Shown here in pieces: positions 1 through 64,000 of a stretch of 64,000 nucleotides of DNA (positions are counted from its first letter, which is position 1; the number at the start of each line of letters is the position of its first letter). The stretch is from contig JBBQAL010000002.1 in assembly GCA_038316135.1 (NCBI GenBank), forward strand, positions 1,869-65,868. The letters are read 5' to 3'. The notes below the pieces were generated by a model. The model saw nothing but the letters and a program-made list of their open reading frames with translations. It searched no databases and was not told the origin of the DNA. Position numbers and translations under genes: made by a program. This DNA comes from Candidatus Nanopelagicales bacterium (GTDB taxonomy: Bacteria; Actinomycetota; Actinomycetes; JAHEKZ01).

Positions 1-231
1 GGTTCCGTCGTGCCAGTGAATTCTCATCACACCCGGCGCGCCTGCTGCCCTGGTTCAGGACTCCAGCGCGTTCAACTATCTTTGGAGGTTGTTCAGCCCC
101 TTGTTACGTCCGGCTTGATCACCAACGCAAAGATGAGCGGGAAGACCAGCCCGAGGGCCCCAGTGGGATTAGCTGCGACATCGTCCGCGTATTCCGTTCA
201 CCAGACCCAACGGGCTCGAGGTCGGACCTAT

Positions 232-1194
232 TCATTCACTGCGTTGCTGACAGGTTGCGGTCTCCCCAACAATCCAAGTGTCATCGCTTCCCTGGGTGAT
301 GCGGATCAGGGCGGTCCAGCCCCCGGGGTTTTCTTTGATGCCCGTGGTGATCTCGGACGTGGAGTAGGTGAGGGTCTGGAAGTCCTCGTTGGTCCATCCT
401 TCCTTTCGGAAGTCAATCCGCAGAATCTCAGTGAGGGCTTCCTCTGGCGTTGCGGCACCACCGGTTCCTGATCCGTCATAGATGGCGGCGCCAGTCAGGA
501 AATGGGGTGGGCACTCCAGCGTGTCGACGAGACTCTTCGTAGCGGTCTTGGGAGCGACGACAGGGGGTCTGATTCCGTTGAGCCAGTCAACAAAGCCGGA
601 GGTCCAGTAGGGCTCACCGTTCAACGTGAAACCGCCGCACTCGGCGGTGTCGGGAACGGTGACTTGCCAGGTCCGACCGGCAGTGTCTTGCAGCATGACG
701 AAGTAACCTGCATCACGCGGATCGTGAGAAAGGGGGCAATCTGGCGTCCCGTGTTCTGCATTGCGTAGGAACCACATAAGTTCATTAGTCTGTTGGACGC
801 CCAGCCCCTGGGTCGCGATAATCGTCACAGTGGGATCGAGCAGAGCGGGATTCCGCCATTGACAGATACCTGCGCCAACGACATCCATGTCGAGCACTGC
901 TTGGTTGCTGGGTGAGGCCTCGGATGGTCGTGTGGCACAGATTTCGTCAATCCAGGTCCCAGCCTGTGCGGCGGTCATTGGATCAGTCGTGCTACCTGTA
1001 TCGACCAGCGCCAGCGGAATCACAACCACTGCGGTCACGGTGACGGCAGCCGCAACCAGGACCCACTGGGGTCGTCGCCTCCACCAGGGCAGGGCCGAGA
1101 CCTCCTGCAGGTCGGGAGGCAGCGGTGGGTGCGGACCCGCCTGGGCGGCCCTGTCGTTCAAAAGGTCACGCAGCCGCTGGTCCAAGTCGCTCAT
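232..1194 (-). CDS. Putative membrane-anchored anti-sigma factor. Single TM segment around residues 45-65 with a large extracytoplasmic domain.
   Basis: 320-aa ORF whose ATG overlaps the stop of the upstream ECF sigma gene by 4 bp (ATGA). One hydrophobic segment (VLVAAAVTVTAVVVIPLALV) follows a short cytoplasmic N-terminus. No recognisable catalytic motif. Confidence 0.5.
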   Translation of the reverse strand: MSDLDQRLRDLLNDRAAQAGPHPPLPPDLQEVSALPWWRRRPQWVLVAAAVTVTAVVVIPLALVDTGSTTDPMTAAQAGTWIDEICATRPSEASPSNQAVLDMDVVGAGICQWRNPALLDPTVTIIATQGLGVQQTNELMWFLRNAEHGTPDCPLSHDPRDAGYFVMLQDTAGRTWQVTVPDTAECGGFTLNGEPYWTSGFVDWLNGIRPPVVAPKTATKSLVDTLECPPHFLTGAAIYDGSGTGGAATPEEALTEILRIDFRKEGWTNEDFQTLTYSTSEITTGIKENPGGWTALIRITQGSDDTWIVGETATCQQRSE

Positions 1195-1703
1195 GGAGAC
1201 AACCGCCCTTCAGTCAAGTGCTGAGCCCGCAGTCGGGCCAAAGCCCGCGATGAGGTGGCTCGAACAGTGGATGGGCGGCACCCCAGCAGGCTCGCTGACT
1301 CCCGGTCAGTGAGGTCCTCGTAGTACCTCAACACCAGGGCAGCACGCTCAGCCGGAGGGAGACCCTGAAGGAGGCGCCACATGGCGTCACGTTCGTCCAC
1401 CTGCGACGCCGGATCTGTGCCGACCTGCTCACCATCGAATGCGGACAGGTCCGAGGTGACCTCCGACGATGAGCGCCCCCGACGAGAGGACGTGAAGGTG
1501 TTCACCATGATCCGTTTGACGTAGGCGTTCGGGTGGTCCGCCGCCACCACCCGATGCCACTGCTTATGCGCCTTGACCATCGTGTCCTGCCAGAGGTCCT
1601 CAGCGGCGTGGTGGTTGCCAGCCAGCAGGAAGGCAAGCCGGAACAGCCCCTGCCCATGCAGGGACACCATGTCCTCCAAAGACTCCACGCCACCTCCCTG
1701 CAC
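1191..1703 (-). CDS. ECF (sigma-70 family group IV) RNA polymerase sigma factor
   Basis: 170 aa. Region-2-like segment (LAFLLAGNHHAAEDLWQDTMVKAHKQWHRV) and a region-4 HTH (ERAALVLRYYEDLTDRESASLLGCRPSTVRATSSRALARLR). Confidence 0.85.
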   Translation of the reverse strand: MQGGGVESLEDMVSLHGQGLFRLAFLLAGNHHAAEDLWQDTMVKAHKQWHRVVAADHPNAYVKRIMVNTFTSSRRGRSSSEVTSDLSAFDGEQVGTDPASQVDERDAMWRLLQGLPPAERAALVLRYYEDLTDRESASLLGCRPSTVRATSSRALARLRAQHLTEGRLSP

Positions 1704-2216
1704 CTATGACGCACCCAACCACCCGAAACGCTGCACGCGGTGGAAATCTTCGGGCGAATGACCAACACTTCGGGGAGATCTATCCACTGTCAGAGCCACT
1801 GCCGGTCGACTTAGGACCACAACCAGTGGCCGTTGGCTCGGCCACCCTTCTCGACGCGTTCACCACGGGCCACAAACCGGCAGGTCAGCCTTGGTCTACT
1901 CCTCCCACCCGATTGGCGACTTGAAAGATGCTTGATGGCCGTGATCGACCACTATCCAGGCTTCTTGGTGGTGCCGAAAAGACAGGCGTAGTAAGGGTTG
2001 CCAGGGTTTCCGCCGGTGTTCTCCTCGTCGCGCCATAGATGCGGGCGCGGGTAAGCATGGATCGTGCGTCTGAGGAGATTCTCGTCGCTAGATCGGCAGT
2101 AGTGTCGTGAAAGGCGCGGGGCCAGCGCCCCCGCTAACCGCCCCAAACGAAGGCGCTTCACGCTGTTGTGACCTGCGTTGGAGCCGCGCGGGATGCGGCA
2201 TGAGCAGACGGCTAGT

Positions 2217-2669
2217 TCATCGTCGTTCGGTGCCGTCGTTGTACGGGTCGGATACACCCGACGGCGTCTGGTCCGCTGACGGGATGCCAACCGGGTCGCG
2301 ACGCCGCGCCAGCATCCGCTTCTGCTTGTCTGCCTCTTGCGGTTCCGTGGAGGCGTCGTTGCCGTCCATGCCGACCAACCACACGAGACCCCGGCCGTGG
2401 CCGGGGTTGCGCTGCTCTGCTGCCTCGTCGTCGTGAACCAACGCGACTGCGTAGGTGAGCGAATCGCCAGCCTGCCGTTGCGCCCAGTCGATGACTTGCA
2501 GCACGTCAGCCCCAGTGATGTCGTAGGTGTCGGTCCAACCGTAGGTGGCCGACTCCTCGCTGCCGTGCAGGTAGACCCGAAACCGGGGCCCAGACAGTTC
2601 CCATCCGGAGTCGCGCTCGTCAACACCCTGCACGCGCATCTCCGTCACGAAGCCATCCTCGCACTCCAC
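2217..2669 (-). CDS. Hypothetical protein
   Basis: 150-aa ORF on the same strand as its neighbours. The N-terminal two thirds have a balanced, protein-like composition and the C-terminus is less convincing. No motif recognised. Confidence 0.35.
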   Translation of the reverse strand: MECEDGFVTEMRVQGVDERDSGWELSGPRFRVYLHGSEESATYGWTDTYDITGADVLQVIDWAQRQAGDSLTYAVALVHDDEAAEQRNPGHGRGLVWLVGMDGNDASTEPQEADKQKRMLARRRDPVGIPSADQTPSGVSDPYNDGTERR

Positions 2670-2767
2670 GAACTCCGGCCGTCCGATGCGATAGACCTCG
2701 ACTTCGACGCCTTCCGATTAGCCGAACGAGTGCGAGGCGAGCGCAGCTGATCAAAACTCGCCGCGAA

Positions 2768-2905
2768 TCAGCCTGCCGGAACGGTCACGGTCCCGAACTG
2801 CTCGGGTAGGTCGTCGAGTGTCACCCCAGGAGCCAGGTAGACCGTGTAGGCCGACCCCGGTGATGAGATGGCGAGCCTCGGGTCTACCCCGGGGATCGAC
2901 TTCAT
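2768..2905 (-). CDS. Small ORF (45 aa, MKSIPGVDPRLAISSPGSAYTVYLAPGVTLDDLPEQFGTVTVPAG). Translationally coupled to the upstream 74-aa ORF.
   Basis: Not in the ORF track because it is below 60 aa; hand-translated. A strong SD (AGGAGA) sits 6 nt upstream of the ATG, and the ATG overlaps the TGA of ORF 2902..3126 (ATGA). Confidence 0.3.
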   Translation of the reverse strand: MKSIPGVDPRLAISSPGSAYTVYLAPGVTLDDLPEQFGTVTVPAG

Positions 2906-3126
2906 AGCGATCTCCTGGTTGTACCGCCCTTCCAGCCGCAGCCACGCTCGTCGCCAGTCCCCAACTCGTCACCGCCGACGATCTCTTCTGAGGCTTCCGC
3001 CGGTGTGGAGGACGTGCCCTGCAGGACCACCGTGGTGGGTCCTGTAGTGGCCTCCTGGGTCTGTGCCCACGTGACGCCACCCGCGATGGTCAGCCGGTCA
3101 TCGTGAATGGTGAAGACTACGGGCAT
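2902..3126 (-). CDS. Small hypothetical ORF (74 aa)
   Basis: ORF-track entry. The N-terminal half is protein-like (MPVVFTIHDDRLTIAGGVTWAQTQ...). The stop overlaps the start of the 45-aa ORF. No obvious SD. Confidence 0.25.
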   Translation of the reverse strand: MPVVFTIHDDRLTIAGGVTWAQTQEATTGPTTVVLQGTSSTPAEASEEIVGGDELGTGDERGCGWKGGTTRRSL

Positions 3127-3650
3127 GAACCATTGGTGGCTGGAGGAGTTCGGGGACCCCTGCCGGTCGTGCGGTTATGCCTGGCAACCACCAGTCGAAT
3201 CCGCCATACAGATCGTTGCAAACTCGCCCGAGCAGTGCGCCGGCCTTCTGACGGATCAGACGGGTCACAACGACACCCGGATCTGGAATGGTCGGCGAAA
3301 GGGTACGTCTTTCACGTCGCAGATAATCTCCGCATCTGGGCAGAACGAGTAGCAGCGTCCATGGCCGGCGCTCACCAGCCAATCGCCCCCTACGACGACA
3401 ACTTGCTCGCGACCGCACGCGCCTACGAGCAGATGCCACTGGAAGCGGCGATGTGGGCCCTGACTACCAGCGTGGACCGCTGGATGAGCATCGTGCGCCC
3501 GGCCCTGATTCGGGATCTGACCCTCGATCACCCAGAGAGGGGGCCGTTGCGAATCAGCGATGTGGTGAGCAGCAACTGCCACGACGTGGTCCACCACCAG
3601 TGGGACATTCACCGCTCCACCTCGGCGCCGATCTCTTTGCGCCCAGCCCG
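3107..3650 (+). pseudogene. DinB/mycothiol-dependent maleylpyruvate-isomerase-N-terminal-like family gene, apparently frameshifted
   Basis: Frame-2 ORF 3107..3352 (MNHWWLEEFGDPCRSCGYAW...) continues in frame 1 after about nt 3270-3290 as WSAKGYVFHVADNLRIWAERV...DVVHHQWDIHRS, which are DinB_2-like motifs. Neither frame alone gives a complete protein. The downstream frame-1 tail is Arg-rich, which suggests a wrong frame. Confidence 0.3.
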
Positions 3651-3748
3651 GTCCATCCTCTGGATACTTACCTGTCGCAGAAACCGTCCGTTGCGAACAC
3701 TCATGGCCTCGACGAGGCACCACAAACCCGCAGCTCAGCCTTGCCGCG

Positions 3749-5323
3749 CTACTCCCACTCGATCGTGCCGGGCGGTTTGCTCGTCACATCGAGCACGACG
3801 CGGTTGATCTCGCGGACCTCGTTGGTGATGCGAGTCGAGATCTTCGCGATCACCTCGTAGGGCAGGCGTGACCAGTCCGCGGTCATTGCGTCCTCGCTGG
3901 AGACGGGCCGCAGTACCACCGGGTGTCCGTAGGTGCGGCTATCTCCTTGGACGCCCACCGAGCGAACGTCGCCGAGCAGCACGACCGGGAACTGCCACAC
4001 CTCGCTGTCGAGACCAGCGCGAGTCAGTTCCTCACGCGCTATCGCGTCGGCCGCGCGCAAGGTTTCCAAGCGGTCATAGGTGACCTCCCCGATGATCCGG
4101 ATTCCGAGCCCCGGTCCAGGGAACGGATGGCGCCAGACGATCTCAGCGGGCAGGTCGAGCTGTTCTCCAACCGCGCGCACCTCGTCCTTGAACAGCGCAC
4201 GGAGCGGCTCTACGAGTTTGAACTGCAGATCCTCCGGGAGTCCGCCCACGTTGTGGTGAGACTTGATATTGGCCGTTCCCGTGCCTCCGCCGCTCTCGAC
4301 GACGTCGGGGTAGAGAGTTCCCTGCACGAGGAACTCCACCTGCTGGCCATGTGCGCCAGCCTCAGCAACGACTTCAGCTGCCGCGTCCTCGAAGACCCTG
4401 ATGAACTCGCGACCGATCACCTTGCGCTTCTGTTCGGGGTCGACAACGCCGGCGAGCGCGTCCAGAAAGCGACGTTCGGCGTCTACCACCTTGAGCCGGA
4501 CGCCCGTTGCCGACACGAAGTCCTTCTCGACCTGTTCGGCCTCGCCGGCCCGCAGGAGGCCGTGGTTGACGAAGACACAGGTGAGCTGATCTCCGATAGC
4601 GCGCTGCACCAAAGCAGCAGCCACCGCCGAGTCAACGCCTCCCGACAGCCCGCAGATGACGAGCTTGTCGCCCACCTGTGATCGGATCAGCTCAACCTGC
4701 TCGTCGATGACGTTGCTCATCGTCCAGGTGGGGCGACAACCTGCTATCTCGTAGAGGAAGTGCTCAAGCACCTGCTGGCCATGCTGAGAATGCATGACCT
4801 CCGGGTGGAACTGCACTCCAGCGAGGCGCTGCTCGATGCTCTCGAAGGCTGCGACAGCGGCGCCCTCGCTCATGGCCGATACCGAGAAGCCGGCCGGCGC
4901 GACAGTCACCGAGTCTCCGTGGGACATCCAGACCGAGAGCTCGCTCGGCAAGTCGGCGAACAGAGCGGAATCGCGGTCGACGACGTTCAGCGGAGTGCCG
5001 CCGAACTCCGAAGTACCGGTCCTTGCGACCTCGCCACCGAGCGCCTGGGCCATTGCCTGGAAGCCGTAGCAGATGCCGAATGCCGGCACGCCGGCGCGGA
5101 AGAGGTCGGCGTCGACCTGCGGTGCACCGTCTGCGTACACGCTGCTCGGCCCACCGGAGAGGATGATCGCCGCCGGCCCTTTGGCGAGCATCTCAGCTAC
5201 CGGCATGGTGTGCGGCACGATCTCGCTGTAGACCCTGGCCTCGCGTACCCGGCGAGCGATCAGCTGGGCGTACTGGGCGCCAAAGTCGACGACAAGGACG
5301 GTGTCGAAGCTCTCCGCAGTCAC
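3749..5323 (-). CDS. guaA: GMP synthase (glutamine-hydrolysing)
   Basis: 524 aa. N-terminal class-I glutamine amidotransferase domain ([13 protein letters not shown]), the ATP pyrophosphatase P-loop SGGVDSAV, and a conserved GuaA C-terminus (PGTIEWE). Confidence 0.97.
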
Positions 5324-5404
5324 GGCACGATCCTATCGACGCCCGGTTGGCTCCCCACGCGGCAGGAAAGTGAATGGCCCTTGGGCGGTCCGCTCCCCTA
5401 GCGT

Positions 5405-7126
5405 GTGGTGTACATGCTGCTCGACAACCTCCCTCACTCGGACCCCGGCGACCCTGTCCTCACGACGCCTGGGCGCTTTCTGACGTGGATCGGGCGCCAG
5501 CAGAAGAAGCTCTTGGCCCTGGGCGTGATCTGGGGCGTGATCTGGATGGTTGGCCAGGCGCTGATCCCTGGTGCGCTCGGTGCCGGCATCCAGGCCATTT
5601 CGGACGAGGACGAGGCGAAGGCACTCCAGTGGGCGGGCGTGGTGCTGGTCCTTGGTGTGGTCCAGGCCGGTGCCGGACTAGTTCGGCACCGCTACGCCGT
5701 CGCCAACTGGGTCACGGCGGGAACGCGGGTTCAGCAGCTGCTGATCAGGCGGGCCGCCCACCTCGGCGCCGATCTGCCCAAACAGGTGGCCACCGGCGAG
5801 GTCGTTGCCGCATCTGCAAACGACGTCGAGCGGATCGGCAACGCACTCGACATCCTCCCGCGGATGGTCGGGGCCATCATCGCCTTCTTCGTGGTTGCCG
5901 GAATCCTGATCGCCAGCAACGCAACGCTTGGCATCATCGTGCTGGTCGGCGTTCCGCTGCTCTCACTCGCTGTGGCGCCACTGGTGCGCCCGCTGGAAAG
6001 GCGTGAACGCGAGCAGCGCGTACATCTTGGGCTGACCCAGGAGCTCGCCGCCGATACCGTCGCCGGCTTGCGCGTTCTTCGCGGTATTGGCGGCGAGGAC
6101 CTTTTCCTGGCGCGCTTCCAGGCTGAGTCGAAGAAAGTTCAGGCGGCAGCGGTTCGAACCGCGCACATCCGCGCCCTTCTCGACGCGATGCAGGTCTTTC
6201 TTCCCGGTTTGTTCGTCGTCATCGTCACCTGGCTGGGTGCACGCCTTGCCCTGCAAGGCGACCTGACCGTTGGACAGCTCGTCGCGTTCTATGGCTACAC
6301 CGCGTTCCTGGTGCTGCCCCTTCGCACAGTCACCGAAGCGGCGCACAAGTTCACAGCGGCACGCGTTGCCGCGGCCCGAGTAATCACGGTGATGACCCTT
6401 GAACGCCTGTTCGACGAGGGGGACGAGGCGACGGCGCCTGCCCCCACCTCAACCGCCGGTGAGATCACCGACCCCCAGACCGGCTTGGTCGTCGCGCCGG
6501 GTCAGCTCACGGCGATCGTGACCGACGACCCTGATGCCTCCGAAGTACTCATCGACCGGCTCGGCCGGTACCGCGAGTCCAATGTCTCACTCGACGGGAC
6601 CCTGGTCGAAGACCTGCCCCTGCTGACAGTCCGCGAACGGGTTCTGGTGCAAGACAAAGATCCGATGATCTTGTCCGGGGCTGCCGAAGACCTCTTCGAC
6701 ATCCCCCGGACCGGACGCGTCGCGGTGGCCGATGCACTGGCGTCCGCTTCGGCCCTTGACGTCGTCGACGCGCTGCCAGACGGCCTGGCCACCGACCTCC
6801 CCGAACGTGGCCGGTCCCTCTCGGGTGGCCAACGGCAGCGACTGGCGCTGGCCAGGTCCCTGGTTGCTGATCCCGAAGTCCTCATCCTCGATGAGCCGAC
6901 TAGTGCTGTCGACGCGCACACCGAGGCACGAATCGGACTTGGGCTGCGTGACGCCAGGTCCGGCCGCACCACGGTGGTCTTCACCACCAGCCCTCTGCTC
7001 CTCGAGCACGTCGACGTCGTGGCCTTCCTCAAAGACGGTCGCATCCAGGCCACTGGCCAACACCGTCAACTGCTTCGGGAGAACGCTGACTACCGCCGGA
7101 CCGTGACCAGGGGCGAGGACGAATGA
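5405..7126 (+). CDS. ABC transporter, fused permease/ATP-binding subunit (exporter type), first half of a heterodimer
   Basis: 573 aa. N-terminal 6-TM domain followed by an NBD with the [15 protein letters not shown] signature and Walker [11 protein letters not shown]. Overlaps the next gene by 4 bp. Confidence 0.9.
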
Positions 7127-8904
7127 AGCCTCCCGAGTCCCTCGCTCAGACCGAGAAGAGCACTGAGGGCAAGTTGCCGGTCGCCAGCCCCGAGTCCGTC
7201 CGTCGGTACGTCGTGACGTTGCTGCGACGCAACCGCGGGATCTTCTTCGCTCTTGTCGGGCTCAACTCTGTTGCTGCAGCCGCATCGATCGTCGGACCGC
7301 AGGTGCTGGGCAGCATTGTCGAGAAGATCGGGGAGGGAGCTGACAACGCCTACGTCAACAAGGCGGCACTCATCTTCCTCGTTGCCCTGCTGGTGCAAAC
7401 GGTCTTCACTCGCTGGGCCCGCATTCGCGGGGCAGTGCTCGGCGAGTCGATCCTGGCCGACCTGCGCGAGGACTTCCTGACCCGCGTCGTCGCGCTACCG
7501 CCCGGCGTCGTCGAGCGCGCCGGCACCGGCGATCTCGTCACCAGGACAACCACCGATGTCGACCGGCTCTCGTGGGCGGTCCGCCTGGCAGTTCCGGAGA
7601 TTGCGATCGCCTTGGTAACCGCGACTTTGGTATTCGCGGCACTGATCTTCACCGCCCCGATCTTGGCTCTGTCATGGCTGTTTGCCGTACCCGTGATTGG
7701 TGTCGTCACCCGCTGGTACTTCAAGCGCGCTCCATACGCCTACCGGCACGAGATGTCCTCATACGCCGCGGTCAACTCCGGGATCGCCGAGACCGTCGAC
7801 GCAGGGCGCACCGTTGAGGCCTACCGGCTCGGCGATGCCCGCGTCCGCCGCACCGATAACGCGATCAAGCGCTGGATCAGCTGGGAGAGGTACACCCTCT
7901 ACCTGCGAACCATCTTCTTCCCGTCCATCGAGATCTCGTACGTGCTCCCGCTTGCCGCAGTTCTCGGGCTCGGCGGATGGCTCTACATCGACGGCCAGGT
8001 GAGCTTGGCGCAAGTCACCGCCGCCGTGCTCTACACGCAGATGCTCATCGAGCCCGTGGACATCATTTTGATGTGGTACGACGAGCTTCAAGTCGGCCAA
8101 GCCTCGATGGCGCGCTTGATCGGGGTGCACGATGTTCCCGACCCAGTCACCGACGGCACTCGCGAACCACAGTCTGCCGACCTGCACGCGCACGAGGTTC
8201 GTTACGGATACCGCGAGGGCCGAGACGTCCTACACGGAGTCAGCATGGACATCGAGCCGGGAGACCGCGTCGCGATCGTCGGCCCTTCAGGGGCTGGTAA
8301 GTCGACACTGGGGCGCCTGCTCGCCGGCCTGCACGCGCCACGCACGGGAACCATCGACATGGGCGGCATAACCCTTGCATCCCTGCCAACCGAGAAGGTG
8401 CGCCGCCACGTTGCTCTGGTGACGCAGGAGCACCACGTCTTCATCGGAACTCTCCGCGACAACTTGCTGCTGGCGCGACCGGACGCGTCCGACACCCAGC
8501 TCTGGGAAGCGCTCGGCTCGGTTGACGCCGCCGAGTGGGCACAGGCGCTTCCCAAGGGGCTGCTGACCGAGGTGGGGACAGGGCGCCTCAAGCTCACGCC
8601 GGCGCAAGCGCAGCAGCTGGCACTCGCCCGACTCGTTCTCGCTGACCCGCACACGCTGGTGCTCGACGAGGCCACCTCGCTTCTGGACCCACGCGCGGCC
8701 CGCCATCTCGAGCAATCGTTGGCAGCAGTGCTGGAGGGTCGGACCGTCATCGCCATCGCACACCGACTGATGACGGCACACGATGCCAAGCGCGTCGTTG
8801 TGGTCGAAGAGGGCAAGATCACCGAATCGGGTAGCCACGACGAGCTGGTCACCGCTGGTGGGGCCTATGCCGCTCTCTGGCGATCCTGGCGCGACGAGGA
8901 CTGA
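7123..8904 (+). CDS. ABC transporter, fused permease/ATP-binding subunit (exporter type), second half of a heterodimer
   Basis: 593 aa. TM domain followed by an NBD with Walker [10 protein letters not shown] and Walker [12 protein letters not shown]. Confidence 0.9.
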
Positions 8905-8927
8905 CGCCACCGACCAACACCGTGTGC

Positions 8928-8955
8928 GTTGACCGGCCCCATAGGACCGGTCAAC
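8928..8955. terminator. Inverted repeat (9-bp stem GTTGACCGG / CCGGTCAAC, 10-nt loop) between convergent genes. Candidate bidirectional terminator.
   Basis: Seen directly in the sequence between the ABC gene stop (8904) and the guaB3 stop (8974). Confidence 0.5.
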
Positions 8956-8973
8956 TAACACGCTGCGGTGGGG

Positions 8974-10083
8974 CTACGGGAGGACAGTGACCTCGACGCG
9001 CTGGAACTCCTTGAGATCTGAGTAACCGGTGGTCGCCATCGCTCGCCGAAGAGCCCCGAAGAGGTTCATGGAGCCGTCTGAGGCCCTTGAAGGGCCGACG
9101 AGCACCTCCTCGAGGGTGCCTACAACACCCACCCGAACCCGCTCTCCGCGAGGAAGCAGGTGGTGGTGCGCCTCGGTGCCCCAGTGCCAGCCCGAGCCAG
9201 GTGCGTCACTGGCTCTAGCCAGCGGAGACCCCATCATGACCGCGTCTGCACCGCAGGCGATGGCTTTGGCGATGTCGCCGCTCTTGCCAACGCCACCGTC
9301 GGCGATGACATGAACGTAACGCCCGCCTGACTCGTCCATGTAGTCGCGCCGGGCCGCCGCAACGTCAGCGACCGCGGTGGCCATCGGCACAGCAACTCCA
9401 AGGACATCGCGTGTCGTGTGCGCGGCCCCGCCACCAAATCCGACCAGGACGCCCGCCGCGCCGGTACGCATCAGATGCAGCGCGGCGGTGTAGGTGGCAA
9501 CGCCGCCGACCACAACGGGGACATCGAGCTCATAGATGAACTGCTTGAGGTTGAGTGGCTCTGACTGGCTGGACACGTGTTCGGCCGACACGGTCGTGCC
9601 GCGAATCACGAAGAGGTCGATCCCGGCGTCAACCACGGTCTTCCAGAACTGCTTGGTGCGCTGCGGTGACAGCGCAGCGGCGGTGACGACGCCAGCAGCG
9701 CGCACCTCCGCGATGCGTTCCACGATCAGGTCTTCGCGGATCGGCTCGAGGTAGAGCTTCTGCATCCGCTGCGTGACTTCGTAGTCCTCTAGCTCCGCGA
9801 TCTCGGCCAAGAGCGGGGCCGGGTCGTCGTACCGCGTCCAGAGCCCTTCGAGATTGAGGACACCCACACCTCCGAGCTTTCCAATCGTGATGGCCGTAGC
9901 CGGTGACACCACCGAGTCCATCGGCGCGGCCATCAGCGGGAGCTCGAACCGATAGGCATCGATCTGCCAGGCGATTGAGATCTCTTGGGGGTCGCGGGTT
10001 CGGCGGTGCGGGACGATGGCGATGTCGTCGAAGCGCCATGCCGAGCGACCACGCTTACCGCGTCCGATCTCCAGCTCACTCAT
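8974..10083 (-). CDS. guaB3: IMP dehydrogenase-related protein lacking CBS domains (GuaB3 type)
   Basis: 369-aa TIM-barrel IMPDH/GMPR-family protein ([38 protein letters not shown]) with no CBS pair. Lies immediately downstream of guaB, as in the Mycobacterium guaB2-guaB3 arrangement. Confidence 0.85.
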   Translation of the reverse strand: MSELEIGRGKRGRSAWRFDDIAIVPHRRTRDPQEISIAWQIDAYRFELPLMAAPMDSVVSPATAITIGKLGGVGVLNLEGLWTRYDDPAPLLAEIAELEDYEVTQRMQKLYLEPIREDLIVERIAEVRAAGVVTAAALSPQRTKQFWKTVVDAGIDLFVIRGTTVSAEHVSSQSEPLNLKQFIYELDVPVVVGGVATYTAALHLMRTGAAGVLVGFGGGAAHTTRDVLGVAVPMATAVADVAAARRDYMDESGGRYVHVIADGGVGKSGDIAKAIACGADAVMMGSPLARASDAPGSGWHWGTEAHHHLLPRGERVRVGVVGTLEEVLVGPSRASDGSMNLFGALRRAMATTGYSDLKEFQRVEVTVLP

Positions 10084-10097
10084 GCCGAGACTCTCCC

Positions 10098-11678
<1,581 letters not shown>

Positions 11679-11731
11679 TCATTCTACCGATTCCCAGCTG
11701 AGGCCGGTCGGGCGCTGCTGACCGATTTGCG

Positions 11732-12604
11732 TCAGCCCTCGGGGCTCGCCTTTGGCGCCTTCGTTGGCTTGGTGGACGGTGGACCCTTGGGCTGGTTTGT
11801 CCCCGACTTGCCGGAGTGGTCCGACGTGCCGCCCTTGCGCGGCTTGCTCGACCCACCCTTCGACGTCCCCGTCGACGGCTTGGCGGACGGCTTGTCACCT
11901 GGACCCTTGCCGTTCGGGTCGTTCGAACCCTTCGGACCCTGGTTCGGCTTGTCACCTGGACCCTTGCCGTTCGAACCCTTCGGACCCTTCGGACCCTGGT
12001 TGGCGTCCTGGTGCGGACCCGACTGGCCAGGAAGGTCGCCGGTCAGTTTGTCGATTCGGTTCTGCTGGCCCGGGTTGACATCGCCGCCCAGCACCGCCGT
12101 CGCCTCGGTCAGCAGCTTCTGAGCCTGCGCAGGATCACCATTGGCCATGGCTCGCTGGGCGTCGGCCAACAACTTGTTGGCCTTGGCCCGGTCGGGGGTC
12201 TGCTCTGGCAGCTGCTCGCGAGTGTTTGAATCATCTCCTGCGAACGGGTTGACTTTCGCCATCGCGTGGAGCGGCGCTCGCACCAGGGCGAGAGGGTCGC
12301 CAGTCACAGCCGCCGCAGCCCCGCCAGAAACAGCCAGCGCGAGGACGGTCGATCCGGCGATCAGAGCAGTGCGCCTGCCCCGAGCGGTGGATGTGGCATG
12401 GGTGGTCGACCCACGCGACGAGACGTGCGGCATCACGAACCGAGTGGTTTCATCGACGCCGTCATCAATCTCGGCAACCCACGCCGCTAGCAGCGCTACC
12501 GCAGGGTCGTGCAGGTCTACCTCGTCGAGGGCGCGAGTGGCCAGAGCGTGAATGGACGCAGCATCCTGCTGAACCGCCACGACATCAAGTTCCTGGGCGC
12601 CCAT
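11732..12604 (-). CDS. rsdA: Anti-sigma factor (RsdA-like anti-SigD), single-pass membrane protein with a Gly/Pro/Lys-rich repetitive C-terminus
   Basis: 290 aa. The ATG overlaps the sigD stop (ATGA). TM segment ALIAGSTVLALAVSGGAAAAV. The C-terminus is a low-complexity repeat (GPKGSNGKGPGDKPNQGPKGSNDPNGKGPGDKPS). Synteny sigD-rsdA-guaB as in Mycobacterium. Confidence 0.6.
   Translation of the reverse strand: MGAQELDVVAVQQDAASIHALATRALDEVDLHDPAVALLAAWVAEIDDGVDETTRFVMPHVSSRGSTTHATSTARGRRTALIAGSTVLALAVSGGAAAAVTGDPLALVRAPLHAMAKVNPFAGDDSNTREQLPEQTPDRAKANKLLADAQRAMANGDPAQAQKLLTEATAVLGGDVNPGQQNRIDKLTGDLPGQSGPHQDANQGPKGPKGSNGKGPGDKPNQGPKGSNDPNGKGPGDKPSAKPSTGTSKGGSSKPRKGGTSDHSGKSGTNQPKGPPSTKPTKAPKASPEG
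11888..12002. repeat. Imperfect tandem repeat, about 58 bp x 2, inside the rsdA-like coding region
   Basis: cggcttgtcacctggacccttgccgttcg...aacccttcggaccctggtt occurs twice in tandem. The second copy differs by small indels. It encodes the KGPGDKPNQGPKGSN peptide repeats. Confidence 0.7.
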
Positions 12605-13215
12605 CAGACTGACACCTCGTCAGTGGCGTAGGTACGCAAGCGGGCCAAGGCGCGGTGCTGGGCCACCCGAACCGCACCGGGAGTCATTCCCAATGCGCGA
12701 CCGGTCTCCTCAGCTGACAAACCGACCGCTACCCGAAGGAGGAGGAGCTCGCGGAGGTTGCTGGGCAACCGATCCAACAGGGCGTTGGCCAACTGCGTGT
12801 CCCCTGCCTGGATGACCCGTTCTTCAGGCGTCATGGCTAGGTCCCTGCCGTCAGGGATCACCTCAGTCGGAATGGCGGTCCGAAAGGCGGCACGCTGCAG
12901 GTCAGCCACCTTGTGCGCGGCGATACCGAAGACGAACGCCTCGAAAGGGCGTCCCTCATCGCGGTATCGGGGAAGCGCATTCAGCACGGCGAGCAAGACC
13001 TCCTGCGCCGCATCATCTGCGGCAAAATCGGCTGCCGGAACACGTCCTAAGCGTCCCCGGCAGTAGCGAACTACCAGCGGACGAAGGTGGGTGAGCAGCG
13101 CCTCGGCAGCAGCGTCGTCGCCTTCGGCGGCACGCCCAACGAGGGTGCGCAGATCACCATCCTCCGTTCGATGAAGGATCGCTCCGCCGGGTCCGTTCGT
13201 TACATCGCTGCCCAT
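12604..13215 (-). CDS. sigD: ECF sigma factor, SigD-like
   Basis: 203 aa with region 2 ([37 protein letters not shown]) and a region-4 HTH ([35 protein letters not shown]). Position upstream of the anti-sigma gene and guaB matches the mycobacterial sigD locus. Confidence 0.8.
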
Positions 13216-13263
13216 GCCACATCGCAGACCACGTGGTGGTCGGCGTTCACCCCCTCGAGATGG

Positions 13264-13875
13264 TTAGCGCACCAAGCCCCAGCGGAAGCCCATTGCGACG
13301 GCTTGCGCTCGGTCGGCAGCTCCCACTTTTCGGAAGAGCCGGCGGGCATGGGTCTTGACGGTGTCCTCCGACAGGTACAGCTCGCGTCCGATCTCGGCGT
13401 TACTGCGGCCTCGGGACATACCACCAAGTACTTGGAGCTCACGCTCAGTCAGGGTAGGGGGTGCCCCCATCTCGACCGGCTGCGTGCGCCGGGGCACCCG
13501 CCGCCATGTTGCCTCGGCCAGTGCGTAGGAAACCGTCGCTGTCAGCTCTTCGCGGGTAGCGTCCTTGACCAGATAGCCACGTGAGCCACCGGCCACCGCG
13601 CGCGCCACGCCATCTTGGTCCTCAGCCATCGTGAGCATCACGACGGCGGCATCGGGATAGGTTGCGACGAGTCGACGTGCTGACTCAACCCCACCTAACC
13701 CAGGCATTCGGACGTCCATCAGCACCAGTTCGGGGCGTTCCCCCGCCCACCTGCTGAGCACCTCTTCGCCACTCCCCGCCACCGTTACCCGATCTACACC
13801 GGGAACAGCAGCGACGGCGCGACGCAGTGTCTCGCGTGCGAGCGGTGAATCGTCGCACACCAGAACCGTGGTCAC
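13264..13875 (-). CDS. Two-component response regulator, NarL/LuxR family (orphan)
   Basis: Receiver domain (VLVCDDSPL...LVLMDVRMPGLGG...GYLVKDA) plus a C-terminal LuxR HTH (LTERELQVLGGMSRGRSNAEIGRELYLSEDTVKTHARRLFRKVG). Start assigned to the GTG at 13875, preceded by a GGAGG SD. The longer track ORF has an implausible N-extension. Confidence 0.85.
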   Translation of the reverse strand: MTTVLVCDDSPLARETLRRAVAAVPGVDRVTVAGSGEEVLSRWAGERPELVLMDVRMPGLGGVESARRLVATYPDAAVVMLTMAEDQDGVARAVAGGSRGYLVKDATREELTATVSYALAEATWRRVPRRTQPVEMGAPPTLTERELQVLGGMSRGRSNAEIGRELYLSEDTVKTHARRLFRKVGAADRAQAVAMGFRWGLVR

Positions 13876-14023
13876 GGCGCCTCCTTGCAGCGCTCGTCGA
13901 TCGAGCGCGTCGCGGTTCTCGGGTGAGGGGGGCCCGACTGTCTGTAGGTACTCTTCGGCACGTTTGCTACGGAGCGTGAGGGGTGACTTCTTCGAACTTC
14001 CCGAGCCGTGACCAGCACCGGAG

Positions 14024-14950
14024 TCACCCGCCCAGCAAGGCGGCGACATCGGGCCGGTCAAGCCACACGTCCCGCAGGTCGTCGGGAAGATCGTCAGCAA
14101 TGGCGATCACTCCGCTGCGGGCCGCTGCCAGCGACTTCGCCGATTCAGCCGGTGAGCTCTCCTCGAGCAGGGCACCCAGCAGCGCTCGGGACGGCCACAG
14201 CGTGGGAAGGGCACCCAGGCTCTCAGCAAGGGTCGCTGACCGACGAAGGGTGTTCTCAGCCTCGGCGAACTTGCCACCTTGAACCTGGGCCACCGCGAGC
14301 AAGAGCAGAGTCTTGGCCACGTGTCGCGGGGCGCCGGAGACCTCGGCAACCTGAACAGCCCGCAGCAAGATTTCGGCGGCACGCCCTGGATCGCCGATGA
14401 GCATGGCCACTTCCGCCTCCACCCAGGCCAGCCTGACCCGTTGCCGCCACCAGTCGTGGTGGCCGTCGGTCAGCTGGCGGGCTTGTTCAAGCAGATGCTG
14501 GGCCGTTACGGAGTCCTCGTTGACGACGGCATCGGCGGCGAGCCCGATGGTCGCGTCAAAGGTGGCTTCTGGTGCGCCCTCGCTGTAGGCGAAAGCTGCG
14601 TCGTCGAGCAGCTTGGCCTCAGCGAGCTGGCCCAGTTGGCGCCTGACCGCTGCCGACGTTGACGCTGCGAGAGCGGCGAATAGACGCCGTTCGGGCACAT
14701 CGGAGGTACCCGCGGCCACGAGCGGCTCGAGCACCGCCAGGGAACCACCGAACTTTCCTGCTGCTGCCAGACAGACACCGAGCAGCCAGGCTGCGGCCGT
14801 GGCCTCGGCTCCCTTGCCATCGGTCCTCGCCAGCTCGAAGGCCGACTCCAACACGACAACACCACTCGCCGGGCGACCATGAAACGCAGCGCGCTCACCG
14901 GTAGCGAGCAGCTCGGCAAGGTCGTCGGACACAGGTACACCCCAAGACAT
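14024..14950 (-). CDS. Hypothetical Ala/Leu-rich helical-repeat protein
   Basis: Start taken at the internal Met (MSWGVPVSDDLAELL...); the longer ORF N-terminus is Arg/Cys-rich junk. No kinase or other catalytic motifs. Helical, TPR-like composition. Confidence 0.45.
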   Translation of the reverse strand: MSWGVPVSDDLAELLATGERAAFHGRPASGVVVLESAFELARTDGKGAEATAAAWLLGVCLAAAGKFGGSLAVLEPLVAAGTSDVPERRLFAALAASTSAAVRRQLGQLAEAKLLDDAAFAYSEGAPEATFDATIGLAADAVVNEDSVTAQHLLEQARQLTDGHHDWWRQRVRLAWVEAEVAMLIGDPGRAAEILLRAVQVAEVSGAPRHVAKTLLLLAVAQVQGGKFAEAENTLRRSATLAESLGALPTLWPSRALLGALLEESSPAESAKSLAAARSGVIAIADDLPDDLRDVWLDRPDVAALLGG

Positions 14951-15066
14951 CCGGCAGCAACAGACGCCGTGCGACGTCTCTGCTTCTGTCTCGGCACGGG
15001 GCGAGCCATTGTTAACCGCTCCGGCCCTGCCGATCAGGGCCTTTCCACTCAGCGCTGCAGCAGCGA

Positions 15067-15993
15067 TCAGCCCCCGGCAGCGCGCTGCAGCACGGTGACG
15101 GCTTCGCTCAGCGTGCTCACATGTTCGGCACCCGGCGGCACTTGGTCCAGCCAACCTGGGCCACCCACTACGACACATACCGGCGGACGCATGGCCGGAA
15201 CTGCCTCGACTTGATGAGCATCGGCCATCTCGGGCCGATGTGCCCAGAGGAAGACCCCGCTCGCACCACCCCGACGGACGGCAGCTTCGATCGCTTGCCC
15301 CGGAACCCGGGCGCCCAAGACCCGCGAATCGATTCCGCGTTCGGCCAAGGCTGCGGCCAGCGCATGAAGAGGCAGGGTGTGCAGCTCTTCGGGCGCCGAG
15401 GCAAGCATGACTGGGCGAGCGTTGCGTGGCTCCGGCGCAGAAAGCATGACCGAGCGAAGTGACCCCATCACGGTCTCAGCCATCAGATGCTCGACGTCGA
15501 TACCGTTCCCAGTGTCCTGCCACCGCTCGCCGATGGCCGAGAGAACCGGAAGCAGAAGTGCATCCCACGTCCAGAGCACGCCGTACTTTCCGAATGCTTC
15601 GACCAACATCTTGTCGATGGAGCGGGCGTCCAGAGCCAGCGCTGCCCTAGTCAGACCACGGACGGCGGCATCGGTGCTGCGCAGCGGGACAACGGACAGC
15701 GGAGGGCTTTCCGGCTCAGGCGCCAGCCCGAGATCGGCCGGCCCGGCCAGCGCGACGCGGGCTGCCTCGGCCGGGGCCACTCCCTCCAGGGTCAGTCGAC
15801 GCATCTGCTCCAGGCGCTGTACGTCAGTGGGCGTGTAACGGCGGTGGGCGCCAGCTGAGTGGCCGCTCGGACCCACGCCATAGCGCCGGTCCCAGGTGCG
15901 CAGGGTTGCCGGGGCAACCCCCAACCGCCGAGCAAGTGCAGCCACAGTGAGCGACGGCTGCCGGGCATGCGCGTCATTCACCGGTTGTTCCAT
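15067..15993 (-). CDS. MerR-family transcriptional regulator with a C-terminal cobalamin-binding (CarH/LitR-like) domain
   Basis: N-terminal MerR HTH (LTVAALARRLGVAPATLRTWDRRYGV). A W-x9-EH motif (WQDTGNGIDVEH) is characteristic of the B12-binding four-helix bundle of CarH/LitR, and a downstream E-L-H-T-L segment resembles the DxHxxG His-ligand motif. Start taken at MEQPVND. Confidence 0.65.
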   Translation of the reverse strand: MEQPVNDAHARQPSLTVAALARRLGVAPATLRTWDRRYGVGPSGHSAGAHRRYTPTDVQRLEQMRRLTLEGVAPAEAARVALAGPADLGLAPEPESPPLSVVPLRSTDAAVRGLTRAALALDARSIDKMLVEAFGKYGVLWTWDALLLPVLSAIGERWQDTGNGIDVEHLMAETVMGSLRSVMLSAPEPRNARPVMLASAPEELHTLPLHALAAALAERGIDSRVLGARVPGQAIEAAVRRGGASGVFLWAHRPEMADAHQVEAVPAMRPPVCVVVGGPGWLDQVPPGAEHVSTLSEAVTVLQRAAGG

Positions 15994-16143
15994 AAGGGCG
16001 ATTGTGGGCCGACCTGGCCGGCCGCGCACCTCGACACCCCTCAGCAGCAAACGATCCGAATATTGGCCGGTGTTCAGACTTGACCAACCTATGAAGCGGT
16101 TGTAGCGTACGTATCACGCACCACATAGGAACCGCCCACAAAC

Positions 16144-16449
16144 TTGGAGGACCCCATGGCCGACATCTCCCGACTCCCCGGGCCGGTCGCCGATGTATGG
16201 GAATGGCAGTTTGACGGCGCCTGCCGAAGCACTGACCCTGCGACCTTCTTCCACCCAGAGGGCGAACGTGGCCCATCACGTGAAGCCCGCGACCGAGCCG
16301 CACAGGCGATATGCGCCAGTTGCCCGGTAATAGCCCAATGTGCGGCCCACGCGCTCGCCGTCCGTGAGCCCTACGGCGTCTGGGGTGGCATGACCGAGGA
16401 AGAGCGCGACGCGATCTATCGCCGCAAGACGCTCAAGCTCGTCGGCTGA
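16144..16449 (+). CDS. whiB3: WhiB-family [4Fe-4S] transcriptional regulator (WhiB3/WhiD-like)
   Basis: Four conserved Cys (C...C-ASC-PVIAQC), the GVWGG turn and a basic C-terminus. Divergent from the groEL1 locus, as for whiB3 in mycobacteria. Confidence 0.85.
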   Translation: MEDPMADISRLPGPVADVWEWQFDGACRSTDPATFFHPEGERGPSREARDRAAQAICASCPVIAQCAAHALAVREPYGVWGGMTEEERDAIYRRKTLKLVG

Positions 16450-16500
16450 TTTCCGACAAACGCTGAGGACGTCAGCTGGCCCGCTCGGGTGCCGACAACC

Positions 16501-18165
<1,665 letters not shown>

Positions 18166-18191
18166 TCAGGGGCGAACAGGGGGATACGTGC

Positions 18192-18234
18192 GTGACGCCC
18201 CGGTGCCCGACGATGCGGGCACTCGGGGCGTCAC
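18192..18234. other. Long near-perfect inverted repeat (about 18-bp stem) in the groES-groEL1 intergenic spacer
   Basis: GTGACGCCCCGGTGCCCG-acgatg-CGGGCACTCGGGGCGTCAC, with one mismatch. Lies between the groES stop and the groEL1 start. Confidence 0.6.
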
Positions 18235-18261
18235 GACGATTGGTCTAACGGGGGAACTAAC

Positions 18262-18561
18262 TCACTTCTCCACGATCGCGAGCACGTCGCGTGCAGAGAG
18301 GATGAGGTACTCCTGTCCGTCGTACTTGACCTCGGTGCCGCCGTACTTGCTGTAGACGACAACATCACCAACGCTGATGTCGAGGGGAATGCGCTTCTCG
18401 CCGTCATCGTCGAAACGACCCGGACCAACGGCAAGGACCTTGCCCTCTTGGGGCTTCTCCTTGGCGGTGTCGGGAATGACGAGACCTGATGCCGTGGTCT
18501 GCTCGGCATCGAGGGCCTGGACGAGAATGCGGTCCTCGAGCGGCTTGATGGAAACCGACAC
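18262..18561 (-). CDS. groES: Co-chaperonin GroES (10 kDa)
   Basis: [15 protein letters not shown]...[10 protein letters not shown]...[18 protein letters not shown] start at 18561 preceded by a GGAGG SD; the track ORF is 5'-extended. Located upstream of groEL1. Confidence 0.95.
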
Positions 18562-18666
18562 TGAGATGACCTCCGCCTTGCGGCTAAACGAAACAAATGG
18601 GACTGCGCCGACCTTCCGCCGTCGCGGGGTCGGACGGGCGGCGCGTGCTCGTCCACAAGGGACGGG

Positions 18667-18693
18667 CTGGCACACTCAGGGTGAGAGTGCCAA
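18667..18693. promoter_or_regulatory. CIRCE-like HrcA operator, copy 1 (CTGGCACAC-N9-GAGTGCCAA)
   Basis: 9-N9-9 inverted repeat matching the CIRCE consensus TTAGCACTC-N9-GAGTGCTAA at about 6-7 of 9 positions per arm. Lies upstream of groES. Confidence 0.5.
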
Positions 18694-18712
18694 CGCCCAA
18701 CCTAGCCAGCGG

Positions 18713-18739
18713 CTAGCACTCCGTCAACCCGAGTGCCAG
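18713..18739. promoter_or_regulatory. CIRCE HrcA operator, copy 2 (CTAGCACTC-N9-GAGTGCCAG)
   Basis: Left arm matches 8 of 9 and right arm 7 of 9 to the CIRCE consensus, with exact N9 spacing. In the groES 5' region. Confidence 0.65.
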
Positions 18740-18779
18740 CAGGAGACCTCGCTTCGCTCTCGGCGGAGAGGATAGCTCC

Positions 18780-19997
18780 GTGGAACTCGCTGACATCGCG
18801 CTGCTGACCGGCCCCGACGGGCGCCAGCTGCTGGCCGATCTGCCGCCCTACGACGAGCGAGCAGCACTGGCGCTCGGCGAGCGACTCCGTCGAGCCGGTC
18901 ACTCACGTGACCTCGTGACCGCTGCCCTCACCCAAAGCCGGCTTCGCACCAAAGCCGCCCACCGCTGGGGTTCGGCCGGCGCCGATCTGCTCACCCGGCT
19001 CCTGCTCACACCCGACGGGGCCGAGCAGGCGACCAGGCCAACGGTTGCCGCGCTCCGGGCCGAGCGCTACCGGCAGCTGGGCGCTGGTCAGCAGGTGGCC
19101 GACCTCGGTTGCGGTGTCGGCCTTGACGCCATCGCTCTCGCGGAGGCAGGACTGCAAGTGGACGCCTACGACGTCGACCCCGTGACGGCGGCGGTCGCGG
19201 CGGCGAACGCGGCGGCCACGGGGCACTCGGAGCAGATCAACGTCACCTGGGCCGACGTCACCAGATCGTCCGACGTGACCACCGGACGGTACGACGCAGC
19301 CTTTGCCGATCCGGCTCGCCGCCGCGACGGCCGCCGCCTCTTTCGGCCGGAGACATGGTCGCCGCCACTGCCGTGGGTGCTCGACCTCCCGATGGTGAAC
19401 TTGGGAGTCAAGGTCGCTCCCGGGCTTGGGCACGACCACGTCCGGAGTGATACCGAGTTCGCCGTCATCTCCGACAGCGGCGATGTTGTCGAGGCTGCGC
19501 TCTACCGAGGTTCCCTCCGGGACGTCGGCGTCACCCGAAGCGCAATGCTCCTTCCGGCGAAAGCACACCTGTCGGACGCCGACCTTCCCACCATCCCTCC
19601 GCCGGTGAACCCCGTGGGGCAGTACCTCCACGAACCAGACGGTGCGGTCATCCGAGCGGGGTTGGTAGCCGCGGTTGTCGACCTGGTCGACGGCTGGTTG
19701 ATCGATCCGCACATCGCCTACATCAGTTCTCACAGCGCGGTTGTGTCGCCATTCGTGTCCAGTTATCGAGTCATCGACGTGTTCCCGTTCGCGCTCAAAC
19801 GACTCCGCGCCTACCTCCGGGCAGAAAGCGTCGGACGCGTCGTGATCAAAAAGAGGGGATCGGCGATCGACGTCGACGAACTCCACCGATCTCTGCGGCT
19901 GGACCGATCGGCCAGCGAGCAGCGAACTCTGGTGCTGACCCGCATCGGTGATGACCCGATCGTCGCCATCTGCGAGCGGCTGAGATCGGCTGCCTAG
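18780..19997 (+). CDS. Class I SAM-dependent methyltransferase (THUMP-like/RNA methyltransferase-like)
   Basis: 405 aa with a glycine-rich SAM motif I (VADLGCGVGLDAIALA) and an acidic motif II (VDAYDVD). A further C-terminal domain is present. Confidence 0.55.
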   Translation: MELADIALLTGPDGRQLLADLPPYDERAALALGERLRRAGHSRDLVTAALTQSRLRTKAAHRWGSAGADLLTRLLLTPDGAEQATRPTVAALRAERYRQLGAGQQVADLGCGVGLDAIALAEAGLQVDAYDVDPVTAAVAAANAAATGHSEQINVTWADVTRSSDVTTGRYDAAFADPARRRDGRRLFRPETWSPPLPWVLDLPMVNLGVKVAPGLGHDHVRSDTEFAVISDSGDVVEAALYRGSLRDVGVTRSAMLLPAKAHLSDADLPTIPPPVNPVGQYLHEPDGAVIRAGLVAAVVDLVDGWLIDPHIAYISSHSAVVSPFVSSYRVIDVFPFALKRLRAYLRAESVGRVVIKKRGSAIDVDELHRSLRLDRSASEQRTLVLTRIGDDPIVAICERLRSAA

Positions 19998-20314
19998 GCG
20001 CGCGCCTCGAAGGTCGTGACGAGGTTCCAGTGATCGACGAATGGCGATCCGGCAAGCAGGGGTTCCTCGGCCGGCACCGCCGTCATCTGGTGGGCCTGCC
20101 AGTCTGGTCCGAGGAAGCCAGCAAGCGCCTCGGTCCCCTCCCATCGGGTGACGAGAAGGAGTCGGTCGCTTCCGTCGCCAAAGGACCGCAGCACCTCACC
20201 GCCAACGAAGCCCTTGGCCGCAGTCACTCCGGGCCAAACCTCCGCCTTGACGTACTCGATGAGGGCGTCGATCTGCCCCGACTTCACAGGTGTCTCCCAC
20301 ATGCGCACAATCAC
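19994..20314 (-). CDS. ABM/Dabb-fold (antibiotic biosynthesis monooxygenase-like) small protein
   Basis: 106 aa with composition and length typical of an ABM domain (MIVRMWETPVKSGQIDALIEYVKAEVWPGVTAAKGFVGGEVL...LLVTRWEGTEALAGF). Overlaps the convergent methyltransferase gene end by 4 bp. Confidence 0.45.
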   Translation of the reverse strand: MIVRMWETPVKSGQIDALIEYVKAEVWPGVTAAKGFVGGEVLRSFGDGSDRLLLVTRWEGTEALAGFLGPDWQAHQMTAVPAEEPLLAGSPFVDHWNLVTTFEARA

Positions 20315-20380
20315 CAGATCATCATCCCCGACCGCTGGTGGCCGCTGGACGCCGGGGCAGACCTGGCTCCGCCCGGGCGG

Positions 20381-22240
20381 TCAGGCCGGAGGTGGAGGTA
20401 GCGCCTTTCGAACCTCAGGAACGGTCGCGGTCGGGGGCGAGCGCAACAACCAGACCGGGTTCGAGTAGGCCCGGACGGTGGCGGTCTCGTCGCGAAGAAC
20501 GACGCGGTGAAATCGCGAGACGACCGAACTCACCTTGACCGAAAGGACCCCGTCGACGAGTTCAGCTCCGGTGAAGGTTCGACTTGTCACTTCGGGGTTG
20601 AGTACCGCGCTCCCCACCTCGTCAGCCACTCCGCTGATGATGCCGATCCGCCACTGGGCCGGGAGGCCGGAGACGAAGATGTCGAGAGTGGACCGGTCGG
20701 CATCGACCCGCCCGACCGAACCCATGGGAACGAAGCCTGCCCCGATGACATCGATCGTTCCGTTGAATGCGGCAAGGTCAGAGAACCAGGCGCGTCCTGC
20801 TCGCAGGGCGGCCTGCAACGCTGCAAGCCCAGCGTCCTGGGCCCAGACGCCGGTCACGTGCCGCCACCTCTGATTCGTCCAGTCGCGCCCTTCGTGATCA
20901 TCGGTCACACCAACCCCGGTGGCAAGGACCAGGTTGCGAGAAAGCACATCCCACACAGCGATGTAGTCGGACTGGGTCATCCCGGCACGCCCACCGGTGT
21001 ACCCGACCTCGAGGACGTCGGCTCCGAACACCCGCTCGTCGACGAAGGTAGCGGTGAGCGCTCGACGCTTCTTCGCCCTCTGATCTGCGGAGATGGCGGA
21101 CCCCGACGTTCCAAAGGGATGGTTGTACGACGCAACCCCGCCCGACGCCTGGATGGTGGAGATCGCCAGCCCGATGTCGGCGTTGGCCGGATCCGATGCC
21201 GGCCAGATCTCGGGGTTACCGAACCAGTTCAGGTGTGGCGTGTTCTCTGAGACCTCCAGCCCTTGGTGTTGCACCACCGTCGGGTAGAGCGGCGCATAGT
21301 GCGCCATCAGATCGCGTTGCACCTCAAGCACCGCCGTCGAGCCTTTGCGGAGTCGGTCGAACCGCAAGGCATCAACGACGACAGTCGACGGCGCCAGGTC
21401 GCGTGACGTGACTGCGAAGGCAAATGACGTGAGAGCTGCATCACGAAAGTCGATATCTGGCCAGATCACTGTCATGTCTGCGACCGGGTCTAGCACGAGC
21501 GTGGTCCACACGTCTGTTTCCGCATCCACCACGACCAGACCGTCCAGCGGGTCGACCTCGACGACTGTGCCGGGCTGACGGCTGCCACCAACGCGATAGC
21601 GAAGCCGGTACACGCCGGCGGGGCGGTCCTGCAGAGCAGGTCGGTAGGACGTCTCGATCACGATTTCAAACCAGGCATCCGCACTGGTCTCAATCGGCCA
21701 GACATCGACGCTGATGGTAGTGCCGTCGATGGATGTGTTGAGCCCGTAGTCCTTGACATGCGCTGTCACGGTGCGGGTACCACTGGCAGATCCACGACTG
21801 ACCGCCGACATGCGTAAAGCTCTGCCACCAACGTCGCTCGGTGACATCGGCTGGCTCACGATCGATCCAGACGAGGTGTCGAGGTCGCCAACCACGGTCG
21901 ACCGCCAGGTGACGCTCGTCGCCCCCGACCATTCGGTCAGGCCGTCGAAGTGCACATCAGTCAGGTACCGGCGCGCCACCATGCGGTGGTCATGCTCGGT
22001 CCACCAGATGACGTCGACTCCGGTGCGCTCAGCCTCGGCAAGGTGCGCCTGCATCGAGGCGCCGCCCTCACTGAATGACGCGTGCACATGCATCGCCATC
22101 CGGGTGGGAACCAGGCCGTCCGCTGGGCGAGCGGCAACGGCGGGCACTCGTTCCAGCGCAACTCCCGCGCCGGCAAGCACAGCCGTCGTCGCGGCGCCCC
22201 GAAGCACCGTACGCCGTCCTACCAGCCGTTCCCCTGTCAT
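20381..22240 (-). CDS. TAT-secreted PHP-domain (polymerase/histidinol-phosphatase-like) metal-dependent phosphoesterase-like protein with a large C-terminal beta-rich domain
   Basis: Twin-arginine signal (RRTVLRGAATTAVLAGAGVA) at the chosen start MTGERLVGRRT. PHP-like metal-binding motif MAMHVHASFSEGG...DVIWWTEHDH. Confidence 0.6.
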   Translation of the reverse strand: MTGERLVGRRTVLRGAATTAVLAGAGVALERVPAVAARPADGLVPTRMAMHVHASFSEGGASMQAHLAEAERTGVDVIWWTEHDHRMVARRYLTDVHFDGLTEWSGATSVTWRSTVVGDLDTSSGSIVSQPMSPSDVGGRALRMSAVSRGSASGTRTVTAHVKDYGLNTSIDGTTISVDVWPIETSADAWFEIVIETSYRPALQDRPAGVYRLRYRVGGSRQPGTVVEVDPLDGLVVVDAETDVWTTLVLDPVADMTVIWPDIDFRDAALTSFAFAVTSRDLAPSTVVVDALRFDRLRKGSTAVLEVQRDLMAHYAPLYPTVVQHQGLEVSENTPHLNWFGNPEIWPASDPANADIGLAISTIQASGGVASYNHPFGTSGSAISADQRAKKRRALTATFVDERVFGADVLEVGYTGGRAGMTQSDYIAVWDVLSRNLVLATGVGVTDDHEGRDWTNQRWRHVTGVWAQDAGLAALQAALRAGRAWFSDLAAFNGTIDVIGAGFVPMGSVGRVDADRSTLDIFVSGLPAQWRIGIISGVADEVGSAVLNPEVTSRTFTGAELVDGVLSVKVSSVVSRFHRVVLRDETATVRAYSNPVWLLRSPPTATVPEVRKALPPPPA

Positions 22241-22358
22241 GTTCCCCCTCGCAGCAGCCGGCCGCCGGGCCAAGCCTCGGCTCATCCTGGCCCAACCCCG
22301 TCCTCGGCGAAGGAGAACGGCCACTATTCACCCGACCGGTGGAGGCTGGCTCATAGGC

Positions 22359-23408
22359 TCAGCCAACGCTGACCTGCTCAACCGCGAGCGCGGAGTCCAC
22401 CGGGAGCCCCGGGCCTGACGCTGGTCGTCCAGACTCGACCAGAGCGGCGCCCAACGCAGCCACCATGGCGCCGTTGTCGGTACAGAGCCCGGGTCGAGGA
22501 ACCCTCAAGGTGATGCCAGCTGCCGCGCAACGCTGCCCAAGGAGCACTCGAAGTCTTGAGTTGGCAGCGACGCCGCCGCCGAGCAGGAGGTGCTCAACGC
22601 CTTCGTGCCGACAGGCTTCAACGGCTTTGCGGGTGAGCACGTCCACCACAGCCTCCTGGAAGGCAGCTGCGACATCGGGCACATGGATCGGCTCGCCCGC
22701 ACGTTGCCGAAGCTCGACCCATCGGGCCACAGCGGTCTTCAATCCGGAGAAGGAGAAGTCGAAGCGATGGCGCTCAAGGTCTCGCTGACCGGAGAGCCCA
22801 CGGGGGAAGTCAATGGCGCCAGGATCGCCGGTGGCTGCGAGTCGGTCGATGTGCGGGCCACCGGGGAAGGGCAGCCCCAACAAGCGCCCCACCTTGTCGA
22901 ATGCCTCCCCTGCAGCGTCGTCGATCGTGGCCCCGAGCGCCGTCACCTCGGCAGTGACATCGTCGACCCGCAGCAGCGACGAGTGCCCGCCACTGACCAG
23001 CAAGGCGACGGCGGGCTGCGGCAGAGAGCCGTGCTCGAGGCGGTCGACGGCGACGTGCGCTGCAAGGTGGTTGACTCCGTACAGCGGTTTGGCCAGGGCC
23101 AGCGCCAGCGCCTGGGCAGTCGCAGTACCTACAAGCAGAGCACCAACCAGCCCTGGGCCGGCCGTTACGGCGATCGCGTCAATGTCGGTGAGCGACACAC
23201 CTGCCTCGGCCAGGGCCATCTCGATCGTGGCCGGCATCGCTTCCAAGTGCGCCCGGCTGGCTACCTCGGGCACAACGCCACCAAACCTGGCCTGTTCGTC
23301 GACGCTGCTGGCGACGGCATCCGCAAGCAGGGTCATTCCTCGCACGATTCCGACACCGGTTTCATCGCACGACGTCTCGATACCAAGGATCAGTGGCTCG
23401 CTGCTCAC
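22359..23408 (-). CDS. tsaD: tRNA N6-adenosine threonylcarbamoyltransferase
   Basis: [17 protein letters not shown] start, with conserved Kae1/TsaD motifs (HLAAH, GGVAAN). Confidence 0.95.
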
Positions 23409-23893
23409 GGCGCGAGCTGTCCTGGTTCGGCCAGGAGCCGGAGCCGCATGATCATGGCATCGGCCCCCTCGCCGTAGTAGCCGGAACGGCGGGCGATCAC
23501 CTCAAACCCTTGGCGCAGATAGAGGCGCTGCGCCGGCTCATTCGACGCTGCGACCTCGAGGGTGAGGCGTGAGCAACCGCGGCACTTGGCCTCGTCGATG
23601 AGCGACGCGAGCAGCTGTGCACCAACGCCTTGGCGCTGATTCTCAGCTGCGACGGTCAGCGTCTGAACGTCCGCGTCAGAGCCAACGGCCATTAGGCCCG
23701 CATATCCCACGATCCGCTCGCCGCTCGCCGCCACCACATAGAGCCGGGATTCCGGGACTCCAGCAAGCTCGGACCAGAAGGTCTCAGGCGACCAAGCGGT
23801 CTCCGTGAACGCTTGCTCTTCAAGAGCGTGCACGGCATCGATGTCCCACCAGCGCATCGGGCGGAGCACCAGATCTGTCCTCGTGAGGTTCAC
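23405..23893 (-). CDS. rimI: Ribosomal-protein-alanine N-acetyltransferase (GNAT)
   Basis: 162-aa GNAT fold (RQGVGAQLL motif A). Located between tsaB and tsaD with 4-bp overlaps on both sides. Confidence 0.9.
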
Positions 23894-24552
23894 GAGAGCA
23901 CCGACTTTGGACCCGACGATGGCGTCACGTCAGGGCGTCGAAGGTAGAGCGGTACTGGTCTATCGAGTGCCTCGCCCCGAGCGAGTCGAGCGAGAACCAG
24001 CCGACACAGTGCCGATCCGCTCGGCTGGTCTCCCGCGACGGGTTCGAGCCCATCGATCGCCGGCGTATCCGGCGGGCAGATGACCGTCAGACCCAAGAGC
24101 GCGTCGCGAGCGACAAGAGCGGATCCGACGGTTGGCGCGGTCGAACGAGATTCATAGCCGGTGTACGTCGCCCAGAAGAACTCGCGGCGCCGAGCATCGG
24201 TGACAACCGCGAACCCCTCGGTGCGGCCGGTGCCGTAGGCCAAAACATCGAGCGTGCTCATCCCGTGAACTGGGATCTGCAGGGCCTGACCAAGTGCTTG
24301 AGCTGTCGCCAGCCCAACCCGTAGCCCGGTGAAAGCCCCAGGCCCAATGCCAACCGCGATGACGTCCAGATCGGAGGGGGTCATGTGGGCGGCGTGCAAC
24401 ACCTCGTTGATCTGCACCGGCAACACCTCGCCGTGCCGACGCGGGTCGACGTGGCTGCGCTCTGCGAGCACCTCGTCGGGTACCCCAGACCGAGAACGGA
24501 CCAGCCCGACCGTGGTCACCGCGGTGGCAGTGTCCAATCCCAGCAACAGCAC
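23890..24552 (-). CDS. tsaB: tRNA threonylcarbamoyladenosine biosynthesis protein TsaB
   Basis: MLLLGLDTATAVTTVGLV start and an inactive-Kae1-paralog fold. Sits between tsaE and rimI. Confidence 0.9.
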   Translation of the reverse strand: MLLLGLDTATAVTTVGLVRSRSGVPDEVLAERSHVDPRRHGEVLPVQINEVLHAAHMTPSDLDVIAVGIGPGAFTGLRVGLATAQALGQALQIPVHGMSTLDVLAYGTGRTEGFAVVTDARRREFFWATYTGYESRSTAPTVGSALVARDALLGLTVICPPDTPAIDGLEPVAGDQPSGSALCRLVLARLARGEALDRPVPLYLRRPDVTPSSGPKSVLS

Positions 24553-24561
24553 GCGGCGACC

Positions 24562-25041
24562 CTACCGACCCCGGCCAGCCGGCCAGGTCAGCGTGACCCG
24601 TCGGGAATCTGACACCGCCTGTTCCGGGCCAACAGCGTCGGCATCGCGATCGATTCGCACATGCACGACGCCAGAGGAAAGTCGCTCTGCGAGACCTTCA
24701 CCCCACTCGACGACCGTTACTGAATCGGCCAGCGACGCGTCGAGGTCAAGGTCATCAAGCTCAGCGAGCCCGCCGAGTCGGTACGCATCAACGTGGACAA
24801 GGTCGGGCCCCCCGACGGTTGATCGATGAACACGCGCAATGACAAAGGTCGGTGAAGTCACGGCCCCACCCACCTGCAACCCTGACGCAAAGCCTTGAGT
24901 GAATGTCGTCTTTCCCGCCCCGAGCGGTCCGGACAGCACCACGACATCACCTGCGCGGCACGCGTTCGCTACTTGCGCTGCGAACGTGCGCATAGCGTCC
25001 ACGTCGAGAATCACCACCGAATCCGGGGACGCCACGGTCAT
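24562..25041 (-). CDS. tsaE: tRNA threonylcarbamoyladenosine biosynthesis ATPase TsaE
   Basis: P-loop GPLGAGKTTFTQG, about 159 aa. Conserved context upstream of tsaB. Confidence 0.9.
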   Translation of the reverse strand: MTVASPDSVVILDVDAMRTFAAQVANACRAGDVVVLSGPLGAGKTTFTQGFASGLQVGGAVTSPTFVIARVHRSTVGGPDLVHVDAYRLGGLAELDDLDLDASLADSVTVVEWGEGLAERLSSGVVHVRIDRDADAVGPEQAVSDSRRVTLTWPAGRGR

Positions 25042-26105
25042 TCCTCCAGGCCACGAGCCACCCGCTCCAGCAGGTCGATCAGGTGTCCGTTGACGTCGTC
25101 AGATCGTTCGAGCATGACAAGGTGACCGCCCGGGTCGAGCACCTCAAGCTCGGCGCCTGGAATGCCTTTCACGAGCATCCGGCTGTGCTCGGCCGGCGTC
25201 AGAAGATCTTGGGCGCCAACGAGTACGAGCGTCTCGGTGCCGTTCAAGACATCGAGGGCGTCGAAGACGTCGTGGTCCCCCAGCGCCGGTAGAAAGTCAG
25301 CGAGAACGTCGAGCGGGGTGGCGTTGATCATCTCCAGACTGAAGTCGACCACCTCGACCGGAACTTCGTCGGCGAAGGCGTAGACCTTCGTCACCAACAC
25401 TGCAAGGTCGCTGCTGAAGTGGCGGCTTCTCTCCAAGAGCTGCGTTGTACGCCTTCCGAGCTGAATGACTGAAGGCGCAAGCGTTCGCAGAGTCCTCGCC
25501 GCGAAAGAAGGCAGCCCCAGCGTCACGTCGGACATCTCGCCAGCGGAGGTCGAGATCAGCGCGACACCGACCACTCGGTCGCCGAAGAGTTGAGGGGATT
25601 GCCGCGCGAGCTCGAGGATTGTCATGCCACCCATCGAGTGGCCGACCAACACGACGGGCCCAGCGGGAACGACCGCAGCCAGCACGGCCTCAAGGTCAGC
25701 CGCCAACTGAGCCATCGTCGATGACTCCGGCGTCCCACGTCCGGATCGACCATGCGAACGCTGATCGTAAAAGACCAACCGTGCCGTGCCACGGAGCGCC
25801 AACCGCTGGTAGTGGAAGCAGTCCTGGTTCAGCGCATAGCCATGAACGAAGACCACCGTCAACTCACGCCACTGCGCAGCTGGATGCGGTTCATCAACTT
25901 CCACGTGCAGTTCTACCCCGTCATCGAGTTGCACGACCTGTGGCGTTCCCCGCAGCTGGCCGAGGCCGAGCCGACCACCAGGTGTCTCACCGCGTCGCAG
26001 CGGTCGACCCACGACCACACGCTCGGCAGCCATGCCAGCAGCGGCCCCCACCGCTGCCGCGACAAGCGCTGCGCCGGCCAATCCTGCGCGACGAGCTGGG
26101 TTCAC
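25038..26105 (-). CDS. Alpha/beta-fold hydrolase
   Basis: HGYALN oxyanion region and nucleophile elbow GHSMGG. 355 aa. Confidence 0.85.
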   Translation of the reverse strand: MNPARRAGLAGAALVAAAVGAAAGMAAERVVVGRPLRRGETPGGRLGLGQLRGTPQVVQLDDGVELHVEVDEPHPAAQWRELTVVFVHGYALNQDCFHYQRLALRGTARLVFYDQRSHGRSGRGTPESSTMAQLAADLEAVLAAVVPAGPVVLVGHSMGGMTILELARQSPQLFGDRVVGVALISTSAGEMSDVTLGLPSFAARTLRTLAPSVIQLGRRTTQLLERSRHFSSDLAVLVTKVYAFADEVPVEVVDFSLEMINATPLDVLADFLPALGDHDVFDALDVLNGTETLVLVGAQDLLTPAEHSRMLVKGIPGAELEVLDPGGHLVMLERSDDVNGHLIDLLERVARGLEE

Positions 26106-27238
26106 GACGCAGGACCCCCCACATACCGACGTCGGATGCGTGGTCCCATGCGCGTCACGACCTCGTACGAGATAGTTCCTGTGGCGTCCGCCCAGTCCTG
26201 CGCGGTCGGCTCGCCGGAATGACCGGGACCGAAGAGCGAGACGAGGTCGCCGGTAGACACTGGGTCATCACCAAGGTCGACCACAAACTGGTCCATACAC
26301 ACCACGCCAGCAATCGTGCGCCGCCTGCCACCCACCTGCACCGGACCGACGTTGGTGGCATCGCGCGGGACTCCATCGGCATATCCGAGCGGGACCAGCC
26401 CGAGGGTTGTTTCACGGTTGGTGACGTACCGATGCATGTAGGAGACTCCGTGACCGGCCGGCACCCGCTTCACCAAAGTCATCCGCGCTTGAAGCGACAT
26501 TGCCGGCAGTAACCCCAACGCGGCAGGTGGCGAATCCCGGAGCGGCGAGAGGCCGTAGACGGCCAGTCCGGGACGAGTGAGATCGAAGTGCGTATCGGGC
26601 CTCGTCAGCGTCGCCGCAGAGTTGGCGAGATGGCGGACCTCCGGTTGGAGGCCGGCCCGCTCTGCAACGTCCAACGCCTCCCGAAATACCCTGAGCTGAC
26701 GATCGATCGTCGGGTGTCCTGGGGCATCGGCGTAAGCCAAGTGCGACCACACCCCCACCACCACGACGATGCCGTCAAGCTCAGCCTTTCGCGCTGCGTC
26801 GACCAGGGTCGGCCAGCCACCGACCGGGGCTCCGGACCGCCCGAGGCCCGTGTCGACCTTGAGGTGAATGCGGGCCACTCGCCCGACCTCGCGGGCCGCG
26901 GTGGCGATCTCGTCGAGCACCCAGAGATCAGATACCGACAGGTCGATGCCTCTTGTCAACGCCTCCGTCCATGGCTCCCCTGGCCCGACGAGCCAGGCCA
27001 GCACCGGGTCTTCAACGCCTCCAGCGCGCAACTCGAGCGCTTCATCCAGCAGGGCTACGCCGAGCCACTGCGCACCGCCAGCGATAGCAGCCTGCGCGGA
27101 AGGCACCAGTCCGTGACCGTAGGCATCGGCCTTCACAACGGCCATCACCCCTGCCGACCCTGAGCGAGCCGCCAGGACGTGGGTATTGGCAGCGATTGCG
27201 TCGAGATCGACGATGAGCTCGCGAAGGTGGCCGGACAC
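26102..27238 (-). CDS. alr: Alanine racemase
   Basis: PLP-binding VVKADAYGHG and a conserved C-terminal domain. Start set to the GTG at 27238, preceded by a GGGAGG SD; the track ORF carries an Arg-rich wrong-frame N-extension. Confidence 0.9.
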   Translation of the reverse strand: MSGHLRELIVDLDAIAANTHVLAARSGSAGVMAVVKADAYGHGLVPSAQAAIAGGAQWLGVALLDEALELRAGGVEDPVLAWLVGPGEPWTEALTRGIDLSVSDLWVLDEIATAAREVGRVARIHLKVDTGLGRSGAPVGGWPTLVDAARKAELDGIVVVVGVWSHLAYADAPGHPTIDRQLRVFREALDVAERAGLQPEVRHLANSAATLTRPDTHFDLTRPGLAVYGLSPLRDSPPAALGLLPAMSLQARMTLVKRVPAGHGVSYMHRYVTNRETTLGLVPLGYADGVPRDATNVGPVQVGGRRRTIAGVVCMDQFVVDLGDDPVSTGDLVSLFGPGHSGEPTAQDWADATGTISYEVVTRMGPRIRRRYVGGPAS

Positions 27239-27273
27239 CTGGGTATCCTCCCATCCGGGCACTTTCGGGGTGG

Positions 27274-28725
27274 TCAAGGACGCGTGACCGCCCTGATCGC
27301 GTCTGGGATAGCTTCGGCCACCTCCGCCGCGGTCGTCGGGGCACCGTCGGCCGCCAGTCGGCCGGCCAACCCGTGCAGGAACGCGCCGCCTGAGGCAGCG
27401 TCGAGCGGGGGAACGCCCCCCGCGAGAAGAGCTGCGATGACTCCGGTGAGGACGTCGCCAGTGCCGCCGGCAGCAAGCCAGGGGGTGCCGGTGAGGTTGA
27501 GGCGGACTTGTCCATCGGCGTCGGCAACCACGGTGGTTGCTCCCTTGAGCAGCACGGTGCAACGCAACCGTGCCGCAAGGGTTCGTACTGCCGTCAGTGA
27601 GTCATGCCCGACGTTGAGATCAGGGCCAAGCCGGGCGAACTCGCGTGCATGGGGCGTCAGCACCGTCGCTGCGGAGCGGGCCCGCAACAACTCTGGGAAC
27701 TCCGCCAACAACGTCAATCCATCTGCATCGACGACGACTGGCGCTGCGGCGTCCATGACCTCCCCCAGCCGCTGGCGAGCGTCCGAATCAACGCCGAGCC
27801 CCGGACCAACTGCCCATGCTTGGACGCGTCCAGCGTCAGCGATCGAACCACGGGACACGATCGCCGACGGCCAGGCGCTGATCACGGATTCGCCCGCGGT
27901 GCCGACATAGCGAACCAGTCCGGCCTTGGTGTGCAACGCTCCGGAAACCGCGAGAACTGCCGCGCCGGGGTAACGATCAGAACCGGCTACAACCCCGGTA
28001 ACCCCCTGCGTGTACTTGTGATCGAGGGGTCCTGGCCGGGGGATGAGAGCTGCAGCGTCAGCCGCATCCAGGCAAGCGATCGATGGCACAACGACGTCGT
28101 CGGAAAGCCCGATATCGACGAGTTCCAGAAGTCCGACGTGCATGGAGCCGGGCGATAGGAGCAGTCCCGGCTTCATGAGGCCGAAGGTCACCGTGACATC
28201 AGCCCAGATCGCACTGTCGTCGGCGGCACCGGTGTCAGCGTCGACGCCAGACGGAAGGTCGACCGCTACAACGATGGCGTCGCTGGACGTCGCCAACTCA
28301 GCGAGGGTCGCCGCCGGCTCGCGGAGGCCACCCTTCCCTCCGATTCCCAAGATCCCATCGACCACCAGGTCTGCGCCGGTGATGGCACGACCTGCTTCGG
28401 CTTGGTCAATGACCTGGCCCCCCGCCCGAAGCAGGGCTCGGAGACCGGCTTCATGCATCCGTGAGCCGGCGGGAACGCCGACGACCTGCGCGCCACGCTT
28501 GGCCAGGGCTGCCCCGGCGACGAGCGCATCTCCCCCGTTGTTCCCTGTGCCGGCCAGAACGACGACGTACGAGCCATATACGCCGCCGCGATGAGCCGTG
28601 AGCATTTGGGCGCACGTACGCGCCAGGCCGGTCGCAGCACGCAGCATCAGTTCACCATCAGCGGTTCGGGCGAGCACCGACTCTTCGGCAGCTCGCACCT
28701 CCTCGACGGTGTGCACACCGTGCAT
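27274..28725 (-). CDS. nnr: Bifunctional NAD(P)H-hydrate repair enzyme (epimerase/ADP-dependent dehydratase)
   Basis: N-terminal YjeF-N (VLAGTGNNGGDALVAG) and a C-terminal carbohydrate-kinase-like domain (GPGLG...AAGGTGDVLTG). Start taken at MHGVHTVEEV. Confidence 0.85.
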   Translation of the reverse strand: MHGVHTVEEVRAAEESVLARTADGELMLRAATGLARTCAQMLTAHRGGVYGSYVVVLAGTGNNGGDALVAGAALAKRGAQVVGVPAGSRMHEAGLRALLRAGGQVIDQAEAGRAITGADLVVDGILGIGGKGGLREPAATLAELATSSDAIVVAVDLPSGVDADTGAADDSAIWADVTVTFGLMKPGLLLSPGSMHVGLLELVDIGLSDDVVVPSIACLDAADAAALIPRPGPLDHKYTQGVTGVVAGSDRYPGAAVLAVSGALHTKAGLVRYVGTAGESVISAWPSAIVSRGSIADAGRVQAWAVGPGLGVDSDARQRLGEVMDAAAPVVVDADGLTLLAEFPELLRARSAATVLTPHAREFARLGPDLNVGHDSLTAVRTLAARLRCTVLLKGATTVVADADGQVRLNLTGTPWLAAGGTGDVLTGVIAALLAGGVPPLDAASGGAFLHGLAGRLAADGAPTTAAEVAEAIPDAIRAVTRP

Positions 28726-28738
28726 AACGACCCCCTCG

Positions 28739-29089
28739 CTAAGCCTCTGCCACGACCATCGCCGAGGCGATGCCGGCATCGTGACTCAGCGACAGATGGA
28801 TGGTGTGGGCTCGCAGGGCAATGGCGCGCGCGTGCACGGTTCCGCGCAACTCAAACCCGGGTCGACCGTCGGAGTGTTTGACCACCTCACAGTCGTGCCA
28901 CTGCAGACCCGCCGGGGCCCCGAGCGCTTTGGCGAGCGCTTCCTTGGCGGCAAATCGAGCGGCCAAAGAGGCCAGTGGCAAGGCAGCCTCCGCCGGGGTG
29001 AAGAGCCGATCGCGCAAGGCAGGCGTCCGCTCGAGCGTCTGCCCGAACCGCCCAATATCTACGACGTCGATCCCGATACCAACGATCAC
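28739..29089 (-). CDS. acpS: Holo-[acyl-carrier-protein] synthase
   Basis: [15 protein letters not shown]...SLSHD motifs. 116 aa. Confidence 0.9.
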
Positions 29090-29117
29090 AGCGCCAGTCT
29101 GTCACTTCTCGAGACTG

Positions 29118-30956
29118 CTACTCCACAGTGACCGACTTTGCCAGGTTGCGTGGCTGATCGACGTCGTATCCCTTGGCACTGGCCAGCTCGCAGGCGAACA
29201 CCTGGAGTGGAACGGTGGCAACAATGGGCTGCAACAAGGTCGGAACGGCCGGCACGCGAACGAGGGTGTCGGCGTAAGGAGCCACCGTGTCGTCGCCCTC
29301 TTCCGCGATGACGATGGTGCGCGCTCCCCTGGCCCGGATCTCCTGGATGTTGCTGACGATCTTGTCGTGCAGCACTTTGCGACTCAGTGGTGGAACGACT
29401 ACCACGACGGGGAGACCTTGCTCAATCAGTGCGATCGGGCCGTGTTTCAGCTCGCCAGCTGGAAATCCCTCGGCGTGCATGTACGCAAGTTCTTTGAGCT
29501 TGAGCGCACCCTCGAGGGCCACCGGGTAGCCGACGTGCCGCCCAAGGAACAACACGGCCTTGGCGTTAACTAGTTCGCGCGCCAGGGCCCGCATCGGCTC
29601 GACAGTATCCAGGACGCGATCGACTGCCTCCGGCATTCCGGCCAGTTCGTCGATGTGCCGGATGATCTCGTCGCCCCACTTGGTTCCGCGCACCTGGGCT
29701 AGGTAGAGCGCAACGAGGTTTACAGCCACGATCTGGGTGAGAAAGGCCTTGGTCGAGGCGACCGCGATCTCTGGTCCGGCATAGGTGTAGACGACGGCGT
29801 CTGACTCACGTGGAATCGTCGACCCGTTGACGTTGCAGATCGCCAACACCCGCGATCCCTGTGCGCGCGCATGCCGAATCGCCATGAGCGTGTCCATCGT
29901 CTCGCCGGATTGTGAGATGGCGATGACCAGCGTGTGCCGACCGAGGATGGGGTCGCGGTAGCGAAACTCGGAGGCAACCTCAACCTCGACGGGGATGCGC
30001 GTCCAGTGCTCGATGGAGTACTTGGCGATGAGTCCGGAGTGGTAAGCCGTGCCGCAGCCGATGATCACCACCTTGTCGATCTCTCGAAGATCCTCGTCCG
30101 ACAACCGCATCTCATCGAGTTGCAAGTGTCCGTCGTCGTCAATCCGGCCCAGCAACGTGTCGGCGACCGCCTTCGGCTGCTCATAGATCTCCTTGAGCAT
30201 GAAGTAGTCGTAGCCACCCTTCTCGGCAGCCGACGCATCCCAGTCGACCTCGTACTCCCTGACCTCGGCTGGCTCACCGTCGAAAGTGGTCACCGCGATG
30301 CGGTCGACCGTGATCTCGACAACTTGATCCTGCCCCAGCTCAACGGCGTGGCGAGTGTGCGCGATGAACGCCGAAACGTCGCTCCCGAGAAAGTTTTCGC
30401 CGTCACCGCGACCAACCACAAGCGGTGAGTTGCGGCGAGCTCCGACCACGACGTCGGGCTGCGCAGCATGAATCGCCACGAGGGTGAATGCCCCTTCGAG
30501 GCGCCGACACACCGAGCGCATGGCCTCGGCCAGATCACCATCGAACGCTTGAGCCAGAAGGTGCGAGACCACCTCGGTGTCAGTGTCGGAGGCCAGGATC
30601 ACTCCGCCGTCCTCGAGCTGAGCCCGAAGGCTGGCGAAGTTCTCGATGATGCCGTTGTGAACGACGGCTACTTGCGACGCCTCATCGAGGTGTGGATGCG
30701 CATTTCGGTCGGTCGGTGCGCCGTGGGTGGCCCATCGCGTGTGCCCCATACCGAAGGTGGTCGCCGGCAGCGGCTGCTCCGCCAGCAACTTCTCGAGGTT
30801 GGCGAGCTTACCGGCGCGACGCCGTACCTGGACATCGCCGCCCGCCACCACCGCAACACCAGCGCTGTCATAGCCGCGGTACTCCAACCTGCGGAGCCCC
30901 TCGATGACGACGTCGACGGCGTTCTGCTGTCCGACGTACCCGACGATTCCGCACAT
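29118..30956 (-). CDS. glmS: Glutamine--fructose-6-phosphate aminotransferase (isomerising)
   Basis: MCGIVGY N-terminal nucleophile, two SIS domains and a C-terminal ...SVTVE. 612 aa. Confidence 0.97.
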   Translation of the reverse strand: MCGIVGYVGQQNAVDVVIEGLRRLEYRGYDSAGVAVVAGGDVQVRRRAGKLANLEKLLAEQPLPATTFGMGHTRWATHGAPTDRNAHPHLDEASQVAVVHNGIIENFASLRAQLEDGGVILASDTDTEVVSHLLAQAFDGDLAEAMRSVCRRLEGAFTLVAIHAAQPDVVVGARRNSPLVVGRGDGENFLGSDVSAFIAHTRHAVELGQDQVVEITVDRIAVTTFDGEPAEVREYEVDWDASAAEKGGYDYFMLKEIYEQPKAVADTLLGRIDDDGHLQLDEMRLSDEDLREIDKVVIIGCGTAYHSGLIAKYSIEHWTRIPVEVEVASEFRYRDPILGRHTLVIAISQSGETMDTLMAIRHARAQGSRVLAICNVNGSTIPRESDAVVYTYAGPEIAVASTKAFLTQIVAVNLVALYLAQVRGTKWGDEIIRHIDELAGMPEAVDRVLDTVEPMRALARELVNAKAVLFLGRHVGYPVALEGALKLKELAYMHAEGFPAGELKHGPIALIEQGLPVVVVVPPLSRKVLHDKIVSNIQEIRARGARTIVIAEEGDDTVAPYADTLVRVPAVPTLLQPIVATVPLQVFACELASAKGYDVDQPRNLAKSVTVE

Positions 30957-31016
30957 GAGTTACACCTTACGTTCTGTCACTGGCGAGTGACGCCTTCCCA
31001 ATGGTGGGCAGCGGGG

Positions 31017-32360
31017 TCAGCCGATGGTCGCGCGCACCACGGCAGCCAGCCGATCAGCAACCTCTTTGGCACGATCGGCTGAGTCTGCTTCGACCATGAC
31101 TCGAACCAGTGGTTCGGTACCGCTCGGGCGGAGCAGCACGCGTCCGAGATCACCGAGTGCTCGCTCTTCCTCGGCAACGGCCGCAGCGATCGCAGGGGCA
31201 TCGACCCGCAGGCGGTCAACGTCAGAAACGTTGACCAAGACCTGCGGAAAGCGCTGCATCACAGCCGCGAGTTCGGCGAGAGACCGACCGGAGGCAGCGA
31301 CCTGCGCCGCCAAGTGGAGCGCGGTCAGCAGCCCGTCCCCCGTCGTGGCGTGCTCGGACATGATCAAATGTCCGGACTGTTCGCCCCCGAGGGTGTAGCC
31401 ATACGAACGCATCGCTTCGAGTACATAGCGATCTCCAACGGCGGTCGCAACAACAGCGACACCCTCACGTTGCATCGCTTGGCGGAAGCCGAGATTCGAC
31501 ATGACCGTCGAAACAACACTGTCGTGCGCCAGACGACCTGCAGATCGCATGGCCAGGGTCAGGATGGCCAGGATCTGATCACCGTCGACGAGGTCGCCGG
31601 TGGCATCAACGGCCAGACAGCGGTCGGCGTCACCATCGAGTGCGACGCCAAGATCTGCACCGTGCTCGACGACAGCCGCCTGAAGTGACTCGAGGTGGGT
31701 CGATCCGCACGCATCATTGATGTTGAGTCCATCGGGAGTGTCGTGAATCGTGATGACGTCAGCCTTCGCCTTGGCAAGTGCAGCGGCAGCAACGAAGGAA
31801 GCAGCTCCGTTCGCGCAGTCGACAACAATGCGCACCCCATCCAAGTGCTGTCGACCAAGCGTCGAAAGCAGGTGCGCGACGTAGTCGCCCGCACCGTTTC
31901 CATCATCAGTGACGCGACCGACACCCGCTCCGGTTGGACGGTCCCACGGCTCTCCGACGCGCGACTCAACTGCATCCTCGATAGCGTCGCCAAGTTTGTG
32001 CCCGCCCCTGGCGAAGAACTTGATCCCGTTGTCGGGCATCGCGTTGTGTGAGGCCGACAGCATGACGCCGAGATCGGCTGCACGGGCCGCCGTGAGATAG
32101 GCAACGCCCGGAGTCGGAAGAACACCGACCCGGCTTACATCAACTCCAGCGCTGGCAAGACCGGCGACGACGGCCGCTTCAAGGAACTCCCCGGATGCGC
32201 GAGGGTCGCGGCCAACAACGGCTGTCGGACGGTGGCCCGCGAACGCTCCGGTCTCGCCAACCACGTGGGCAGCCGCGACGCTGAGGTCGACGGCGAGCTC
32301 GGCGGTCAGGTCACGGTTGGCAAGACCACGGACTCCATCGGTTCCGAAGAGCCGGGTCAC
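31017..32360 (-). CDS. glmM: Phosphoglucosamine mutase
   Basis: LFGTDGVRG start and the active-site serine loop [14 protein letters not shown]. 447 aa. Confidence 0.95.
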
Positions 32361-32435
32361 AGGACCTCCTCGTGCGCGCGCCCCGCAAGCCGCGAGGCTG
32401 ACGGGGCGCAGCGAAGTAAACGCGGGCGGTGCGCG

Positions 32436-32972
32436 TCAGCGCTTGCTGTACTGCGGAGCCTTACGGGCCTTCTTGAGCCCAGCCTTGCGGCGCTCCTTGG
32501 CACGCGGGTCTCGAGTGAGGTAGCCGGCCTTCTTGAGGACCGGACGGTTGCCCTCAGTGTCGATTTCGTTGAGCGCGCGCGAGATACCGAGACGGATGGC
32601 GCCGGCCTGGCCGGAGACACCGCCGCCGTGGACACGGGCGATGACGTCGTAGCGTCCCTCGACTGAAAGCACGCGGAACGGGTCGTTGACGACCTGCTGG
32701 TGCACCTTGTTGGGGAAGAAGTCATCGAGTGTCTTGCCGTTCACGGTTACCTGACCGGTTCCTGGTGCGATGCGCACGCGGGCGATCGCCTCTTTGCGAC
32801 GGCCCGTTGCAGCGCCAGGCGCGTCAGAGATCTCACGCGGAGCGACAACCACTGCCGTCTCGCTGGTGAAGTCTCCGGTGGGGACGTCCTCAGTCACGGG
32901 AGCAGCGGCGTCTACCGCGGGGGCAGGTGCCTCGTCGGGTGTGGTCTCAGTGGTGACGGTCACGTCGGACAT
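32436..32972 (-). CDS. rpsI: 30S ribosomal protein S9
   Basis: Conserved C-terminus [19 protein letters not shown]...[10 protein letters not shown], with an actinobacterial N-terminal extension. Confidence 0.95.
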
Positions 32973-33008
32973 GGTCCTCTCGATACCTTCTGTGGTCTTC
33001 GGGCCGCG

Positions 33009-33458
33009 CTACTGCGCGACCTGGGTGATCTCGAACGGCACTGGCTGCTGTGCCTGATGGGGGTGCTCTGAGCCGCCGTAGACCTTGAGCTTTTTGAGCT
33101 GCTGATGGGCGATGCGGTTTTTGGGCAGCATGCCCCAGACAGCCTTTTCGACAGCGCGTCGGGGGTTCTTGGCGAGCAGCTCTTCGTAGCCAGTTGCGTG
33201 CAGACCGCCCGGGAAGCCGGAGTGGCGGTAGGCGAGCTTCTGCTCGCGCTTGGCGCCCGTCAGTGCGATCTTCTGAGCGTTGATGACCACTACGAAGTCG
33301 CCAGTGTCGACGTGCGGTGCGAAGACTGGCTTGTGCTTGCCACGCAGCAATTGCGCGACCTGCGAAGCCAGACGTCCCAGGACGACATCTTCGGCGTCGA
33401 TGACGTACCACTGACGCTGGACGTCGTCGGGCTTGGGGCTGTACGTGCGCACGGGCAC
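33009..33458 (-). CDS. rplM: 50S ribosomal protein L13
   Basis: MPVRTY...[31 protein letters not shown] start. Confidence 0.97.
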
Positions 33459-33698
33459 AACCTTCGTGAGTCGAGTCGGGTCAGGAGGCGCTCTGCATCA
33501 AACACTGCATCGATCTGCATCAAGCAGGGCGTTCCGCGGGGGGCATCCGGCGCCAACGATCTGGAGCCGACCAGCGACCCCGACAGATACAAGGCGCAAC
33601 AGCCGTTCAGATTACCCGTGCCCAGGGTGGACGGTCAAAACCGGGTGCCAATAGGAGGCCATCGAGCCCGAGATCACCGGCCTTCCTAGGCTGGCCCG

Positions 33699-34898
33699 AT
33701 GACCCCCTCGGACGCAACATCGGCCCAGCCGAATGCCGCGTCCGGTGCTTCAGCGGGGGGTCACCGCACGAGCCGGCTGGTCCTGATCCTTTCCATCGTG
33801 GCCAGGATGCCCCAGGGATTGGCCCCACTCGCCGTGGTGCTGCTGGCTCAGGAACGGACCGGATCGATCGCCGCTGCCGGCCTCGCCGGCGGGGCCTGGG
33901 CGATCGGATCGGCAGTCAGCCAGCCGCTGTGGGGTGGCTTTGCCGGGCGGGGCCGGGCACACCGGGTTGAAGCAGCCACGGCGGTCACCCAAGGCGCCGT
34001 GTTGCTCCTGATGGCCTTTGGCGCGTGGGGCAGCGAAGCGACGCTCGTCGCCCTCGCCTTCGGCGGCGGCCTCCTGGCCGCCCCTACGTCCCCCATCTCC
34101 CGCACCCTGTGGCCTCAGCTGGCCAGCGACCAGCGCGACCTGGACGCCCTCTATGCGCTGGACGCCACCTGGCAGGAGATGGTCTTCATCGCCGGACCAG
34201 CCCTGGTCGGCGTCCTGGTAGCGCTATCCGGCCCAGACGCTGCGTTGATCGCCGCTGCCGCCTGCGGTGCAATCGGTGGCCTGGTCTTCGCCTGGGTGGT
34301 GCGGCCACTCTGGCGCCGTCACCCAGACCCGGAATCGCGGATCAGACTCACGACGGCCTTGGTTGCACTCTCGGGGCCGTATGCCGCGCTCTGCGTGATG
34401 GCCCTGGGACTGGGGCTGGTCGAGGTGGGCGTCCCGGCAGCGGCGATCCTGGAGCAGAACCGACCAGCCAGTGGATGGCTGCTTGCGCTCTGGAGCCTTG
34501 GCTCACTCGTCGGTGGCCTCGCGGCATCCAGGGTCCGCTGGCGGCGCGGGCCAGCACAGCGTTGGCCCTGGCTTCTCGCCGGGGTCACGCTCGGCTCGGT
34601 CACGATCGTGGTGGGCTGGGACTTCGGCCTCGGGTGGCTCGGCTTCACTCTGTTTCTGTCCGGGTTGGCCCTGGCACCTTCGCTCGCTGCCGGATACGGC
34701 GTGATCGGCGACCGAGCCGCCCCGGGGCGACGCACCGACGCCTTCGCCTGGACAACGACTTTTCTGTTGCTCGGCTTTGGTGGCGGCGCCGCAATCGGCG
34801 GCGTCCTCGCCGACATCAGTCCGGCATGGACCTTCACCGCCGGCACCGTTGTCACAGCCGGAGCGGCAGTGATCGCCTCCTTCGGTGCCCGCCCCTGA
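33699..34898 (+). CDS. MFS transporter
   Basis: 399 aa with about 12 predicted TM helices and an MFS-like N-terminal half. Confidence 0.8.
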   Translation: MTPSDATSAQPNAASGASAGGHRTSRLVLILSIVARMPQGLAPLAVVLLAQERTGSIAAAGLAGGAWAIGSAVSQPLWGGFAGRGRAHRVEAATAVTQGAVLLLMAFGAWGSEATLVALAFGGGLLAAPTSPISRTLWPQLASDQRDLDALYALDATWQEMVFIAGPALVGVLVALSGPDAALIAAAACGAIGGLVFAWVVRPLWRRHPDPESRIRLTTALVALSGPYAALCVMALGLGLVEVGVPAAAILEQNRPASGWLLALWSLGSLVGGLAASRVRWRRGPAQRWPWLLAGVTLGSVTIVVGWDFGLGWLGFTLFLSGLALAPSLAAGYGVIGDRAAPGRRTDAFAWTTTFLLLGFGGGAAIGGVLADISPAWTFTAGTVVTAGAAVIASFGARP

Positions 34899-34968
34899 GG
34901 CGACATCAAGGGCTCACCCAGGGATCTCCCCGATGCCACCTCCCCATCCGGCTGCCTAACGTGCAGGG

Positions 34969-36009
34969 GTGACCCCTCCCCCGACCGGACCCCCCTCGGT
35001 CGGTACTACCCAGCAGCGGATGATCGGCCTCGACCTCGCGCGGCTCCTTGCACTGGTCGGCATGGTGATCGTTCACGCCAGGACCGATCTAGTGCTGCTG
35101 CCGCTGGAGCGACTCCACCCGAACGCTCCATCTCCACAGCTGCCTCATGACCCGACGTGGGCCTGGTGGTTGCAAGAGATGTTCACCGACCGGGCTCGCC
35201 CACTGTTCTTCACGTTGGCAGGCGTAGGCGTCACCCTGCTGCTGCGCAGGTCACGCCCTCAGGTGTTGGCTCGCAGGGCCGCCTATATCGCCACCTTGGG
35301 CATCGTCTTGGTCCTCGTCGGTTGGAGCGACCTGGTTCTGGTCTTCTACGGCATCTGGTTCCTGCTGGGGATCGCCTTGGCACGAGCACGGATGCCGGTC
35401 TTGCTGGTGATTGCCCTCGGGTTTGCGCTCCTTCCCGTGCTCCCTGCGGTGGCTTCCTCGGCACCCGATGGCACCGTTTTCAACATCTCGTTGATCCTGG
35501 CTGAGACCGCCTACTTCCTTATCGGGATGGCACTGGGAAGGCTCCAGCTCTCCTCACCTCGGCTGCGCCGAACGCTGCTGCTCTTCGGGGGCACGCTGTG
35601 TGTGATCGGAACTCTTGGTTTGGCGGCCATGGGAAAACTCGGGCTCGATGCCGAGCGATCGGCGGCATCTGAGGTCATTCACATGGTGTCGACGGCAGGG
35701 TTGGTCTGCGTCGTGATCTCCACCGCCATCTTCATCGGCGAAGCGGCACCGCGCTGGCACGGGATCAAGTGGCTTGCACTGGCAGGCTCTGTGCCGCTGA
35801 CGATCTACGTCGCCCACGCTTTGCTCTTCACGGGGTTGTCCCAGTCGTGGACCACGACTTTGGGGCCGGCAACGCTCGTCGCCTTTGGCTTCCTTGTGGT
35901 GGCAGTCATGATGGCGGCCACCTGGGTTCGCCCCGGTCGGACAGGACCGCTCGAGGCTTTGATGCGGCGAGTGAGCCGGTCAAGGCGCCGAGCGACTGTC
36001 CCAGGTTAA
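34969..36009 (+). CDS. DUF418/YeiB-like polytopic membrane protein (heparan-alpha-glucosaminide N-acetyltransferase-like fold)
   Basis: IGLDLARLLALVGMVIVH N-terminal motif, multiple TM segments, and a C-terminal GPLEALMRRV typical of DUF418. Confidence 0.65.
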   Translation: MTPPPTGPPSVGTTQQRMIGLDLARLLALVGMVIVHARTDLVLLPLERLHPNAPSPQLPHDPTWAWWLQEMFTDRARPLFFTLAGVGVTLLLRRSRPQVLARRAAYIATLGIVLVLVGWSDLVLVFYGIWFLLGIALARARMPVLLVIALGFALLPVLPAVASSAPDGTVFNISLILAETAYFLIGMALGRLQLSSPRLRRTLLLFGGTLCVIGTLGLAAMGKLGLDAERSAASEVIHMVSTAGLVCVVISTAIFIGEAAPRWHGIKWLALAGSVPLTIYVAHALLFTGLSQSWTTTLGPATLVAFGFLVVAVMMAATWVRPGRTGPLEALMRRVSRSRRRATVPG

Positions 36010-37643
36010 CGGGCGCGTTCGACGCGGGCTTCGTCCCAGACCGGTTCGGCAGTTTCGTAGACGACGCCATCCGACCCGAACACCAAGTAGCGGTCGAAGG
36101 AGCGGGCGAACCAACGGTCATGCGTCACCGCCATCACGGTTCCGTCGAAGGCCTCCAGCCCCTCCTCCAACGCCTCCGCGCTGGCGAGGTCGAGGTTGTC
36201 GGTCGGTTCGTCGAGCAGCAGCAGCGTGACACCGGACAGCTCGAGCAGCAGGATCTGAAAGCGCGCCTGCTGCCCGCCCGAGAGCGTCTCGAAGCGCTGC
36301 TCCGCCTGCTGGTTCAGCTCGTACCGTCGCAGCACCGCCTTTGCCGGACCGAGCTGCAACGAATGCTGATGCCACAGGATCTCAATCGGCGTCCGGCCGG
36401 TGAACTCCGCATGGTCGTGCGTCTGCGCGAAGTGCCCCGGCACCACTCTGGCGCCGAGCTTCCACGAACCGGAGTACGCCACTTTCGCATCCCGAACCAT
36501 TCCCTGCTGCGCGTCCCATGCGGCCAGCAGCCGCAGGAAGTGCGACTTCCCAGAACCATTGCTACCGAGAACCGCGACGCGTTCGCCGTAGAACACCTCA
36601 AGGTCGAAGGGATGCATCAAACCGGTCAGCTCAAGCTGTTGGCACGTGACGGCGCGGACGCCGGTGCGACCACCCTTCAATCGCATCGTCACGCTCTGCT
36701 CAGGCGGTGGCGCCTCAGGCTCGCCCGCCTCCTCGAACTTGCGCAACCTCGTCTGCATCGCCTTGTACCGCGATGCCATGTCCGGGCTGATCGCCGCTTG
36801 CTGCTGAAGCGTGCGCACGAGGTCCTTGAGGCGTTGGTGCTCCTCCTCCCAGCGACGGCACAGCTCGGCTAAGCGCTCATGCCTATTGCCACGCGCCTCG
36901 TGGTACGACGCAAAACCTCCACCGTGCACCCATGCGGTGCCGCCCTCAACGGTCACGATCCGGTTCGCCACCTGAGCCAACAGTTCACGGTCGTGCGAAA
37001 TCAGCAATACCGTCTTGCGGGTCGCAGCCAGACGTTCCTCGAGCCACTGCTTACCGGGGACGTCAAGGTAGTTGTCCGGCTCGTCGAGCAGCAGCACCTC
37101 GTCGGGCCCGCGCAACAGCGCCTCCAGCGCCAGCCGCTTCTGCTCACCGCCAGACAACGTGCTCACCCCGCGGTACTGTGCGCGGTCGTAGGGGACTCCA
37201 AGCGCTGACACCGTGCAGGCGTCCCACACCACCTCCGCGCCGTAGCCGTGCGCATCCCCCCAGTCGGCAATCGCCTGCGCATAGCGCATTTGGGTCTTCT
37301 CGTCGTCACGCTCCATCATCTGCAGCTCCGCTGCGTCCATCTCCAGCGCTGCGTCACGGATGCGCGGCGGCGCCACCGACACGAGCAGGTCGCGCACGGT
37401 CGAGTCGTCCCGCACGCTGCCGATGAACTGGCGCATGACGCCGAGCCCTCCGCTGTGCGAGACCGAACCTTCGAGGGGTTCGATGTCGCCGGCAATGATC
37501 CGCATCAGCGTCGTCTTGCCGGCACCGTTGGCGCCGACCAGCGCCACGACCGCGCCGTCACCCACCCGGAAGGACACGTTGCCGAACAGAGTGCGGCCGT
37601 CTGGCAGCACGTAACTGACCCCGTTGACGTCGACGTGTCCCAC
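36006..37643 (-). CDS. ABC-F family ATPase (two tandem ABC domains, no TMD)
   Basis: Two Walker A sites (GANGAGKTT; GSNGSGKSH) and two signatures (LSGGEQKRLAL; LSGGQQARFQI) with an inter-domain linker. 545 aa. Confidence 0.9.
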   Translation of the reverse strand: MGHVDVNGVSYVLPDGRTLFGNVSFRVGDGAVVALVGANGAGKTTLMRIIAGDIEPLEGSVSHSGGLGVMRQFIGSVRDDSTVRDLLVSVAPPRIRDAALEMDAAELQMMERDDEKTQMRYAQAIADWGDAHGYGAEVVWDACTVSALGVPYDRAQYRGVSTLSGGEQKRLALEALLRGPDEVLLLDEPDNYLDVPGKQWLEERLAATRKTVLLISHDRELLAQVANRIVTVEGGTAWVHGGGFASYHEARGNRHERLAELCRRWEEEHQRLKDLVRTLQQQAAISPDMASRYKAMQTRLRKFEEAGEPEAPPPEQSVTMRLKGGRTGVRAVTCQQLELTGLMHPFDLEVFYGERVAVLGSNGSGKSHFLRLLAAWDAQQGMVRDAKVAYSGSWKLGARVVPGHFAQTHDHAEFTGRTPIEILWHQHSLQLGPAKAVLRRYELNQQAEQRFETLSGGQQARFQILLLELSGVTLLLLDEPTDNLDLASAEALEEGLEAFDGTVMAVTHDRWFARSFDRYLVFGSDGVVYETAEPVWDEARVERAR

Positions 37644-37721
37644 GAGGGGACAGTCTCACCTACCGAGAGCTCTGCGCGCCAACTCGTTTCCGAGCCACCT
37701 GCAATCTGGCGAACCGGACGC

Positions 37722-38654
37722 TCAGTGGTACTCAACGACTCCTTCACCGTGCACCACCACAGTGCCGGCATCGCCGGCCAGGACGGCCGGTAGGCCAGCG
37801 AGGTCACCGATCCGGGCTGGGCGCTTGGTCGTCAGGACGAAGTCACAGGCCGCACCTACCTTGGGGCCCATCGACCCGTCCGGAAAGCTGAACCGCGCCA
37901 AGACATCTGGGCTCACTTTCGCCAAGGCGCGCTGGTGGTCAGTGCCCCAGTCGACATAGACAGCGTCAGCGTCGGTGGCGACGATGAACTCGTCGGCATC
38001 GATGAGCTGGGCCATCAAGGAACTGGCAAGGTCTTTGTCGACCACAGCCTCCACTCCCACCAGCGTGCGAGTTCCGGGCAGGTACATGGTCGGGATTCCA
38101 CCGCCGCCAGCTGCGATGACCACCGCACCCTGTTCCAAGAGCCAGCGCACCGGCCGAAGCTCGAAGATTTGCTTGGGGCGCGGCGACGGTACTACGCGGC
38201 GCCACACCTCGCCGTCCATCTTGAAGTGCCATCCCTTTGCGGCAGCAAGAGCATCTGCGTCTTGCTTCTCGTAGACCGGACCGACGAACTTCGTTGGATC
38301 CGCGAAGGCCGGGTCGCTGGGGTCCACCTCCACCATGGTCAGCAGTGTGGCGAGCGGCTTCTCGAAGGGCAGCAGGTTGCCGAGCTCTTGCTCGATCAGG
38401 TAGCCGATCAGTCCCTCGGTCTCGGCACCGAGAACGTCGAGCGGAAATGCCTCGTCCGGATGGTAAGCCGCACCCTGCAGCGCAAGAAGCCCTACCTGCG
38501 GGCCGTTCCCGTGCGTGATGACAAGTTCGTGTTCCATCGCCACCGGCGCCAGCGACTCGGCCGCGACCCGGACGTTGATCCGCTGATTCTCAAGAGTCAT
38601 GGGTTGGCCTCGCCTGAGCAGGGCGTTGCCCCCGAGTGCTGCCACTAGTCGCAT
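37722..38654 (-). CDS. arcC: Carbamate kinase (orphan; no arcA/arcB nearby)
   Basis: [12 protein letters not shown]...[10 protein letters not shown]...IAAGGGGIP carbamate-kinase motifs. About 310 aa from MRLVAALGG. Confidence 0.85.
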
Positions 38655-38696
38655 GTGTGGAGTGTGCCCCACCGGACGGGCGGATTCGGCCCCTGA

Positions 38697-39677
38697 TTGG
38701 CACTCCGGCGCGTCGGACGTGCCCCATACGCCCCTGGCGGAGGTAGTGGGCAGACTGTCGTCGTGTCACACGCCGCGTCAGGTCGCCACCGAAGTCCGGT
38801 GAGAGCGCGGCCTCAGCGACGTTCGCCGCTCTGGGCGGTCCTCGTTGTGGTCCTCGCCGCCGGAGCCGTTGCAGCGGCGATCTTCCTGTGGTCGCGAATC
38901 ACAGCGGTCCCTGACACAGGCACGCCAGGCGAACCACCGTCGTCGCCGGGCAGCACCGGCCCAGCGCCCAGCGAGGCGGCGGGCATCGTCGAGAGCAACC
39001 GGACCGTCACCATTGACCGCGAAACGATCACCGTTGAGGAGGTCTCCACCGCTGTCGACGGTGAAGCGGCGCGAGCTGTTCCAGCCACCCGCACCCCACT
39101 TGGCCTCCAACTGATCAGCTCAGCGGTGATCTCCGCCGATGGGCGCTCGAAACCATTCGATGCGCCGGTCACCATCAGTCGCAGCGGCACCCTGACCGTG
39201 CGAAATAGCTATCGATTGACCGACTGCCCTGACGTGATTCCCACCCAATGGCCGTCTCCTGCCGACTTTCCCGGGGCTTCCAGGAGCTACGTCCGTCTCG
39301 ATGAGCCGCTGCATACCGGCTATGCCCTATGCCCGGACAGCAAGTCCAAGGCCGCCCAGCTTCGTGACCTCGCCGGAGCGGTCATTGCAGGAAATGCCTC
39401 GCGGCTAAGGCTCACCTGGCTCGGCGATCAGACGATTACCATCCGGGCGATTGGTTCGGCCTCGGGCGTGGCAGCAATCGTCGCGAACCCAACATGCGAC
39501 GCGTCTTGTGTCGCCTCGATTCCACCTGGAGGGTCAACGGAGCTTCAGCTAGCCCCCGTCGACCCGTGCCCACCAGCATCGGAGAACAACCGACTCACGC
39601 TCGTGGTACAGATCGCCAGCCGGTCGTCGACCGCAGTCGTCGAGGTCGGCGGGCTCTCTCAGCTGGTCTGCCAGTGA
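38697..39677 (+). CDS. Hypothetical membrane-anchored secreted protein
   Basis: Single TM ([21 protein letters not shown]) followed by a Pro/Ser-rich linker and a Cys-containing extracytoplasmic domain. The exact start is uncertain. Confidence 0.45.
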
Positions 39678-39686
39678 ACCCTTCAG

Positions 39687-40343
39687 TCATGCGGACGCGG
39701 CCGCAATGGCTTTCCCTTCGGCCAAGAACGCCTCAACCGCCCCCTGGTCGTTGAGCTCACCCCAAGTACGAGCAGCACCGAACGGCGCGTTCCAGAATGT
39801 TCCTTCGCGGGGCTTCCAAGGCCCCACGTAGACGTAAGGCGCCTCCTCATATGCGTCGCCGAGTGAGATGCCGTAGTTGACGTCATCAACGGCGATCCCC
39901 ACGTCAAAGTGCTCTGGCCACAGCACCGGCGTTTCTTCTGGAGCAAAGGCACCCAGCGCAGCGGCCCCGCGCTCAAGCCAACCTGCCAGGGCATCCGCAG
40001 CGGCTTGGTCGATCGACAAGCGCGAGTGGGGAGCGGCGTCGGATGAGTCGGGGTATAGGCCCTCGGGGGCACCACCTGCGATCCCGGCTTCGCCGGCGAC
40101 CTCGGCCAACGTGCCCTGCAGGCGAATGCGGCGGCCGTCAGCAGTCACCAACTCGTTGCGGTCGACTCGGATCGAACCGTCTCGGGTGGCAAAACCACCA
40201 GGCACCACCTGCAACCTGATCGTGCCCGAGTCGCGGTGCTGCGGACCAGCCATCAGCCACTCAGCCACCCAGTGCCACGAGCGGCGGGTGTCGGAGACGA
40301 CGGCAAGGCCGTCAGGGGTGTCGAACGGGGACGGAACTGCCAT
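39687..40343 (-). CDS. Hypothetical protein
   Basis: Start taken at MAVPSPFD, with a GGAGG SD upstream. Protein-like composition; no motif recognised. Confidence 0.45.
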   Translation of the reverse strand: MAVPSPFDTPDGLAVVSDTRRSWHWVAEWLMAGPQHRDSGTIRLQVVPGGFATRDGSIRVDRNELVTADGRRIRLQGTLAEVAGEAGIAGGAPEGLYPDSSDAAPHSRLSIDQAAADALAGWLERGAAALGAFAPEETPVLWPEHFDVGIAVDDVNYGISLGDAYEEAPYVYVGPWKPREGTFWNAPFGAARTWGELNDQGAVEAFLAEGKAIAAASA

Positions 40344-40367
40344 TAGGGGGCCTCCATCGAGATTGGC

Positions 40368-40410
40368 GGGCAGCGGGCTTGGTGGGCAGCGGGCTTGGTG
40401 GGCGCGGGAC
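40368..40410. repeat. 16-bp direct repeat GGGCAGCGGGCTTGGT, two perfect copies plus a partial third, in a divergent promoter region
   Basis: Seen directly in the sequence. Lies between the hypothetical gene (minus strand) and the Rieske-GltS gene (plus strand). Confidence 0.7.
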
Positions 40411-40491
40411 ACGTGTAACGGACGGAGCATCCCAGCGCACTGAGATACACAGGCTCTGAATCGATGTGTCCCTCAACCCCGGGAGCGTTAC

Positions 40492-42111
40492 GTGACGAAA
40501 GTTCCGGTCCAATCACTGCCCCTACTTTCCACGCTGCCCGACCGGACGCCGTTCGCTGCCACGGCCGACGGCGTCGACGTCGTCGTTGTACGTAATGGCG
40601 ATCAGATCGGAGTTTACGAGGGGCGGTGCCCTCACCGTGGGGCAATGCTCGCCGACGGCGAGGTCGTTGGGGACGACCTGGTCTGCGGAGTCCACGGATA
40701 TGACTTTCGCCTCGATACCGGGGTCAGCACGTACGACCCCAAGGAGAGCATCCATCGCTTCCGCGCGAGCGTGGATGGGGACAGGGTTTCAATCGATGCC
40801 GATGACCTCGCCCAATTTCTCACCCGCCAGCCCCAGCAGCGCGACGTCGACCCATACTCACGCCTCTTTGCAGACGCACATCAAGCGACTGACGAAGAGC
40901 CGTACGTCGCCGAGATCCACGCGCTTGCCCGCGATGGTCTCGCCAAGACGGGCAGGCACGGGCCCGTAGCGGCGATGGGAGTCCCACGTACTGACCTCCC
41001 CCAGTGGGAGCACCTCCAGGTGCTCACCGCGCAACTCGATCGCCTACCGCTGCTCGATGACGAGCCAGTCGACACCAACACCGTAATTGGGCCGAAAGCG
41101 CAGCAACCATTGAGGCTGGCCATCCCTTTGTTTGTCTCCGACATGAGCTTTGGAGCGTTGTCGCTGGAAGCCAAGACGGCTCTGGCGCGCGGAGCAGAGG
41201 ACGCGGGCACCGCGATCTGTTCGGGCGAAGGTGGCATGTTGCCCGAGGAACAGCAATCCTGCTCGCGCTATCTCCTCGAGGTGGCGTCCGCGCGGTTCGG
41301 CTACCACGACGAGCAGCTCGACCTTGTACAAGCAGTTCATCTGAAGTTGGGGCAAGGAGCCAAGACCGGTACCGGCGGGCACCTTCCCGGACGTAAGGTC
41401 ACTGGCCGAATCGCTGAGGTGCGCGGGCTCCCGGAAGGCACTGCCGCGGTTTCTCCGGCCCGCTTCCCCGAGTGGACCGGCCTCGACGATGCCGCCGCTA
41501 TGGTCAAGCACCTGCGCGAGGGCAGCAAGGGCAAGCCGGTCGGAGTCAAGATGTCGGCCCAGCACATCGAGCGAGACATCGATGCCGCACTCGCCCTGAG
41601 CGTTGACTACATCATTCTCGATGGGCGTGGAGGCGGGACTGGCGCCGCCCCCAAGCTGTTCCGTGACAACATCAGCGTGCCGTCGATGGCGGCAGTTGCT
41701 CGTGCCCGAAGGCACCTAGATCTCTCCGGCGCCACCAATGTCACCCTCGTTGCAACCGGGGGGTTGCGTCGTCCCGCGGACTTCGTCAAAGCAATGGCGC
41801 TCGGTGCTGACGCCGTGGCCGTCTCCAACTCAGCATTACAGTCCATCGGCTGCGTGGGAATGCGGGCGTGTCATACCGATAACTGTCCGGTAGGCATCGC
41901 CACCCAGAAGCCACATCTGAGAGCACGGCTCCCGGTCGACCTCGCAGCCCAGCGGCTCTCACGATTTTTGACCACGAGCGTCGAACTCATGAGCATCCTG
42001 GCGCGCGCTTGCGGACATCGGCGGCTGTCCGACTTCACCCCCGACGACCTCACCGCTTGGCGGCGTGACGTTGCTGATCTCGTCGGTGTCGAGTTTGCAG
42101 GTGTGCGATGA
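40492..42111 (+). CDS. Rieske [2Fe-2S] domain fused to an FMN-dependent glutamate-synthase-domain (GltS central-domain family) oxidoreductase
   Basis: N-terminal Rieske motif CPHRG-x16-CGVHG. C-terminal Glu_synthase TIM barrel (SGEGGMLPEE, GAKTGTGGHLPG, ILDGRGGGTGAAP) and a GCVGMRACHTDNCPVGIATQ Fe-S cysteine cluster. Confidence 0.85.
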   Translation: MTKVPVQSLPLLSTLPDRTPFAATADGVDVVVVRNGDQIGVYEGRCPHRGAMLADGEVVGDDLVCGVHGYDFRLDTGVSTYDPKESIHRFRASVDGDRVSIDADDLAQFLTRQPQQRDVDPYSRLFADAHQATDEEPYVAEIHALARDGLAKTGRHGPVAAMGVPRTDLPQWEHLQVLTAQLDRLPLLDDEPVDTNTVIGPKAQQPLRLAIPLFVSDMSFGALSLEAKTALARGAEDAGTAICSGEGGMLPEEQQSCSRYLLEVASARFGYHDEQLDLVQAVHLKLGQGAKTGTGGHLPGRKVTGRIAEVRGLPEGTAAVSPARFPEWTGLDDAAAMVKHLREGSKGKPVGVKMSAQHIERDIDAALALSVDYIILDGRGGGTGAAPKLFRDNISVPSMAAVARARRHLDLSGATNVTLVATGGLRRPADFVKAMALGADAVAVSNSALQSIGCVGMRACHTDNCPVGIATQKPHLRARLPVDLAAQRLSRFLTTSVELMSILARACGHRRLSDFTPDDLTAWRRDVADLVGVEFAGVR

Positions 42112-44051
42112 CCACCGAAGGCTGGACCTGGCATGAGATCCCGACTGATCAGATCCCCGACGGTGAAGGGCGGGTACGCACTGTCGTTGTTGACGGCCGG
42201 GCCATCGCCGTGTCTCGTTGCCGCGGACTGATTGGTGCGCTCGACAACCGCTGTCCGCATCAGGGCGGGCCGCTCGGAGAGGGTTCCATTGAGAACGGCC
42301 TGCTGCGCTGCCCTTGGCACGGCTACGACTACGACCCGATCACTGGGGAGCCTCCCTCGGGGTTCAGCGATGCCCCGGAGAAGTTCGAGGTCTCCAAGGA
42401 AGGCGACAGCGTCCGGGTGCTGCTACCGCCCCATGACGCGCAGCTAAGGACCGTCAGCGACGTGATCGTCGACACGCTGCTCGCATGGGGCGTGGACACC
42501 GTCTTCGGAATGGTCGGTCACTCCAATCTCGGATTTGCCGACGCCCTGAGGCGGGCAGAAGAACGGGGAGATCTCCGGTACATCGGCATTCGACACGAAG
42601 GAGCTGCCGCCTTTGCCGCCAGTGCATACGGCAAGCTGACTGGACGGCCAGCGGCTTGCCTGGCCATCGCAGGGCCCGGTTCAACGAACTTGCTCACCGG
42701 CCTGTACGACGCCAAGTTGGACCGCTCACCTGTCATCGCCATCAGTGGGCAGGTCCCCTCGTCCTCGCTCGGACGCGGTGCGTTCCAAGACCTCGATCTT
42801 GGCTCGGTCTTTGGCGACGTCGCCATCTCCACCACCCGGATCTCCGCAGGCAGCAACGCGGCTGAACTCACTGCGGTCACCGTCAAGCGTGCTCTGGACG
42901 GACCTGGCGTAGGCCATCTGGTGCTGCCGGACGAGGTGCAGGGGCTGCCAAGCGACGCCGAACCCGCGACGCCGGGTGGTCGCGGTGCACAGGTCGGTCC
43001 GGCTGCCGCCGAGTTGGTAACGACCGCTGGCGAGATGTTGGCAGAAGCTCGGCGACCGGTACTGATCGTTGGAGAAGGCGCTCGGCACGCGGCCACAGAA
43101 GTCACCGAGCTGGCCGAGCGCCTGGGGGCTCCCGTGCTCACCACCTTTCAGGCCAAAGGCTTGGTCCCTGACCAGCACCCGCTCGCCGGCGGCGTCCTCG
43201 GTCGGTCGGGAACGCCCGTGGCCAGTTGGTTGATGAACGAGAGCGACCTGCTTCTCGTCATCGGTGCCTCCTTTGCCCACCACACCGGCATCGCCACCTA
43301 CAAGCCGGTCATTCAGGTCGATCACTCGGCGGCGGCCATTGGCCGTTTCGACCCAGTACAGCTTGGCGTTGTTGGCGACGCAGCCATGACACTGCGCCAG
43401 CTCATCGATCAGCTTGATGTCGATAACTCGGCAGCCAGCAACCAACGCGATGATGTCGCTTCCCGCTGGAAGCTCTGGCGTGCCGAGAAGCACCGACGGG
43501 CCCACGATGACCTCGGGCAAGGAATCCCCGCGGCTGCCGTGTTCGCAGCTCTGAGCGAACACGCCCCCCAGGATGCCGTGATTACCGTCGACGTCGGCAA
43601 CCACGCCTACTCGTTCGGCCGCTACTTCGAGTCGTCGGGACAACCGGTTCTCATGTCCGGCTATCTGGGCTCCATCGGCTTCGGCTATCCAGCCGCGATC
43701 GGTGCCTGGGCCGCAAACCCCCGTCGCCCGATCGTTGCCGTCACCGGAGACGGCGGGTTCGGTCAGTATCTGGCTGAAATGACGACTGCTGTGAAGTATC
43801 GAATCCCCATCAAACACGTGCTGCTCGACAACCGGTCGCTCGGAAAGATCGCCAAAGAGCAGCTGGCAGAGCAACGACCGCTCTGGCAGACGTCGCTGGT
43901 GAACCCCGACTTCGCCGACTACGCCCGTCTCTGTGGTGCGACTGGAATCACCGCAACCGCCACCGGCGAACTGGACGCCGCGATGCGCGAACTCTTCGCA
44001 GCATCCGGGCCGGCGTTACTGCACGTGCACCAAGATGCCGCGCTGGTGTGA
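42108..44051 (+). CDS. Rieske [2Fe-2S] domain fused to a thiamine-diphosphate-dependent enzyme of the pyruvate oxidase/acetolactate synthase (POX/ALS) family
   Basis: N-terminal Rieske motif CPHQG-x16-CPWHG. Three-domain ThDP-enzyme body (VDTVFGMVGHSN; central FAD/ADP-like domain; ThDP motif GDGGFGQ...LLDN). The ATG overlaps the previous stop (ATGA). Confidence 0.85.
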   Translation: MTTEGWTWHEIPTDQIPDGEGRVRTVVVDGRAIAVSRCRGLIGALDNRCPHQGGPLGEGSIENGLLRCPWHGYDYDPITGEPPSGFSDAPEKFEVSKEGDSVRVLLPPHDAQLRTVSDVIVDTLLAWGVDTVFGMVGHSNLGFADALRRAEERGDLRYIGIRHEGAAAFAASAYGKLTGRPAACLAIAGPGSTNLLTGLYDAKLDRSPVIAISGQVPSSSLGRGAFQDLDLGSVFGDVAISTTRISAGSNAAELTAVTVKRALDGPGVGHLVLPDEVQGLPSDAEPATPGGRGAQVGPAAAELVTTAGEMLAEARRPVLIVGEGARHAATEVTELAERLGAPVLTTFQAKGLVPDQHPLAGGVLGRSGTPVASWLMNESDLLLVIGASFAHHTGIATYKPVIQVDHSAAAIGRFDPVQLGVVGDAAMTLRQLIDQLDVDNSAASNQRDDVASRWKLWRAEKHRRAHDDLGQGIPAAAVFAALSEHAPQDAVITVDVGNHAYSFGRYFESSGQPVLMSGYLGSIGFGYPAAIGAWAANPRRPIVAVTGDGGFGQYLAEMTTAVKYRIPIKHVLLDNRSLGKIAKEQLAEQRPLWQTSLVNPDFADYARLCGATGITATATGELDAAMRELFAASGPALLHVHQDAALV

Positions 44052-44131
44052 TCGTGACCCTACTCAGCCTCGAGCGCCCTCACTTGAGAAGTCTCTCGTC
44101 GTCTACGGTTACTGGCGAGAGGGGCTGGCAG

Positions 44132-44749
44132 ATGACCGACGACGACGTCGATGTGCTCGAAGCGCTTCGCAAGGGCGACGAGCAGGCGTTCGCCACGCTC
44201 ATCGACTCCTGGTCGCCATCGATGCTGCGCTATGCCGGCTACTTCGTCCGCAGCCACGCGAGCGCTGAGGACGTGGTGCAGGAGACGTGGCTGGCGGTCC
44301 TCCACGGCCTCGATGGGTTCCGCGGCGACGCCTCGCTACGCAGCTGGACCTTCCGAATCTTGGCCAACATTGCGCGCAAGCGAGGAGGTCGTGACGCGCG
44401 CTCAGTTCCTGTAGGGCTCACCTCCGACGAACCAACCTATGAGGCCGGCCGGTTCCGCGGACTCGGTGACCCGTGGCCCGGTCATTGGCGCACCGACGCT
44501 GCTCCCACACCGTGGCATCCAGAAGAGCGACTGCTCTCCCGTGAGGCTCGTGATGCGGTGTACGCCGCAATGGCCGGGCTACCTGAGCGTCAGCGTGTCG
44601 TCGTCGAGCTTCGCGACGTTCACGGTTTGTCTTCGGCTGAGGTGTGCGATGCGTTGACGATCAGTCCGGAGAACCAGCGAGTGCTTCTTCACCGCGGTCG
44701 AGGCCGCGTCCGCGCAGCTCTGGAGTCGTTCATGGAGGTGCGCCCATGA
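44132..44749 (+). CDS. ECF sigma factor
   Basis: Start at MTDDDVDVLEAL. Region 2 (AEDVVQETWLAVLHGLDGFRGDASLRSWTFRILAN) and a region-4 HTH (QRVVVELRDVHGLSSAEVCDALTISPENQRVLLHRGRGRVR). Confidence 0.8.
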   Translation: MTDDDVDVLEALRKGDEQAFATLIDSWSPSMLRYAGYFVRSHASAEDVVQETWLAVLHGLDGFRGDASLRSWTFRILANIARKRGGRDARSVPVGLTSDEPTYEAGRFRGLGDPWPGHWRTDAAPTPWHPEERLLSREARDAVYAAMAGLPERQRVVVELRDVHGLSSAEVCDALTISPENQRVLLHRGRGRVRAALESFMEVRP

Positions 44750-44985
44750 CTGCAGACCTCGCCTGTCAGGAACTTGTCGAGCTGCTGAGCCACTACCTGG
44801 ACAACCAGTTGTCGCAGCAGGCGGCTGACCACGTTGAACTCCACCTATCAGACTGTCCGGGGTGTCAGACGGCTCTGGAACACCTCCGCACCAGCGTTGC
44901 ACTTACCCGGTCAACGCAAGTGGCGTCCCTAGCGCCGGACGTGCGTCAGCGACTGCTCACCGAGTTTCGACGAATCACTGGCTAA
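44746..44985 (+). CDS. Small zinc-binding (ZAS-type) anti-sigma factor
   Basis: 79 aa with the HxxxCxxC motif (HLSDCPGCQ). The ATG overlaps the sigma-gene stop (ATGA). Start at MTADLACQEL. Confidence 0.7.
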   Translation: MTADLACQELVELLSHYLDNQLSQQAADHVELHLSDCPGCQTALEHLRTSVALTRSTQVASLAPDVRQRLLTEFRRITG

Positions 44986-45955
44986 GGGGTTGCCACATGG
45001 AGAGAGCAAATCGGCCCGCCTGATCGGTCCACCACCCGAGCGGGCCGAAGCCGATCGTGGCCATCTCCGCTGACAAGGACTCACGTCGGAACTTTGCCGA
45101 GATCTCGGTGCGCATCTCCTCGTCATCGACGAAGTCGACAGTCAGGTCGATGGCGGCCACCCGCACTGTCATGGCCCGCAGAGCGCGAAGGCGCATCTCA
45201 ATCCATTCAAACTCATCGTCCCAGATGACGACATGCTCGAACCCTTCCGCGTCGAAATCGGCGCCCAGCTCCCGGTTGACCACAGACAACACGTTCCGGT
45301 TAAAGGCAGCGGTGACCCCGGCGGAGTCGTCGTAAGCGGGTATGAGCACCTCGGGTGCTTTGACCAGGTCGGTTCCCAGAAGCAGCGTGTCGCTTGGCTG
45401 CATCACCGAATGAAGGGCTTGCAGAAATCGCGCCCGGTAGTCCGGCTCGAAGTTGCCGATCGTGCCACCGAGGAAAGCGATGAGTCGCGAGCTACTGGCA
45501 GGAATCTCGGCGAGGTGACGATCGAAGTCGGCGACCAAGCCACGAACTGCCAGGCCCGGATAAGCTTCAGCAAGGACGGGACCCGCGGCCAGCAGGGCGC
45601 TCTCACTGACGTCGAGAGCAACGTACTGACGCAATGTGCCGGTTTTGACGAGCGCGTCGAGAAGCCAACGCGTCTTGGTCGAGGAGCCTGAGCCAAGCTC
45701 GACCAGACTCTCCGCACCAGCGCAACCGACGATCTCAGCGACATGGTGCTTAAGAATCTCAGCTTCCGCACGGGTGGGGTAGTACTCGGGAAGGCGGGTG
45801 ATCTCCTCGAAGAGCTCACTGCCGGCCTTGTCGTAGAACCACTTGGGCGGCAGCCATTTCGGCGAGGCTGTCAGCCCTCGGCGCACGTCCGCGCGGAGGG
45901 CCGTACCGAGGAACTCCTCGGGCAAATGATGATCGATCTGGAAGTCGTACATCAA
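44975..45955 (-). CDS. egtD: L-histidine N-alpha-methyltransferase (ergothioneine biosynthesis)
   Basis: 326 aa. N-terminus YDFQIDHHLPEEFLGTALRADVRRGLTASPKWLPPKWFYD and SAM site ELGSGSSTKT. Position after egtC. Confidence 0.9.
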   Translation of the reverse strand: MMYDFQIDHHLPEEFLGTALRADVRRGLTASPKWLPPKWFYDKAGSELFEEITRLPEYYPTRAEAEILKHHVAEIVGCAGAESLVELGSGSSTKTRWLLDALVKTGTLRQYVALDVSESALLAAGPVLAEAYPGLAVRGLVADFDRHLAEIPASSSRLIAFLGGTIGNFEPDYRARFLQALHSVMQPSDTLLLGTDLVKAPEVLIPAYDDSAGVTAAFNRNVLSVVNRELGADFDAEGFEHVVIWDDEFEWIEMRLRALRAMTVRVAAIDLTVDFVDDEEMRTEISAKFRRESLSAEMATIGFGPLGWWTDQAGRFALSMWQPLSQ

Positions 45956-46701
45956 GGGGCCACCCTCTCCAACGGTTGAACCTCAATGCTCGAACTGGTC
46001 GCCACGACGACACTGTCGTCTGGCACTTGCTGCCAGCCTCCGCTGGTGTCCGCGGGCTCCGATGCCACCGTCACCCCGCTGTCGTCCTGGTAGGTGAACA
46101 GGGTGTCGCCGGCCGATGTTGCGACGATCTGCTCACCGTCGTGCAGCAACATGTTGTACCGACCGGGCGAGCATCGCTGCGCACGGACGGCCACCTTTGC
46201 CAGTGCTCGGAGTGCGGTGATCCCGTTCTCCAGCTCTCGCTGTACCAACAACCAGAGGAGAGCCGAATCTGTACGTGCGACTAGGCGCAGAAGTTCAGCT
46301 TGCGGGACGTCAGCAACCAGCTCCGCTACGTCCGTTGGCCACCGATCGATGCGACCGTTGTGGCTGAAGAGCCGTTCGCCGTCGCTGAAGGGAGCTGCCG
46401 ACTCAACTCCCGAAGCCGTTCCTGGGGTGGCCGAGCGGACCGCGGCCAGAACGGCCTCGGAGGAAACAGTGCCCGTCAGTTCAGGCAAGTTTGGGTCGCC
46501 CCAGAGTGGGATACCACGTCGATAGCGCTGGGGGCGCTTGGAGTCACCGGTCCACCAGCCGATCCCGAAGCCGTCGGCGTTGACCGTGCCGTACTTTTGG
46601 AACCGCGGCTGCCAGGCTTGTCGTTGTAGACCGAACTCCGGCTCAAGAATGAGGTCAGACAACGTCCGGGGACGCCCGATGTAGGCAAAGTGGCGGCACA
46701 T
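45952..46701 (-). CDS. egtC: Ergothioneine biosynthesis amidohydrolase (class-II glutamine amidotransferase fold)
   Basis: Start at MCRHFAYIGRP, with Cys2 as the N-terminal nucleophile. About 249 aa. Between egtB and egtD. Confidence 0.85.
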   Translation of the reverse strand: MCRHFAYIGRPRTLSDLILEPEFGLQRQAWQPRFQKYGTVNADGFGIGWWTGDSKRPQRYRRGIPLWGDPNLPELTGTVSSEAVLAAVRSATPGTASGVESAAPFSDGERLFSHNGRIDRWPTDVAELVADVPQAELLRLVARTDSALLWLLVQRELENGITALRALAKVAVRAQRCSPGRYNMLLHDGEQIVATSAGDTLFTYQDDSGVTVASEPADTSGGWQQVPDDSVVVATSSSIEVQPLERVAP

Positions 46702-46705
46702 CGCG

Positions 46706-48013
46706 CTACTCCCCTGCGTCCTGCGCACAGCGGAAGCCGCTGAAGATCTGCCTGCGGATCGGCAAGTCCCAGTTGCGGAACGTACCGCGGATGGCGACCG
46801 GGTCGACCGACCACGCCCCCCCGCGCAGCACTCGATGGGAGCGGCCAAAGAAGACTTCGGAGTACTCCCGGTACGGCCAGGCAGCAAAGCCCGGATACGG
46901 CGCGAAGGTGCTCGCCGTCCACTCCCAGACATCGCCAATCATCTGGTGAACTCCGTAGGCCGATGCTCCTTGGGGGTAGGCGCCAATCGGTGCTGGCTGA
47001 AGATATCGCTGCCCGAAATTGCCGTGCGCGACCGAAGGGTCGTCGTCACCCCATGGGTAACGGCGAGAGCGCCCCGAGACCGGGTCGTGGCGCGCAGCCT
47101 TCTCCCACTCCAGCTCGGTTGGCAGCCGTTTCCCCGCCCATCGGGCGTACGCGTCGGCCTCGAACCAGCTGACGTGCTGCACCGGCTCGCGGGCGGGCAA
47201 CGTCTCGTGCACCCCGAATCGGAGCCTGCTCCAGGATGCGCCTTCACGCTCCCAGAAGAGAGGGGCAACAAGCGCGGCCTCCTGCCGATGCCGCCACCCG
47301 TCCGGAGACCACCAGCGGGGGTCGTCGTATCCACCGGCTGTGACGAACTGCAGGTACTGCTCGTTGGTGACTGGGAAGGTATCGATCCAGAAGGCCGGCA
47401 AGTGAACCTCATGTGCTGGCCGTTCGTTGTCGAGCGCCCATGGCTCGGTGGACGTCCCCATCGTGAAGGCACCCCCCGGGATGAACCGTTCCGCGGGAAC
47501 GGTCTTCAGATCAAGGACGGCTTCTGGCGGCGCCGCTGCCCAGAGCAGACCGGGCCCCCGGCGCAGCTGGTGTGTTGCCAGCATCGTCTCGTCGTGCTGT
47601 GCCTCGTGCTGAGCGATCATGCCGAAAGCGAAGCCATCGTTGACGATCGGGCGTCCCTCCAGGGGCGTGTCGTCAAGGACGTCGAGGACTTTGGCCCGCA
47701 CTTCCGCTACGTAGGAGCGCGACTCCTGCGGCGAAAGCAGCGGCAACGCCGGACGCTCGGCCCGTGGATGTTGAAAAGCGTCGTAGAGCTCGTCGACGGC
47801 CGGGTCCATGACCGGGTCGCGGCCACCCACATCACGTACCAGCCAGAGCTCTTCCTGATTGCCGATGTGAGCCAGATCCCACACCAGCGGGGACATGATC
47901 GGTGAGTGCTGGCGCGTGAGATCGATGTCATCAACAACGTCGGTGAGCAAGTCGGTACGTGCCCTCGTCCGCTGCAGTGTTCGCGCGATCGATTCCTTGG
48001 ACGTCGACGTCAC
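46706..48013 (-). CDS. egtB: Hercynine oxygenase / sulfoxide synthase (DinB_2 plus FGE-sulfatase domains)
   Basis: 435 aa. DinB-like N-terminus with HxxxE and an FGE-like C-terminus (RGGAW, GFRC). Confidence 0.9.
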   Translation of the reverse strand: MTSTSKESIARTLQRTRARTDLLTDVVDDIDLTRQHSPIMSPLVWDLAHIGNQEELWLVRDVGGRDPVMDPAVDELYDAFQHPRAERPALPLLSPQESRSYVAEVRAKVLDVLDDTPLEGRPIVNDGFAFGMIAQHEAQHDETMLATHQLRRGPGLLWAAAPPEAVLDLKTVPAERFIPGGAFTMGTSTEPWALDNERPAHEVHLPAFWIDTFPVTNEQYLQFVTAGGYDDPRWWSPDGWRHRQEAALVAPLFWEREGASWSRLRFGVHETLPAREPVQHVSWFEADAYARWAGKRLPTELEWEKAARHDPVSGRSRRYPWGDDDPSVAHGNFGQRYLQPAPIGAYPQGASAYGVHQMIGDVWEWTASTFAPYPGFAAWPYREYSEVFFGRSHRVLRGGAWSVDPVAIRGTFRNWDLPIRRQIFSGFRCAQDAGE

Positions 48014-49419
48014 GGACGCACCCCAACCGGAACAGGGACTGGCGCATCAATAGCAGGGTGTGGTGGCGGAGTGACGCCTGGTCCAACTGCGCGCAAGTCG
48101 TCAGCCGGGCATCGGGCGGCGCTGGTGTAGTCATCGGAAAACCTCGCCAGGCGGTCAACGATCCATGGTGGCGCCGAGGATCGGTCCAGTGACTCAGTCG
48201 CCAGAGCGAGAAGTCCGGTCGCAGCGGACGCGATGGCGCGGTCGGCAAGGCCAAGGCGCGCAGCGTCCGACCAGCGACCCTCAGTCGGCTCAGTGAGCTC
48301 GAGCGCGCGATCACCGATGTCAGTGTCTTCAGCCAAGGCGTAGAGGACGGCAAGGGGAAGGGCCCAACCGTCTCCGCGCTGTGCATCCAGGTATCGAACT
48401 TCGACCGCGCCCCGCGGTCGCACCGGAGGGAACAGGGTCGTGAGGTGGTACCGAAGGTCAATCGGAGTCGGCGGGCGCAATCCCAGGGAATCAAAGCCGG
48501 AGATCCACTCGGAGAAGGTGAATCTTCGGGCGACCGACCACGAATCTTGCTCATCGTGGCTCGACCTGGGCAGCATCATCACCGGGGCTGCGAGCGCATA
48601 ACGGATGTAGGAGTCGGCGGCTTCCGGCGCCGGGTGCCGCGTCGGGACAGGCGAGGTGCGGGCAGGGTCCAGCGACAGCCAAACCCCTTGACGAGCGCTG
48701 ACCCAGCCAGTATCCCGACCCTCAACGAACGGTGAGTTTGCGAAAGCGGCGACCAGCGCCGGCCCAACGGCGTGCAACAACCGCCACCGACGCTGAATAT
48801 CCGCGGCGGCCCCGGATTCAAGGGTGATTTGCAGCGAAGCCGTTGCTCGCATCATCATCCGCCCGCTGGGACCGTATTGGTCGAGGTACGACTCCATGGC
48901 TCGGTACCGGGGGTGGTCGGTTCGGCGCGGCGGTAGGTAGACCGGATCGGTCCCTTCACCGAGCAGCTTCACGCCGGCCTTTGAACTCCTTCGCCGCAAC
49001 TCCTCCAGGTCGGCCGCGACGGCGGTCAAGGCGTCCACCAGCCCGCTGCAGACCCGCGAGGAAATCTCCAGCTGCCCACCGGGTTCCTCGGTGACCTGTC
49101 CCCCAGACCGCAACTCGCGTCGGTCCAGGGCATCAAGGCCATCGCGGGCAAGTGGGGCACCCATAGCGTCCCGGGTGAGGAACTCGACCTCGACGCCGAC
49201 CCGGCCAGGTACGGCGGTCGTGAAGGCAGTCGACATGAGCAAGTTCTCTGCGTCAGCCAGGGTCAGGCGTGCCGGGTCAGAAGAATGCGCCACAGCGACC
49301 TCCTCCCCGCGTGTCAGTAGTGGTCCACTCCGGCACAGCACAGAACTGCCCCTGGTCTGATCTGTGTCGGCAGCCCGAGCCACCGTTACACCCTTGCCCG
49401 ATTCTCGCCTACCGTCCAC
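48010..49419 (-). CDS. egtA: Glutamate--cysteine ligase, GCS2 family (ergothioneine pathway)
   Basis: GVEVEF motif and GCS2-like body. Overlaps egtB by 4 bp. First gene of the egtABCD block. Confidence 0.8.
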   Translation of the reverse strand: MDGRRESGKGVTVARAADTDQTRGSSVLCRSGPLLTRGEEVAVAHSSDPARLTLADAENLLMSTAFTTAVPGRVGVEVEFLTRDAMGAPLARDGLDALDRRELRSGGQVTEEPGGQLEISSRVCSGLVDALTAVAADLEELRRRSSKAGVKLLGEGTDPVYLPPRRTDHPRYRAMESYLDQYGPSGRMMMRATASLQITLESGAAADIQRRWRLLHAVGPALVAAFANSPFVEGRDTGWVSARQGVWLSLDPARTSPVPTRHPAPEAADSYIRYALAAPVMMLPRSSHDEQDSWSVARRFTFSEWISGFDSLGLRPPTPIDLRYHLTTLFPPVRPRGAVEVRYLDAQRGDGWALPLAVLYALAEDTDIGDRALELTEPTEGRWSDAARLGLADRAIASAATGLLALATESLDRSSAPPWIVDRLARFSDDYTSAARCPADDLRAVGPGVTPPPHPAIDAPVPVPVGVRP

Positions 49420-49467
49420 TCGTGGGCAGATCTCGTACGAGGAAGCCAGACCAGCGGGAGGTAGCGC

Positions 49468-50961
49468 TCAGACCGCGGCCATCACCAGCAGGCCGCCGGC
49501 GGCAGTCACGGCACCCGCTGTGACAACGGGGAGCCAGCGGAGCGCTCGCAACGCGGAGGGCCGCTGGCCTCGCTCTGCCCAGGTGAAGAGCCGCTCTTGG
49601 CCGCGGAGCACGGCGAAACCAACCCCGGCCAGAGTGAGTGCCATTCCTGCGCCGAACGCCAGGACGAGCAGGACGCCGAACCAGGCACGCCCGGCGGCGA
49701 CCGCCGCGAGCAGGACGACCACCGCTGAAGGGCTGGGGAGCAAGCCACCGGTGACCCCGAGCGCAACGAGGATGCCGCGCCTTGGCCGACGTTCATCCAC
49801 CCGCTCCGTTTCAACGTCCTGCGCGAGGGGCCGAACCAGCGTGTTTGTCGCCACCGCATCCCGGCCGTGGTCATGCAAGGGCCCGTGGTCATGCGAATGC
49901 CCGTGGTCATGCGAATGCCCGTGACCCGCTCCGCGGACCGCGTTACGCAGCAGCACGAGACCCATGACCAGGACAACGGCTCCGGTGATGACTCCAAGCA
50001 GCGGGTACACAGCAGCGGGAGCTGCCGTGGCCGTTCCGGCGACCACAAGGCCGAGGACCAGGACACTGGCCGTATGGGTGGCGGTCACCGTGATCCCAAC
50101 GGTCAGCGCGGCGCGACCGGCCCGCTCACGCCGCCCGGCCAGAGCGAACGCCACAAGTGACTTGCCGTGTCCTGGTGCCAGTGCATGAGTGGCCCCGACA
50201 ACAAGTGCCACCAAGAGCGCCAGTGTTATGCCGATAGGGCCTGTCGCCGTCGACGACACCGAGCCCAGCAAGGCGGCACCCCAGCCCCATGGCGTGCTGG
50301 TACTCGTCGAGGTCGCCGTCTGCGCAGGTGCCGCCAGCGACGGTCCACCGGGCTCAAGTTGAGCAGAGGCCGTATTGACGTGCAGGGGGTTCGTCTGTTG
50401 CGACTCCGGGTACTCGGTTAGTACTCCCGACACACTCTGGGTCGGGACGTTGGTATCGGTCACGGTGACGCCATCTCCCTGCAGGGTCACCTCGCGCCAT
50501 CCGACCTCCGTTGGTGCGGTGTCGTCGGAGAAAGTGAGTGAGCCACCCGCCGCGACCGCAACGACTCCACGCAGGTTGCACTCAAGTCGCATGGTGTTCA
50601 GGCCAGCCTGTCCAGCCGCCAGTGACGCTGAGGACCCCTCGGACCGCAACACCACCGAACGATCGCCAACCGACATCTGAAGGTCGCGAGCAGCTTCGTC
50701 ACACTGGGCCAGAGCAAAACGGCTCAGCTCGCCAGCCGAGGCTGACTCATCGCCATTGACGTCGAGCTCCGCCATGGCCTGTACGGTGGGAATCTCCGCA
50801 AGGTCGACCACGTGCACGACCTGGACCTGGTCTGTCGAGACAACGATCCCGTTGTAATGGTTGACCGAGAAATTCCCGAGCGGGTGCGCCGATGCGGCGC
50901 CCGGAGCGGCCAACAAACCGACGATGGCGAGCGCAGCAACGGCAAGCACGCGACGGATCAT
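49468..50961 (-). CDS. COG2215/RcnA-like metal (Ni/Co-type) transporter-family membrane protein with an N-terminal secreted domain and a His-rich loop
   Basis: Signal peptide (...AAPGAASA|HPLGNF), a roughly 230-aa extracytoplasmic domain, then TM helices carrying the HALAPGHGKSL motif and a GHGHSHDHGHSHDHGPLHDHG loop. The ATG overlaps the TPR-gene stop (ATGA). Confidence 0.65.
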   Translation of the reverse strand: MIRRVLAVAALAIVGLLAAPGAASAHPLGNFSVNHYNGIVVSTDQVQVVHVVDLAEIPTVQAMAELDVNGDESASAGELSRFALAQCDEAARDLQMSVGDRSVVLRSEGSSASLAAGQAGLNTMRLECNLRGVVAVAAGGSLTFSDDTAPTEVGWREVTLQGDGVTVTDTNVPTQSVSGVLTEYPESQQTNPLHVNTASAQLEPGGPSLAAPAQTATSTSTSTPWGWGAALLGSVSSTATGPIGITLALLVALVVGATHALAPGHGKSLVAFALAGRRERAGRAALTVGITVTATHTASVLVLGLVVAGTATAAPAAVYPLLGVITGAVVLVMGLVLLRNAVRGAGHGHSHDHGHSHDHGPLHDHGRDAVATNTLVRPLAQDVETERVDERRPRRGILVALGVTGGLLPSPSAVVVLLAAVAAGRAWFGVLLVLAFGAGMALTLAGVGFAVLRGQERLFTWAERGQRPSALRALRWLPVVTAGAVTAAGGLLVMAAV

Positions 50962-52292
50962 GAGCTCGCCTCCAGCTCGGCGAGAAGTTCCTGCAGCTGT
51001 TCGGACTGCCACGGTGCGTACCCTCTGTCGCTGCGCAATGCAGCCTGCAGATGGGTCCGTGCGGCGCCCTGCATCCCGAGTGCGAGTTCGATGGCACCTC
51101 GGTGCTGCAGCGATCGGGCGTCACCGCCGTAAACCGTCGCCAGACGGGCATATCGCAGCGCCTCGGTGTCCCGACCATTGACATGTAGGGCCCAAGCCAG
51201 GGCGTCAGCGACCAGCGGTGAGTGACGACGCCCCCATTCAGCCTCGGCATTGCGCAGGGCAATAGTGGCGTCGCCGTGGTCTGCCTCGAACCACGCGAGC
51301 TCGAGATCTGGGCGGATGCCAGACGCCCTGGCTAGGCGGGCAGACGCACGCACAACGGCGTACTGCTGCTGCGCGGCCCCGCGATCACCGGAGATCTCAT
51401 AGAGCTCGCCGAGCGCGATCAGGTGCTCAAGCAGCGGCACCCTGGTCACCACCTCGCGCAAGATGCTGATCGCACGGTCGACGTGACCACGCAGGGCAAG
51501 CACGCGCGCGCGGCCGGCGAGTGCATTCGGGTCAGTGGGCACCACCTGCAACGCCGCCCGGTAATGCGCGTCAGCAGCGCCGAGGTCTCCGGCGCGGCGA
51601 GCTATCTCTCCAAGGTGGTAGTTGACGAAGGCACGTGCATTAGGGTCCGTTGCGCTGGTGAGCGCAGAGGAGAAGTAGCGGCGAGCGTCTGTTTCGTTCC
51701 CGCGAAGCTCAGACTGGTAGGCCAGACGCGTCGTTGCAGCAAGTCCTGGTTGCAGTCGGTCGAAGGTGCGGGCGGCCCGTAGCGCGGCAGGAAGCTTTCC
51801 GAGCTCGGTCAGTGCGTCGACTCGGACGCCGAGCGCCGGGCGCGAGTACGGATTGAGGCGCAGCGCTCGGTCTGCTTGGGCAAGCGCCGCCGTGAAGCGA
51901 TGTTCGGCCGAGAGCAGCGCGGCCTGGGCAGCCTGGGCGAGGTCGTTGGCGCGCGGCATCTCTTCAAGTGATCGAGTGGCAGCCTGCTTCGACGCGGCGT
52001 ACGCCGCTGGGTCTGCCGTCACGCGCCCTTGTTCGATGAGGAGCAGTGCAAGGACCCCCCAGCTATGTGCGTCAGCCGGCTGTGCGTCAAGGTGCTGCCG
52101 CAGCGACTCGATCTGTCCAGCGAGGTCCGCGCTCGACGTGAAGACGGCCGCGTCGGCGTTGGCGTTGGCTGAGGGATCGGTGGGGGGCGACTGCGCACCG
52201 CTCAGTCGCGGAGGCAGCAGCGCAGCGGCAACGGTGAGGGCTCCTGCAATCACCAGCGCCGCTGCAGCTTTGGCCGGTCGTGAGGGTGTCAC
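50958..52292 (-). CDS. Secreted tetratricopeptide-repeat protein
   Basis: N-terminal signal/TM (AAALVIAGALTVAAALL) followed by multiple TPR-like Ala/Leu/Arg repeats (e.g. YFSSALTSATDPNARAFVNYHLGEIARRAGD). Confidence 0.7.
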   Translation of the reverse strand: MTPSRPAKAAAALVIAGALTVAAALLPPRLSGAQSPPTDPSANANADAAVFTSSADLAGQIESLRQHLDAQPADAHSWGVLALLLIEQGRVTADPAAYAASKQAATRSLEEMPRANDLAQAAQAALLSAEHRFTAALAQADRALRLNPYSRPALGVRVDALTELGKLPAALRAARTFDRLQPGLAATTRLAYQSELRGNETDARRYFSSALTSATDPNARAFVNYHLGEIARRAGDLGAADAHYRAALQVVPTDPNALAGRARVLALRGHVDRAISILREVVTRVPLLEHLIALGELYEISGDRGAAQQQYAVVRASARLARASGIRPDLELAWFEADHGDATIALRNAEAEWGRRHSPLVADALAWALHVNGRDTEALRYARLATVYGGDARSLQHRGAIELALGMQGAARTHLQAALRSDRGYAPWQSEQLQELLAELEASS

Positions 52293-52391
52293 GTCGTCTC
52301 CTCGGGTGGATCGAGTGGTGGTGGCGGTGGTTGGGGCCGGGCCCTGGCCGCCCCGCCGATGTGGCGGAGCGGCCAGGGAGTTTCCCCGCGG

Positions 52392-53915
52392 TCAGGCCTT
52401 CGCGGATTCGGTGCGTCCGGCGCGACCGAACATCACCGCGCCGCCGACCATCGCCAGGAATCCGAGAGCAACGGCTGCCGCGGACCACGGCGAGCCACCC
52501 TCTGACGCGACACCTGCGCTAACGGCGTTGGCCGCATCCGATCCGCCTTCGATCGGCGAGTACGAGCTGTTGCTCACGGTGGGACCACTCACGGAACCGT
52601 CGTGCGGCAACGCGACGTACGGGAAGTACTCCGTGAACGCCTTGTCGTTCGTGCCGACGCCGTCACCAAGGTCGTTCGGTGAGCCGACGAGCTCACCCTC
52701 GACGACCTGAAGCGCGATGTCGAGGACGTCATCGGTCAGTCGTCGCCCGTTCGGGAACCCAGCGGTGTCGCCACCGATAACCCCAAGACGGTCGGGGTTC
52801 GCGGTCGGTGGGATCGAGGTGTTGAGCCTCAGCATCTCGCCCGGCGCCTTTAGGTTCGCGGGCTGGTTGAGCCCTTCCACACCAGTGAGGAAGACCGAAA
52901 CCAGATCGTCGCGAGGAGTCGCCGGTGCGGGGATGCCATAGACGGCGTCCACAAGGTCAGCCAGGTGTGAGTTCTTCACGTACTTCAGGTACTGCGGGTC
53001 ATCCACCGGACGGCTGGCGTTGAAACCATCTTTGTCCTTGAGTGGGATGACTACCTCGTTCACAAGCGGGTTGCCAAGGCGCGAAACCTGCGACCATTTG
53101 CCGGACGCCGTGCGCTCCTGCGTGGTGGTCCATACACCGAAGACGGGGTCGCCGTCGGTGGTCAACGACTTCGACGGCACCTGGAGCGCAACCGTGTTCA
53201 CATTGAACCCAGCGAGCGTGTCGTTTCCAACTTCAGAGAGGTCACCGCCATAGAGCAGGTCAAATACGCGCAGGTCGAGGAAGAACGGGTCGTCGGCCTG
53301 ACCGGCGTAGGTCTTTCCGTTTCCCTTGAGTACGGGTGTGATCGCCTCGTTCCGCAGCTGCGCGTAGTTCGGCATGGATGCGGTTCCGGTGTGGCTTGGA
53401 GCGACTGGGCCCTTTGCCATGACCTTGGTTCCACCCCCGACGTTCAGACGCGTCAAGGTGAACTTCTGGCGCACGTTGAGGTCAGGGTCGGTGAGGCTGG
53501 TGACCTGTCCGGTGTTGTAGAGGAAGGTGTCCTCGTTCTGGTAGGTGGTCTTGAAGGTCCACCGGTAAATCTTCTCCGCCTTCGCATCCCCGTCGTTGTC
53601 GATACGCAGGTCATACTGCGCGTCGGTGGCGAATGGGTAGAAGTTGGGACCGCCCGATGGCTCCTCGAAGGGAATCCAGTTGGCGATGAGGGTCGTTTTG
53701 GCCGGTGCCTTCGGGCTCACAAAGGCGTACAGGTCGGTGCCGTCGTACTGTGGCATGCCACTGATCAGTGGTGCCTCGCGGTGGCTGGACGCCACAGCGC
53801 TCAGGGGAGCAAGGCCGACAGCGCCGACGCCAGCGATCAGCGCCCCGCTGGCGAGTGTGGCTGCAGCACGACGACGCCGGGTGGCGCGATTCGTGCGTGG
53901 GGTTGGGGGTTGCAT
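52392..53915 (-). CDS. DUF4331-family secreted protein with a C-terminal membrane anchor
   Basis: TAT-like signal (RRRRAAATLASGALIAGVGAV). The hallmark SSHREAP motif follows the predicted cleavage site. C-terminal hydrophobic segment AAAVALGFLAMVGGAVMF. Confidence 0.7.
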   Translation of the reverse strand: MQPPTPRTNRATRRRRAAATLASGALIAGVGAVGLAPLSAVASSHREAPLISGMPQYDGTDLYAFVSPKAPAKTTLIANWIPFEEPSGGPNFYPFATDAQYDLRIDNDGDAKAEKIYRWTFKTTYQNEDTFLYNTGQVTSLTDPDLNVRQKFTLTRLNVGGGTKVMAKGPVAPSHTGTASMPNYAQLRNEAITPVLKGNGKTYAGQADDPFFLDLRVFDLLYGGDLSEVGNDTLAGFNVNTVALQVPSKSLTTDGDPVFGVWTTTQERTASGKWSQVSRLGNPLVNEVVIPLKDKDGFNASRPVDDPQYLKYVKNSHLADLVDAVYGIPAPATPRDDLVSVFLTGVEGLNQPANLKAPGEMLRLNTSIPPTANPDRLGVIGGDTAGFPNGRRLTDDVLDIALQVVEGELVGSPNDLGDGVGTNDKAFTEYFPYVALPHDGSVSGPTVSNSSYSPIEGGSDAANAVSAGVASEGGSPWSAAAVALGFLAMVGGAVMFGRAGRTESAKA

Positions 53916-54026
53916 CAGATCCTCCGAATCGAAGCGGGCGCACCGCCAACTCAGCGATGCACCCCTCATTCGGAGCCAACTCGTCCGCGGATTGGTCCGC
54001 CATCAGCCCAGATCACGGCTGAGCGT

Positions 54027-54764
54027 TCAAGCGGAGAGCTGGACGAGCAGCACCGGGTCGGTTGTCGGCGCTTGCGACCCACCCTCCGGCTCGATGCTCA
54101 TGCCGAACGTGGTCGTTCCGGCCGGCAGCTCCACCAGGGCTGTTGCCCGCCCGGAGTCCGGCTGCAGCAGCCCAACAGACGTCGCCCCTTGATCGTCGAT
54201 CGCCCAAAGCTGATATGTCTCGTCCGGCCCGGTCGCAGGTAGCGACGCAGCCAAGAAGGCGGCCCGTTCGAGGTTCGGCGAGACCACCAGAGTTCCCGTA
54301 CCGCCCCCTGTGACATCAGTGCGCTCCACTGTGGCGTCAGGATCACCGAGCAAAGCAGTGATCTGGTCAGCAGCAACCTGAGCGTCGGTAGCGCGTTCAG
54401 TTGCCTGGTAGGTCGAGACTCCTAGCGCGCCGGCCACGATCACGGCCGCGGCCGCCACCCCGGCTAGCACCCGGTTGACCCCTCGCCGGCGGAGGCGGGC
54501 TTCGGCGAGATCGATCACTTGCGGCTCGGGAGCGTGCTCCACCTGCGGTACCCGGCTGACCTGCTTGAGCACTTCGGCACGTAAGGACGCCGGTGGTGTC
54601 TCGGCCACCGAACTTGCCAGCGCAGCCACTGTCTCATGCATTCCGCGCAGCTCCTCAACGCATGGGTCGCAACCGTCCAGGTGGTCTTCAAAGGTCGCGG
54701 ACTCACGTGAGTCGAGTGCATCGAGCGCGTAGGCGGCGGCAAGATCGTGGACGTTGTCGCTCAT
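54027..54764 (-). CDS. rskA: Anti-sigma-K factor (RskA family)
   Basis: N-terminal anti-sigma domain (HDLAAAYALDALDSRESATFEDHLDGCDPC), a single TM and an RskA-like C-terminal domain. The ATG overlaps the sigma stop (ATGA). Confidence 0.8.
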   Translation of the reverse strand: MSDNVHDLAAAYALDALDSRESATFEDHLDGCDPCVEELRGMHETVAALASSVAETPPASLRAEVLKQVSRVPQVEHAPEPQVIDLAEARLRRRGVNRVLAGVAAAAVIVAGALGVSTYQATERATDAQVAADQITALLGDPDATVERTDVTGGGTGTLVVSPNLERAAFLAASLPATGPDETYQLWAIDDQGATSVGLLQPDSGRATALVELPAGTTTFGMSIEPEGGSQAPTTDPVLLVQLSA

Positions 54765-55393
54765 GCGGTAACCCCCAGGCAGTCTCGGAGCCGGATGATG
54801 CCATCACGCATCCGAGTCTTGATGGTGCCAAGTGGAGCCCCGAGCCGCTCGGCGACTTCGGGGTAGGTGAAGCCGCTGAAGTACGCCAAGGTCACCGACT
54901 CCCTTTGTAGCTTGGTAAGAGCGTCGATGCATTCGCGCATCGCTTGGGCCTCGAGCCGGTCCTCGACCTCCTCGGCCACCTCGTCGTGCTCGCGCTCCAC
55001 TGAACGCTGTGCAACGCGCAACTCCCGATCCGACGCCGCTTGCACCGAGCGCACCCGGTCGACGGCTCGCCGATGAGCCATGGTCATCACCCAGGCGAAG
55101 CCGGTACCGCGCCCTGGGTCGAACCGCGGAGCCTGCTGCCACACCTCGAGCAACACCTCTTGGGCCACTTCCTCGGCCAACTCAACCTGGCGAAGGACGC
55201 GCCTGGCGAGACCGAACACGGCGGGGGCAACGGCGTCGTAAAGCTCCGCAAAAGCCCCGTCGTCGCCCTTGGCGACCCGAAGTAGCAGCGGATCGAGATG
55301 ACGGCGCCCTGGTGTCTCAGCCGCGATCTGGTCCTCAGTGTCCGTTGGCACAAGGTGCAGTCTGGTCCGACATGGCTCGGCGGCGCCAGACAT
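54761..55393 (-). CDS. sigK: ECF sigma factor, SigK-like
   Basis: Start at MSGAAEPC. Region 2 (AQEVLLEVWQQAPRFDPGRGTGFAWVMTMAHRRAVDRVR) and a region-4 HTH (ESVTLAYFSGFTYPEVAERLGAPLGTIKTRMRDGIIRLR). Confidence 0.8.
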   Translation of the reverse strand: MSGAAEPCRTRLHLVPTDTEDQIAAETPGRRHLDPLLLRVAKGDDGAFAELYDAVAPAVFGLARRVLRQVELAEEVAQEVLLEVWQQAPRFDPGRGTGFAWVMTMAHRRAVDRVRSVQAASDRELRVAQRSVEREHDEVAEEVEDRLEAQAMRECIDALTKLQRESVTLAYFSGFTYPEVAERLGAPLGTIKTRMRDGIIRLRDCLGVTA

Positions 55394-55585
55394 AGCCTCA
55401 CCTTTGCTCTCGACTGCGGTCTCCATTGGGTATTCGAAGCCACGGCCGGTCTGGATTGCCTCTGTTTGCCTCCCCTTGGGTTGGCCCCGAAGGCAAGATG
55501 ATCGGAGAGCCAGCACCGAGCAGTAGCTCGAGAAGTTCTCCGGGCGGATGTCAACCCGGAGATCGGGTCGGAACGACTACTTCGT

Positions 55586-56182
55586 GTGACCTTGACCGCA
55601 GAGCCCCCAGCAGAAGGGCATGGCGTGGGCACTATTGACGACGGCCCGCACCTCATCGAAGGGAAGGTCGAGCGACTTCCCCAGGTGGTGTCGTTCTCTA
55701 CCGTCTTTCGGGCCGAGTACCGGGGGCTGGTGGCCATCGCCTGGGGGCTCACTGGTTCACGCGACACGGCCGAGGACATGGCCCAGGAGGCGATGCTGAG
55801 TTTGCACCGCCACCTCGAGAGGGGCGATGTGATTGAGAACCCAGCTGCCTACGTCCGTCGGTCATGTTCCAACCTCTCTGTCTCGTGGGTGCGAAGGAGG
55901 ATGGCCGAGACTCGTGCGTTGTTACGCATGGGGGCGCCACCGGGGAGTGCCCCGGCGCCAGACGCCGAGAACGACGCCTTCTGGTCTGAAGTTCGACGGC
56001 TGCCAAGACGGCAGGCGCAGGTCATCGCCCTGTTCTACGGCTACGACCTGAGCGTGGCAGACCTCGCCGCCACCCTTGAGATATCGACAGGAACCGCCAA
56101 GACCCACCTGTTTCGTGGACGACGGACCCTCGCGGCACGGCTTGGCCTTGACGCTGATAACCCGGACGGGGATGTGAGCTGA
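55586..56182 (+). CDS. ECF sigma factor
   Basis: Region 2 (AEDMAQEAMLSLHRHLERGDVIENPAAYVRR) and a region-4 HTH (QAQVIALFYGYDLSVADLAATLEISTGTAKTHLFRGRRTL). The N-terminal start is uncertain. Confidence 0.8.
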   Translation: MTLTAEPPAEGHGVGTIDDGPHLIEGKVERLPQVVSFSTVFRAEYRGLVAIAWGLTGSRDTAEDMAQEAMLSLHRHLERGDVIENPAAYVRRSCSNLSVSWVRRRMAETRALLRMGAPPGSAPAPDAENDAFWSEVRRLPRRQAQVIALFYGYDLSVADLAATLEISTGTAKTHLFRGRRTLAARLGLDADNPDGDVS

Positions 56183-56937
56183 TGTCCATCGACACCCTTG
56201 GCCGCCAGGCGAGCGAGGCTCTCTTCGCGGCAACAGCAGACCTCGACGCCCAGACTTCACTCCGCCGCAATCTCGAATCATCGCGGGGACGTCGCCGGCT
56301 CAGCCCTGCACTCGTCGTCGTCGCTGCTGTCGTCATCCTGGTCGTCGGGTGGGCGTTCAGTGGCGACCTGCAGCGCTCGGCCGTGCCTGCACCCCCACTT
56401 GACACGCCTCTCCCCGTGCTGGTCGGGAAGAAGCTTGGTGGCCCCATAACTGCCGTGGCTCCCACAGGTTGGGAGGTCATCAACGATCGAGCGTACGTCG
56501 AGATGCGCCCCGCCGACGGATCGCCGGGGATGCAGGTGTTCATGGTCGTCCCCCGCAGGGTCTATGACCCACCATCCGACGAACTGGTTCCGCTCAAGGA
56601 CGACCCCGTCGTCTGGATAACAACCCACCCGGAGGTGAAGACTCTTGACAAGTTCGGTGTCGATGGCCCCGGCTCGGCTTGGACTGCAACAGCGGTCGAT
56701 CTGTCGTTGTCACCGAAAGCCAAGAATGACTGGGTCCACCTCCTGCCACTTTCGATGGCGCCCGGCTCACCGCCGCTCGCCATCACCGCAAACAACGGAA
56801 TGGACCGCTGGATCATCATCGACTTCGAGAAGTCTCGTCCGCTCATCATCGCGGCAACATCACCAACTCGGGACGACCCCGATCTAGCCACGGCAATCAA
56901 CCAACTGCTTGCCTCAATCCAAATCCAGCAGAACTAA
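56182..56937 (+). CDS. Putative single-pass membrane anti-sigma factor
   Basis: The ATG overlaps the sigma-gene stop (ATGA). TM segment LSPALVVVAAVVILVVGWAF and a roughly 190-aa extracytoplasmic domain. Confidence 0.5.
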   Translation: MSIDTLGRQASEALFAATADLDAQTSLRRNLESSRGRRRLSPALVVVAAVVILVVGWAFSGDLQRSAVPAPPLDTPLPVLVGKKLGGPITAVAPTGWEVINDRAYVEMRPADGSPGMQVFMVVPRRVYDPPSDELVPLKDDPVVWITTHPEVKTLDKFGVDGPGSAWTATAVDLSLSPKAKNDWVHLLPLSMAPGSPPLAITANNGMDRWIIIDFEKSRPLIIAATSPTRDDPDLATAINQLLASIQIQQN

Positions 56938-56952
56938 ACGGGGAAGGAAACC

Positions 56953-57537
56953 ATGAACACAAAACAACGACTCGCTTCGGTTCTGGCAGCCGCCGGATTT
57001 GCGGCGATGTCTTTGAGCGCAGCACCGACGGCCAGTGCGGCTCCACTAGAGTCGGGCACCTTCGACTTTAGTACGAACGCCACGTTCGACGACTGCGGCT
57101 TCGCGGTCCATGAGGACTCCCATGCCTACGGCAGGTACACGATCAGTAAGGGCACGAACAAAACCAGCGGCGAGTACTTCAGGCTCAAGCAGCAGGTGCA
57201 GTACAGCGGGACCTACACCAACGTGAAGACTGGGGCCTACTTCACTGAAGAATGGCACACGAACATCCGCCAGCTTCCAGCCACGATCGTGGACGAGAAC
57301 GGTCCGGTCGTCACCTACCAAGTCAAAGAGAGCGGCGTCTGGGATACCCTTCGCGACTCCTCAGGCAACGTGCGCTACCGGAGTACCGGCAACCTGGTGT
57401 TCTCCTACGTCTTCGACACCGGCGGCGACTCAGCACCTGGCGGTGAGATCCTCGCCGAGGACTTCGTCAGGACGTCCGGGAACTGGCAGACGTGGGACAC
57501 AGACTTCTGCGCGATCGTAAGCGACCTGATCGGCTGA
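56953..57537 (+). CDS. Secreted hypothetical protein (Sec signal peptide) with lower GC than its surroundings
   Basis: Signal MNTKQRLASVLAAAGFAAMSLSAAPTASA|AP. An SD-like GGGAAGGAAACC lies upstream of the ATG. The AT-rich N-terminal codons are unusual for this window. Confidence 0.6.
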   Translation: MNTKQRLASVLAAAGFAAMSLSAAPTASAAPLESGTFDFSTNATFDDCGFAVHEDSHAYGRYTISKGTNKTSGEYFRLKQQVQYSGTYTNVKTGAYFTEEWHTNIRQLPATIVDENGPVVTYQVKESGVWDTLRDSSGNVRYRSTGNLVFSYVFDTGGDSAPGGEILAEDFVRTSGNWQTWDTDFCAIVSDLIG

Positions 57538-57538
57538 G

Positions 57539-58342
57539 CTACCCACGGAACCGCCTGGAAGCCGCGGCTCGCTCAGCGAGCTCGGCGTCCGGTGGGTAGG
57601 CGACCTCTTCCAAGGTCAGGCCGTGTGGCGGCATCACTGTGACCGACGAAGAGCGCTTGACCTCAGCAAGGACGTCGCCTACCCACCGAGCGGGCCGCCG
57701 GCCCTCCCCCACTGCTACGCATGCGCCAACGATCGACCGCACCATGTTGTGGCAGAACGCATCTGCGATCAATGTCGCCTCCAGCAGACCTCCGTCGATG
57801 CGCGCCCACTCGAAGACTCGGAGCGAACGCACGGTGCTTGCGCCGTCTCGTCGTTTGCAGAAGGCGACGAAGTCGTGCTCCCCCACCAGCTCGGCCGCCG
57901 CGGTATTCAGGAGGGCAACGTCCAACCGACGCCGATTCCACACCACATCGGATCGCCGAATCGGATCGACGCCGACGGGGTCGTCGCAGATCCGAAATAC
58001 GTACCTCCGCGACTCAGCACTGAAGCGCGCATCGAATCCCTCGGGCGCCACCCGCACACCGGTAACCCGCACGTCCACGGACAGCAAGCCTGACAGCCGG
58101 TACAGCACCCGCTCACCGTTGGCGTTCCAGGCATTCGCCGGCACGTCGGTGTGAGCCACCTGACCGCGCGCATGGACGCCTGCATCAGTTCGCCCTGCGA
58201 CCGTCAGCCCGGGTGCAGCCTCCAGCCGGAGTACCACCGCGAGCGCGTCATCGAGAACTCCCTCGACCGTGCGACGCCCTGGTTGCTTGGCCCAACCAGA
58301 GAAGCCGGCACCGTCGTAACCGAGGTCAAGGCGCAAACGCAC
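57539..58342 (-). CDS. truA: tRNA pseudouridine(38-40) synthase
   Basis: MRLRLDLGYDGAGFSGWAKQPG start, including the catalytic Asp region RTDAGVHA. Conserved position downstream of rplQ. Confidence 0.9.
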   Translation of the reverse strand: MRLRLDLGYDGAGFSGWAKQPGRRTVEGVLDDALAVVLRLEAAPGLTVAGRTDAGVHARGQVAHTDVPANAWNANGERVLYRLSGLLSVDVRVTGVRVAPEGFDARFSAESRRYVFRICDDPVGVDPIRRSDVVWNRRRLDVALLNTAAAELVGEHDFVAFCKRRDGASTVRSLRVFEWARIDGGLLEATLIADAFCHNMVRSIVGACVAVGEGRRPARWVGDVLAEVKRSSSVTVMPPHGLTLEEVAYPPDAELAERAAASRRFRG

Positions 58343-58392
58343 GAGCCCGCTCCCCCTCTGGGGAACGGGCTCGTGGTCAGACTCCGGAGTCG

Positions 58393-58953
58393 TCAGGACT
58401 CCTTGGGATTGTCAGCCTCGTCGGCCGTCTCCTCAGTGACCTCAGCCGCCGCCTCTTCGACGACAGCCTCTTCGGTCGCGGCATCTTCGTTCACCGACTC
58501 TTCGACCTCGGCCGCTTCGACAGTAGCCGCTTCGACAACAGCGGGAGTTGTCTCCTTCTTCGGCTTCGTCGCGCGCGTTTTGCGCTTACTCTCGTCCAAT
58601 CGCTCCACCAGCTCGATAACCGCCATCGGGGCGTTGTCGCCCTTGCGTGGCCCAATCTTGGTGATCCTGGTGTAGCCACCTGCACGGTTGTCGTACTGCG
58701 GGGCAATGTCGGTAAAGAGCGTGTGAACAACACCCTTGTCACCGATAACCGTCATCACCCGCCGCCGCGAGGCGAGGTCACCCCGCTTGGCGAAGGTGAT
58801 CAGACGCTCGGCCAGTGGGCGTACCCGCTTGGCCTTGGCCTCAGTCGTGGTGATGCGGCCGTGCTCGAAGAGCGCGGTGGCGAGGTTCGCCAGGATGAGC
58901 CGCTCGTGCGCCGGACTGCCGCCAAGACGCGGGCCCTTAGTGGGGCTTGGCAT
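58393..58953 (-). CDS. rplQ: 50S ribosomal protein L17, with an acidic Ala/Glu-rich C-terminal extension
   Basis: [42 protein letters not shown]..., followed by a low-complexity tail ([26 protein letters not shown]). Confidence 0.95.
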
Positions 58954-58986
58954 TTCTCGATCTCCTTGAGTTCAGTCAGGCGGTGG

Positions 58987-60003
58987 TTAGAGCTGCTCGT
59001 CCTCGACGAATCCCTCGTCGTCGTCTTCGTCGTAGTTGTCAACGATCGCCGAGGGGTCGAATCCGGGGGGGCTGTCCTTCAGAGCCATGCCGAGTCCGAC
59101 GAGCTTGGCCTTCACCTCGTCGATCGACTTCGCACCGAAGTTACGGATGTCCATGAGGTCGGCCTCGCTTCGGCTGATGAGCTCACCCACCGAGTGGATG
59201 CCCTCGCGCTTGAGGCAGTTGTAGGACCGGACGGTGAGGTCGAGCTCTTCGATGGGAAGCGCCATGTCGGCGGCCAGAGCTGCATCAGCCGGTGACGGAC
59301 CCATGTCGATGCCCTCGGCCTCGGCGTTGAGTTCGCGGAAGAGGCCGAAGAGCTCAACGAGAGTCTTTCCGGCGGACGCCACGGCGTCACGGGGACGCAT
59401 GGACGCCTTCGTCTCAACGTCGATTACGAGGCGGTCGAAGTCAGTCCGCTGCTCGACACGAGTGGCCTCAACCTTGTACGAGACCTTCAGCACGGGCGAG
59501 TAGATGGAGTCGACCGGAATGCGGCCGATCTCCTGACCCGCCTGCTTGTTGAGCTCAGCGCGCACGTAGCCGCGACCGCGTTCAACCGTAAGCTCCATCT
59601 CCAACTTGCCCTTGCCGTTGAGCGTCGCGAGCACAAGCTCGGGGTTATGAACCTCGACTCCGGCGGGCGGGGCGATGTCAGCAGCGGTGACGACGCCGGG
59701 GCCCTGCTTGCGCAGGTACATCACCACAGGCTCGTCGTGCTCAGTGCTCACGATCAGCTCTTTGATGTTGAGGACGATGTCGGTGACGTCCTCCTTCACA
59801 CCGGGAACCGTAGTGAACTCGTGCAGCACACCGTCGACGCGAATCGACGTCACTGCGGCGCCCGGGATGGACGACAACAGAGTGCGGCGGAGCGAGTTGC
59901 CGAGCGTGTAGCCGAAGCCAGGCTCGAGCGGCTCGAGGATGAACCGCGAGCGGTTCTCATTAACAACTTCTTCGGCCAACGATGGCCGCTGTGCGATCAG
60001 CAC
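58987..60003 (-). CDS. rpoA: DNA-directed RNA polymerase subunit alpha
   Basis: [12 protein letters not shown]...[31 protein letters not shown]. 338 aa. Confidence 0.97.
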
Positions 60004-60092
60004 GTGTCACTACCTCCGGGTCAGGACGCCCACTATTTGACGCCTCGAACAGGTGCAACGCTCGGCGGTTGCCGAGCCCTGCTGTCGAGCTT

Positions 60093-60719
60093 CTACTTGG
60101 AGTAGAGCTCGACGATCAGCTGCTCCTGCAGCTGAGAGTCGATCTGCTGCCGAACCGGCAGCGTGTGAACCAAGATGCGCATCTTCGAGGGGATGACCTC
60201 GATCCAGGCTGGCACCTCGCGCTCGCCAGCCTCGGCACGCGCAACAACGAAGGGCGTCAGCTCGACCGAGCTGGGGCGGACCTCGATGATGTCGGTGTCG
60301 GAGACACGGAAGGAGGGAACGTCGACCTTGCGACCGTTGACCATGATGTGCCCGTGCCGCACCAACTGGCGTCCCATGTCGCGAGATTTGGCGAAACCAG
60401 CGCGGTAGACGACGTTGTCGAGTCGTGACTCGAGGATGCGCAGCAGGTTGTCGCCCGTCTTGCCCTTCTTCTGGTTCGCCTCTTCGTAGTAGCCACGGAA
60501 CTGGCGCTCGAAGATGCCGTACATCTGCTTGGCCTTCTGCTTTTCGCGAAGCTGCAGCAGGTACTCGCTGTCCTTGCTGCGTCCACGGCCGTGCTGGCCG
60601 GGAGGGTAGGGGCGTGCCTCGAACGGGCACTTAGCGCTGTCGCACTTTGAGCCCTTGAGGTAAAGCTTCATCTTTGCGCGACGGCACTTGCGGCAGTCGG
60701 CTCCGGTGTACCTAGCCAT
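60093..60719 (-). CDS. rpsD: 30S ribosomal protein S4
   Basis: MARYTGADCRKCRRAKMKLYLKGSKCDSAKCP zinc-ribbon N-terminus. Confidence 0.97.
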   Translation of the reverse strand: MARYTGADCRKCRRAKMKLYLKGSKCDSAKCPFEARPYPPGQHGRGRSKDSEYLLQLREKQKAKQMYGIFERQFRGYYEEANQKKGKTGDNLLRILESRLDNVVYRAGFAKSRDMGRQLVRHGHIMVNGRKVDVPSFRVSDTDIIEVRPSSVELTPFVVARAEAGEREVPAWIEVIPSKMRILVHTLPVRQQIDSQLQEQLIVELYSK

Positions 60720-60755
60720 GAAAGTTCTGCTCCTGCTTCGAAGTCTCGGGGGGGA

Positions 60756-61157
60756 TCAGACGCGGCGACGCTTGGGCGGCCGACAACCGTTGAATGGAAC
60801 GGGGGTGACGTCCTGGATGGACCCGACCTCAAGGCCGGCTGCCTGCAGAGCGCGAATCGCGGTTTCACGGCCGGAGCCTGGACCCTTGACGAACACGTCG
60901 ACCTTGCGCATGCCGTGCTCTTGCGCCCGACGGGCGGCTGCCTCGGCGGTCATCTGCGCAGCGAAGGGCGTCGACTTGCGGGAGCCCTTGAATCCGACCT
61001 GGCCGGCGGACGCCCACGCGATCACCGCGCCCGAAGGGTCGGTGATCGAGACGATCGTGTTGTTGAACGTGCTCTTGATGTGAGCGTGACCGTGGGCCAC
61101 GTTCTTCTTTTCCTTGCGGCGCACCTTCTTGGCGCCGCTCTTTGCCTTAGGGGGCAT
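60756..61157 (-). CDS. rpsK: 30S ribosomal protein S11
   Basis: [30 protein letters not shown]...[13 protein letters not shown]. Confidence 0.97.
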
Positions 61158-61227
61158 GTTCTTTCACTCCTGGAGGTGATCGGTCCGCATCGTGCGCGCC
61201 CAAGGCGGGCTGCGGAACGTGCGGCTA

Positions 61228-61605
61228 CTACTTGGTGACCTTCTTCTTACCGGCGACAGCCTTACGCGGACCCTTACGGCTCCGAGCGTTGGTATGCGTG
61301 CGCTGCCCACGGACGGGAAGTCCGCGGCGGTGGCGAAGGCCCTCGTAGCTGCCGATCTCGACCTTGCGGCGAATGTCGGCTGCCACCTCTCGGCGGAGGT
61401 CACCCTCGATCTGGTACTTCTCCTCGATCCAGTCGCGCAGCTTGACCAGCTGCTCATCGGTGAGGTCTGCAGAGCGCATGTTGGGGTCGATGCCAGTAGC
61501 GGCGAGCGTCTCCTTCGAGCGCGTACGGCCAATGCCAAAGATGTACGTCAGGGCGATCTCCATGCGCTTTTCGCGCGGGAGATCAACACCCACAAGGCGA
61601 GCCAT
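61228..61605 (-). CDS. rpsM: 30S ribosomal protein S13
   Basis: [30 protein letters not shown]. Confidence 0.97.
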
Positions 61606-61817
61606 GTTGCTCCTTCTTACAGCCGAAGGTCTGTCGGCCGCACCGTTCCGCCTGCCGTTACCGGCGAGCGGTCTCCGGCCTTCGTCCGGAGGTGGCGTCC
61701 TGCAGGGGTCGGCGCCTTGGCACAGATCCCGCAGGGGTCGGGTGCAGCCCTGATGTGCTTGCTGGGACTACTGGTCTTGCTGGTGTTCAGTTGTCGAGCG
61801 CCCGGAGTGGCGTCAGG

Positions 61818-61931
61818 TCAGCCCTGACGCTGCTTGTGGCGCAAGTTCTCGCAGATCACCATCACGCGACCGTGCCGGCGGATCACCTTGCACTTGTCGC
61901 AGATCGGCTTAACGCTCGGGTTAACCTTCAT
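61818..61931 (-). CDS. rpmJ: 50S ribosomal protein L36
   Basis: Hand-translated because it is below the ORF-track cutoff: [37 protein letters not shown] (zinc-ribbon CxxC...C...H). Confidence 0.9.
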
Positions 61932-61975
61932 CGTGCGTGCTCCGGGGCATAGTTTCTTGGGATTCTTGGGATTGC

Positions 61976-62197
61976 TTACTTGTACCGGTAGACGATGCGT
62001 CCACGAGTGAGGTCATAAGGGCTCAACTCCACCACTACACGGTCCTCGGGAAGGATCCTGATGTAGTGCTGGCGCATCTTGCCGCTGATGTGCGCAAGAA
62101 CCTTGTGGCCGTTGGTGAGCTCCACCCGAAACATCGCATTGGGGAGAGACTCAACGACGGTGCCCTCAATCTCGATGGCACCTTCTTTCTTGGCCAT
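61976..62197 (-). CDS. infA: Translation initiation factor IF-1
   Basis: [73 protein letters not shown]. The track ORF is 5'-extended by wrong-frame sequence. Confidence 0.95.
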
Positions 62198-62419
62198 GGT
62201 TCCTTCCACGCCCTCACAGGCGTTCACGTCGGGGATCGGTACGAATGCTTCGAAAATCTCCGAACTTCTTCGAGCCGCCGACCTTGGACACCGTTTGCGC
62301 GCCAGCCCCAGCCGCGGGGCGCGACGAAACAGCGGCTTCAAGCCGACAAGCACAGGAGTCTACGGGAGATGGGGCGCGGAAGGCCAATCCGGCCTCGACG
62401 CCCACAGTAGCGAGGACGC

Positions 62420-63349
62420 CTACTGGAGGTGCTCCAGCGCGAGGACGTCATCGTCGCCACGACTGTGCTTGGCTCGCTCGGCCAGGTCGTGGACGTAGGC
62501 ACGCTTGGCGACCACAGCGGTCACCACGATTGCGGCGGCGATCATCCCCCATCCAGCCAAGGCAGGGACCCCGCCCAGCGCCAGCAGAATCACCTGGCTG
62601 TTGACGATGATGATCAGGCCGCCCACCAAGGTGCCCATGACGTGGTGCGGGAGGCGTCCGGCCAATCGAGCCGCAAACGGGGCGACAATCACGCCTCCGA
62701 CAATCAGGCCGAGAACGGCGACCCACGGCATGTCATCCTCGAGATGCTCTGCCCCGGTGAGGAAGCCAGCCGATGCCGAGAGCGCAACGACGAACTCCGC
62801 CGCGTTGACGCTGCCGACGACTTTGGCCGGAGGGAGCTTCGTGACGGTCATCAGGGATGGCGTCACCACCGGACCCCAGCCACCGCCGCCGGTGGCGTCG
62901 ACGAACCCGCCGAGCGCACCGATTGGCGACAACCAACGAGCCTTTTGGCCGCCACGGGGTGCTGGAATCAGCCGGTAGTTGAACCCGAACCGGACGAAGA
63001 TCACCAGGCCGAAGAAGAACAACAGCGCGGCCATCCAGGCCTTCGCTGTTGCGAGGCTCAAGTTCACGAGTACAACGGCACCGATGAAAGCGGTGATCGC
63101 GCCAGGAATGGCGACCCGGATAAAAGTGCCTACGTCGACGTTTCCTTGCCGCCAGTGAGAGATCCCGCTGACGAACGTGGTCGGTAGCTTCGCCGCGTGG
63201 GTGGCAGCCGAAGCAGCAGCTGCGCTGACTCCCATGTAGAGCAGGATCGTGGCGGACGTGACCCCGAATCCCATCCCGAGGGTGCCGTCCACCATTTGGG
63301 CAGCTCCGCCAGCCAGAGCGAATGCAGCGAAAAACCACATGGTTGACAC
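62420..63349 (-). CDS. TauE/SafE (DUF81) family anion-exporter-like permease
   Basis: 309 aa with two internally repeated 4-TM halves and Gly-rich helices (GGAAQMVDGTLGMGFGV / GGFVDATGGGGWGPV). Confidence 0.8.
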   Translation of the reverse strand: MSTMWFFAAFALAGGAAQMVDGTLGMGFGVTSATILLYMGVSAAAASAATHAAKLPTTFVSGISHWRQGNVDVGTFIRVAIPGAITAFIGAVVLVNLSLATAKAWMAALLFFFGLVIFVRFGFNYRLIPAPRGGQKARWLSPIGALGGFVDATGGGGWGPVVTPSLMTVTKLPPAKVVGSVNAAEFVVALSASAGFLTGAEHLEDDMPWVAVLGLIVGGVIVAPFAARLAGRLPHHVMGTLVGGLIIIVNSQVILLALGGVPALAGWGMIAAAIVVTAVVAKRAYVHDLAERAKHSRGDDDVLALEHLQ

Positions 63350-63526
63350 CCTTCCCTAGTGACTTGGTGGGGAAAGCGTGCCACAGAATCCGGATGAACG
63401 CAATCCCGACCGTCAAAGTGGGTAAGCCGGTTTCTGGATTAGCCGGTCCGCGACCCCAAAGGTGGCGTTAGCGCACAAAGGTGGCCTACGGCGACCACGT
63501 CGAACCCATCACGACCAGGTCACCTG

Positions 63527-63595
63527 ATCATCGGTGCCGGGTCATCGGTGCCGGGTCATCGGTGCCAGGTCATCGGGGGCGTGGTCATCGGGTCG
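63527..63595. repeat. Short tandem repeat: 14-nt unit GGTCATCGGTGCCG, about 3 perfect copies followed by 2 degenerate copies
   Basis: Seen directly in the sequence. Lies just downstream of the map stop codon, in the map/TauE intergenic region. Confidence 0.7.
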
Positions 63596-63607
63596 GGGTT
63601 CGCCGGA

Positions 63608-64000
63608 TCAGGCCGGAGTAGCGACGCCGAGCGCCGCGAGGCGCTCCGCTCCCCCGTCATGCGCAGTGAGAACCCACGGCCCGTCGGCGGTGATCGCCAC
63701 GGTGTGCTCGAAGTGTGCCGACCAGCGCCCATCGACGGTGACGACCGTCCATTCGTCGTCGAGGGTCTTGGTGTGCCGTCCGCCGAGATTGACCATGGGC
63801 TCGATCGCGAGGGCCATGCCAACCTCGAGCCGGGGTCCATGGCCCGGCTGGCCATAGTTGGGGACGCTCGGCTCCATGTGCATCGACGTCCCGATGCCGT
63901 GGCCAACGTACTCCTCGACGATCCCGTAGTCCCCCGACGCCCGCACCTGTGTCTCGACGGCATGGCCGATGTCGCTGAGGCGTCCGCCTGCGCACGCCTT
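63608..64000 (-). CDS. map: Methionine aminopeptidase type I (C-terminal part; gene continues beyond the window end)
   Basis: [18 protein letters not shown]...AIEPMVNLG...HFEHTVAIT metal-ligand motifs. The reading frame is open to the window edge. Confidence 0.85.

What the first reader, a model, noticed from the sequence alone, without database searches (positions are those of the whole stretch)
15067..16449. CarH/LitR-like B12-binding MerR regulator divergent from the whiB3-like gene
The MerR protein carries W-x9-EH (WQDTGNGIDVEH) and an ELHTL segment. These match the B12-binding signature of the photoreceptor regulators CarH/LitR. It is transcribed divergently from a WhiB-family gene across a 150-bp shared promoter region. 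Light- or B12-dependent control of a WhiB redox regulator next to groEL1 would be unusual.
Basis: partly seen in the sequence, partly recalled or inferred. Interest (0 to 1): 0.55.

Follow-up and report, generated by a model that had tools for sequence, protein, structure and literature searches.

The report
B12 photoreceptor-type regulator paired with whiB3
A gene for a vitamin-B12-binding, CarH-like light-sensor transcription factor sits back-to-back with the redox/developmental regulator gene whiB3, and this pairing, together with a conserved DNA site inside the whiB3 promoter, recurs across many actinobacterial lineages, suggesting an unreported light/B12 input into WhiB3.

Summary
Window 15067-15993 (-) encodes a 308-aa protein with a MerR HTH, a B12-binding_2 helical bundle and a B12-binding Rossmann domain, both B12 domains above Pfam cut-offs. 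It aligns to T. thermophilus CarH (30% identity), with W158-x9-E168-H169 on W131/E141/H142 and H205 on the cobalt ligand H177. An AlphaFold model finds only CarH and CtMerR structures. The divergent gene (16156-16449) is WhiB3-type.

New here:
- In 78 of 80 related genome loci the same regulator lies divergent from whiB3, next to groEL/groES.
- The intergenic region carries a conserved about 22-bp element (TGAMCAAsyTnTGrmgCGnTT). It fills the -35 and the 17-18-bp spacer of a near-consensus whiB3 promoter (window 16079-16111).
- In 23 loci a second, inverted copy lies exactly 33 bp away, facing the regulator gene.
- The element is absent from whiB3 promoters of Mycobacterium and Corynebacterium, which lack the regulator. 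It persists in Rhodococcus and Kineococcus, whose regulator kept the HTH but lost the B12 residues.

Best reading: a CarH-like AdoCbl-dependent repressor of whiB3, relieved by light. Ligand, light response and binding to the element are inferred, not shown. The protein is a new member of a known family with an apparently unreported target.

The parts
15067..15993 (-). Gene for a 308-aa CarH/LitR-type regulator (MerR HTH, B12-binding_2, B12-binding)
   Evidence: Pfam. phmmer to TtCarH 5c8d, E=2.4e-16. BLASTP 30% identity, 4e-22. AF2 model pLDDT 87.6, and the top 50 Foldseek hits are all CarH or CtMerR.
15754..15948 (-). MerR-type winged-helix DNA-binding domain (residues about 16-80). It is nearly invariant among orthologues (LTVAAVARRLGVAPATLRTWDRRYG.GPS.H..G.HRRY).
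   Evidence: Pfam MerR_1, residues 16-80. Invariant columns in A1 and A2.
15460..15660 (-). Four-helix-bundle B12-binding_2 domain (residues 112-178). It contains G155-x-x-W158 and E168-H169 (W-x9-EH at 15487-15522).
   Evidence: Pfam PF02607. Alignment to TtCarH W131/E141/H142. Conservation counts. Signature definition in PMC11796333.
15154..15411 (-). Rossmann-type B12-binding domain (residues 195-280). It holds the putative lower axial ligand H205 (15379-15381), G227-x3-P231 and G277-G278, plus the family-specific P208 and W250 at canonical Gly and Ser positions.
   Evidence: Pfam PF02310. H205 aligned to H177. Conservation counts.
15994..16155 (.). Divergent intergenic region shared by the regulator gene and whiB3
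16079..16111 (+). Conserved promoter/operator element CTTGACCAACCTATGAAGCGGTTGTAGCGTACG. It comprises -35 TTGACC (16080-16085), a 17-bp spacer (16086-16102) containing the partial dyad CAACC-N8-GGTTG, and -10 TAGCGT (16103-16108).
   Evidence: PWM score 42 bits. Found in the same orientation in nearly all related loci (74 of 78 in the whiB3 orientation; 76 at >=20 bits on that strand). It is the only strong copy in the 64-kb window. Essentially confined to this intergenic region in 935 kb of related loci. Absent from whiB3 promoters that lack the regulator.
16156..16449 (+). whiB3/whiD-type Wbl gene (97 aa from ATG 16156; the mechanical TTG start is at 16144). It has four Cys and GVWGG. The RBS GGAGG is at 16146-16150.
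   Evidence: Pfam Whib, 8e-26. Best PDB relative is Mtb WhiB3, 1.5e-32. Start codon conserved in orthologues.
14024..14950 (-). TPR-repeat protein gene immediately downstream of the regulator gene. It is a homologue of the mycobacterial protein encoded next to whiB3, in the position I recall as Rv3415c. It may or may not belong to the same unit.
   Evidence: Pfam TPR_12, 1.1e-8. Present downstream in many loci. BLASTP 4e-11 to the 263-aa protein next to M. tuberculosis-type whiB3.
16501..18129 (-). groEL, convergent with whiB3. It is a conserved neighbour, followed by groES at about 18262-18567.
   Evidence: translation. tblastn synteny.

Best explanation
The gene encodes a CarH/LitR-type transcription factor. 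Its C-terminal domain binds adenosylcobalamin: His205 would be the lower cobalt ligand, and W158, E168/H169 and G227-x3-P231 would cap the adenosyl group.

Proposed mechanism: in the dark, the B12-loaded oligomer sits on a conserved, asymmetric element of about 22 bp. That element occupies the -35 hexamer and the 17-bp spacer of an otherwise near-consensus whiB3 promoter (16079-16111). Binding there shuts whiB3 off, and in many lineages also the regulator's own divergent promoter. Green, blue or UV light cleaves the Co-C bond, the oligomer falls apart or releases DNA, and whiB3 is expressed. B12 scarcity would have the same derepressing effect.

Shown here:
- domain architecture, signature residues and fold;
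- WhiB3 identity of the neighbouring gene;
- class-wide conservation of the gene pair;
- existence, position and specificity of the conserved element;
- its co-occurrence with the regulator gene.

Inferred:
- that this protein binds that element;
- that the ligand is AdoCbl;
- that light is the signal;
- that the effect is repression.
For: Architecture and residues:
- MerR_1, PF02607 and PF02310 are all above cut-off.
- W158/E168/H169/H205 align to TtCarH W131/E141/H142/H177.
- They are kept in 183-198 of 199 orthologues.
- Of the published light-responsive cobalamin-domain signature (GxxW, EH, GxxH, GxxxP; PMC11796333), three elements are present, and the His of the fourth is present.

Fold: AF2 model pLDDT 87.6. 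All top 50 PDB matches are TtCarH or the C. thermophilum MerR cobalamin domain, with cobalamin-domain TM 0.80-0.84 and rmsd 2.6-2.8 A.

Linkage: 78 of 80 genome loci encoding the closest relatives have whiB3 divergent and immediately upstream. These include Nanopelagicales, Pseudonocardiaceae, Frankiales-type MAGs, Motilibacter and Acidothermaceae. Kineosporia, Aquipuribacter and Kineococcus show the same arrangement.

Operator:
- The element is conserved in nearly all of these loci, in fixed orientation, in intergenic DNA that is otherwise unalignable.
- A second, inverted copy lies exactly 33 bp away in 23 of 79 loci, against 6 of 1580 shuffles.
- Kineosporia has extra copies of the unit: two are PWM-scored (25.0 and 20.8 bits) and a third was read by eye.
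- The core PWM at 15 bits or more hits only this intergenic region in 935 kb, with one 16-bit outlier.

Co-occurrence: the element is absent (below 10 bits) upstream of whiB3 in M. tuberculosis-type, Mycolicibacterium and Corynebacterium loci, which lack the regulator. It is present (30.7 bits) in Rhodococcus opacus, which keeps a full-length regulator gene.

Repression rather than MerR-type activation: the -35/-10 spacing is 17 bp in 58 loci and 18 bp in 16, with -35 TTGAAC or TTGACC.

Light link: the one locus without whiB3 (L039) has the same protein divergent from a DUF2867/NAD-binding gene and two genes from a DNA photolyase.
Against: - No binding, ligand or expression data exist for any member. 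I found none in the searchable literature.
- Two positions of the canonical base-off/His-on motif are replaced in the whole family: DxHxxG becomes E-x-H-x-L-P208, and the Ser of SxL becomes W250. The Gly of the GxxH signature is E202. The nucleotide-tail pocket may therefore differ.
- Rhodococcus and Kineococcus relatives lost W-x9-EH and the His yet keep the HTH and the element. DNA binding in this clade therefore does not strictly need B12.
- The window has no carotenoid or photolyase genes in the part I annotated (1-33 kb) and no second element copy.
- The element is not a clean palindrome: on average 3.6 of 6 dyad positions pair. It overlaps the -35 and the spacer, so part of its conservation is simply promoter conservation.
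- The strict sigma-70 scan did not call the promoter, because TAGCGT matches TATAAT at only 3 of 6 positions.
- The co-occurrence test rests on only three regulator-less loci and one degenerate case.
Confidence: 0.55

Rival explanations
1. The protein is a B12-availability sensor rather than a photoreceptor. It binds a corrinoid and represses or activates whiB3 according to cellular cobalamin status, and light plays no physiological role.
For: The same domain evidence applies. Any CarH-type protein needs the cofactor to bind DNA, so cofactor supply necessarily modulates it. There are no light-protection genes beside it in the window. From my own knowledge, untested here: WhiB3 in M. tuberculosis governs propionate and methyl-branched lipid metabolism, which intersects with B12-dependent methylmalonyl-CoA mutase.
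Against: The residues conserved here (GxxW, EH, GxxxP) are those that distinguish light-responsive cobalamin domains from enzyme-type ones, and they contact the photolabile adenosyl group (PMC11796333). The relocated copy in L039 sits beside a photolyase. Many carriers are sunlit-water Nanopelagicales.
Confidence: 0.15
2. The conserved element is bound by some other factor (WhiB3-sigmaA itself, the nearby LuxR-type response regulator, or the ECF sigma), or it is just a conserved promoter. Under this reading the CarH-like gene is only a syntenic neighbour with targets elsewhere.
For: The element overlaps the -35 and the spacer, so its conservation is partly promoter conservation. No binding data exist. 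The block guaB, ECF sigma, whiB3, groEL, groES, tsaD is conserved as a whole.
Against: - Mycobacterial and corynebacterial whiB3 loci keep the ECF sigma gene but lack both the regulator and the element. The M. tuberculosis-type promoter TTGACG-17-TAGCGT has an unrelated spacer.
- A second, inverted copy faces the regulator gene at a fixed 33-bp offset in 23 loci, as expected for autoregulation.
- The response regulator gene is not adjacent in most loci that have the element.
- The regulator's DNA-binding domain is almost invariant across the clade, matching an almost invariant DNA element.
Confidence: 0.15
3. The cobalamin domain is a structural relic, as in B12-independent relatives. The protein regulates whiB3 constitutively or in response to another cue, without binding B12.
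For: The family-wide replacements P208 (for Gly of DxHxxG) and W250 (for Ser of SxL), and E202 for the Gly of GxxH. Rhodococcus and Kineococcus relatives work from the same site without the signature. LitR classes without functional B12 domains are described in the literature (PMC9758184).
Against: H169 and H205 are kept in 198 of 199 orthologues, E168 in 192, and W or F at position 158 in 194; G227 and P231 are invariant in the 80-sequence alignment A2. This holds down to about 45% overall identity. Such near-invariance is hard to explain without a ligand.
Confidence: 0.1
4. The protein acts as a classical MerR-type activator. It sits between -35 and -10 and remodels the promoter when it senses its signal.
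For: The conserved bases lie in the -35/-10 spacer, the classical MerR position. The HTH is MerR-type.
Against: The spacer is 17-18 bp, not the suboptimal 19-20 bp that MerR activators correct. The C-terminal part is a CarH-type cobalamin domain, not a MerR coiled-coil with effector site. In Rhodococcus the element lies over and upstream of the -35 instead of in the spacer.
Confidence: 0.05

Closest known systems
CarH / class I LitR (T. thermophilus, M. xanthus, B. megaterium, Streptomyces): AdoCbl-dependent photoreceptor repressors
   Same: Same three-domain architecture. Same W-x9-EH and axial His. Same predicted fold. A candidate operator overlapping the -35 region of the target promoter. 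Probable autoregulation in many lineages.
   Different: - Only 30% identical to TtCarH and far below the NCBIfam CarH equivalog cut-off (83.5 against 400).
- P208 and W250 at canonical Gly and Ser positions, and Q159 in place of the bis-His residue H132.
- The linked target is a transcription factor gene (whiB3), not carotenoid or photolyase genes.
CtMerR (Chloracidobacterium thermophilum MerR-family cobalamin photoreceptor, PDB 8JBS/8JBT; PMC11796333)
   Same: MerR-type protein whose cobalamin domain carries the light-responsive signature. It lacks the H132-type second His (Arg there, Gln here). The cobalamin-domain fold matches at TM about 0.75 and rmsd 2.7-2.8 A.
   Different: 23% identity. 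CtMerR has the GxxH glycine, which is E202 here. Its targets are not whiB-type as far as reported.
B12-independent LitR/CarH relatives (M. xanthus CarA; class II-V LitR, PMC9758184)
   Same: The Rhodococcus opacus and Kineococcus members of this whiB3-linked clade have lost the B12 signature while keeping the HTH and the operator. This is analogous to B12-independent family members.
   Different: The window protein and 198 of 199 orthologues examined keep the signature, so the window protein is not of this type.
Photoglobin-B12 sensor operons of Actinobacteria (PMC8717448)
   Same: This is the only paper I found that mentions WhiB-type factors as outputs in gene neighbourhoods of B12-based putative photosensors.
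   Different: It concerns a different sensor family (photoglobin plus B12 domains) and not the MerR-type protein here. It describes no whiB3-specific pairing or operator.

Membership tests
CarH/LitR class I (AdoCbl photoreceptor MerR regulators) | N-terminal MerR-type winged helix-turn-helix | tested here: met
   Pfam MerR_1, 5e-15, residues 16-80. Aligns to the TtCarH DNA-binding domain.
CarH/LitR class I (AdoCbl photoreceptor MerR regulators) | Four-helix-bundle B12-binding_2 domain carrying W-x9-E-H | tested here: met
   PF02607, 31.2 bits against cut-off 23. W158/E168/H169 align to W131/E141/H142. Conserved in 183, 192 and 198 of 199 orthologues.
CarH/LitR class I (AdoCbl photoreceptor MerR regulators) | Rossmann B12-binding domain with the lower axial His | tested here: met
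   PF02310, 34.5 bits against cut-off 32.1. H205 aligns to H177. Kept in 198 of 199 orthologues.
CarH/LitR class I (AdoCbl photoreceptor MerR regulators) | Rest of the canonical base-off/His-on motif (Gly of D/ExHxxG, Ser of SxL, GG) | tested here: not met
   Gly is replaced by P208 (186 of 199) and Ser by W250 (195 of 199). GG is kept: G277 in 173 and G278 in 199 of 199.
CarH/LitR class I (AdoCbl photoreceptor MerR regulators) | Light-responsive cobalamin-domain signature GxxW, EH, GxxH, GxxxP (PMC11796333) | tested here: inconclusive
   G155xxW158, E168H169 and G227xxxP231 are present and near-invariant. In GxxH the His is present but the Gly is E202.
CarH/LitR class I (AdoCbl photoreceptor MerR regulators) | Curated equivalog score (NCBIfam NF052513 TransRegCarH) | tested here: not met
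   83.5 bits against a cut-off of 400. The protein is a distant subfamily, not a CarH equivalog.
CarH/LitR class I (AdoCbl photoreceptor MerR regulators) | CarH-like three-dimensional fold | tested here: met
   AF2 pLDDT 87.6. Foldseek top 50 are all TtCarH or CtMerR, best E=2e-16, cobalamin-domain TM 0.80-0.84.
CarH/LitR class I (AdoCbl photoreceptor MerR regulators) | AdoCbl binding, and light-induced loss of oligomer and DNA binding | not testable with these tools
   Needs purified protein (UV-vis, SEC-MALS, EMSA in dark and light).
CarH/LitR class I (AdoCbl photoreceptor MerR regulators) | Genomic linkage to light-protection genes (carotenoid synthesis, photolyase) | tested here: not met
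   None in the annotated part of the window. 78 of 80 loci are linked to whiB3 instead. Only L039 lies near a photolyase.
Classical MerR-type activators | Operator in an over-long (19-20 bp) -35/-10 spacer | tested here: not met
   Spacer is 17 bp in 58 loci and 18 bp in 16 loci.
WhiB3/WhiD subclass of Wbl proteins (the divergent gene) | Wbl domain with four Cys and GVWGG, and closest to WhiB3 among solved Wbl proteins | tested here: met
   Pfam Whib, 8e-26. Mtb WhiB3 scores 115 bits against WhiB1 58, WhiB4 49 and WhiB7 33. Same chromosomal slot as the whiB3 of a M. tuberculosis-type locus.

The most novel reading that the evidence does not exclude
A cobalamin-based light (and B12) input into the WhiB3/WhiD regulator is an ancestral, class-wide feature of Actinomycetes. 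It is wired through one conserved operator in the whiB3 promoter. It was lost together with the regulator gene in Mycobacterium and Corynebacterium (and, from memory, Streptomyces), and converted to a B12-independent form in Rhodococcus and Kineococcus.
Probability: 0.4. Interest if true: 0.75.

Novelty: new member of a known kind. Interest (0 to 1): 0.6.

Why it matters
WhiB3 (mycobacteria) and WhiD (Streptomyces) are intensively studied redox, virulence and sporulation regulators, but what controls their transcription is poorly defined. A photoreceptor-type regulator is conserved next to whiB3, together with a conserved site inside its promoter. This gives a concrete, testable upstream signal, light and/or cobalamin, for this regulator in many free-living actinobacteria, including the abundant freshwater Nanopelagicales. 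It also explains the empty slot beside whiB3 in pathogens as a loss. Finally, it offers a compact natural promoter/operator pair for green-light control in actinomycetes.

Tried and rejected
- **Strict sigma-70 and terminator scan of 15800-16500.** It found nothing. The promoter proposed here rests on the actinobacterial TANNNT -10 pattern and on cross-species conservation instead.
- **Clean MerR-type palindrome.** The repeat finder with 6-nt seeds did not report one. The window has only CAACC-N8-GGTTG, and across loci the dyad is partial, at 3.6 of 6 positions. An 11-bp direct-repeat reading (TGA at element positions 3 and 14) is no better supported, at 3.4 of 8. I therefore call the element asymmetric.
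- **Inverted 6-mers 16088-16101 and 16124-16135.** They are not nested and not conserved in the closest relative L001. I treated them as chance.
- **ECF-sigma promoter reading of the element (GAAC...GTT).** Rejected. The spacing is about 13 nt rather than 16-18, and mycobacteria keep the sigma gene without the element.
- **Rfam scan of the whole window.** No cobalamin riboswitch or any other RNA family.
- **Literature searches for CarH/LitR together with whiB3, whiD or WhiB.** No report of this pairing. Sumi et al. 2018 (LitR classes) is not held.
- **Metagenome-wide scan for further operator copies.** Considered and not run. A pattern specific enough to beat chance would return almost only whiB3 promoters.
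- **PWM search for other sites.** One weak 15-bit hit at window 4187 inside guaA and one 16-bit hit in L018. Both are at chance level.
Full report
**1. What is in the sequence**

The minus-strand ORF 15067..16050 most likely starts at ATG 15993 (MEQPVND..., 308 aa). Several orthologues start with the same residues.

Pfam finds three domains:
- MerR_1 (E=5e-15, residues 16-80);
- B12-binding_2 (PF02607; 31.2 bits, cut-off 23; residues 112-178);
- B12-binding (PF02310; 34.5 bits, cut-off 32.1; residues 195-280).

The best solved relative by sequence is T. thermophilus CarH/LitR (5c8d and 3whp, E about 2.5e-16; BLASTP 30% identity, 4e-22). The His of 'ELHTL' (H205) lies on the cobalt ligand H177.

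An AlphaFold2 model built from 80 orthologues is confident (mean pLDDT 87.6). Only the N-terminus and the linker 86-103 are disordered. All of its 50 best Foldseek matches in the PDB are TtCarH or the cobalamin domain of the Chloracidobacterium MerR-type photoreceptor. The cobalamin domain superposes at TM 0.80-0.84 and rmsd 2.6-2.8 A.

The divergent gene is a Wbl protein whose closest solved relative is M. tuberculosis WhiB3 (115 bits against 58 for WhiB1). Its conserved start is ATG 16156, behind GGAGG. The intergenic region is therefore 15994-16155.

**2. Is the B12 signature real?**

I combined orthologues from the protein search with translations of 83 genome loci, 199 sequences in all. 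Conservation counts:

| Residue | Kept in (of 199) |
|---|---|
| H169 | 198 |
| H205 | 198 |
| E168 | 192 |
| W158 | 183 (F in 11 more) |
| G278 | 199 |

Yu et al. 2024 (PMC11796333) defined a signature that separates light-responsive cobalamin domains from enzyme-type ones: GxxW, EH, GxxH and GxxxP. The last Pro contacts the adenosyl group of the neighbouring monomer. The window protein has G155xxW158, E168H169 and G227xxxP231; in the 80-sequence alignment G155, E168, H169, G227 and P231 are invariant and W158 is nearly so. It also has the His of GxxH, but with E202 in place of the Gly.

Against full orthodoxy:
- the Gly of the classical D/ExHxxG motif is P208 in the whole family;
- the Ser of SxL is W250 in the whole family;
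- the NCBIfam CarH equivalog model scores only 83.5 bits against a cut-off of 400.

The residue that forms the bis-His light adduct in TtCarH (H132) is Q159 here. The same paper shows this position varies among proven photoreceptors (Arg, Gln, Tyr).

My reading is that this is a distinct subfamily of the CarH/LitR class with an intact adenosyl-side pocket and a possibly altered nucleotide-tail pocket.

**3. The pairing with whiB3 is deeply conserved**

A scan of one genome per species gave 546 confirmed relatives. I examined the best 80 loci by tblastn.
- In 78 of them a whiB3-type gene lies divergent and immediately upstream of the regulator gene. groEL and groES usually lie beyond it.
- The TPR gene is often downstream of the regulator, with a ShbA/SigD-type ECF sigma gene further on.
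- Carriers span Nanopelagicales, Pseudonocardiaceae (Lentzea, Saccharothrix, Kibdelosporangium, Actinosynnema, Goodfellowiella, Pseudonocardia), Motilibacter, an Acidothermaceae isolate, and Frankiales- and Mycobacteriales-labelled MAGs.
- Of the two exceptions, L075 is a 1.7-kb contig that ends before the whiB3 position, yet it still shows the promoter element.
- Starting from WhiB3 homologues instead, Kineosporia, Aquipuribacter and Kineococcus show the same arrangement.

The window itself is the usual housekeeping block: guaA, ABC transporters, two IMPDH genes, a putative anti-sigma, an ECF sigma, a response regulator, the TPR gene, the regulator, whiB3, groEL, groES, a THUMP methyltransferase, tsaD/rimI/tsaB, glmS, glmM and rpsI.

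**4. A conserved element in the whiB3 promoter**

Outside the coding ends the intergenic regions do not align, except for one block. Iterating a weight matrix over 79 regions recovers it in nearly all of them, in the whiB3 orientation in 74 of the 78 related loci plus the window (76 regions at >=20 bits on that strand).

The consensus is cTTGAMCAAsyTnTGrmgCGnTTnTAnnnT. Invariant or near-invariant positions are T2 T3 G4 A5, C7 A8 A9, T12, T14 G15, C19 G20 and T22 T23.

In the window it is 16079-16111:
- -35 TTGACC (16080-85);
- a 17-bp spacer AACCTATGAAGCGGTTG, with the partial dyad CAACC-N8-GGTTG;
- -10 TAGCGT (16103-08).

Across loci the -35/-10 spacing is 17 bp (58 loci) or 18 bp (16 loci), and the -35 is TTGAAC or TTGACC. 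So this is a good housekeeping-type promoter whose spacer is conserved far beyond what RNA polymerase needs.

Specificity:
- The element is the only strong copy in the 64-kb window.
- In 935 kb of related loci the 22-bp core at 15 bits or more occurs only in this intergenic region, apart from one 16-bit hit.
- In 23 of 79 loci, mainly Nanopelagicales, a second copy in the opposite orientation lies exactly 33 bp away, facing the regulator gene. Only 6 of 1580 shuffled controls gave any hit. That is the pattern expected of a divergent, autoregulated pair.
- Kineosporia, whose regulator has a long linker insertion, carries extra copies of the unit: two direct and one inverted by eye, of which two reach 20 bits or more in the PWM scan.

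**5. Does the element go with the regulator or with whiB3?**

I retrieved whiB3 loci from Mycobacteriales through a search seeded with the M. tuberculosis WhiB3 sequence shown.

| Locus | Regulator gene | Element |
|---|---|---|
| M. tuberculosis-type | absent | below 10 bits |
| Mycolicibacterium | absent | below 10 bits |
| Corynebacterium | absent | below 10 bits |
| Rhodococcus opacus | intact 355-aa ORF | 30.7 bits |
| Kineococcus | present | 38.5 bits full element; 30.4 bits core |

The two mycobacterial loci still have the TPR gene next to whiB3 (BLASTP 4e-11 and 1e-12 to the window's TPR protein). Their promoter is TTGACG-17/18-TA(G/C)CGT with an unrelated spacer.

The Rhodococcus ORF has the conserved HTH, but its C-terminal domain has lost W-x9-EH and the His. 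The gene caller had truncated it. The Kineococcus regulator has likewise lost the B12 residues while keeping the HTH.

The element therefore tracks the regulator's DNA-binding domain, not whiB3 and not the neighbouring ECF sigma gene. This is a small sample: three absences and two degenerate cases. It is, however, the comparison that discriminates between the hypotheses.

**6. Mechanism**

The most economical model is CarH-like. The cofactor-loaded oligomer occupies the -35 and spacer of a strong promoter in the dark and represses whiB3, and in many lineages its own gene. Photolysis of AdoCbl releases it.

The optimal 17-18-bp spacer argues against MerR-style activation by spacer distortion. 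The single locus where the protein is not next to whiB3 (L039) places an otherwise typical member divergent from a DUF2867/NAD-binding gene and near a DNA photolyase. That is a classical light-response neighbourhood.

Nothing here shows ligand binding, light sensitivity, DNA binding or the sign of regulation. The B12-less Rhodococcus and Kineococcus forms show that the clade can operate without the cofactor.

**7. Comparison with what is known, and novelty**

The protein belongs to the CarH/LitR kind but is not a CarH equivalog. The LitR/CarH family has been divided into classes I-V, several of them without functional B12 domains (PMC9758184). The B12-less whiB3-linked proteins may correspond to one of those, but I could not check this because the defining paper is not held.

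Seven full-text searches that combined CarH, LitR, B12, light or photoreceptor terms with WhiB terms found no report of this gene pair or operator. The Wbl family review does not mention a MerR neighbour. The nearest statement is that WhiB occurs among outputs in photoglobin-B12 sensor neighbourhoods in actinobacteria (PMC8717448).

I therefore rate it a new member (a distinct subfamily) of a known kind with an apparently unreported, widely conserved target. The interest is moderate to high because it gives WhiB3/WhiD an explicit, testable upstream signal.

From memory, untested here: in Streptomyces coelicolor whiD (SCO4767) and bldM (SCO4768) are adjacent. That would mean Streptomyces has also lost the regulator from this slot.

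Noticed in passing
window 14024-14950 (-): The TPR-repeat protein encoded just downstream of the regulator is homologous to the uncharacterised, Pfam-less protein encoded next to whiB3 in M. tuberculosis-type and Mycolicibacterium loci (BLASTP 4e-11 and 1e-12). From memory this is the Rv3415c position. The gene survives where the CarH-like gene was lost.
   Followed up: partly
L086 2736-3803 (-) (Rhodococcus opacus CP095403.1): The deposited gene call starts at 3407 (223 aa). The intact ORF extends to 3803 (355 aa) and includes the conserved MerR HTH. Its cobalamin-type domain has lost W-x9-EH and the axial His. The operator-like element upstream of whiB3 is retained but shifted, so that its second half supplies the -35 TTGACG.
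   Followed up: partly
L039 1738-6933: This is the only examined locus where the regulator is not beside whiB3. The same protein type (same HTH and B12 signature) lies divergent from a DUF2867/NAD(P)-binding gene, with an AI-2E transporter and a DNA photolyase next to it. No copy of the whiB3-type element reaches 10 bits.
   Followed up: partly
L081 4640-5000 (Kineosporia babensis): The intergenic region holds extra copies of the GAACAAsnnnTGAAGCGrT unit. By eye there are two direct copies 26 bp apart and one inverted copy, the latter forming a long palindrome with the second; two of these reach 20 bits or more in the PWM scan. The regulator here is 475 aa, with an acidic, Pro-rich insertion of about 190 residues between the HTH and the cobalamin domain.
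   Followed up: no
window 11732-12604 (-) and 12604-13215 (-): An ECF sigma factor above the NCBIfam ShbA subfamily cut-off (247.8 bits against 209). It is followed, with overlapping stop and start, by a Pfam-less 290-aa protein, presumably its anti-sigma. The C-terminus of that protein is a Gly/Pro/Lys-rich repeat (…GPKGSNGKGPGDKP… twice).
   Followed up: no
window 13264-14100 (-): A LuxR/NarL-type response regulator without an adjacent kinase. It occupies the slot that, from memory, bldM occupies next to whiD in Streptomyces. The mechanical ORF has an N-terminal extension of about 75 residues before the receiver domain, so the true start is probably further downstream.
   Followed up: no
window 16088-16101 and 16124-16135: Two 6-nt inverted matches (CCTATG/CATAGG and GCGGTT/AACCGC) link the promoter element with the whiB3 5' leader. 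They are not nested and not conserved in the closest relative, so they are probably chance.
   Followed up: partly
window 1-64000: There are no Rfam matches at gathering threshold anywhere in the 64 kb: no tRNA, no riboswitch and no cobalamin riboswitch. The window is 65% G+C and comes from an uncultured actinomycete; the identical protein is known from one 66-kb contig.
   Followed up: no
window 20381-22324 (-) and 232-1194 (-): Two sizeable ORFs (647 aa and 320 aa) have coding-type codon-position G+C but no Pfam match at 1e-6. The second overlaps the start of an upstream ECF sigma gene (1191-1703), so it could be another anti-sigma factor.
   Followed up: no

Follow-up and report, generated by a model that had tools for sequence, protein, structure and literature searches.

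Two adjacent genes in a 64,000-nt window of DNA from a Candidatus Nanopelagicales bacterium each encode a Rieske [2Fe-2S] domain together with a different catalytic body, which raises the question of what the two products do together and what controls their expression. The preliminary description of this locus had proposed fusions to a glutamate-synthase-type FMN domain in one protein (A) and to a ThDP enzyme of the pyruvate-oxidase/acetolactate-synthase family in the other (B), with an N-terminal CxH-x16-CxxH Rieske module in both, and Pfam searches bore out both architectures (Table 1). Residues 13-83 of A matched Rieske PF00355 (E 1.9e-12) and residues 173-508 matched Glu_synthase PF01645 (E 6e-92), and in B the Rieske match PF00355 (residues 12-81, E 9e-13) was accompanied by TPP_enzyme_N (8.5e-38), TPP_enzyme_M (8.2e-36) and TPP_enzyme_C (2.9e-33). 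The ligands were found in both proteins, as C46-P-H48...C65-G-V-H68 in A (retained in 77-80 of 81 A homologues) and as C49-P-H51...C68-P-W-H71 in B (retained in 45-48 of about 49 full-length B homologues). The top PDB and NCBIfam matches of A residues 10-104 were oxygenase-type Rieske ferredoxins, such as T4moC (1VM9) and the carbazole dioxygenase ferredoxin (3GCE), and NirD, which have the same ligand pattern. The oxygenase ferredoxins are free shuttles between reductase and oxygenase, whereas here the Rieske domain and a catalytic body are joined in cis.

Table 1 Positions of the genes and promoter-like motifs discussed in the text.
Feature	Position in window	Strand	Description	Source
Gene C	39687-40343	-	218-aa DUF5996-like protein, divergent from A	
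Motif copy 1	40414-40442	+	ECF-type promoter-like motif TGTAACG-N16-GCACTG, towards gene A	
Motif copy 2	40464-40491	-	GTAACGCTCC-N..-GACACA, towards gene C	
Gene A	40492-42111	+	539 aa, Rieske [2Fe-2S] + glutamate-synthase-type FMN/[3Fe-4S] domain	Pfam
Gene B	42108-44051	+	647 aa, Rieske [2Fe-2S] + ThDP enzyme, pyruvate oxidase/PoxB/AHAS family	Pfam
ECF sigma factor	44132-44749	+	205 aa, Sigma70_r2 + r4_2	Pfam
Soluble ZAS-type anti-sigma	44746-44985	+	79 aa, Cys7, H27-x3-C31-x2-C34; zf-HC2, E 2.1e-8	Pfam
egtD	44975-45955	-	Methyltransf_33	Pfam
egtC	45952-46701	-	GATase_4	Pfam
egtB	46706-48013	-	FGE-sulfatase+DinB_2	Pfam
egtA	48010-49293	-	GCS2	Pfam
Motif copy 3	49364-49390	-	TGTAACG-N16-ACAC, ~70 nt upstream of egtA start codon	

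The catalytic body of A resembles the large subunit of glutamate synthase (GltB; Fd-GltS 1LLW/1OFD, Azospirillum 1EA0, B. subtilis 7MFM), with which it shares PF01645 and the C-x5-C-x4-C motif of the [3Fe-4S] cluster. The cluster triad C454/C460/C465 was invariant among 81 sequences, as were E246, Q288, K291, R311, H297 and T294. Alignment to 1LLW showed that the Fd-GltS residues holding 2-oxoglutarate around the FMN site (E903, Q969, K972 and R992) are kept in A, and the full set of GltS residues binding both 2-oxoglutarate carboxylates is present. However, A does not have the glutamine amidotransferase, central and GXGXG beta-helix domains of GltB, no GltD partner is located nearby, and it scored 135 bits against the GltB model, for which the cut-off is 1047. 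Besides the N-terminal Rieske domain, it has a conserved stretch specific to its family (residues 122-176, about 60 in length), and GltS Q978 and E975 are replaced by an invariant His and an invariant Thr, respectively. No amidotransferase partner for A was found, and this, together with the invariant His and Thr, suggests that the substrate may not be 2-oxoglutarate plus ammonia.

By sequence comparison, the closest relatives of B are POX/PoxB. The top PDB match was E. coli PoxB (3EYA, E 1e-67, covering PoxB residues 3-525), and the top NCBIfam match was pyruvate oxidase PRK08611, for which B scored 389 bits against a cut-off of 742, so B is not a pyruvate oxidase equivalog. Like E. coli PoxB (pyruvate dehydrogenase [ubiquinone]) and Lactobacillus pyruvate oxidase, B has three domains of the ThDP family. 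The catalytic Glu (E164) and the GDG...N ThDP-Mg motif (G547-D-G and N575) are present and conserved, and B is a ThDP enzyme that probably also contains FAD. It differs from PoxB in the N-terminal Rieske domain, in a conserved Lys (K580) at the position of PoxB F465, and in the absence of the C-terminal membrane- and lipid-binding segment, since PoxB is aligned only as far as residue 525.

The A-B pair is uncharacterised yet conserved across many bacterial phyla. The two genes overlap by ATGA (42108-42111), as had been described, and B lies directly after A in 52 of the 84 loci compared, in Actinomycetota, Cyanobacteria, Alpha- and Gammaproteobacteria, Gemmatimonadota, Acidobacteriota and others, with the start of B less than 100 nt from the stop of A in 38 of 48 same-strand loci. 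The A family is very tight, at about 60% identity over at least eight phyla. The earlier impression that the architecture has no characterised counterpart was upheld: no curated family covers it, no NCBIfam model for A or B reached its cut-off, the PDB held separate domains only and no solved full-length structure, and a literature search found no paper describing it. By contrast, the pair does not form the self-contained unit that had been suggested. A occurs without B in 32 of the 84 loci, including L082, in which A is 85% identical to that of the window, so A is not dependent on B, and further conserved partners were observed, namely a DUF5996-like protein (gene C in the window, for which no close solved fold was found), a Na+/H+ exchanger and a membrane ferric-reductase-Rieske protein. 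Of the 84 loci, 31 have the exchanger gene beside the module, where it precedes A in Proteobacteria and follows B in Actinomycetota. In the ferric-reductase protein, the Rieske domain is by far nearer to that of B (35-48% identity, E 1e-12 to 1e-19) than to that of A; this protein accompanies A without B in seven loci, and all three are present in eight.

We propose, with a probability of roughly 0.35, that the locus encodes a stress-controlled redox module in which B would oxidise a 2-oxo acid and pass electrons from Rieske domain to Rieske domain to A, which would reduce a 2-oxoglutarate-derived imine, with expression under thiol or oxidative stress alongside ergothioneine synthesis. The regulatory part of this proposal draws on sequence, and the enzymology on conserved residues and thermodynamics. 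B, of the pyruvate-oxidase type, would have lost the membrane-binding tail of PoxB and gained a Rieske domain as electron outlet, and would catalyse the oxidative decarboxylation of a pyruvate-like 2-oxo acid. The electrons would move one by one to the Rieske domain of A and then via the [3Fe-4S] cluster to FMN, which would reduce the imine that ammonia forms with a 2-oxoglutarate-like acid. A Rieske ferredoxin (about -150 mV) can be reduced by the oxidation of 2-oxo acids, for which E0' is below -500 mV, and can itself drive 2-oxoglutarate/glutamate reduction (about -140 mV), and electrons cannot feasibly run backwards into a ThDP enzyme; thus, if A and B exchange electrons, the direction is from B to A. 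In loci without B, the membrane ferric-reductase-Rieske protein, with its Rieske domain of the same type, would be the likely partner of A. The scheme recalls the chain of pyruvate:ferredoxin oxidoreductase, ferredoxin and Fd-GltS, in which electrons from a 2-oxo acid likewise reach an FMN/[3Fe-4S] site via an iron-sulfur carrier, but it would use a POX-type ThDP enzyme, one Rieske [2Fe-2S] domain built into each enzyme in place of a free ferredoxin, and no glutaminase domain. If true, A-B would be a counterpart of that chain that tolerates oxygen and does not depend on NAD(P)H. Several observations run against the proposal: PoxB F465, the presumed ThDP-to-FAD electron relay, is the conserved Lys in B; A is found without B in over a third of the loci, L082 among them; the invariant His and Thr and the missing amidotransferase partner have been noted above; it assigns no function to the exchanger or the DUF5996-like protein; and the AF2 model of A is poor (pLDDT 72.7).

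An unlikely, though not negligible, alternative is that A and B are independent dehydrogenases, A oxidising an amino acid (glutamate or a similar one) to give ammonia and the 2-oxo acid and B oxidising a 2-oxo acid, possibly the product of A, with both Rieske domains feeding a common acceptor, e.g. a dihaem membrane protein of the ferric-reductase type, from which electrons would go on to quinone or an external acceptor. The occurrence of the ferric-reductase-Rieske protein with A both in the absence and in the presence of B would fit such an acceptor, the exchanger in its two arrangements could handle released ions or ammonia (as Na+/H+ or NH4+/H+ exchange), the same kind of add-on domain on A and B is as expected for two donors with one acceptor, and PoxB itself is a dehydrogenase supplying the quinone pool. 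Nevertheless, neither the window nor its relatives have a ferric-reductase-Rieske gene or other acceptor close to the module, and the tight coupling between A and B in translation fits a stoichiometric complex better than two unrelated donors. Moreover, the potential of a Rieske ferredoxin is close to that of the glutamate/2-oxoglutarate couple, so that glutamate oxidation would be poorly driven.

The preliminary description had also linked the module to an ECF sigma/ZAS anti-sigma pair, and such a pair is located near the module in 20 of 84 loci, all actinobacterial except possibly a few. The sigma factor exceeded the TIGR02937 cut-off (89 against 42.9 bits, NCBIfam), and its corrected start, ATG 44132, lies 80 nt after B; the corrected anti-sigma start, ATG 44746, creates a second ATGA overlap, with the sigma gene. 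The pair resembles SigR-RsrA and SigH-RshA in a sigma factor with regions 2 and 4 only, a small soluble anti-sigma with C...HxxxCxxC, and translational coupling. It differs in that the anti-sigma, which aligns to RsiW, scored 32 bits against the RsrA model TIGR03988 (cut-off 62.5), the sigma gene is at the end of its target operon and not at the head, and the predicted promoter is TGTAACG-N16-CAC, whereas SigR/SigH promoters are of the type GGAAT-N18-GTT. No sigma-70-type promoter-like sites or terminators were found between 39600 and 45200, so none lies between A and the sigma gene.

Conserved ahead of A is a motif, TGTAACG-N16-(G/A)CAC, whose copies face each other between C and A, the -35 box of the copy pointing towards C overlapping the RBS and start codon of A. 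The motif with its fixed 16-nt spacer is kept in the window, L003-5, L010-13, L017-18 and L082-84; the gap between the two -35 boxes ranges from 64 to 78 bp among loci. Four matches were observed in the window against 0.76 expected, and 35 in the 84 loci with the spacer fixed at 16 nt, of which, after exclusion of L001 (a duplicate of the window), 26 lie between C and A or precede either egtA or a displaced B gene (a single copy, in L011). The -35 box reported for M. tuberculosis SigD promoters is GTAACGct (PMC13537577), and that of Brucella BcrS is TGTAAC (PMC8315932). In the proposed module, the ZAS anti-sigma would bind the sigma factor until a thiol or oxidative signal frees it; the freed factor would then fire the promoter of A-B-sigma-antisigma, giving positive autoregulation, as well as those of divergent gene C and of egtABCD. 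The sigma-to-promoter assignment is correlative, and a PWM scan found no motif copy belonging to the sigma gene itself; both points count against the proposal.

The ergothioneine genes had been placed 1 nt after the sigma pair, which was a misreading: egtD is convergent, its stop (44975-44977) lying within the anti-sigma gene with an 11-nt 3' overlap, so it is the end of the egt operon that abuts the pair. The link to the module lies in the shared motif upstream of egtA rather than in adjacency. Equivalent egtA-upstream sites occur in L082 (17025-) and L083 (18735-), i.e. in three of three close relatives including the window, and with a PWM trained without egtA sites, those of L083 and the window ranked first and second of all out-of-training positions (1.6 Mb, 84 loci). 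The module and the ergothioneine genes appear to share a stress sigma-factor promoter in this lineage. Could the module then belong to ergothioneine (thiohistidine) metabolism, as a PLP-independent EgtE substitute or in redox recycling of oxidised ergothioneine? As a substitute, A would oxidatively deaminate the amino-acid end of hercynylcysteine sulfoxide, B would decarboxylate the resulting 2-oxo acid and eliminate the sulfenate, like the leaving groups of Xsc and phosphoketolase, and two electrons would return via the Rieske-Rieske link to reduce the sulfenate, a redox-neutral scheme that would account for the Rieske domains on both enzymes. In favour of such a role, egt genes are neighbours of the module in three phyla that are unrelated to one another. 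In Actinomycetota this is seen in the window, L082 and L083; in Gemmatimonadota (L046), egtB-egtD run divergently from A-B-DUF5996; and in Acidobacteriota (L057), a single strand carries egtD-egtB-A-B, with a 43-nt gap. None of these five clusters, that of the window included, has egtE beside it. We nonetheless consider this improbable: egt genes lie within 10 kb of the module in only 5 of 84 loci, the carboxylate-binding residues of A suit glutamate better than hercynylcysteine sulfoxide, L082 has A, sigma and egt but no B, and a common oxidative-stress regulon explains the co-regulation equally well.

Least probable of all is that the GTAACG...CGTTAC pair ahead of A forms an RNA leader helix hiding the RBS of A, or a dimeric-repressor site, with the sigma factor unrelated to A and B, because, although the two boxes are mutually reverse-complementary, the right-hand box covers the RBS and start codon of A, and L018 shows a U-G-compatible change, Rfam gave no match in 40300-40560, the distance between the boxes varies while each keeps exactly 16 nt to its CAC element, both boxes are degenerate in L002 with complementarity not retained, and unpaired copies with the same spacing stand upstream of egtA in three genomes and of the displaced B in L011.

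The region was found to contain four tightly packed genes in one orientation, which encode a Rieske protein fused to a glutamate-synthase-type FMN/[3Fe-4S] domain (gene A), a Rieske protein fused to a ThDP enzyme of the POX/PoxB type (gene B), an ECF sigma factor and a ZAS anti-sigma factor. Gene C, which encodes a DUF5996-like protein, is divergent from A, and ergothioneine biosynthesis genes (egt) are located on the opposite strand. The genes and domains named in the preliminary description were confirmed: Pfam domains were identified in A, B, sigma and anti-sigma, the ATGA overlap was seen, and both architectures that it proposed to scan for, PF00355 with PF01645 and PF00355 with PF02776/PF00205/PF02775, were recovered. 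The egt cluster had been described as starting right after the sigma pair; instead, the 3' end of egtD converges on the anti-sigma gene and overlaps it, with the egtD stop 11 nt inside.

Positions of genes, promoter-like motifs and other features in the window
Feature	Position	Strand	Details
Gene C	39687-40343	divergent from A	218 aa
17-nt direct tandem duplication	40367-40400		GGCAGCGGGCTTGGTGG x2
Promoter-like motif toward A	40414-40442	+	
Promoter-like motif toward C	40491-40464	-	
Gene A	40492-42111	+	539 aa; GTG start, GGGAG ribosome-binding site 5' of start
Segment of A, residues 122-176	about 40855-41019		
Gene B	42108-44051	+	647 aa; start shares ATGA with stop of A
ECF sigma gene	44132-44749	+	205 aa; ATG start; 80-nt gap after B
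zf-HC2 anti-sigma gene	44746-44985	+	79 aa; ATGA overlap with sigma gene
egtD, egtC, egtB, egtA		opposite strand	converging on anti-sigma gene; Pfam
egtA start codon	49293		GTG; ribosome-binding site GGGGAGGAGG
Promoter-like motif upstream of egtA	49390-49364	-	within 175-nt intergenic region
ORF with His-rich repeat	49468-51012	-	no Pfam match
Fourth motif match	49946-49921	-	inside the ORF with His-rich repeat

In A, the Rieske domain PF00355 (residues 13-83, E 1.9e-12) and the glutamate-synthase FMN domain PF01645 (residues 173-508, E 6e-92) were the only Pfam matches, and the class II glutamine amidotransferase, central and C-terminal GXGXG (beta-helix) domains are absent. A shares PF01645 and the [3Fe-4S] cysteine triad with GltB/GlsF, but scores only 135 bits against the GltB equivalog cut-off of 1047 (NCBIfam). 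Comparison of 81 sequences (A and 80 homologues) showed that C454, C460 and C465, which align to the GltS [3Fe-4S] cysteines, are invariant, as are E246, Q288, K291 and R311, which occupy the positions of Fd-GltS E903, Q969, K972 and R992, residues that surround FMN and hold 2-oxoglutarate in GltS structures. The same loop departs from GltS at two positions that are invariant in the A family: H297 replaces Q978, one of the 2-oxoglutarate site residues, and T294 replaces E975. About 60 residues between the two domains (122-176), almost wholly outside the Pfam match that begins at residue 173, contain many invariant residues (Y122, D128, H130, E136-P137, G157, A161-M-G-V164, R166, W172 and Q176). 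AF2 confidence was low in this segment; the AF2 model of A, built from 36 sequences, had a pLDDT of 72.7 with disordered cofactor loops, and no claim made here rests on it.

In B, a Rieske domain (residues 12-81, E 9e-13) is followed by PF02776, PF00205 and PF02775, the three ThDP-family domains (E 1e-33 to 1e-38, Pfam). The best PDB match was PoxB (3EYA, E 1e-67), and the three domains, the catalytic Glu and the GDG-x(24-27)-N(N) motif of pyruvate oxidase and PoxB are all present, with E164, G547-D-G and N575 conserved in the B family. No curated equivalog cut-off in NCBIfam was reached, however: the closest match, the pyruvate oxidase model PRK08611, gave 389 bits against 742, and the PoxB model PRK09124 gave 303 bits against 792. 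The alignment stops at PoxB residue 525 of 572, which indicates that the C-terminal membrane-binding helix of PoxB is missing in B. K580, a Lys conserved in 44 of 48 sequences, aligns with PoxB F465, an aromatic residue that probably passes electrons from ThDP to FAD. FAD-containing relatives outranked FAD-free ones among the NCBIfam matches, a hint that B may bind a redox-active FAD in its central domain. Both A and B carry a low-potential-type Rieske pattern (CxH-x16-CxxH) whose predicted [2Fe-2S] ligands are kept across both families.

All parts fall into known superfamilies, namely the GltS synthase domain, POX/PoxB ThDP enzymes, Rieske ferredoxins and ECF/ZAS pairs, and by curated definitions neither A nor B is a member of a characterised family. 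The literature searched contained no description of either fused architecture, of the A-B pairing, of DUF5996 or of an ECF sigma factor controlling egt genes, and the text of the ECF reclassification paper mentions none of these genes; the view that the architecture is not a characterised system therefore stands. The only annotations in the A family are 'glutamate synthase-related' and 'Rieske domain-containing', and those of B relatives are 'thiamine pyrophosphate-binding protein' and 'pyruvate oxidase'. The A family is very large and very tight, with more than 8000 database matches and 58-73% identity between Actinomycetota, Alpha- and Gammaproteobacteria, Cyanobacteria, Gemmatimonadota, Acidobacteriota, Nitrospinota and others. 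An exhaustive representative search with A residues 1-200 gave mostly gene fragments, with only 35 clusters (50% identity) at E<=1e-30, which shows that the family is compact, and revealed no new architectures. Both catalytic bodies belong to textbook families; their Rieske-fused forms and the pairing of these are widespread and extremely conserved.

Neighbours of A were counted in 84 loci, the window and 83 fetched loci, and the counts are lower bounds, several contigs being truncated. B was observed in 52 loci, a DUF5996-like protein in 36, a Na+/H+ exchanger (PF00999) in 31, the ECF sigma factor of the module in 20, a membrane protein with Ferric_reduct and Rieske domains in 15, and egtD in 5. 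These counts put A at the centre of the module and make B its most frequent, but not an obligatory, partner, and other partners recur. In 38 of the 48 loci with A and B on one strand, the start of B falls within 100 nt of the A stop. The arrangement is exactly that of the window in L083, a related actinobacterial locus with an A 81% identical to ours, and in L082 (10001-12586; A 85% identical) C is divergent from A-sigma-antisigma, followed by egtDCBA, with no B gene at the locus. The exchanger gene takes two positions relative to the module, in two phyla, after B in L003-L018 and before A in L029, L039, L040 and L048-L063, and is absent from the window. The membrane protein combines a ferric-reductase-type dihaem domain (PF01794) with a C-terminal Rieske domain, for example at L033 11957-13006 and also in L025, L041, L042, L065, L069 and L072. 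This Rieske domain (CRHQGGPLGEG...CPWHG) is much closer to that of B than to that of A, which suggests that B and the membrane protein offer A the same kind of Rieske domain.

The domains, ligand and active-site conservation, gene coupling, synteny and motif described here were observed directly, and the mechanism built on them is proposed. B would carry out oxidative decarboxylation of a 2-oxo acid, with its Rieske domain as an electron outlet in place of the PoxB membrane anchor. Electrons would enter A through its own Rieske domain, pass to the [3Fe-4S] cluster and, at FMN, reduce the imine formed from a 2-oxoglutarate-like acid; because of thermodynamics, they could run only from B to A. 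Overall, A and B would amount to an analogue of the PFOR-ferredoxin-GOGAT chain that spares NAD(P)H and tolerates oxygen. We give this relay as a whole a probability of about 0.35; if true, it would couple 2-oxo-acid oxidation and reductive amination in a new, oxygen-tolerant way that needs no pyridine nucleotides. That A and B are instead parallel dehydrogenases supplying a common acceptor appears unlikely; loci with A and no B would suit this alternative, and the close spacing of the two genes would suit the relay.

Genes for ergothioneine biosynthesis adjoin the module in three related actinobacterial contigs (the window, L082 and L083) and in two further phyla. The pair egtB-egtD is divergent from A-B-DUF5996 in a Gemmatimonadales MAG (L046, 685-7596), and in a Holophagae MAG (L057, 6253-14348) the genes GST, egtD, egtB, A, B and TANGO2 follow one another on one strand, with the Xi-type GST upstream and the TANGO2-family gene downstream. 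Three independent lineages of roughly 60 with egt genes beside the module are more than we would expect by chance for a two-gene pathway, and their occurrence in three phyla suggests that the antioxidant ergothioneine and the module are connected. A second alternative is that the module serves ergothioneine chemistry itself, for example as a substitute for EgtE; no egtE was found beside any of the five module-adjoining egt clusters, and egt-adjoining loci are a minority of the 84, as counted in locus neighbourhoods rather than whole genomes. We regard this alternative as improbable.

The sigma factor contains regions 2 and 4 only (PF04542 and PF08281) and passes the TIGR02937 cut-off (89 bits against 42.9). 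The anti-sigma factor contains Cys7 and H27-x3-C31-x2-C34, that is, HxxxCxxC with an N-terminal Cys, has no membrane segment, and remains below the cut-off for RsrA of the SigR/RsrA mycothiol system (TIGR03988, 32.2 bits against 62.5). In actinobacterial loci, the motif TGTAACG(C)-N16-(G/A)CAC(T)G is present twice in the C-A intergenic region, with one copy per strand, face-to-face. The spacer between -35 and -10 boxes is 16 nt long in every case and unconserved in sequence, and the distance between copies is 64 to 78 bp. A third copy was found upstream of egtA, which starts ~60 nt past it; L082 (about 17000-17025, -) and L083 (about 18710-18735, -) also have the motif upstream of egtA, with boxes conserved and spacers diverged. 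The window has 4 exact matches to the pattern where 0.76 are expected, and 0 of 100 shuffles reached 4; the fourth match, inside an ORF for a His-rich membrane protein, was set aside as chance. When a weight matrix trained on 21 C-A sites only was used to scan both strands of 1.6 Mb, the top two matches outside the training set were the egtA sites of L083 (24.0 bits) and the window (23.9 bits).

A GTAACGct -35 box has been reported for M. tuberculosis SigD promoters (PMC13537577) and a TGTAAC box for Brucella BcrS (PMC8315932), and the motif is therefore of a known ECF type. This likeness raised SigD as the identity of the sigma factor, which was rejected, since the anti-sigma factor is a small soluble ZAS protein and the PDB SigD fragments were unmatched. 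No sigma-70-like promoter, terminator or extra motif was detected between A and the sigma gene (scan of 39600-45200 and weight matrix), so that the simplest view places sigma and anti-sigma at the 3' end of the A-B transcript. B has its own motif copy in L011, where an insertion splits it from A. We infer that transcription of C, A-B-sigma-antisigma and egtABCD is driven by an ECF sigma factor, very probably the adjacent one; the motif upstream of egtA thus predicts the same factor for ergothioneine biosynthesis and, whatever the enzymology, provides a directly testable candidate regulator in Actinomycetota. Within the relay reading, inactivation of the ZAS anti-sigma factor would induce the module along with the antioxidant thiol. 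That the motif is an RNA or repressor site unconnected to sigma is very improbable, the RNA-helix reading of the A leader being unlikely given the behaviour of the box spacing and the lack of any Rfam family in 40300-40560.

Judged from sequence, the module is real, widespread, strongly conserved and uncharacterised, with a proposed function and a concrete regulatory prediction. We tentatively propose that A-B is a redox system of an undescribed kind, made of two enzymes, whose fused Rieske domains would connect the ThDP/flavin 2-oxo-acid enzyme directly with the FMN/[3Fe-4S] enzyme, and that a dedicated ECF sigma factor controls it together with egtABCD. It may be an amino-acid (glutamate) synthase that is driven by 2-oxo acids, needs no NAD(P)H and is induced by oxidative stress, or it may perform PLP-independent last steps of ergothioneine synthesis in the many egtE-less producers; in either version, if true, ergothioneine biosynthesis would gain its first assigned sigma factor. 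The Na+/H+ exchanger, gene C, the His and Thr of A and the Lys of B are explained by none of the four readings.

Gene C had no direct Pfam match at E<=0.01, and its profile matched a DUF5996 protein (PF19459 family) with 97.6% probability (E 3.4e-12, 128 columns); its conserved core is WPEHFD...PYxYVGPW, and it brings to the module a confident fold without a close solved relative. The tandem duplication in its leader makes the C-A intergenic region of the window longer than in relatives. Each face-to-face -35 box adjoins the start codon of the other gene, an unusual layout kept in at least 12 actinobacterial loci, and the predicted A and C transcripts, with starts expected near 40449 (+) and 40457 (-), would overlap by ~10 nt at their 5' ends; for egtA the expected start is near 49357 (-). 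The ORF that contains the fourth motif match encodes a His-rich repeat (GHSHDHGHSHDHGPLHDHG, which stems from a repeated DNA unit) followed by hydrophobic segments, and its predicted product looks like a metal (Ni/Co-type) transporter.

Follow-up and report, generated by a model that had tools for sequence, protein, structure and literature searches.

A SigK/RskA-type sigma and anti-sigma pair is followed in the window (the whole 64-kb stretch of DNA analysed) by genes for a DUF4331 protein, a TPR protein and a His-rich membrane protein, which raises the question of what the three proteins do together and whether the sigma factor controls them. The initial annotation had proposed nickel, cobalt or copper acquisition or efflux under an ECF sigma factor. 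The three-gene operon that adjoins the SigK/RskA pair is widely conserved yet unstudied, and the literature search found no paper mentioning DUF4331.

Gene order and conservation of the locus

All five genes are located on the minus strand:

54761..55393 (alternative start 55426), minus strand: sigK, ECF sigma factor of the ECF19/SigK type (NF007228 match)
54027..54764, minus strand: rskA, membrane anti-sigma-K factor (RskA_N, RskA_C, zf-HC2, NF052375)
52392..53915, minus strand: DUF4331 surface protein, with signal peptide, SSHREAP, a domain of about 400 aa, a linker and a C-terminal TM anchor (PF14224)
50958..52292, minus strand: extracytoplasmic TPR protein with an N-terminal hydrophobic segment (TPR_2, TPR_14)
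49468..50961, minus strand: permease, with signal peptide, His1 ectodomain, six-TM NicO/RcnA-like domain and His-rich loop (NF007454 below cut-off; homologues match NicO and DsbD_2)

These identities agree with those given in the initial annotation, through Pfam or NCBIfam matches for the sigma factor, the anti-sigma factor, DUF4331 and the TPR protein, and through NicO and DsbD_2 matches in the homologues of the permease. The DUF4331, TPR and NicO genes are kept in this order, with the TPR gene in the middle, in 64 of 69 related genome loci with enough flanking sequence, and the trio is also kept in distant lineages. Starting from the NicO side, it is recovered in three of three look-ups, with a 4-nt overlap of the TPR and NicO genes; in the window, the permease ATG overlaps the TPR stop codon as ATGA, the coupling described earlier. 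sigK lies within 10 kb of the trio in only 43 of 65 loci. In the lineages L081, L087 and L088, the trio is present without sigK and without the promoter motif described below, and at L086 NicO is missing and DUF4331 still has SSHREAP. In a Dormibacteraeota genome, DUF4331 is likewise paired with NicO and an ECF sigma factor. Since the same-order trio is found again in 64 of the 69 loci, the arrangement is, as judged from gene order, not due to chance.

The TPR protein scores 42.7 bits with TPR_2 (cut-off 27) and 38.7 bits with TPR_14 (cut-off 23.5). Its RHxF and FEADH motifs and H397 are invariant among distant orthologues.

The SigK/RskA pair and a shared putative promoter motif

SigK matches NCBIfam NF007228 ('SigK') at 271.5 bits against a cut-off of 226 and consists of the Sigma70_r2 and Sigma70_r4_2 domains only. 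It is 59% identical to ECF19_1315 of S. coelicolor and 50% identical to SigK of M. tuberculosis. Cys166 and Cys216 (numbered from the alternative ATG at 55426) are 50 residues apart and align with both cysteines of the M. tuberculosis protein, C133 and C183. RskA matches RskA_C (PF10099) at 85.3 bits, RskA_N (PF22618) at 39.2 and zf-HC2 at 26.1, all over the Pfam cut-offs, and the anti-sigma family NF052375 at 192 bits (cut-off 100). It carries an HxxxCxxC motif and a hydrophobic segment at residues 99-117, and its gene overlaps sigK by ATGA. Because the extracellular part of RskA contains no His or Cys, the protein is, from its composition, unlikely to sense metal directly.

Two putative promoters are recognized:

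55432..55457, minus strand: putative SigK-type promoter of sigK-rskA (AATCC-N16-CGAAT, exact match)
53968..53993, minus strand: putative SigK-type promoter of the DUF4331 operon (CCAATCC-N16-CGAAT, exact match)

CAATCC-N16-CGAAT has exactly two exact matches in the window, one ahead of sigK and the other ahead of the DUF4331 gene. The putative sigK promoter is followed by an RBS (AAGGTGAGG) and then by the ATG at 55393. Across related loci, the extended motif ACCAATCC-N16-(C/T)CCGAAT stands 50-145 nt upstream of DUF4331 in 43 of 80 cases, some of which have no sigK within 10 kb. It occurs 51 times in 1.49 Mb of related loci; 43 occurrences are upstream of DUF4331, and 46 are at one of two positions, upstream of sigK or of DUF4331. 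The same motif precedes sigK in L001 and L003, and the strict form is absent upstream of sigK in most Streptomyces loci. The claim of ECF control is thus backed by a conserved SigK-type motif common to both upstream regions, and SigK/RskA very probably drives the DUF4331-TPR-NicO operon, to judge from these sites.

The motif could instead be the operator or promoter of another regulator, with sigK-rskA being only a frequent neighbour. Such a reading would fit the loci in which sigK is farther than 10 kb from the trio, the Streptomyces sigK genes that lack the strict motif, and L081, L087 and L088, which have the trio but neither motif nor sigK. The predicted ECF19 promoter (Rhodius 2013) is unlike it, and the reporter values of that promoter in the supplementary activity table are apparently near background. 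However, the motif is asymmetric and strand-specific, has an ECF-like -35/-10 spacing of 16 nt and lies at promoter distance from the start codon. It is also found ahead of sigK in the window, L001 and L003, which is what an autoregulated ECF sigma factor would show, and high conservation of SigK binding sites across Actinobacteria has been reported (PMC7509140). Control by a different regulator is judged very unlikely, and control by SigK is the reading retained below.

The DUF4331 protein and its predicted N-terminus

Three elements in and behind the DUF4331 gene are considered:

53769..53789, minus strand: SSHREAP, predicted mature N-terminus (His45 is residue 3, or residue 1 if the cut is ASS/H, the slash marking cleavage)
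52416..52490, minus strand: C-terminal hydrophobic anchor followed by a basic tail (AF2 helix 476-506)
52342..52378, minus strand: perfect 16-bp GC-rich hairpin, 14 nt past the DUF4331 stop codon, a putative intra-operon attenuator or stabiliser

PF14224 matches the protein over its full length (E=1.7e-152, 508.9 bits, model positions 1-421 of 421), in keeping with the proposed family, and the model begins exactly at SSHREAP, directly after AVA. The Ser, His, Arg and Pro of SSHREAP do not vary, and in 227 of 231 homologues the motif is preceded by A-x-A, which continues as ASSH in 210 of the 227. The RRRR of the signal peptide in the window protein is not conserved among homologues. His45 is the sole invariant His of DUF4331, and the protein has no Cys. 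Among the remaining invariant residues, Asp, Glu, Asn and Arg predominate; these would equally suit Ca2+ or a non-metal ligand. The conserved A-x-A/S-S-H places His at position 3 with no Pro at position 2, and it would give the X-X-His start of the ATCUN site proposed in the initial annotation. ASS/H would give His1, and because A-x-A-S-S-H contains two acceptable signal-peptidase sites, ATCUN is one of two possibilities.

Of 268 DUF4331 homologues, 139 carry a hydrophobic stretch of 15 or more residues at the C-terminus. The Dormibacteraeota homologue has LAQTG in place of the anchor, and a sortase gene is in its operon. As predicted from these features and the AF2 model, the DUF4331 protein is anchored at the cell surface. 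No close solved fold or informative structural relative of DUF4331 was found, and no catalytic function is readable from it.

The 116-nt intergenic region 52285..52400, which contains the hairpin, has a folding energy of -60.1 kcal/mol (z=-4.95), and none of 200 shuffles is as stable. Of 69 related loci, 62 have a comparable stem after DUF4331, compared with 41% of random windows. This conserved hairpin after the gene suggests that, as with binding proteins, the cell makes more DUF4331 than permease.

A permease with an ectodomain predicted to start at histidine

The permease contains two further elements of note:

50326..50886, minus strand: Ang-1-like beta-sandwich ectodomain starting at His26 (HPLGNF; structural match to 9GCE)
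49789..49917, minus strand: His-rich loop between TM3 and TM4, predicted to be cytoplasmic (from the translation; AF2 residues 349-391 disordered)

As described earlier, the translations show the SSHREAP motif, the ASA/HPLGNF junction and, as GHGHSHDHGHSHDHGPLHDHG, the (GH/SH/DH)n loop. A-x-A/HPLGNF is found in 118 of 120 permease homologues. The -2 position at both predicted cleavage sites, here and in DUF4331, is variable and often bulky; this is expected of a real cleavage site and supports the predicted cuts that expose His. The His-exposing signal-peptidase sites postulated earlier are thus backed, as predictions, by conservation in both proteins (210 of 227 and 118 of 120).

The ectodomain is an Ig-like beta-sandwich, and two methods give the Cu-bound mono-histidine-brace domain Ang-1 (PDB 9GCE) as its closest structural counterpart, a fold that lends support to the suggested histidine-brace-like start (PMC12537917). 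Its other structural relatives are the Zn-binding ZrgA and PA4063, and one homologue weakly matches Pfam ZrgA. A search of the PDB with the ectodomain HMM found neither Ang-1 nor ZrgA; the likeness to Ang-1 is one of fold only. The ectodomain has a pair of invariant Cys residues and, in most cases, a loop like an EF-hand. No HupE/UreJ-2 fusion occurs among 531 homologues, and PF13795 is absent from the 120 best-matching homologues of the ectodomain; the TM domain matches NicO and DsbD_2 alone. Ang domains use His1 to bind Cu (Kd about 74 nM) and Ni (220 nM) and are proposed to fish for either metal and feed the fused permease (PMC12537917).

The membrane domain has six TM helices in the AF2 model, with the loop between TM3 and TM4. 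The window protein scores 72.7 bits with NF007454 against a cut-off of 195 and has no match to Pfam NicO (PF03824). Among its homologues (E<=0.1), NicO is matched by 24 of 27, with a best value of 1.9e-13, and DsbD_2 by 27 of 27; their best NCBIfam match is RcnA-type at 73-116 bits, all below the 195 cut-off. The PF03824 assignment is backed at the family level by these homologues; the window protein itself is under the COG2215/RcnA threshold. The conserved motifs are HALAPGHGK, THT and GGLxPSPSA. The loop varies in length, is His-rich in all 27 homologues and has basic residues on both flanks. Thiol-disulfide transfer by the permease was considered and rejected, the TM motifs having His and no Cys (HALAPGHGK and PSPSA, against the Cys-containing motifs of DsbD/CcdA).

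A model for metal capture and the direction of transport

With confidence just short of even, we favour a SigK/RskA-controlled envelope operon for a Cu(II)/Ni(II)-class transition metal, which it would pass from N-terminal His sites to the permease for uptake. Signal-peptidase cleavage would leave both extracellular proteins with an invariant His exposed at the N-terminus, as His1 on the permease ectodomain and as Ser-Ser-His (or His1) on DUF4331. The tethered and presumably abundant DUF4331 would capture metal ions, and the TPR protein may act as a scaffold for their hand-off to the His1 site of the ectodomain, which would then swing over the permease mouth and deliver the ion. Inward transport would complete the process and is the least secure step of the model. 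Uptake is slightly favoured over export, by analogy, because the ectodomain relatives Ang-1, ZrgA and PA4063 all belong to uptake systems, whereas the closest named family of the TM domain, RcnA, is an exporter, which counts against uptake. Of the originally proposed acquisition or efflux of Ni, Co or Cu under an ECF sigma factor, the ECF control is backed by the motif, and the metal and direction are only inferred.

Export coupled to metallation or detoxification is possible but rather unlikely. The NicO/RcnA-like protein would export Ni, Co or Cu collected by the cytoplasmic His-rich loop; outside, the His1 ectodomain would take the ion and load DUF4331, with the TPR protein as assembly chaperone. 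DUF4331 would then be a metalloprotein of the cell surface that requires the metal, or else an extracellular sink that blocks its re-entry. The accessory protein RcnB has a comparable role for RcnA in E. coli, the Ni/Co efflux family PRK10019/RcnA matches the TM domain best among named families, and the cytoplasmic His-rich loop is as in RcnA, although the RcnA match lies far under the family cut-off and the ectodomain relatives belong to uptake systems. That DUF4331, TPR and NicO are strictly co-inherited one-to-one-to-one across phyla is consistent with a dedicated system for maturation, and SSHREAP is kept in the NicO-less L086, so DUF4331 would behave as a metalloprotein itself and not only as a feeder; the lack of a catalytic function readable from DUF4331 speaks against this. 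ECF sigma factors also often control metal-resistance efflux, CnrH being an example (mentioned in PMC7826278).

A system without metal is improbable. DUF4331 would then act as an adhesin on the surface, as an enzyme or in connection with the cell wall, its LysE/DsbD-superfamily partner would move a non-metal, and the role of the invariant N-terminal residues would lie in folding, processing or anchoring. The predominance of Asp, Glu, Asn and Arg among the invariant DUF4331 residues is compatible with this, as are the DsbD_2 matches of all 27 permease homologues and the M. tuberculosis SigK regulon (mpt70, mpt83), which is not known for metal handling (PMC4105308). However, the TM motifs contain His without Cys, ruling out thiol-disulfide transfer, the His-rich loop is conserved, the best matches of the ectodomain are a Cu-bound domain and Zn-binding proteins, and an invariant His directly follows the signal peptide in two separate proteins of one operon.

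Returning to metal uptake, a broader and unlikely extension is that DUF4331-TPR-NicO is the ancestral core SigK/RskA regulon in Actinomycetota, with envelope Cu/Ni status (or a coupled redox state) as its signal, DUF4331 as a new class of surface metalloprotein and the permease as a second type of anglerase, built on NicO/RcnA. If this were true, the flexible invariant Ser-Ser-His-Arg-Glu-Ala-Pro 'hook' of DUF4331 would order around a metal, DUF4331 and the TPR scaffold would exchange the ion with a previously undescribed NicO/RcnA-based anglerase, and the long-sought signal of the SigK/RskA pair would be found.

Comparison with known systems

RcnA, the Ni/Co efflux protein of E. coli, gives the best HMM match to the TM domain among named families and likewise has a His-rich loop between TM3 and TM4, but the scores here are 73-116 bits against the family cut-off of 195. 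TM1 of RcnA also has an H-x-x-x-P-G-H-G-K-type motif; the protein works with an extracytoplasmic accessory protein, RcnB, and is controlled by the repressor RcnR, not by an ECF sigma factor. RcnA is not known to carry an ectodomain, nor RcnB to be related to DUF4331. The periplasmic Zn-binding proteins PA4063 of P. aeruginosa and ZrgA of Vibrio cholerae (ZrgABCDE) belong to Zn uptake operons. They differ from the permease ectodomain in being free-standing and soluble, in working with ABC-type transporters and in having metal sites that are not N-terminal His.

CnrYXH, for Ni/Co resistance in Cupriavidus metallidurans, likewise places an ECF sigma factor and a membrane anti-sigma factor over an envelope metal-transport operon (mentioned in PMC7826278). 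It differs in its sigma group, its RND-type pump and CnrX, a periplasmic sensor dedicated to metal; at the SigK/RskA locus here, no sensor with metal ligands is evident. The M. tuberculosis SigK-RskA pair (regulon mpt70, mpt83 and others) has a sigma factor 50% identical to the one here, the same Cys pair, the same RskA domains and overlapping genes, and for both pairs the activating signal is not known (PMC7509140). The targets differ, a DUF4331-TPR-NicO target not being reported for mycobacteria in the literature examined.

The anglerases (Ang-1/Ang-2 with HupE/UreJ-2; Franco Cairo et al., Nat Commun 2025, PMC12537917) share with the permease an invariant His directly after the signal peptide, predicted here, and the union in one polypeptide of a beta-sandwich ectodomain with a helical insert after strand 2, a flexible linker and a multi-helix metal permease. 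Their TM domain is HupE/UreJ-2 (PF13795), whereas here it is NicO/RcnA/DsbD_2-like with a cytoplasmic His-rich loop, and Ang-1 has no detectable sequence similarity to the ectodomain. The Cys pair, the EF-hand-like loop, the constant DUF4331 and TPR partners and the frequent SigK control are features of the present system without a counterpart in PMC12537917.

Gene content and conservation of the operon

All five genes named in the initial annotation are found on the minus strand: a sigK-rskA pair and, downstream, genes for a DUF4331 protein, a TPR protein and a His-rich membrane protein, here termed the permease.

Genes of the region (window coordinates)
54761..55393, minus: sigK, 271.5 bits against the curated SigK model NF007228 (cut-off 226)
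54027..54764, minus: rskA, with RskA_N, RskA_C and an HxxxCxxC motif; ATGA overlap with sigK
52392..53915, minus: DUF4331 gene, end-to-end PF14224 match (E=1.7e-152)
50958..52292, minus: TPR gene, ATGA overlap with the permease gene
49468..50961, minus: permease gene, ATGA overlap with the TPR gene

The window SigK shares 59% identity with S. coelicolor ECF19_1315 and 50% with M. tuberculosis SigK, and its two redox-relevant Cys residues align with those of M. tuberculosis SigK. Judged by sequence, the pair is an ordinary SigK/RskA member. The PF14224 assignment proposed for the DUF4331 gene is borne out over the full length, and the model start coincides exactly with the SSHREAP motif of the window protein. 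The RcnA/NicO identity proposed for the permease stands for its homologues, which match NicO (24 of 27) and DsbD_2 (27 of 27), but the window protein itself lies below threshold, with 72.7 bits against NF007454 (RcnA; cut-off 195) and no match to Pfam NicO.

The suggested association of the three families recurs across related genomes. Among the 69 loci whose flanking sequence is long enough, 64 have the DUF4331, TPR and NicO genes in this order on one strand; rearrangements in Actinoplanes and Virgisporangium account for the rest. Of 65 loci, 43 have the sigK-rskA pair within 10 kb of the trio, usually divergent from the operon. The trio also surrounds a DUF4331 protein just 41% identical to that of the window, and look-ups from the permease side return it in three of three cases, always with a 4-nt TPR/NicO overlap. 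On a Dormibacteraeota contig, consecutive genes encode an ECF sigma factor, DUF4331, NicO, SurA_N and a sortase; one DUF4331 subfamily is found without NicO.

The nearest relative, the Actinomycetes MAG CAN_BIN24, has a DUF4331 protein with 86% identity to the window's. With truA, rplQ and rpoA on its flank (57539..60003, minus), the locus adjoins the conserved cluster of ribosomal-protein genes and rpoA in an actinobacterial chromosome. Divergent from sigK, a second ECF sigma gene (55586..56182, plus) overlaps a gene for a single-TM protein (56182..56937, plus), after which comes a gene whose secreted 194-aa product matches no family (56953..57537, plus); the stretch 55586..57537 probably forms a sigma/anti-sigma unit of its own. 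Immediately 3' of the permease gene lie the ergothioneine genes egtA, egtB and egtC (45952..49419, minus). This adjacency is probably coincidental, since egtA occurs within 10 kb in none of 80 related loci, and an ergothioneine link was rejected. Streptomyces loci, and no others, share genes for a Ser/Thr kinase, a GntR regulator and a glycosyltransferase, which indicates ordinary synteny outside the module. In some lineages DUF4331 is preceded by a conserved, N-terminally anchored protein of about 300 aa (locus L087, 352..1245; locus L088, 2077..3006); the two copies are 33% identical, have no Pfam match, are unrelated to RskA and have no counterpart in the window.

A putative SigK-dependent promoter and an intra-operon hairpin

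A SigK-type motif, CAATCC-N16-CGAAT, precedes the operon and has exactly two copies in the 64-kb window.

Regulatory features (window coordinates)
55432..55457, minus: motif copy 1, preceding sigK
53968..53993, minus: motif copy 2, 53 nt 5' of the DUF4331 start codon
52342..52378, minus: perfect 16-bp GC-rich hairpin without U-tract, 14 nt beyond the DUF4331 stop codon

The DUF4331 alignment led to 80 genome loci, which belong to Streptomyces, Nocardioides, Actinomadura, Actinoplanes and uncultured Actinomycetota. In 43 of the 80, including some without sigK within 10 kb, DUF4331 is preceded at a distance of 50-145 nt by the extended motif, ACCAATCC-N16-(C/T)CCGAAT. On both strands of the 1.49 Mb of related loci, the core motif occurs 51 times, 43 of them upstream of DUF4331 and 3 upstream of sigK. 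It is strand-specific and asymmetric, with ECF-like spacing, and is a putative SigK-dependent promoter; sigK would then be autoregulated in the window's lineage. The motif is missing from the ECF19 promoter predicted by Rhodius et al. (Pecf19_up1315), whose reporter values, as tabulated in their supplement, are apparently near background. The text of the RskA paper gives no SigK site sequence. Some distant lineages carry the trio without the motif. No meaningful sigma-70 promoters or U-tract terminators are seen in the region.

The 116-nt stretch containing the hairpin folds at -60 kcal/mol (z=-4.95), and 62 of 69 related loci have a comparable stem behind the DUF4331 gene; among random windows the share is 41%. 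The hairpin is probably an intra-operon attenuator or mRNA stabiliser. Its conservation suggests that DUF4331 is made in excess over the TPR protein and the permease, like binding proteins relative to their transporters.

DUF4331 protein

In both extracellular proteins an invariant His directly follows the predicted signal peptide. The DUF4331 family comprises 5689 clusters at 50% identity (E<=1e-3); the full-text literature search returned no paper on DUF4331 or PF14224, and no solved structural relative was found. An A-x-A followed by invariant S-S-H-R-E-A-P is present in 227 of 231 proteins, His45 being the sole invariant His of a protein without Cys. In the AF2 model, pLDDT is below 50 through Ser44, averages 52 over residues 41-50 and is high from about residue 51; this low confidence around the motif indicates that SSHREAP is invariant yet probably a flexible N-terminal peptide. 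The A-x-A-S-S-H segment offers two acceptable signal-peptidase sites, a point overlooked in the initial annotation. Predicted cleavage between A-x-A and S-S-H would give an ATCUN-type X-X-His start, and cleavage between A-S-S and H a His1 start, so that either would yield an N-terminal metal-binding motif. Tat export was rejected, as the RRRR of the window signal peptide is not conserved in homologues.

The protein is tethered by a low-complexity linker of about 35 residues and a C-terminal TM helix, followed by a basic tail (52392..52560, minus). In another phylum the tether is a sortase signal: the Dormibacteraeota homologue (P0414; locus L084, 6001..7671) ends in LAQTG, a TM helix and a basic tail, and a sortase gene lies in the same operon. 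A (L/Y/F)TALxGG motif, some 30 residues ahead of the TM helix, is common among homologues.

Permease and TPR protein

The permease homologues show the same arrangement: A-x-A is followed by invariant H-P-L-G-N-F in 118 of 120. At both N-terminal sites position -2 varies and is frequently a bulky residue, which fits a true signal-peptidase site. The AF2 model contains, in order, a β-sandwich with a helical insert (the ectodomain, pLDDT about 90), a linker and six TM helices. TM3 and TM4 are joined by a disordered His-rich loop, which is probably cytoplasmic, given the basic residues on either side of it. In this model, an ectodomain resembling Ang-1, a Cu/Ni-binding domain of known structure (PDB 9GCE), stands on a NicO/RcnA-like TM core with His-containing motifs.

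The predicted likeness to Ang-1 is by fold only. Sequence homology with Ang-1 or ZrgA was rejected: the PDB HMM search matched EF-hand loops only, Pfam returned nothing, and a profile search of 5.8 billion proteins with the ectodomain retrieved NicO-type proteins and fragments only; no HupE/UreJ-2 fusions appeared in the ectodomain profile searches. One homologue weakly matches Pfam ZrgA. Several ectodomain homologues (P0418, P0422, P0427, P0441, P0487) are just 200-330 aa long, though on long contigs, S. avermitilis SAV31267_024000 being an example; they represent free-standing Ang-like proteins or, alternatively, gene calls interrupted at the repetitive His loop.

An EF-hand-like loop of the ectodomain (50728..50763, minus; DVNGDESASAGE; family consensus DxDGDxxxSxxE) is absent from 2 of 27 homologues, and DUF4331 has a DNDGDAxxD loop at residues 106-114; both may be structural Ca2+ sites. 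In the TPR protein, RHxF (H131), FEADH (335-339) and H397 are invariant in five distant orthologues and may be extra ligand or metal contacts.

Proposed metal relay

We propose that a Cu(II)/Ni(II)-class ion is captured by the N-terminal His motif of tethered DUF4331, would be handed, on the TPR scaffold, to His1 of the ectodomain, and would then cross through the permease. Uptake is slightly favoured by analogy, because Ang-1, ZrgA and PA4063 belong to uptake systems. Export, followed by metallation of DUF4331, explains the arrangement almost as well: the TM core is RcnA-like and the His loop is predicted to be cytoplasmic, and it is the uptake origin of those three proteins that speaks against it. 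A non-metal function is less likely, because metal handling fits both N-terminal His sites, which are independent of each other, as well as the His-rich loop and the TM motifs, which contain His and no Cys.

Comparison with known systems

The activating signal, physiological role and ancestral function of SigK/RskA are unknown (PMC7509140), and for this reason the putative SigK-operon link matters. The pair controls major antigens in the tuberculosis complex, and a conserved putative SigK-dependent metal-handling operon in free-living relatives provides a concrete, testable hypothesis for it. No papers tying SigK to nickel or copper transport were found, and within the literature searched the link is apparently undescribed. 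DUF4331 and its TPR partner are uncharacterised proteins; a first functional frame for DUF4331 comes from its place in the operon, its invariant N-terminal His motif and its surface anchoring.

Through an N-terminal His in a mono-histidine brace, Ang domains bind Cu with a Kd of about 74 nM and Ni with one of 220 nM, and anglerases, in which they are fused to a permease, are proposed to fish for ions and feed that permease (PMC12537917). The Ang-1 paper mentions neither NicO, RcnA, TPR nor sigma factors (PMC12537917), and a search for 'anglerase' returned this founding paper only. The present operon would extend the principle, published in 2025, from HupE/UreJ-2 to NicO/RcnA-type permeases and add two obligate partners. 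It points to relays of N-terminal His sites as a general Gram-positive route for Cu or Ni across the wall zone. In conclusion, the window permease resembles an anglerase in its working mode, by ectodomain fold and predicted His1, but is without the HupE/UreJ-2 TM domain that defines one, and it is sub-threshold for the RcnA family. The description that suits it best is that of a new variant, in which a NicO-type permease carries an Ang-like His1 domain.
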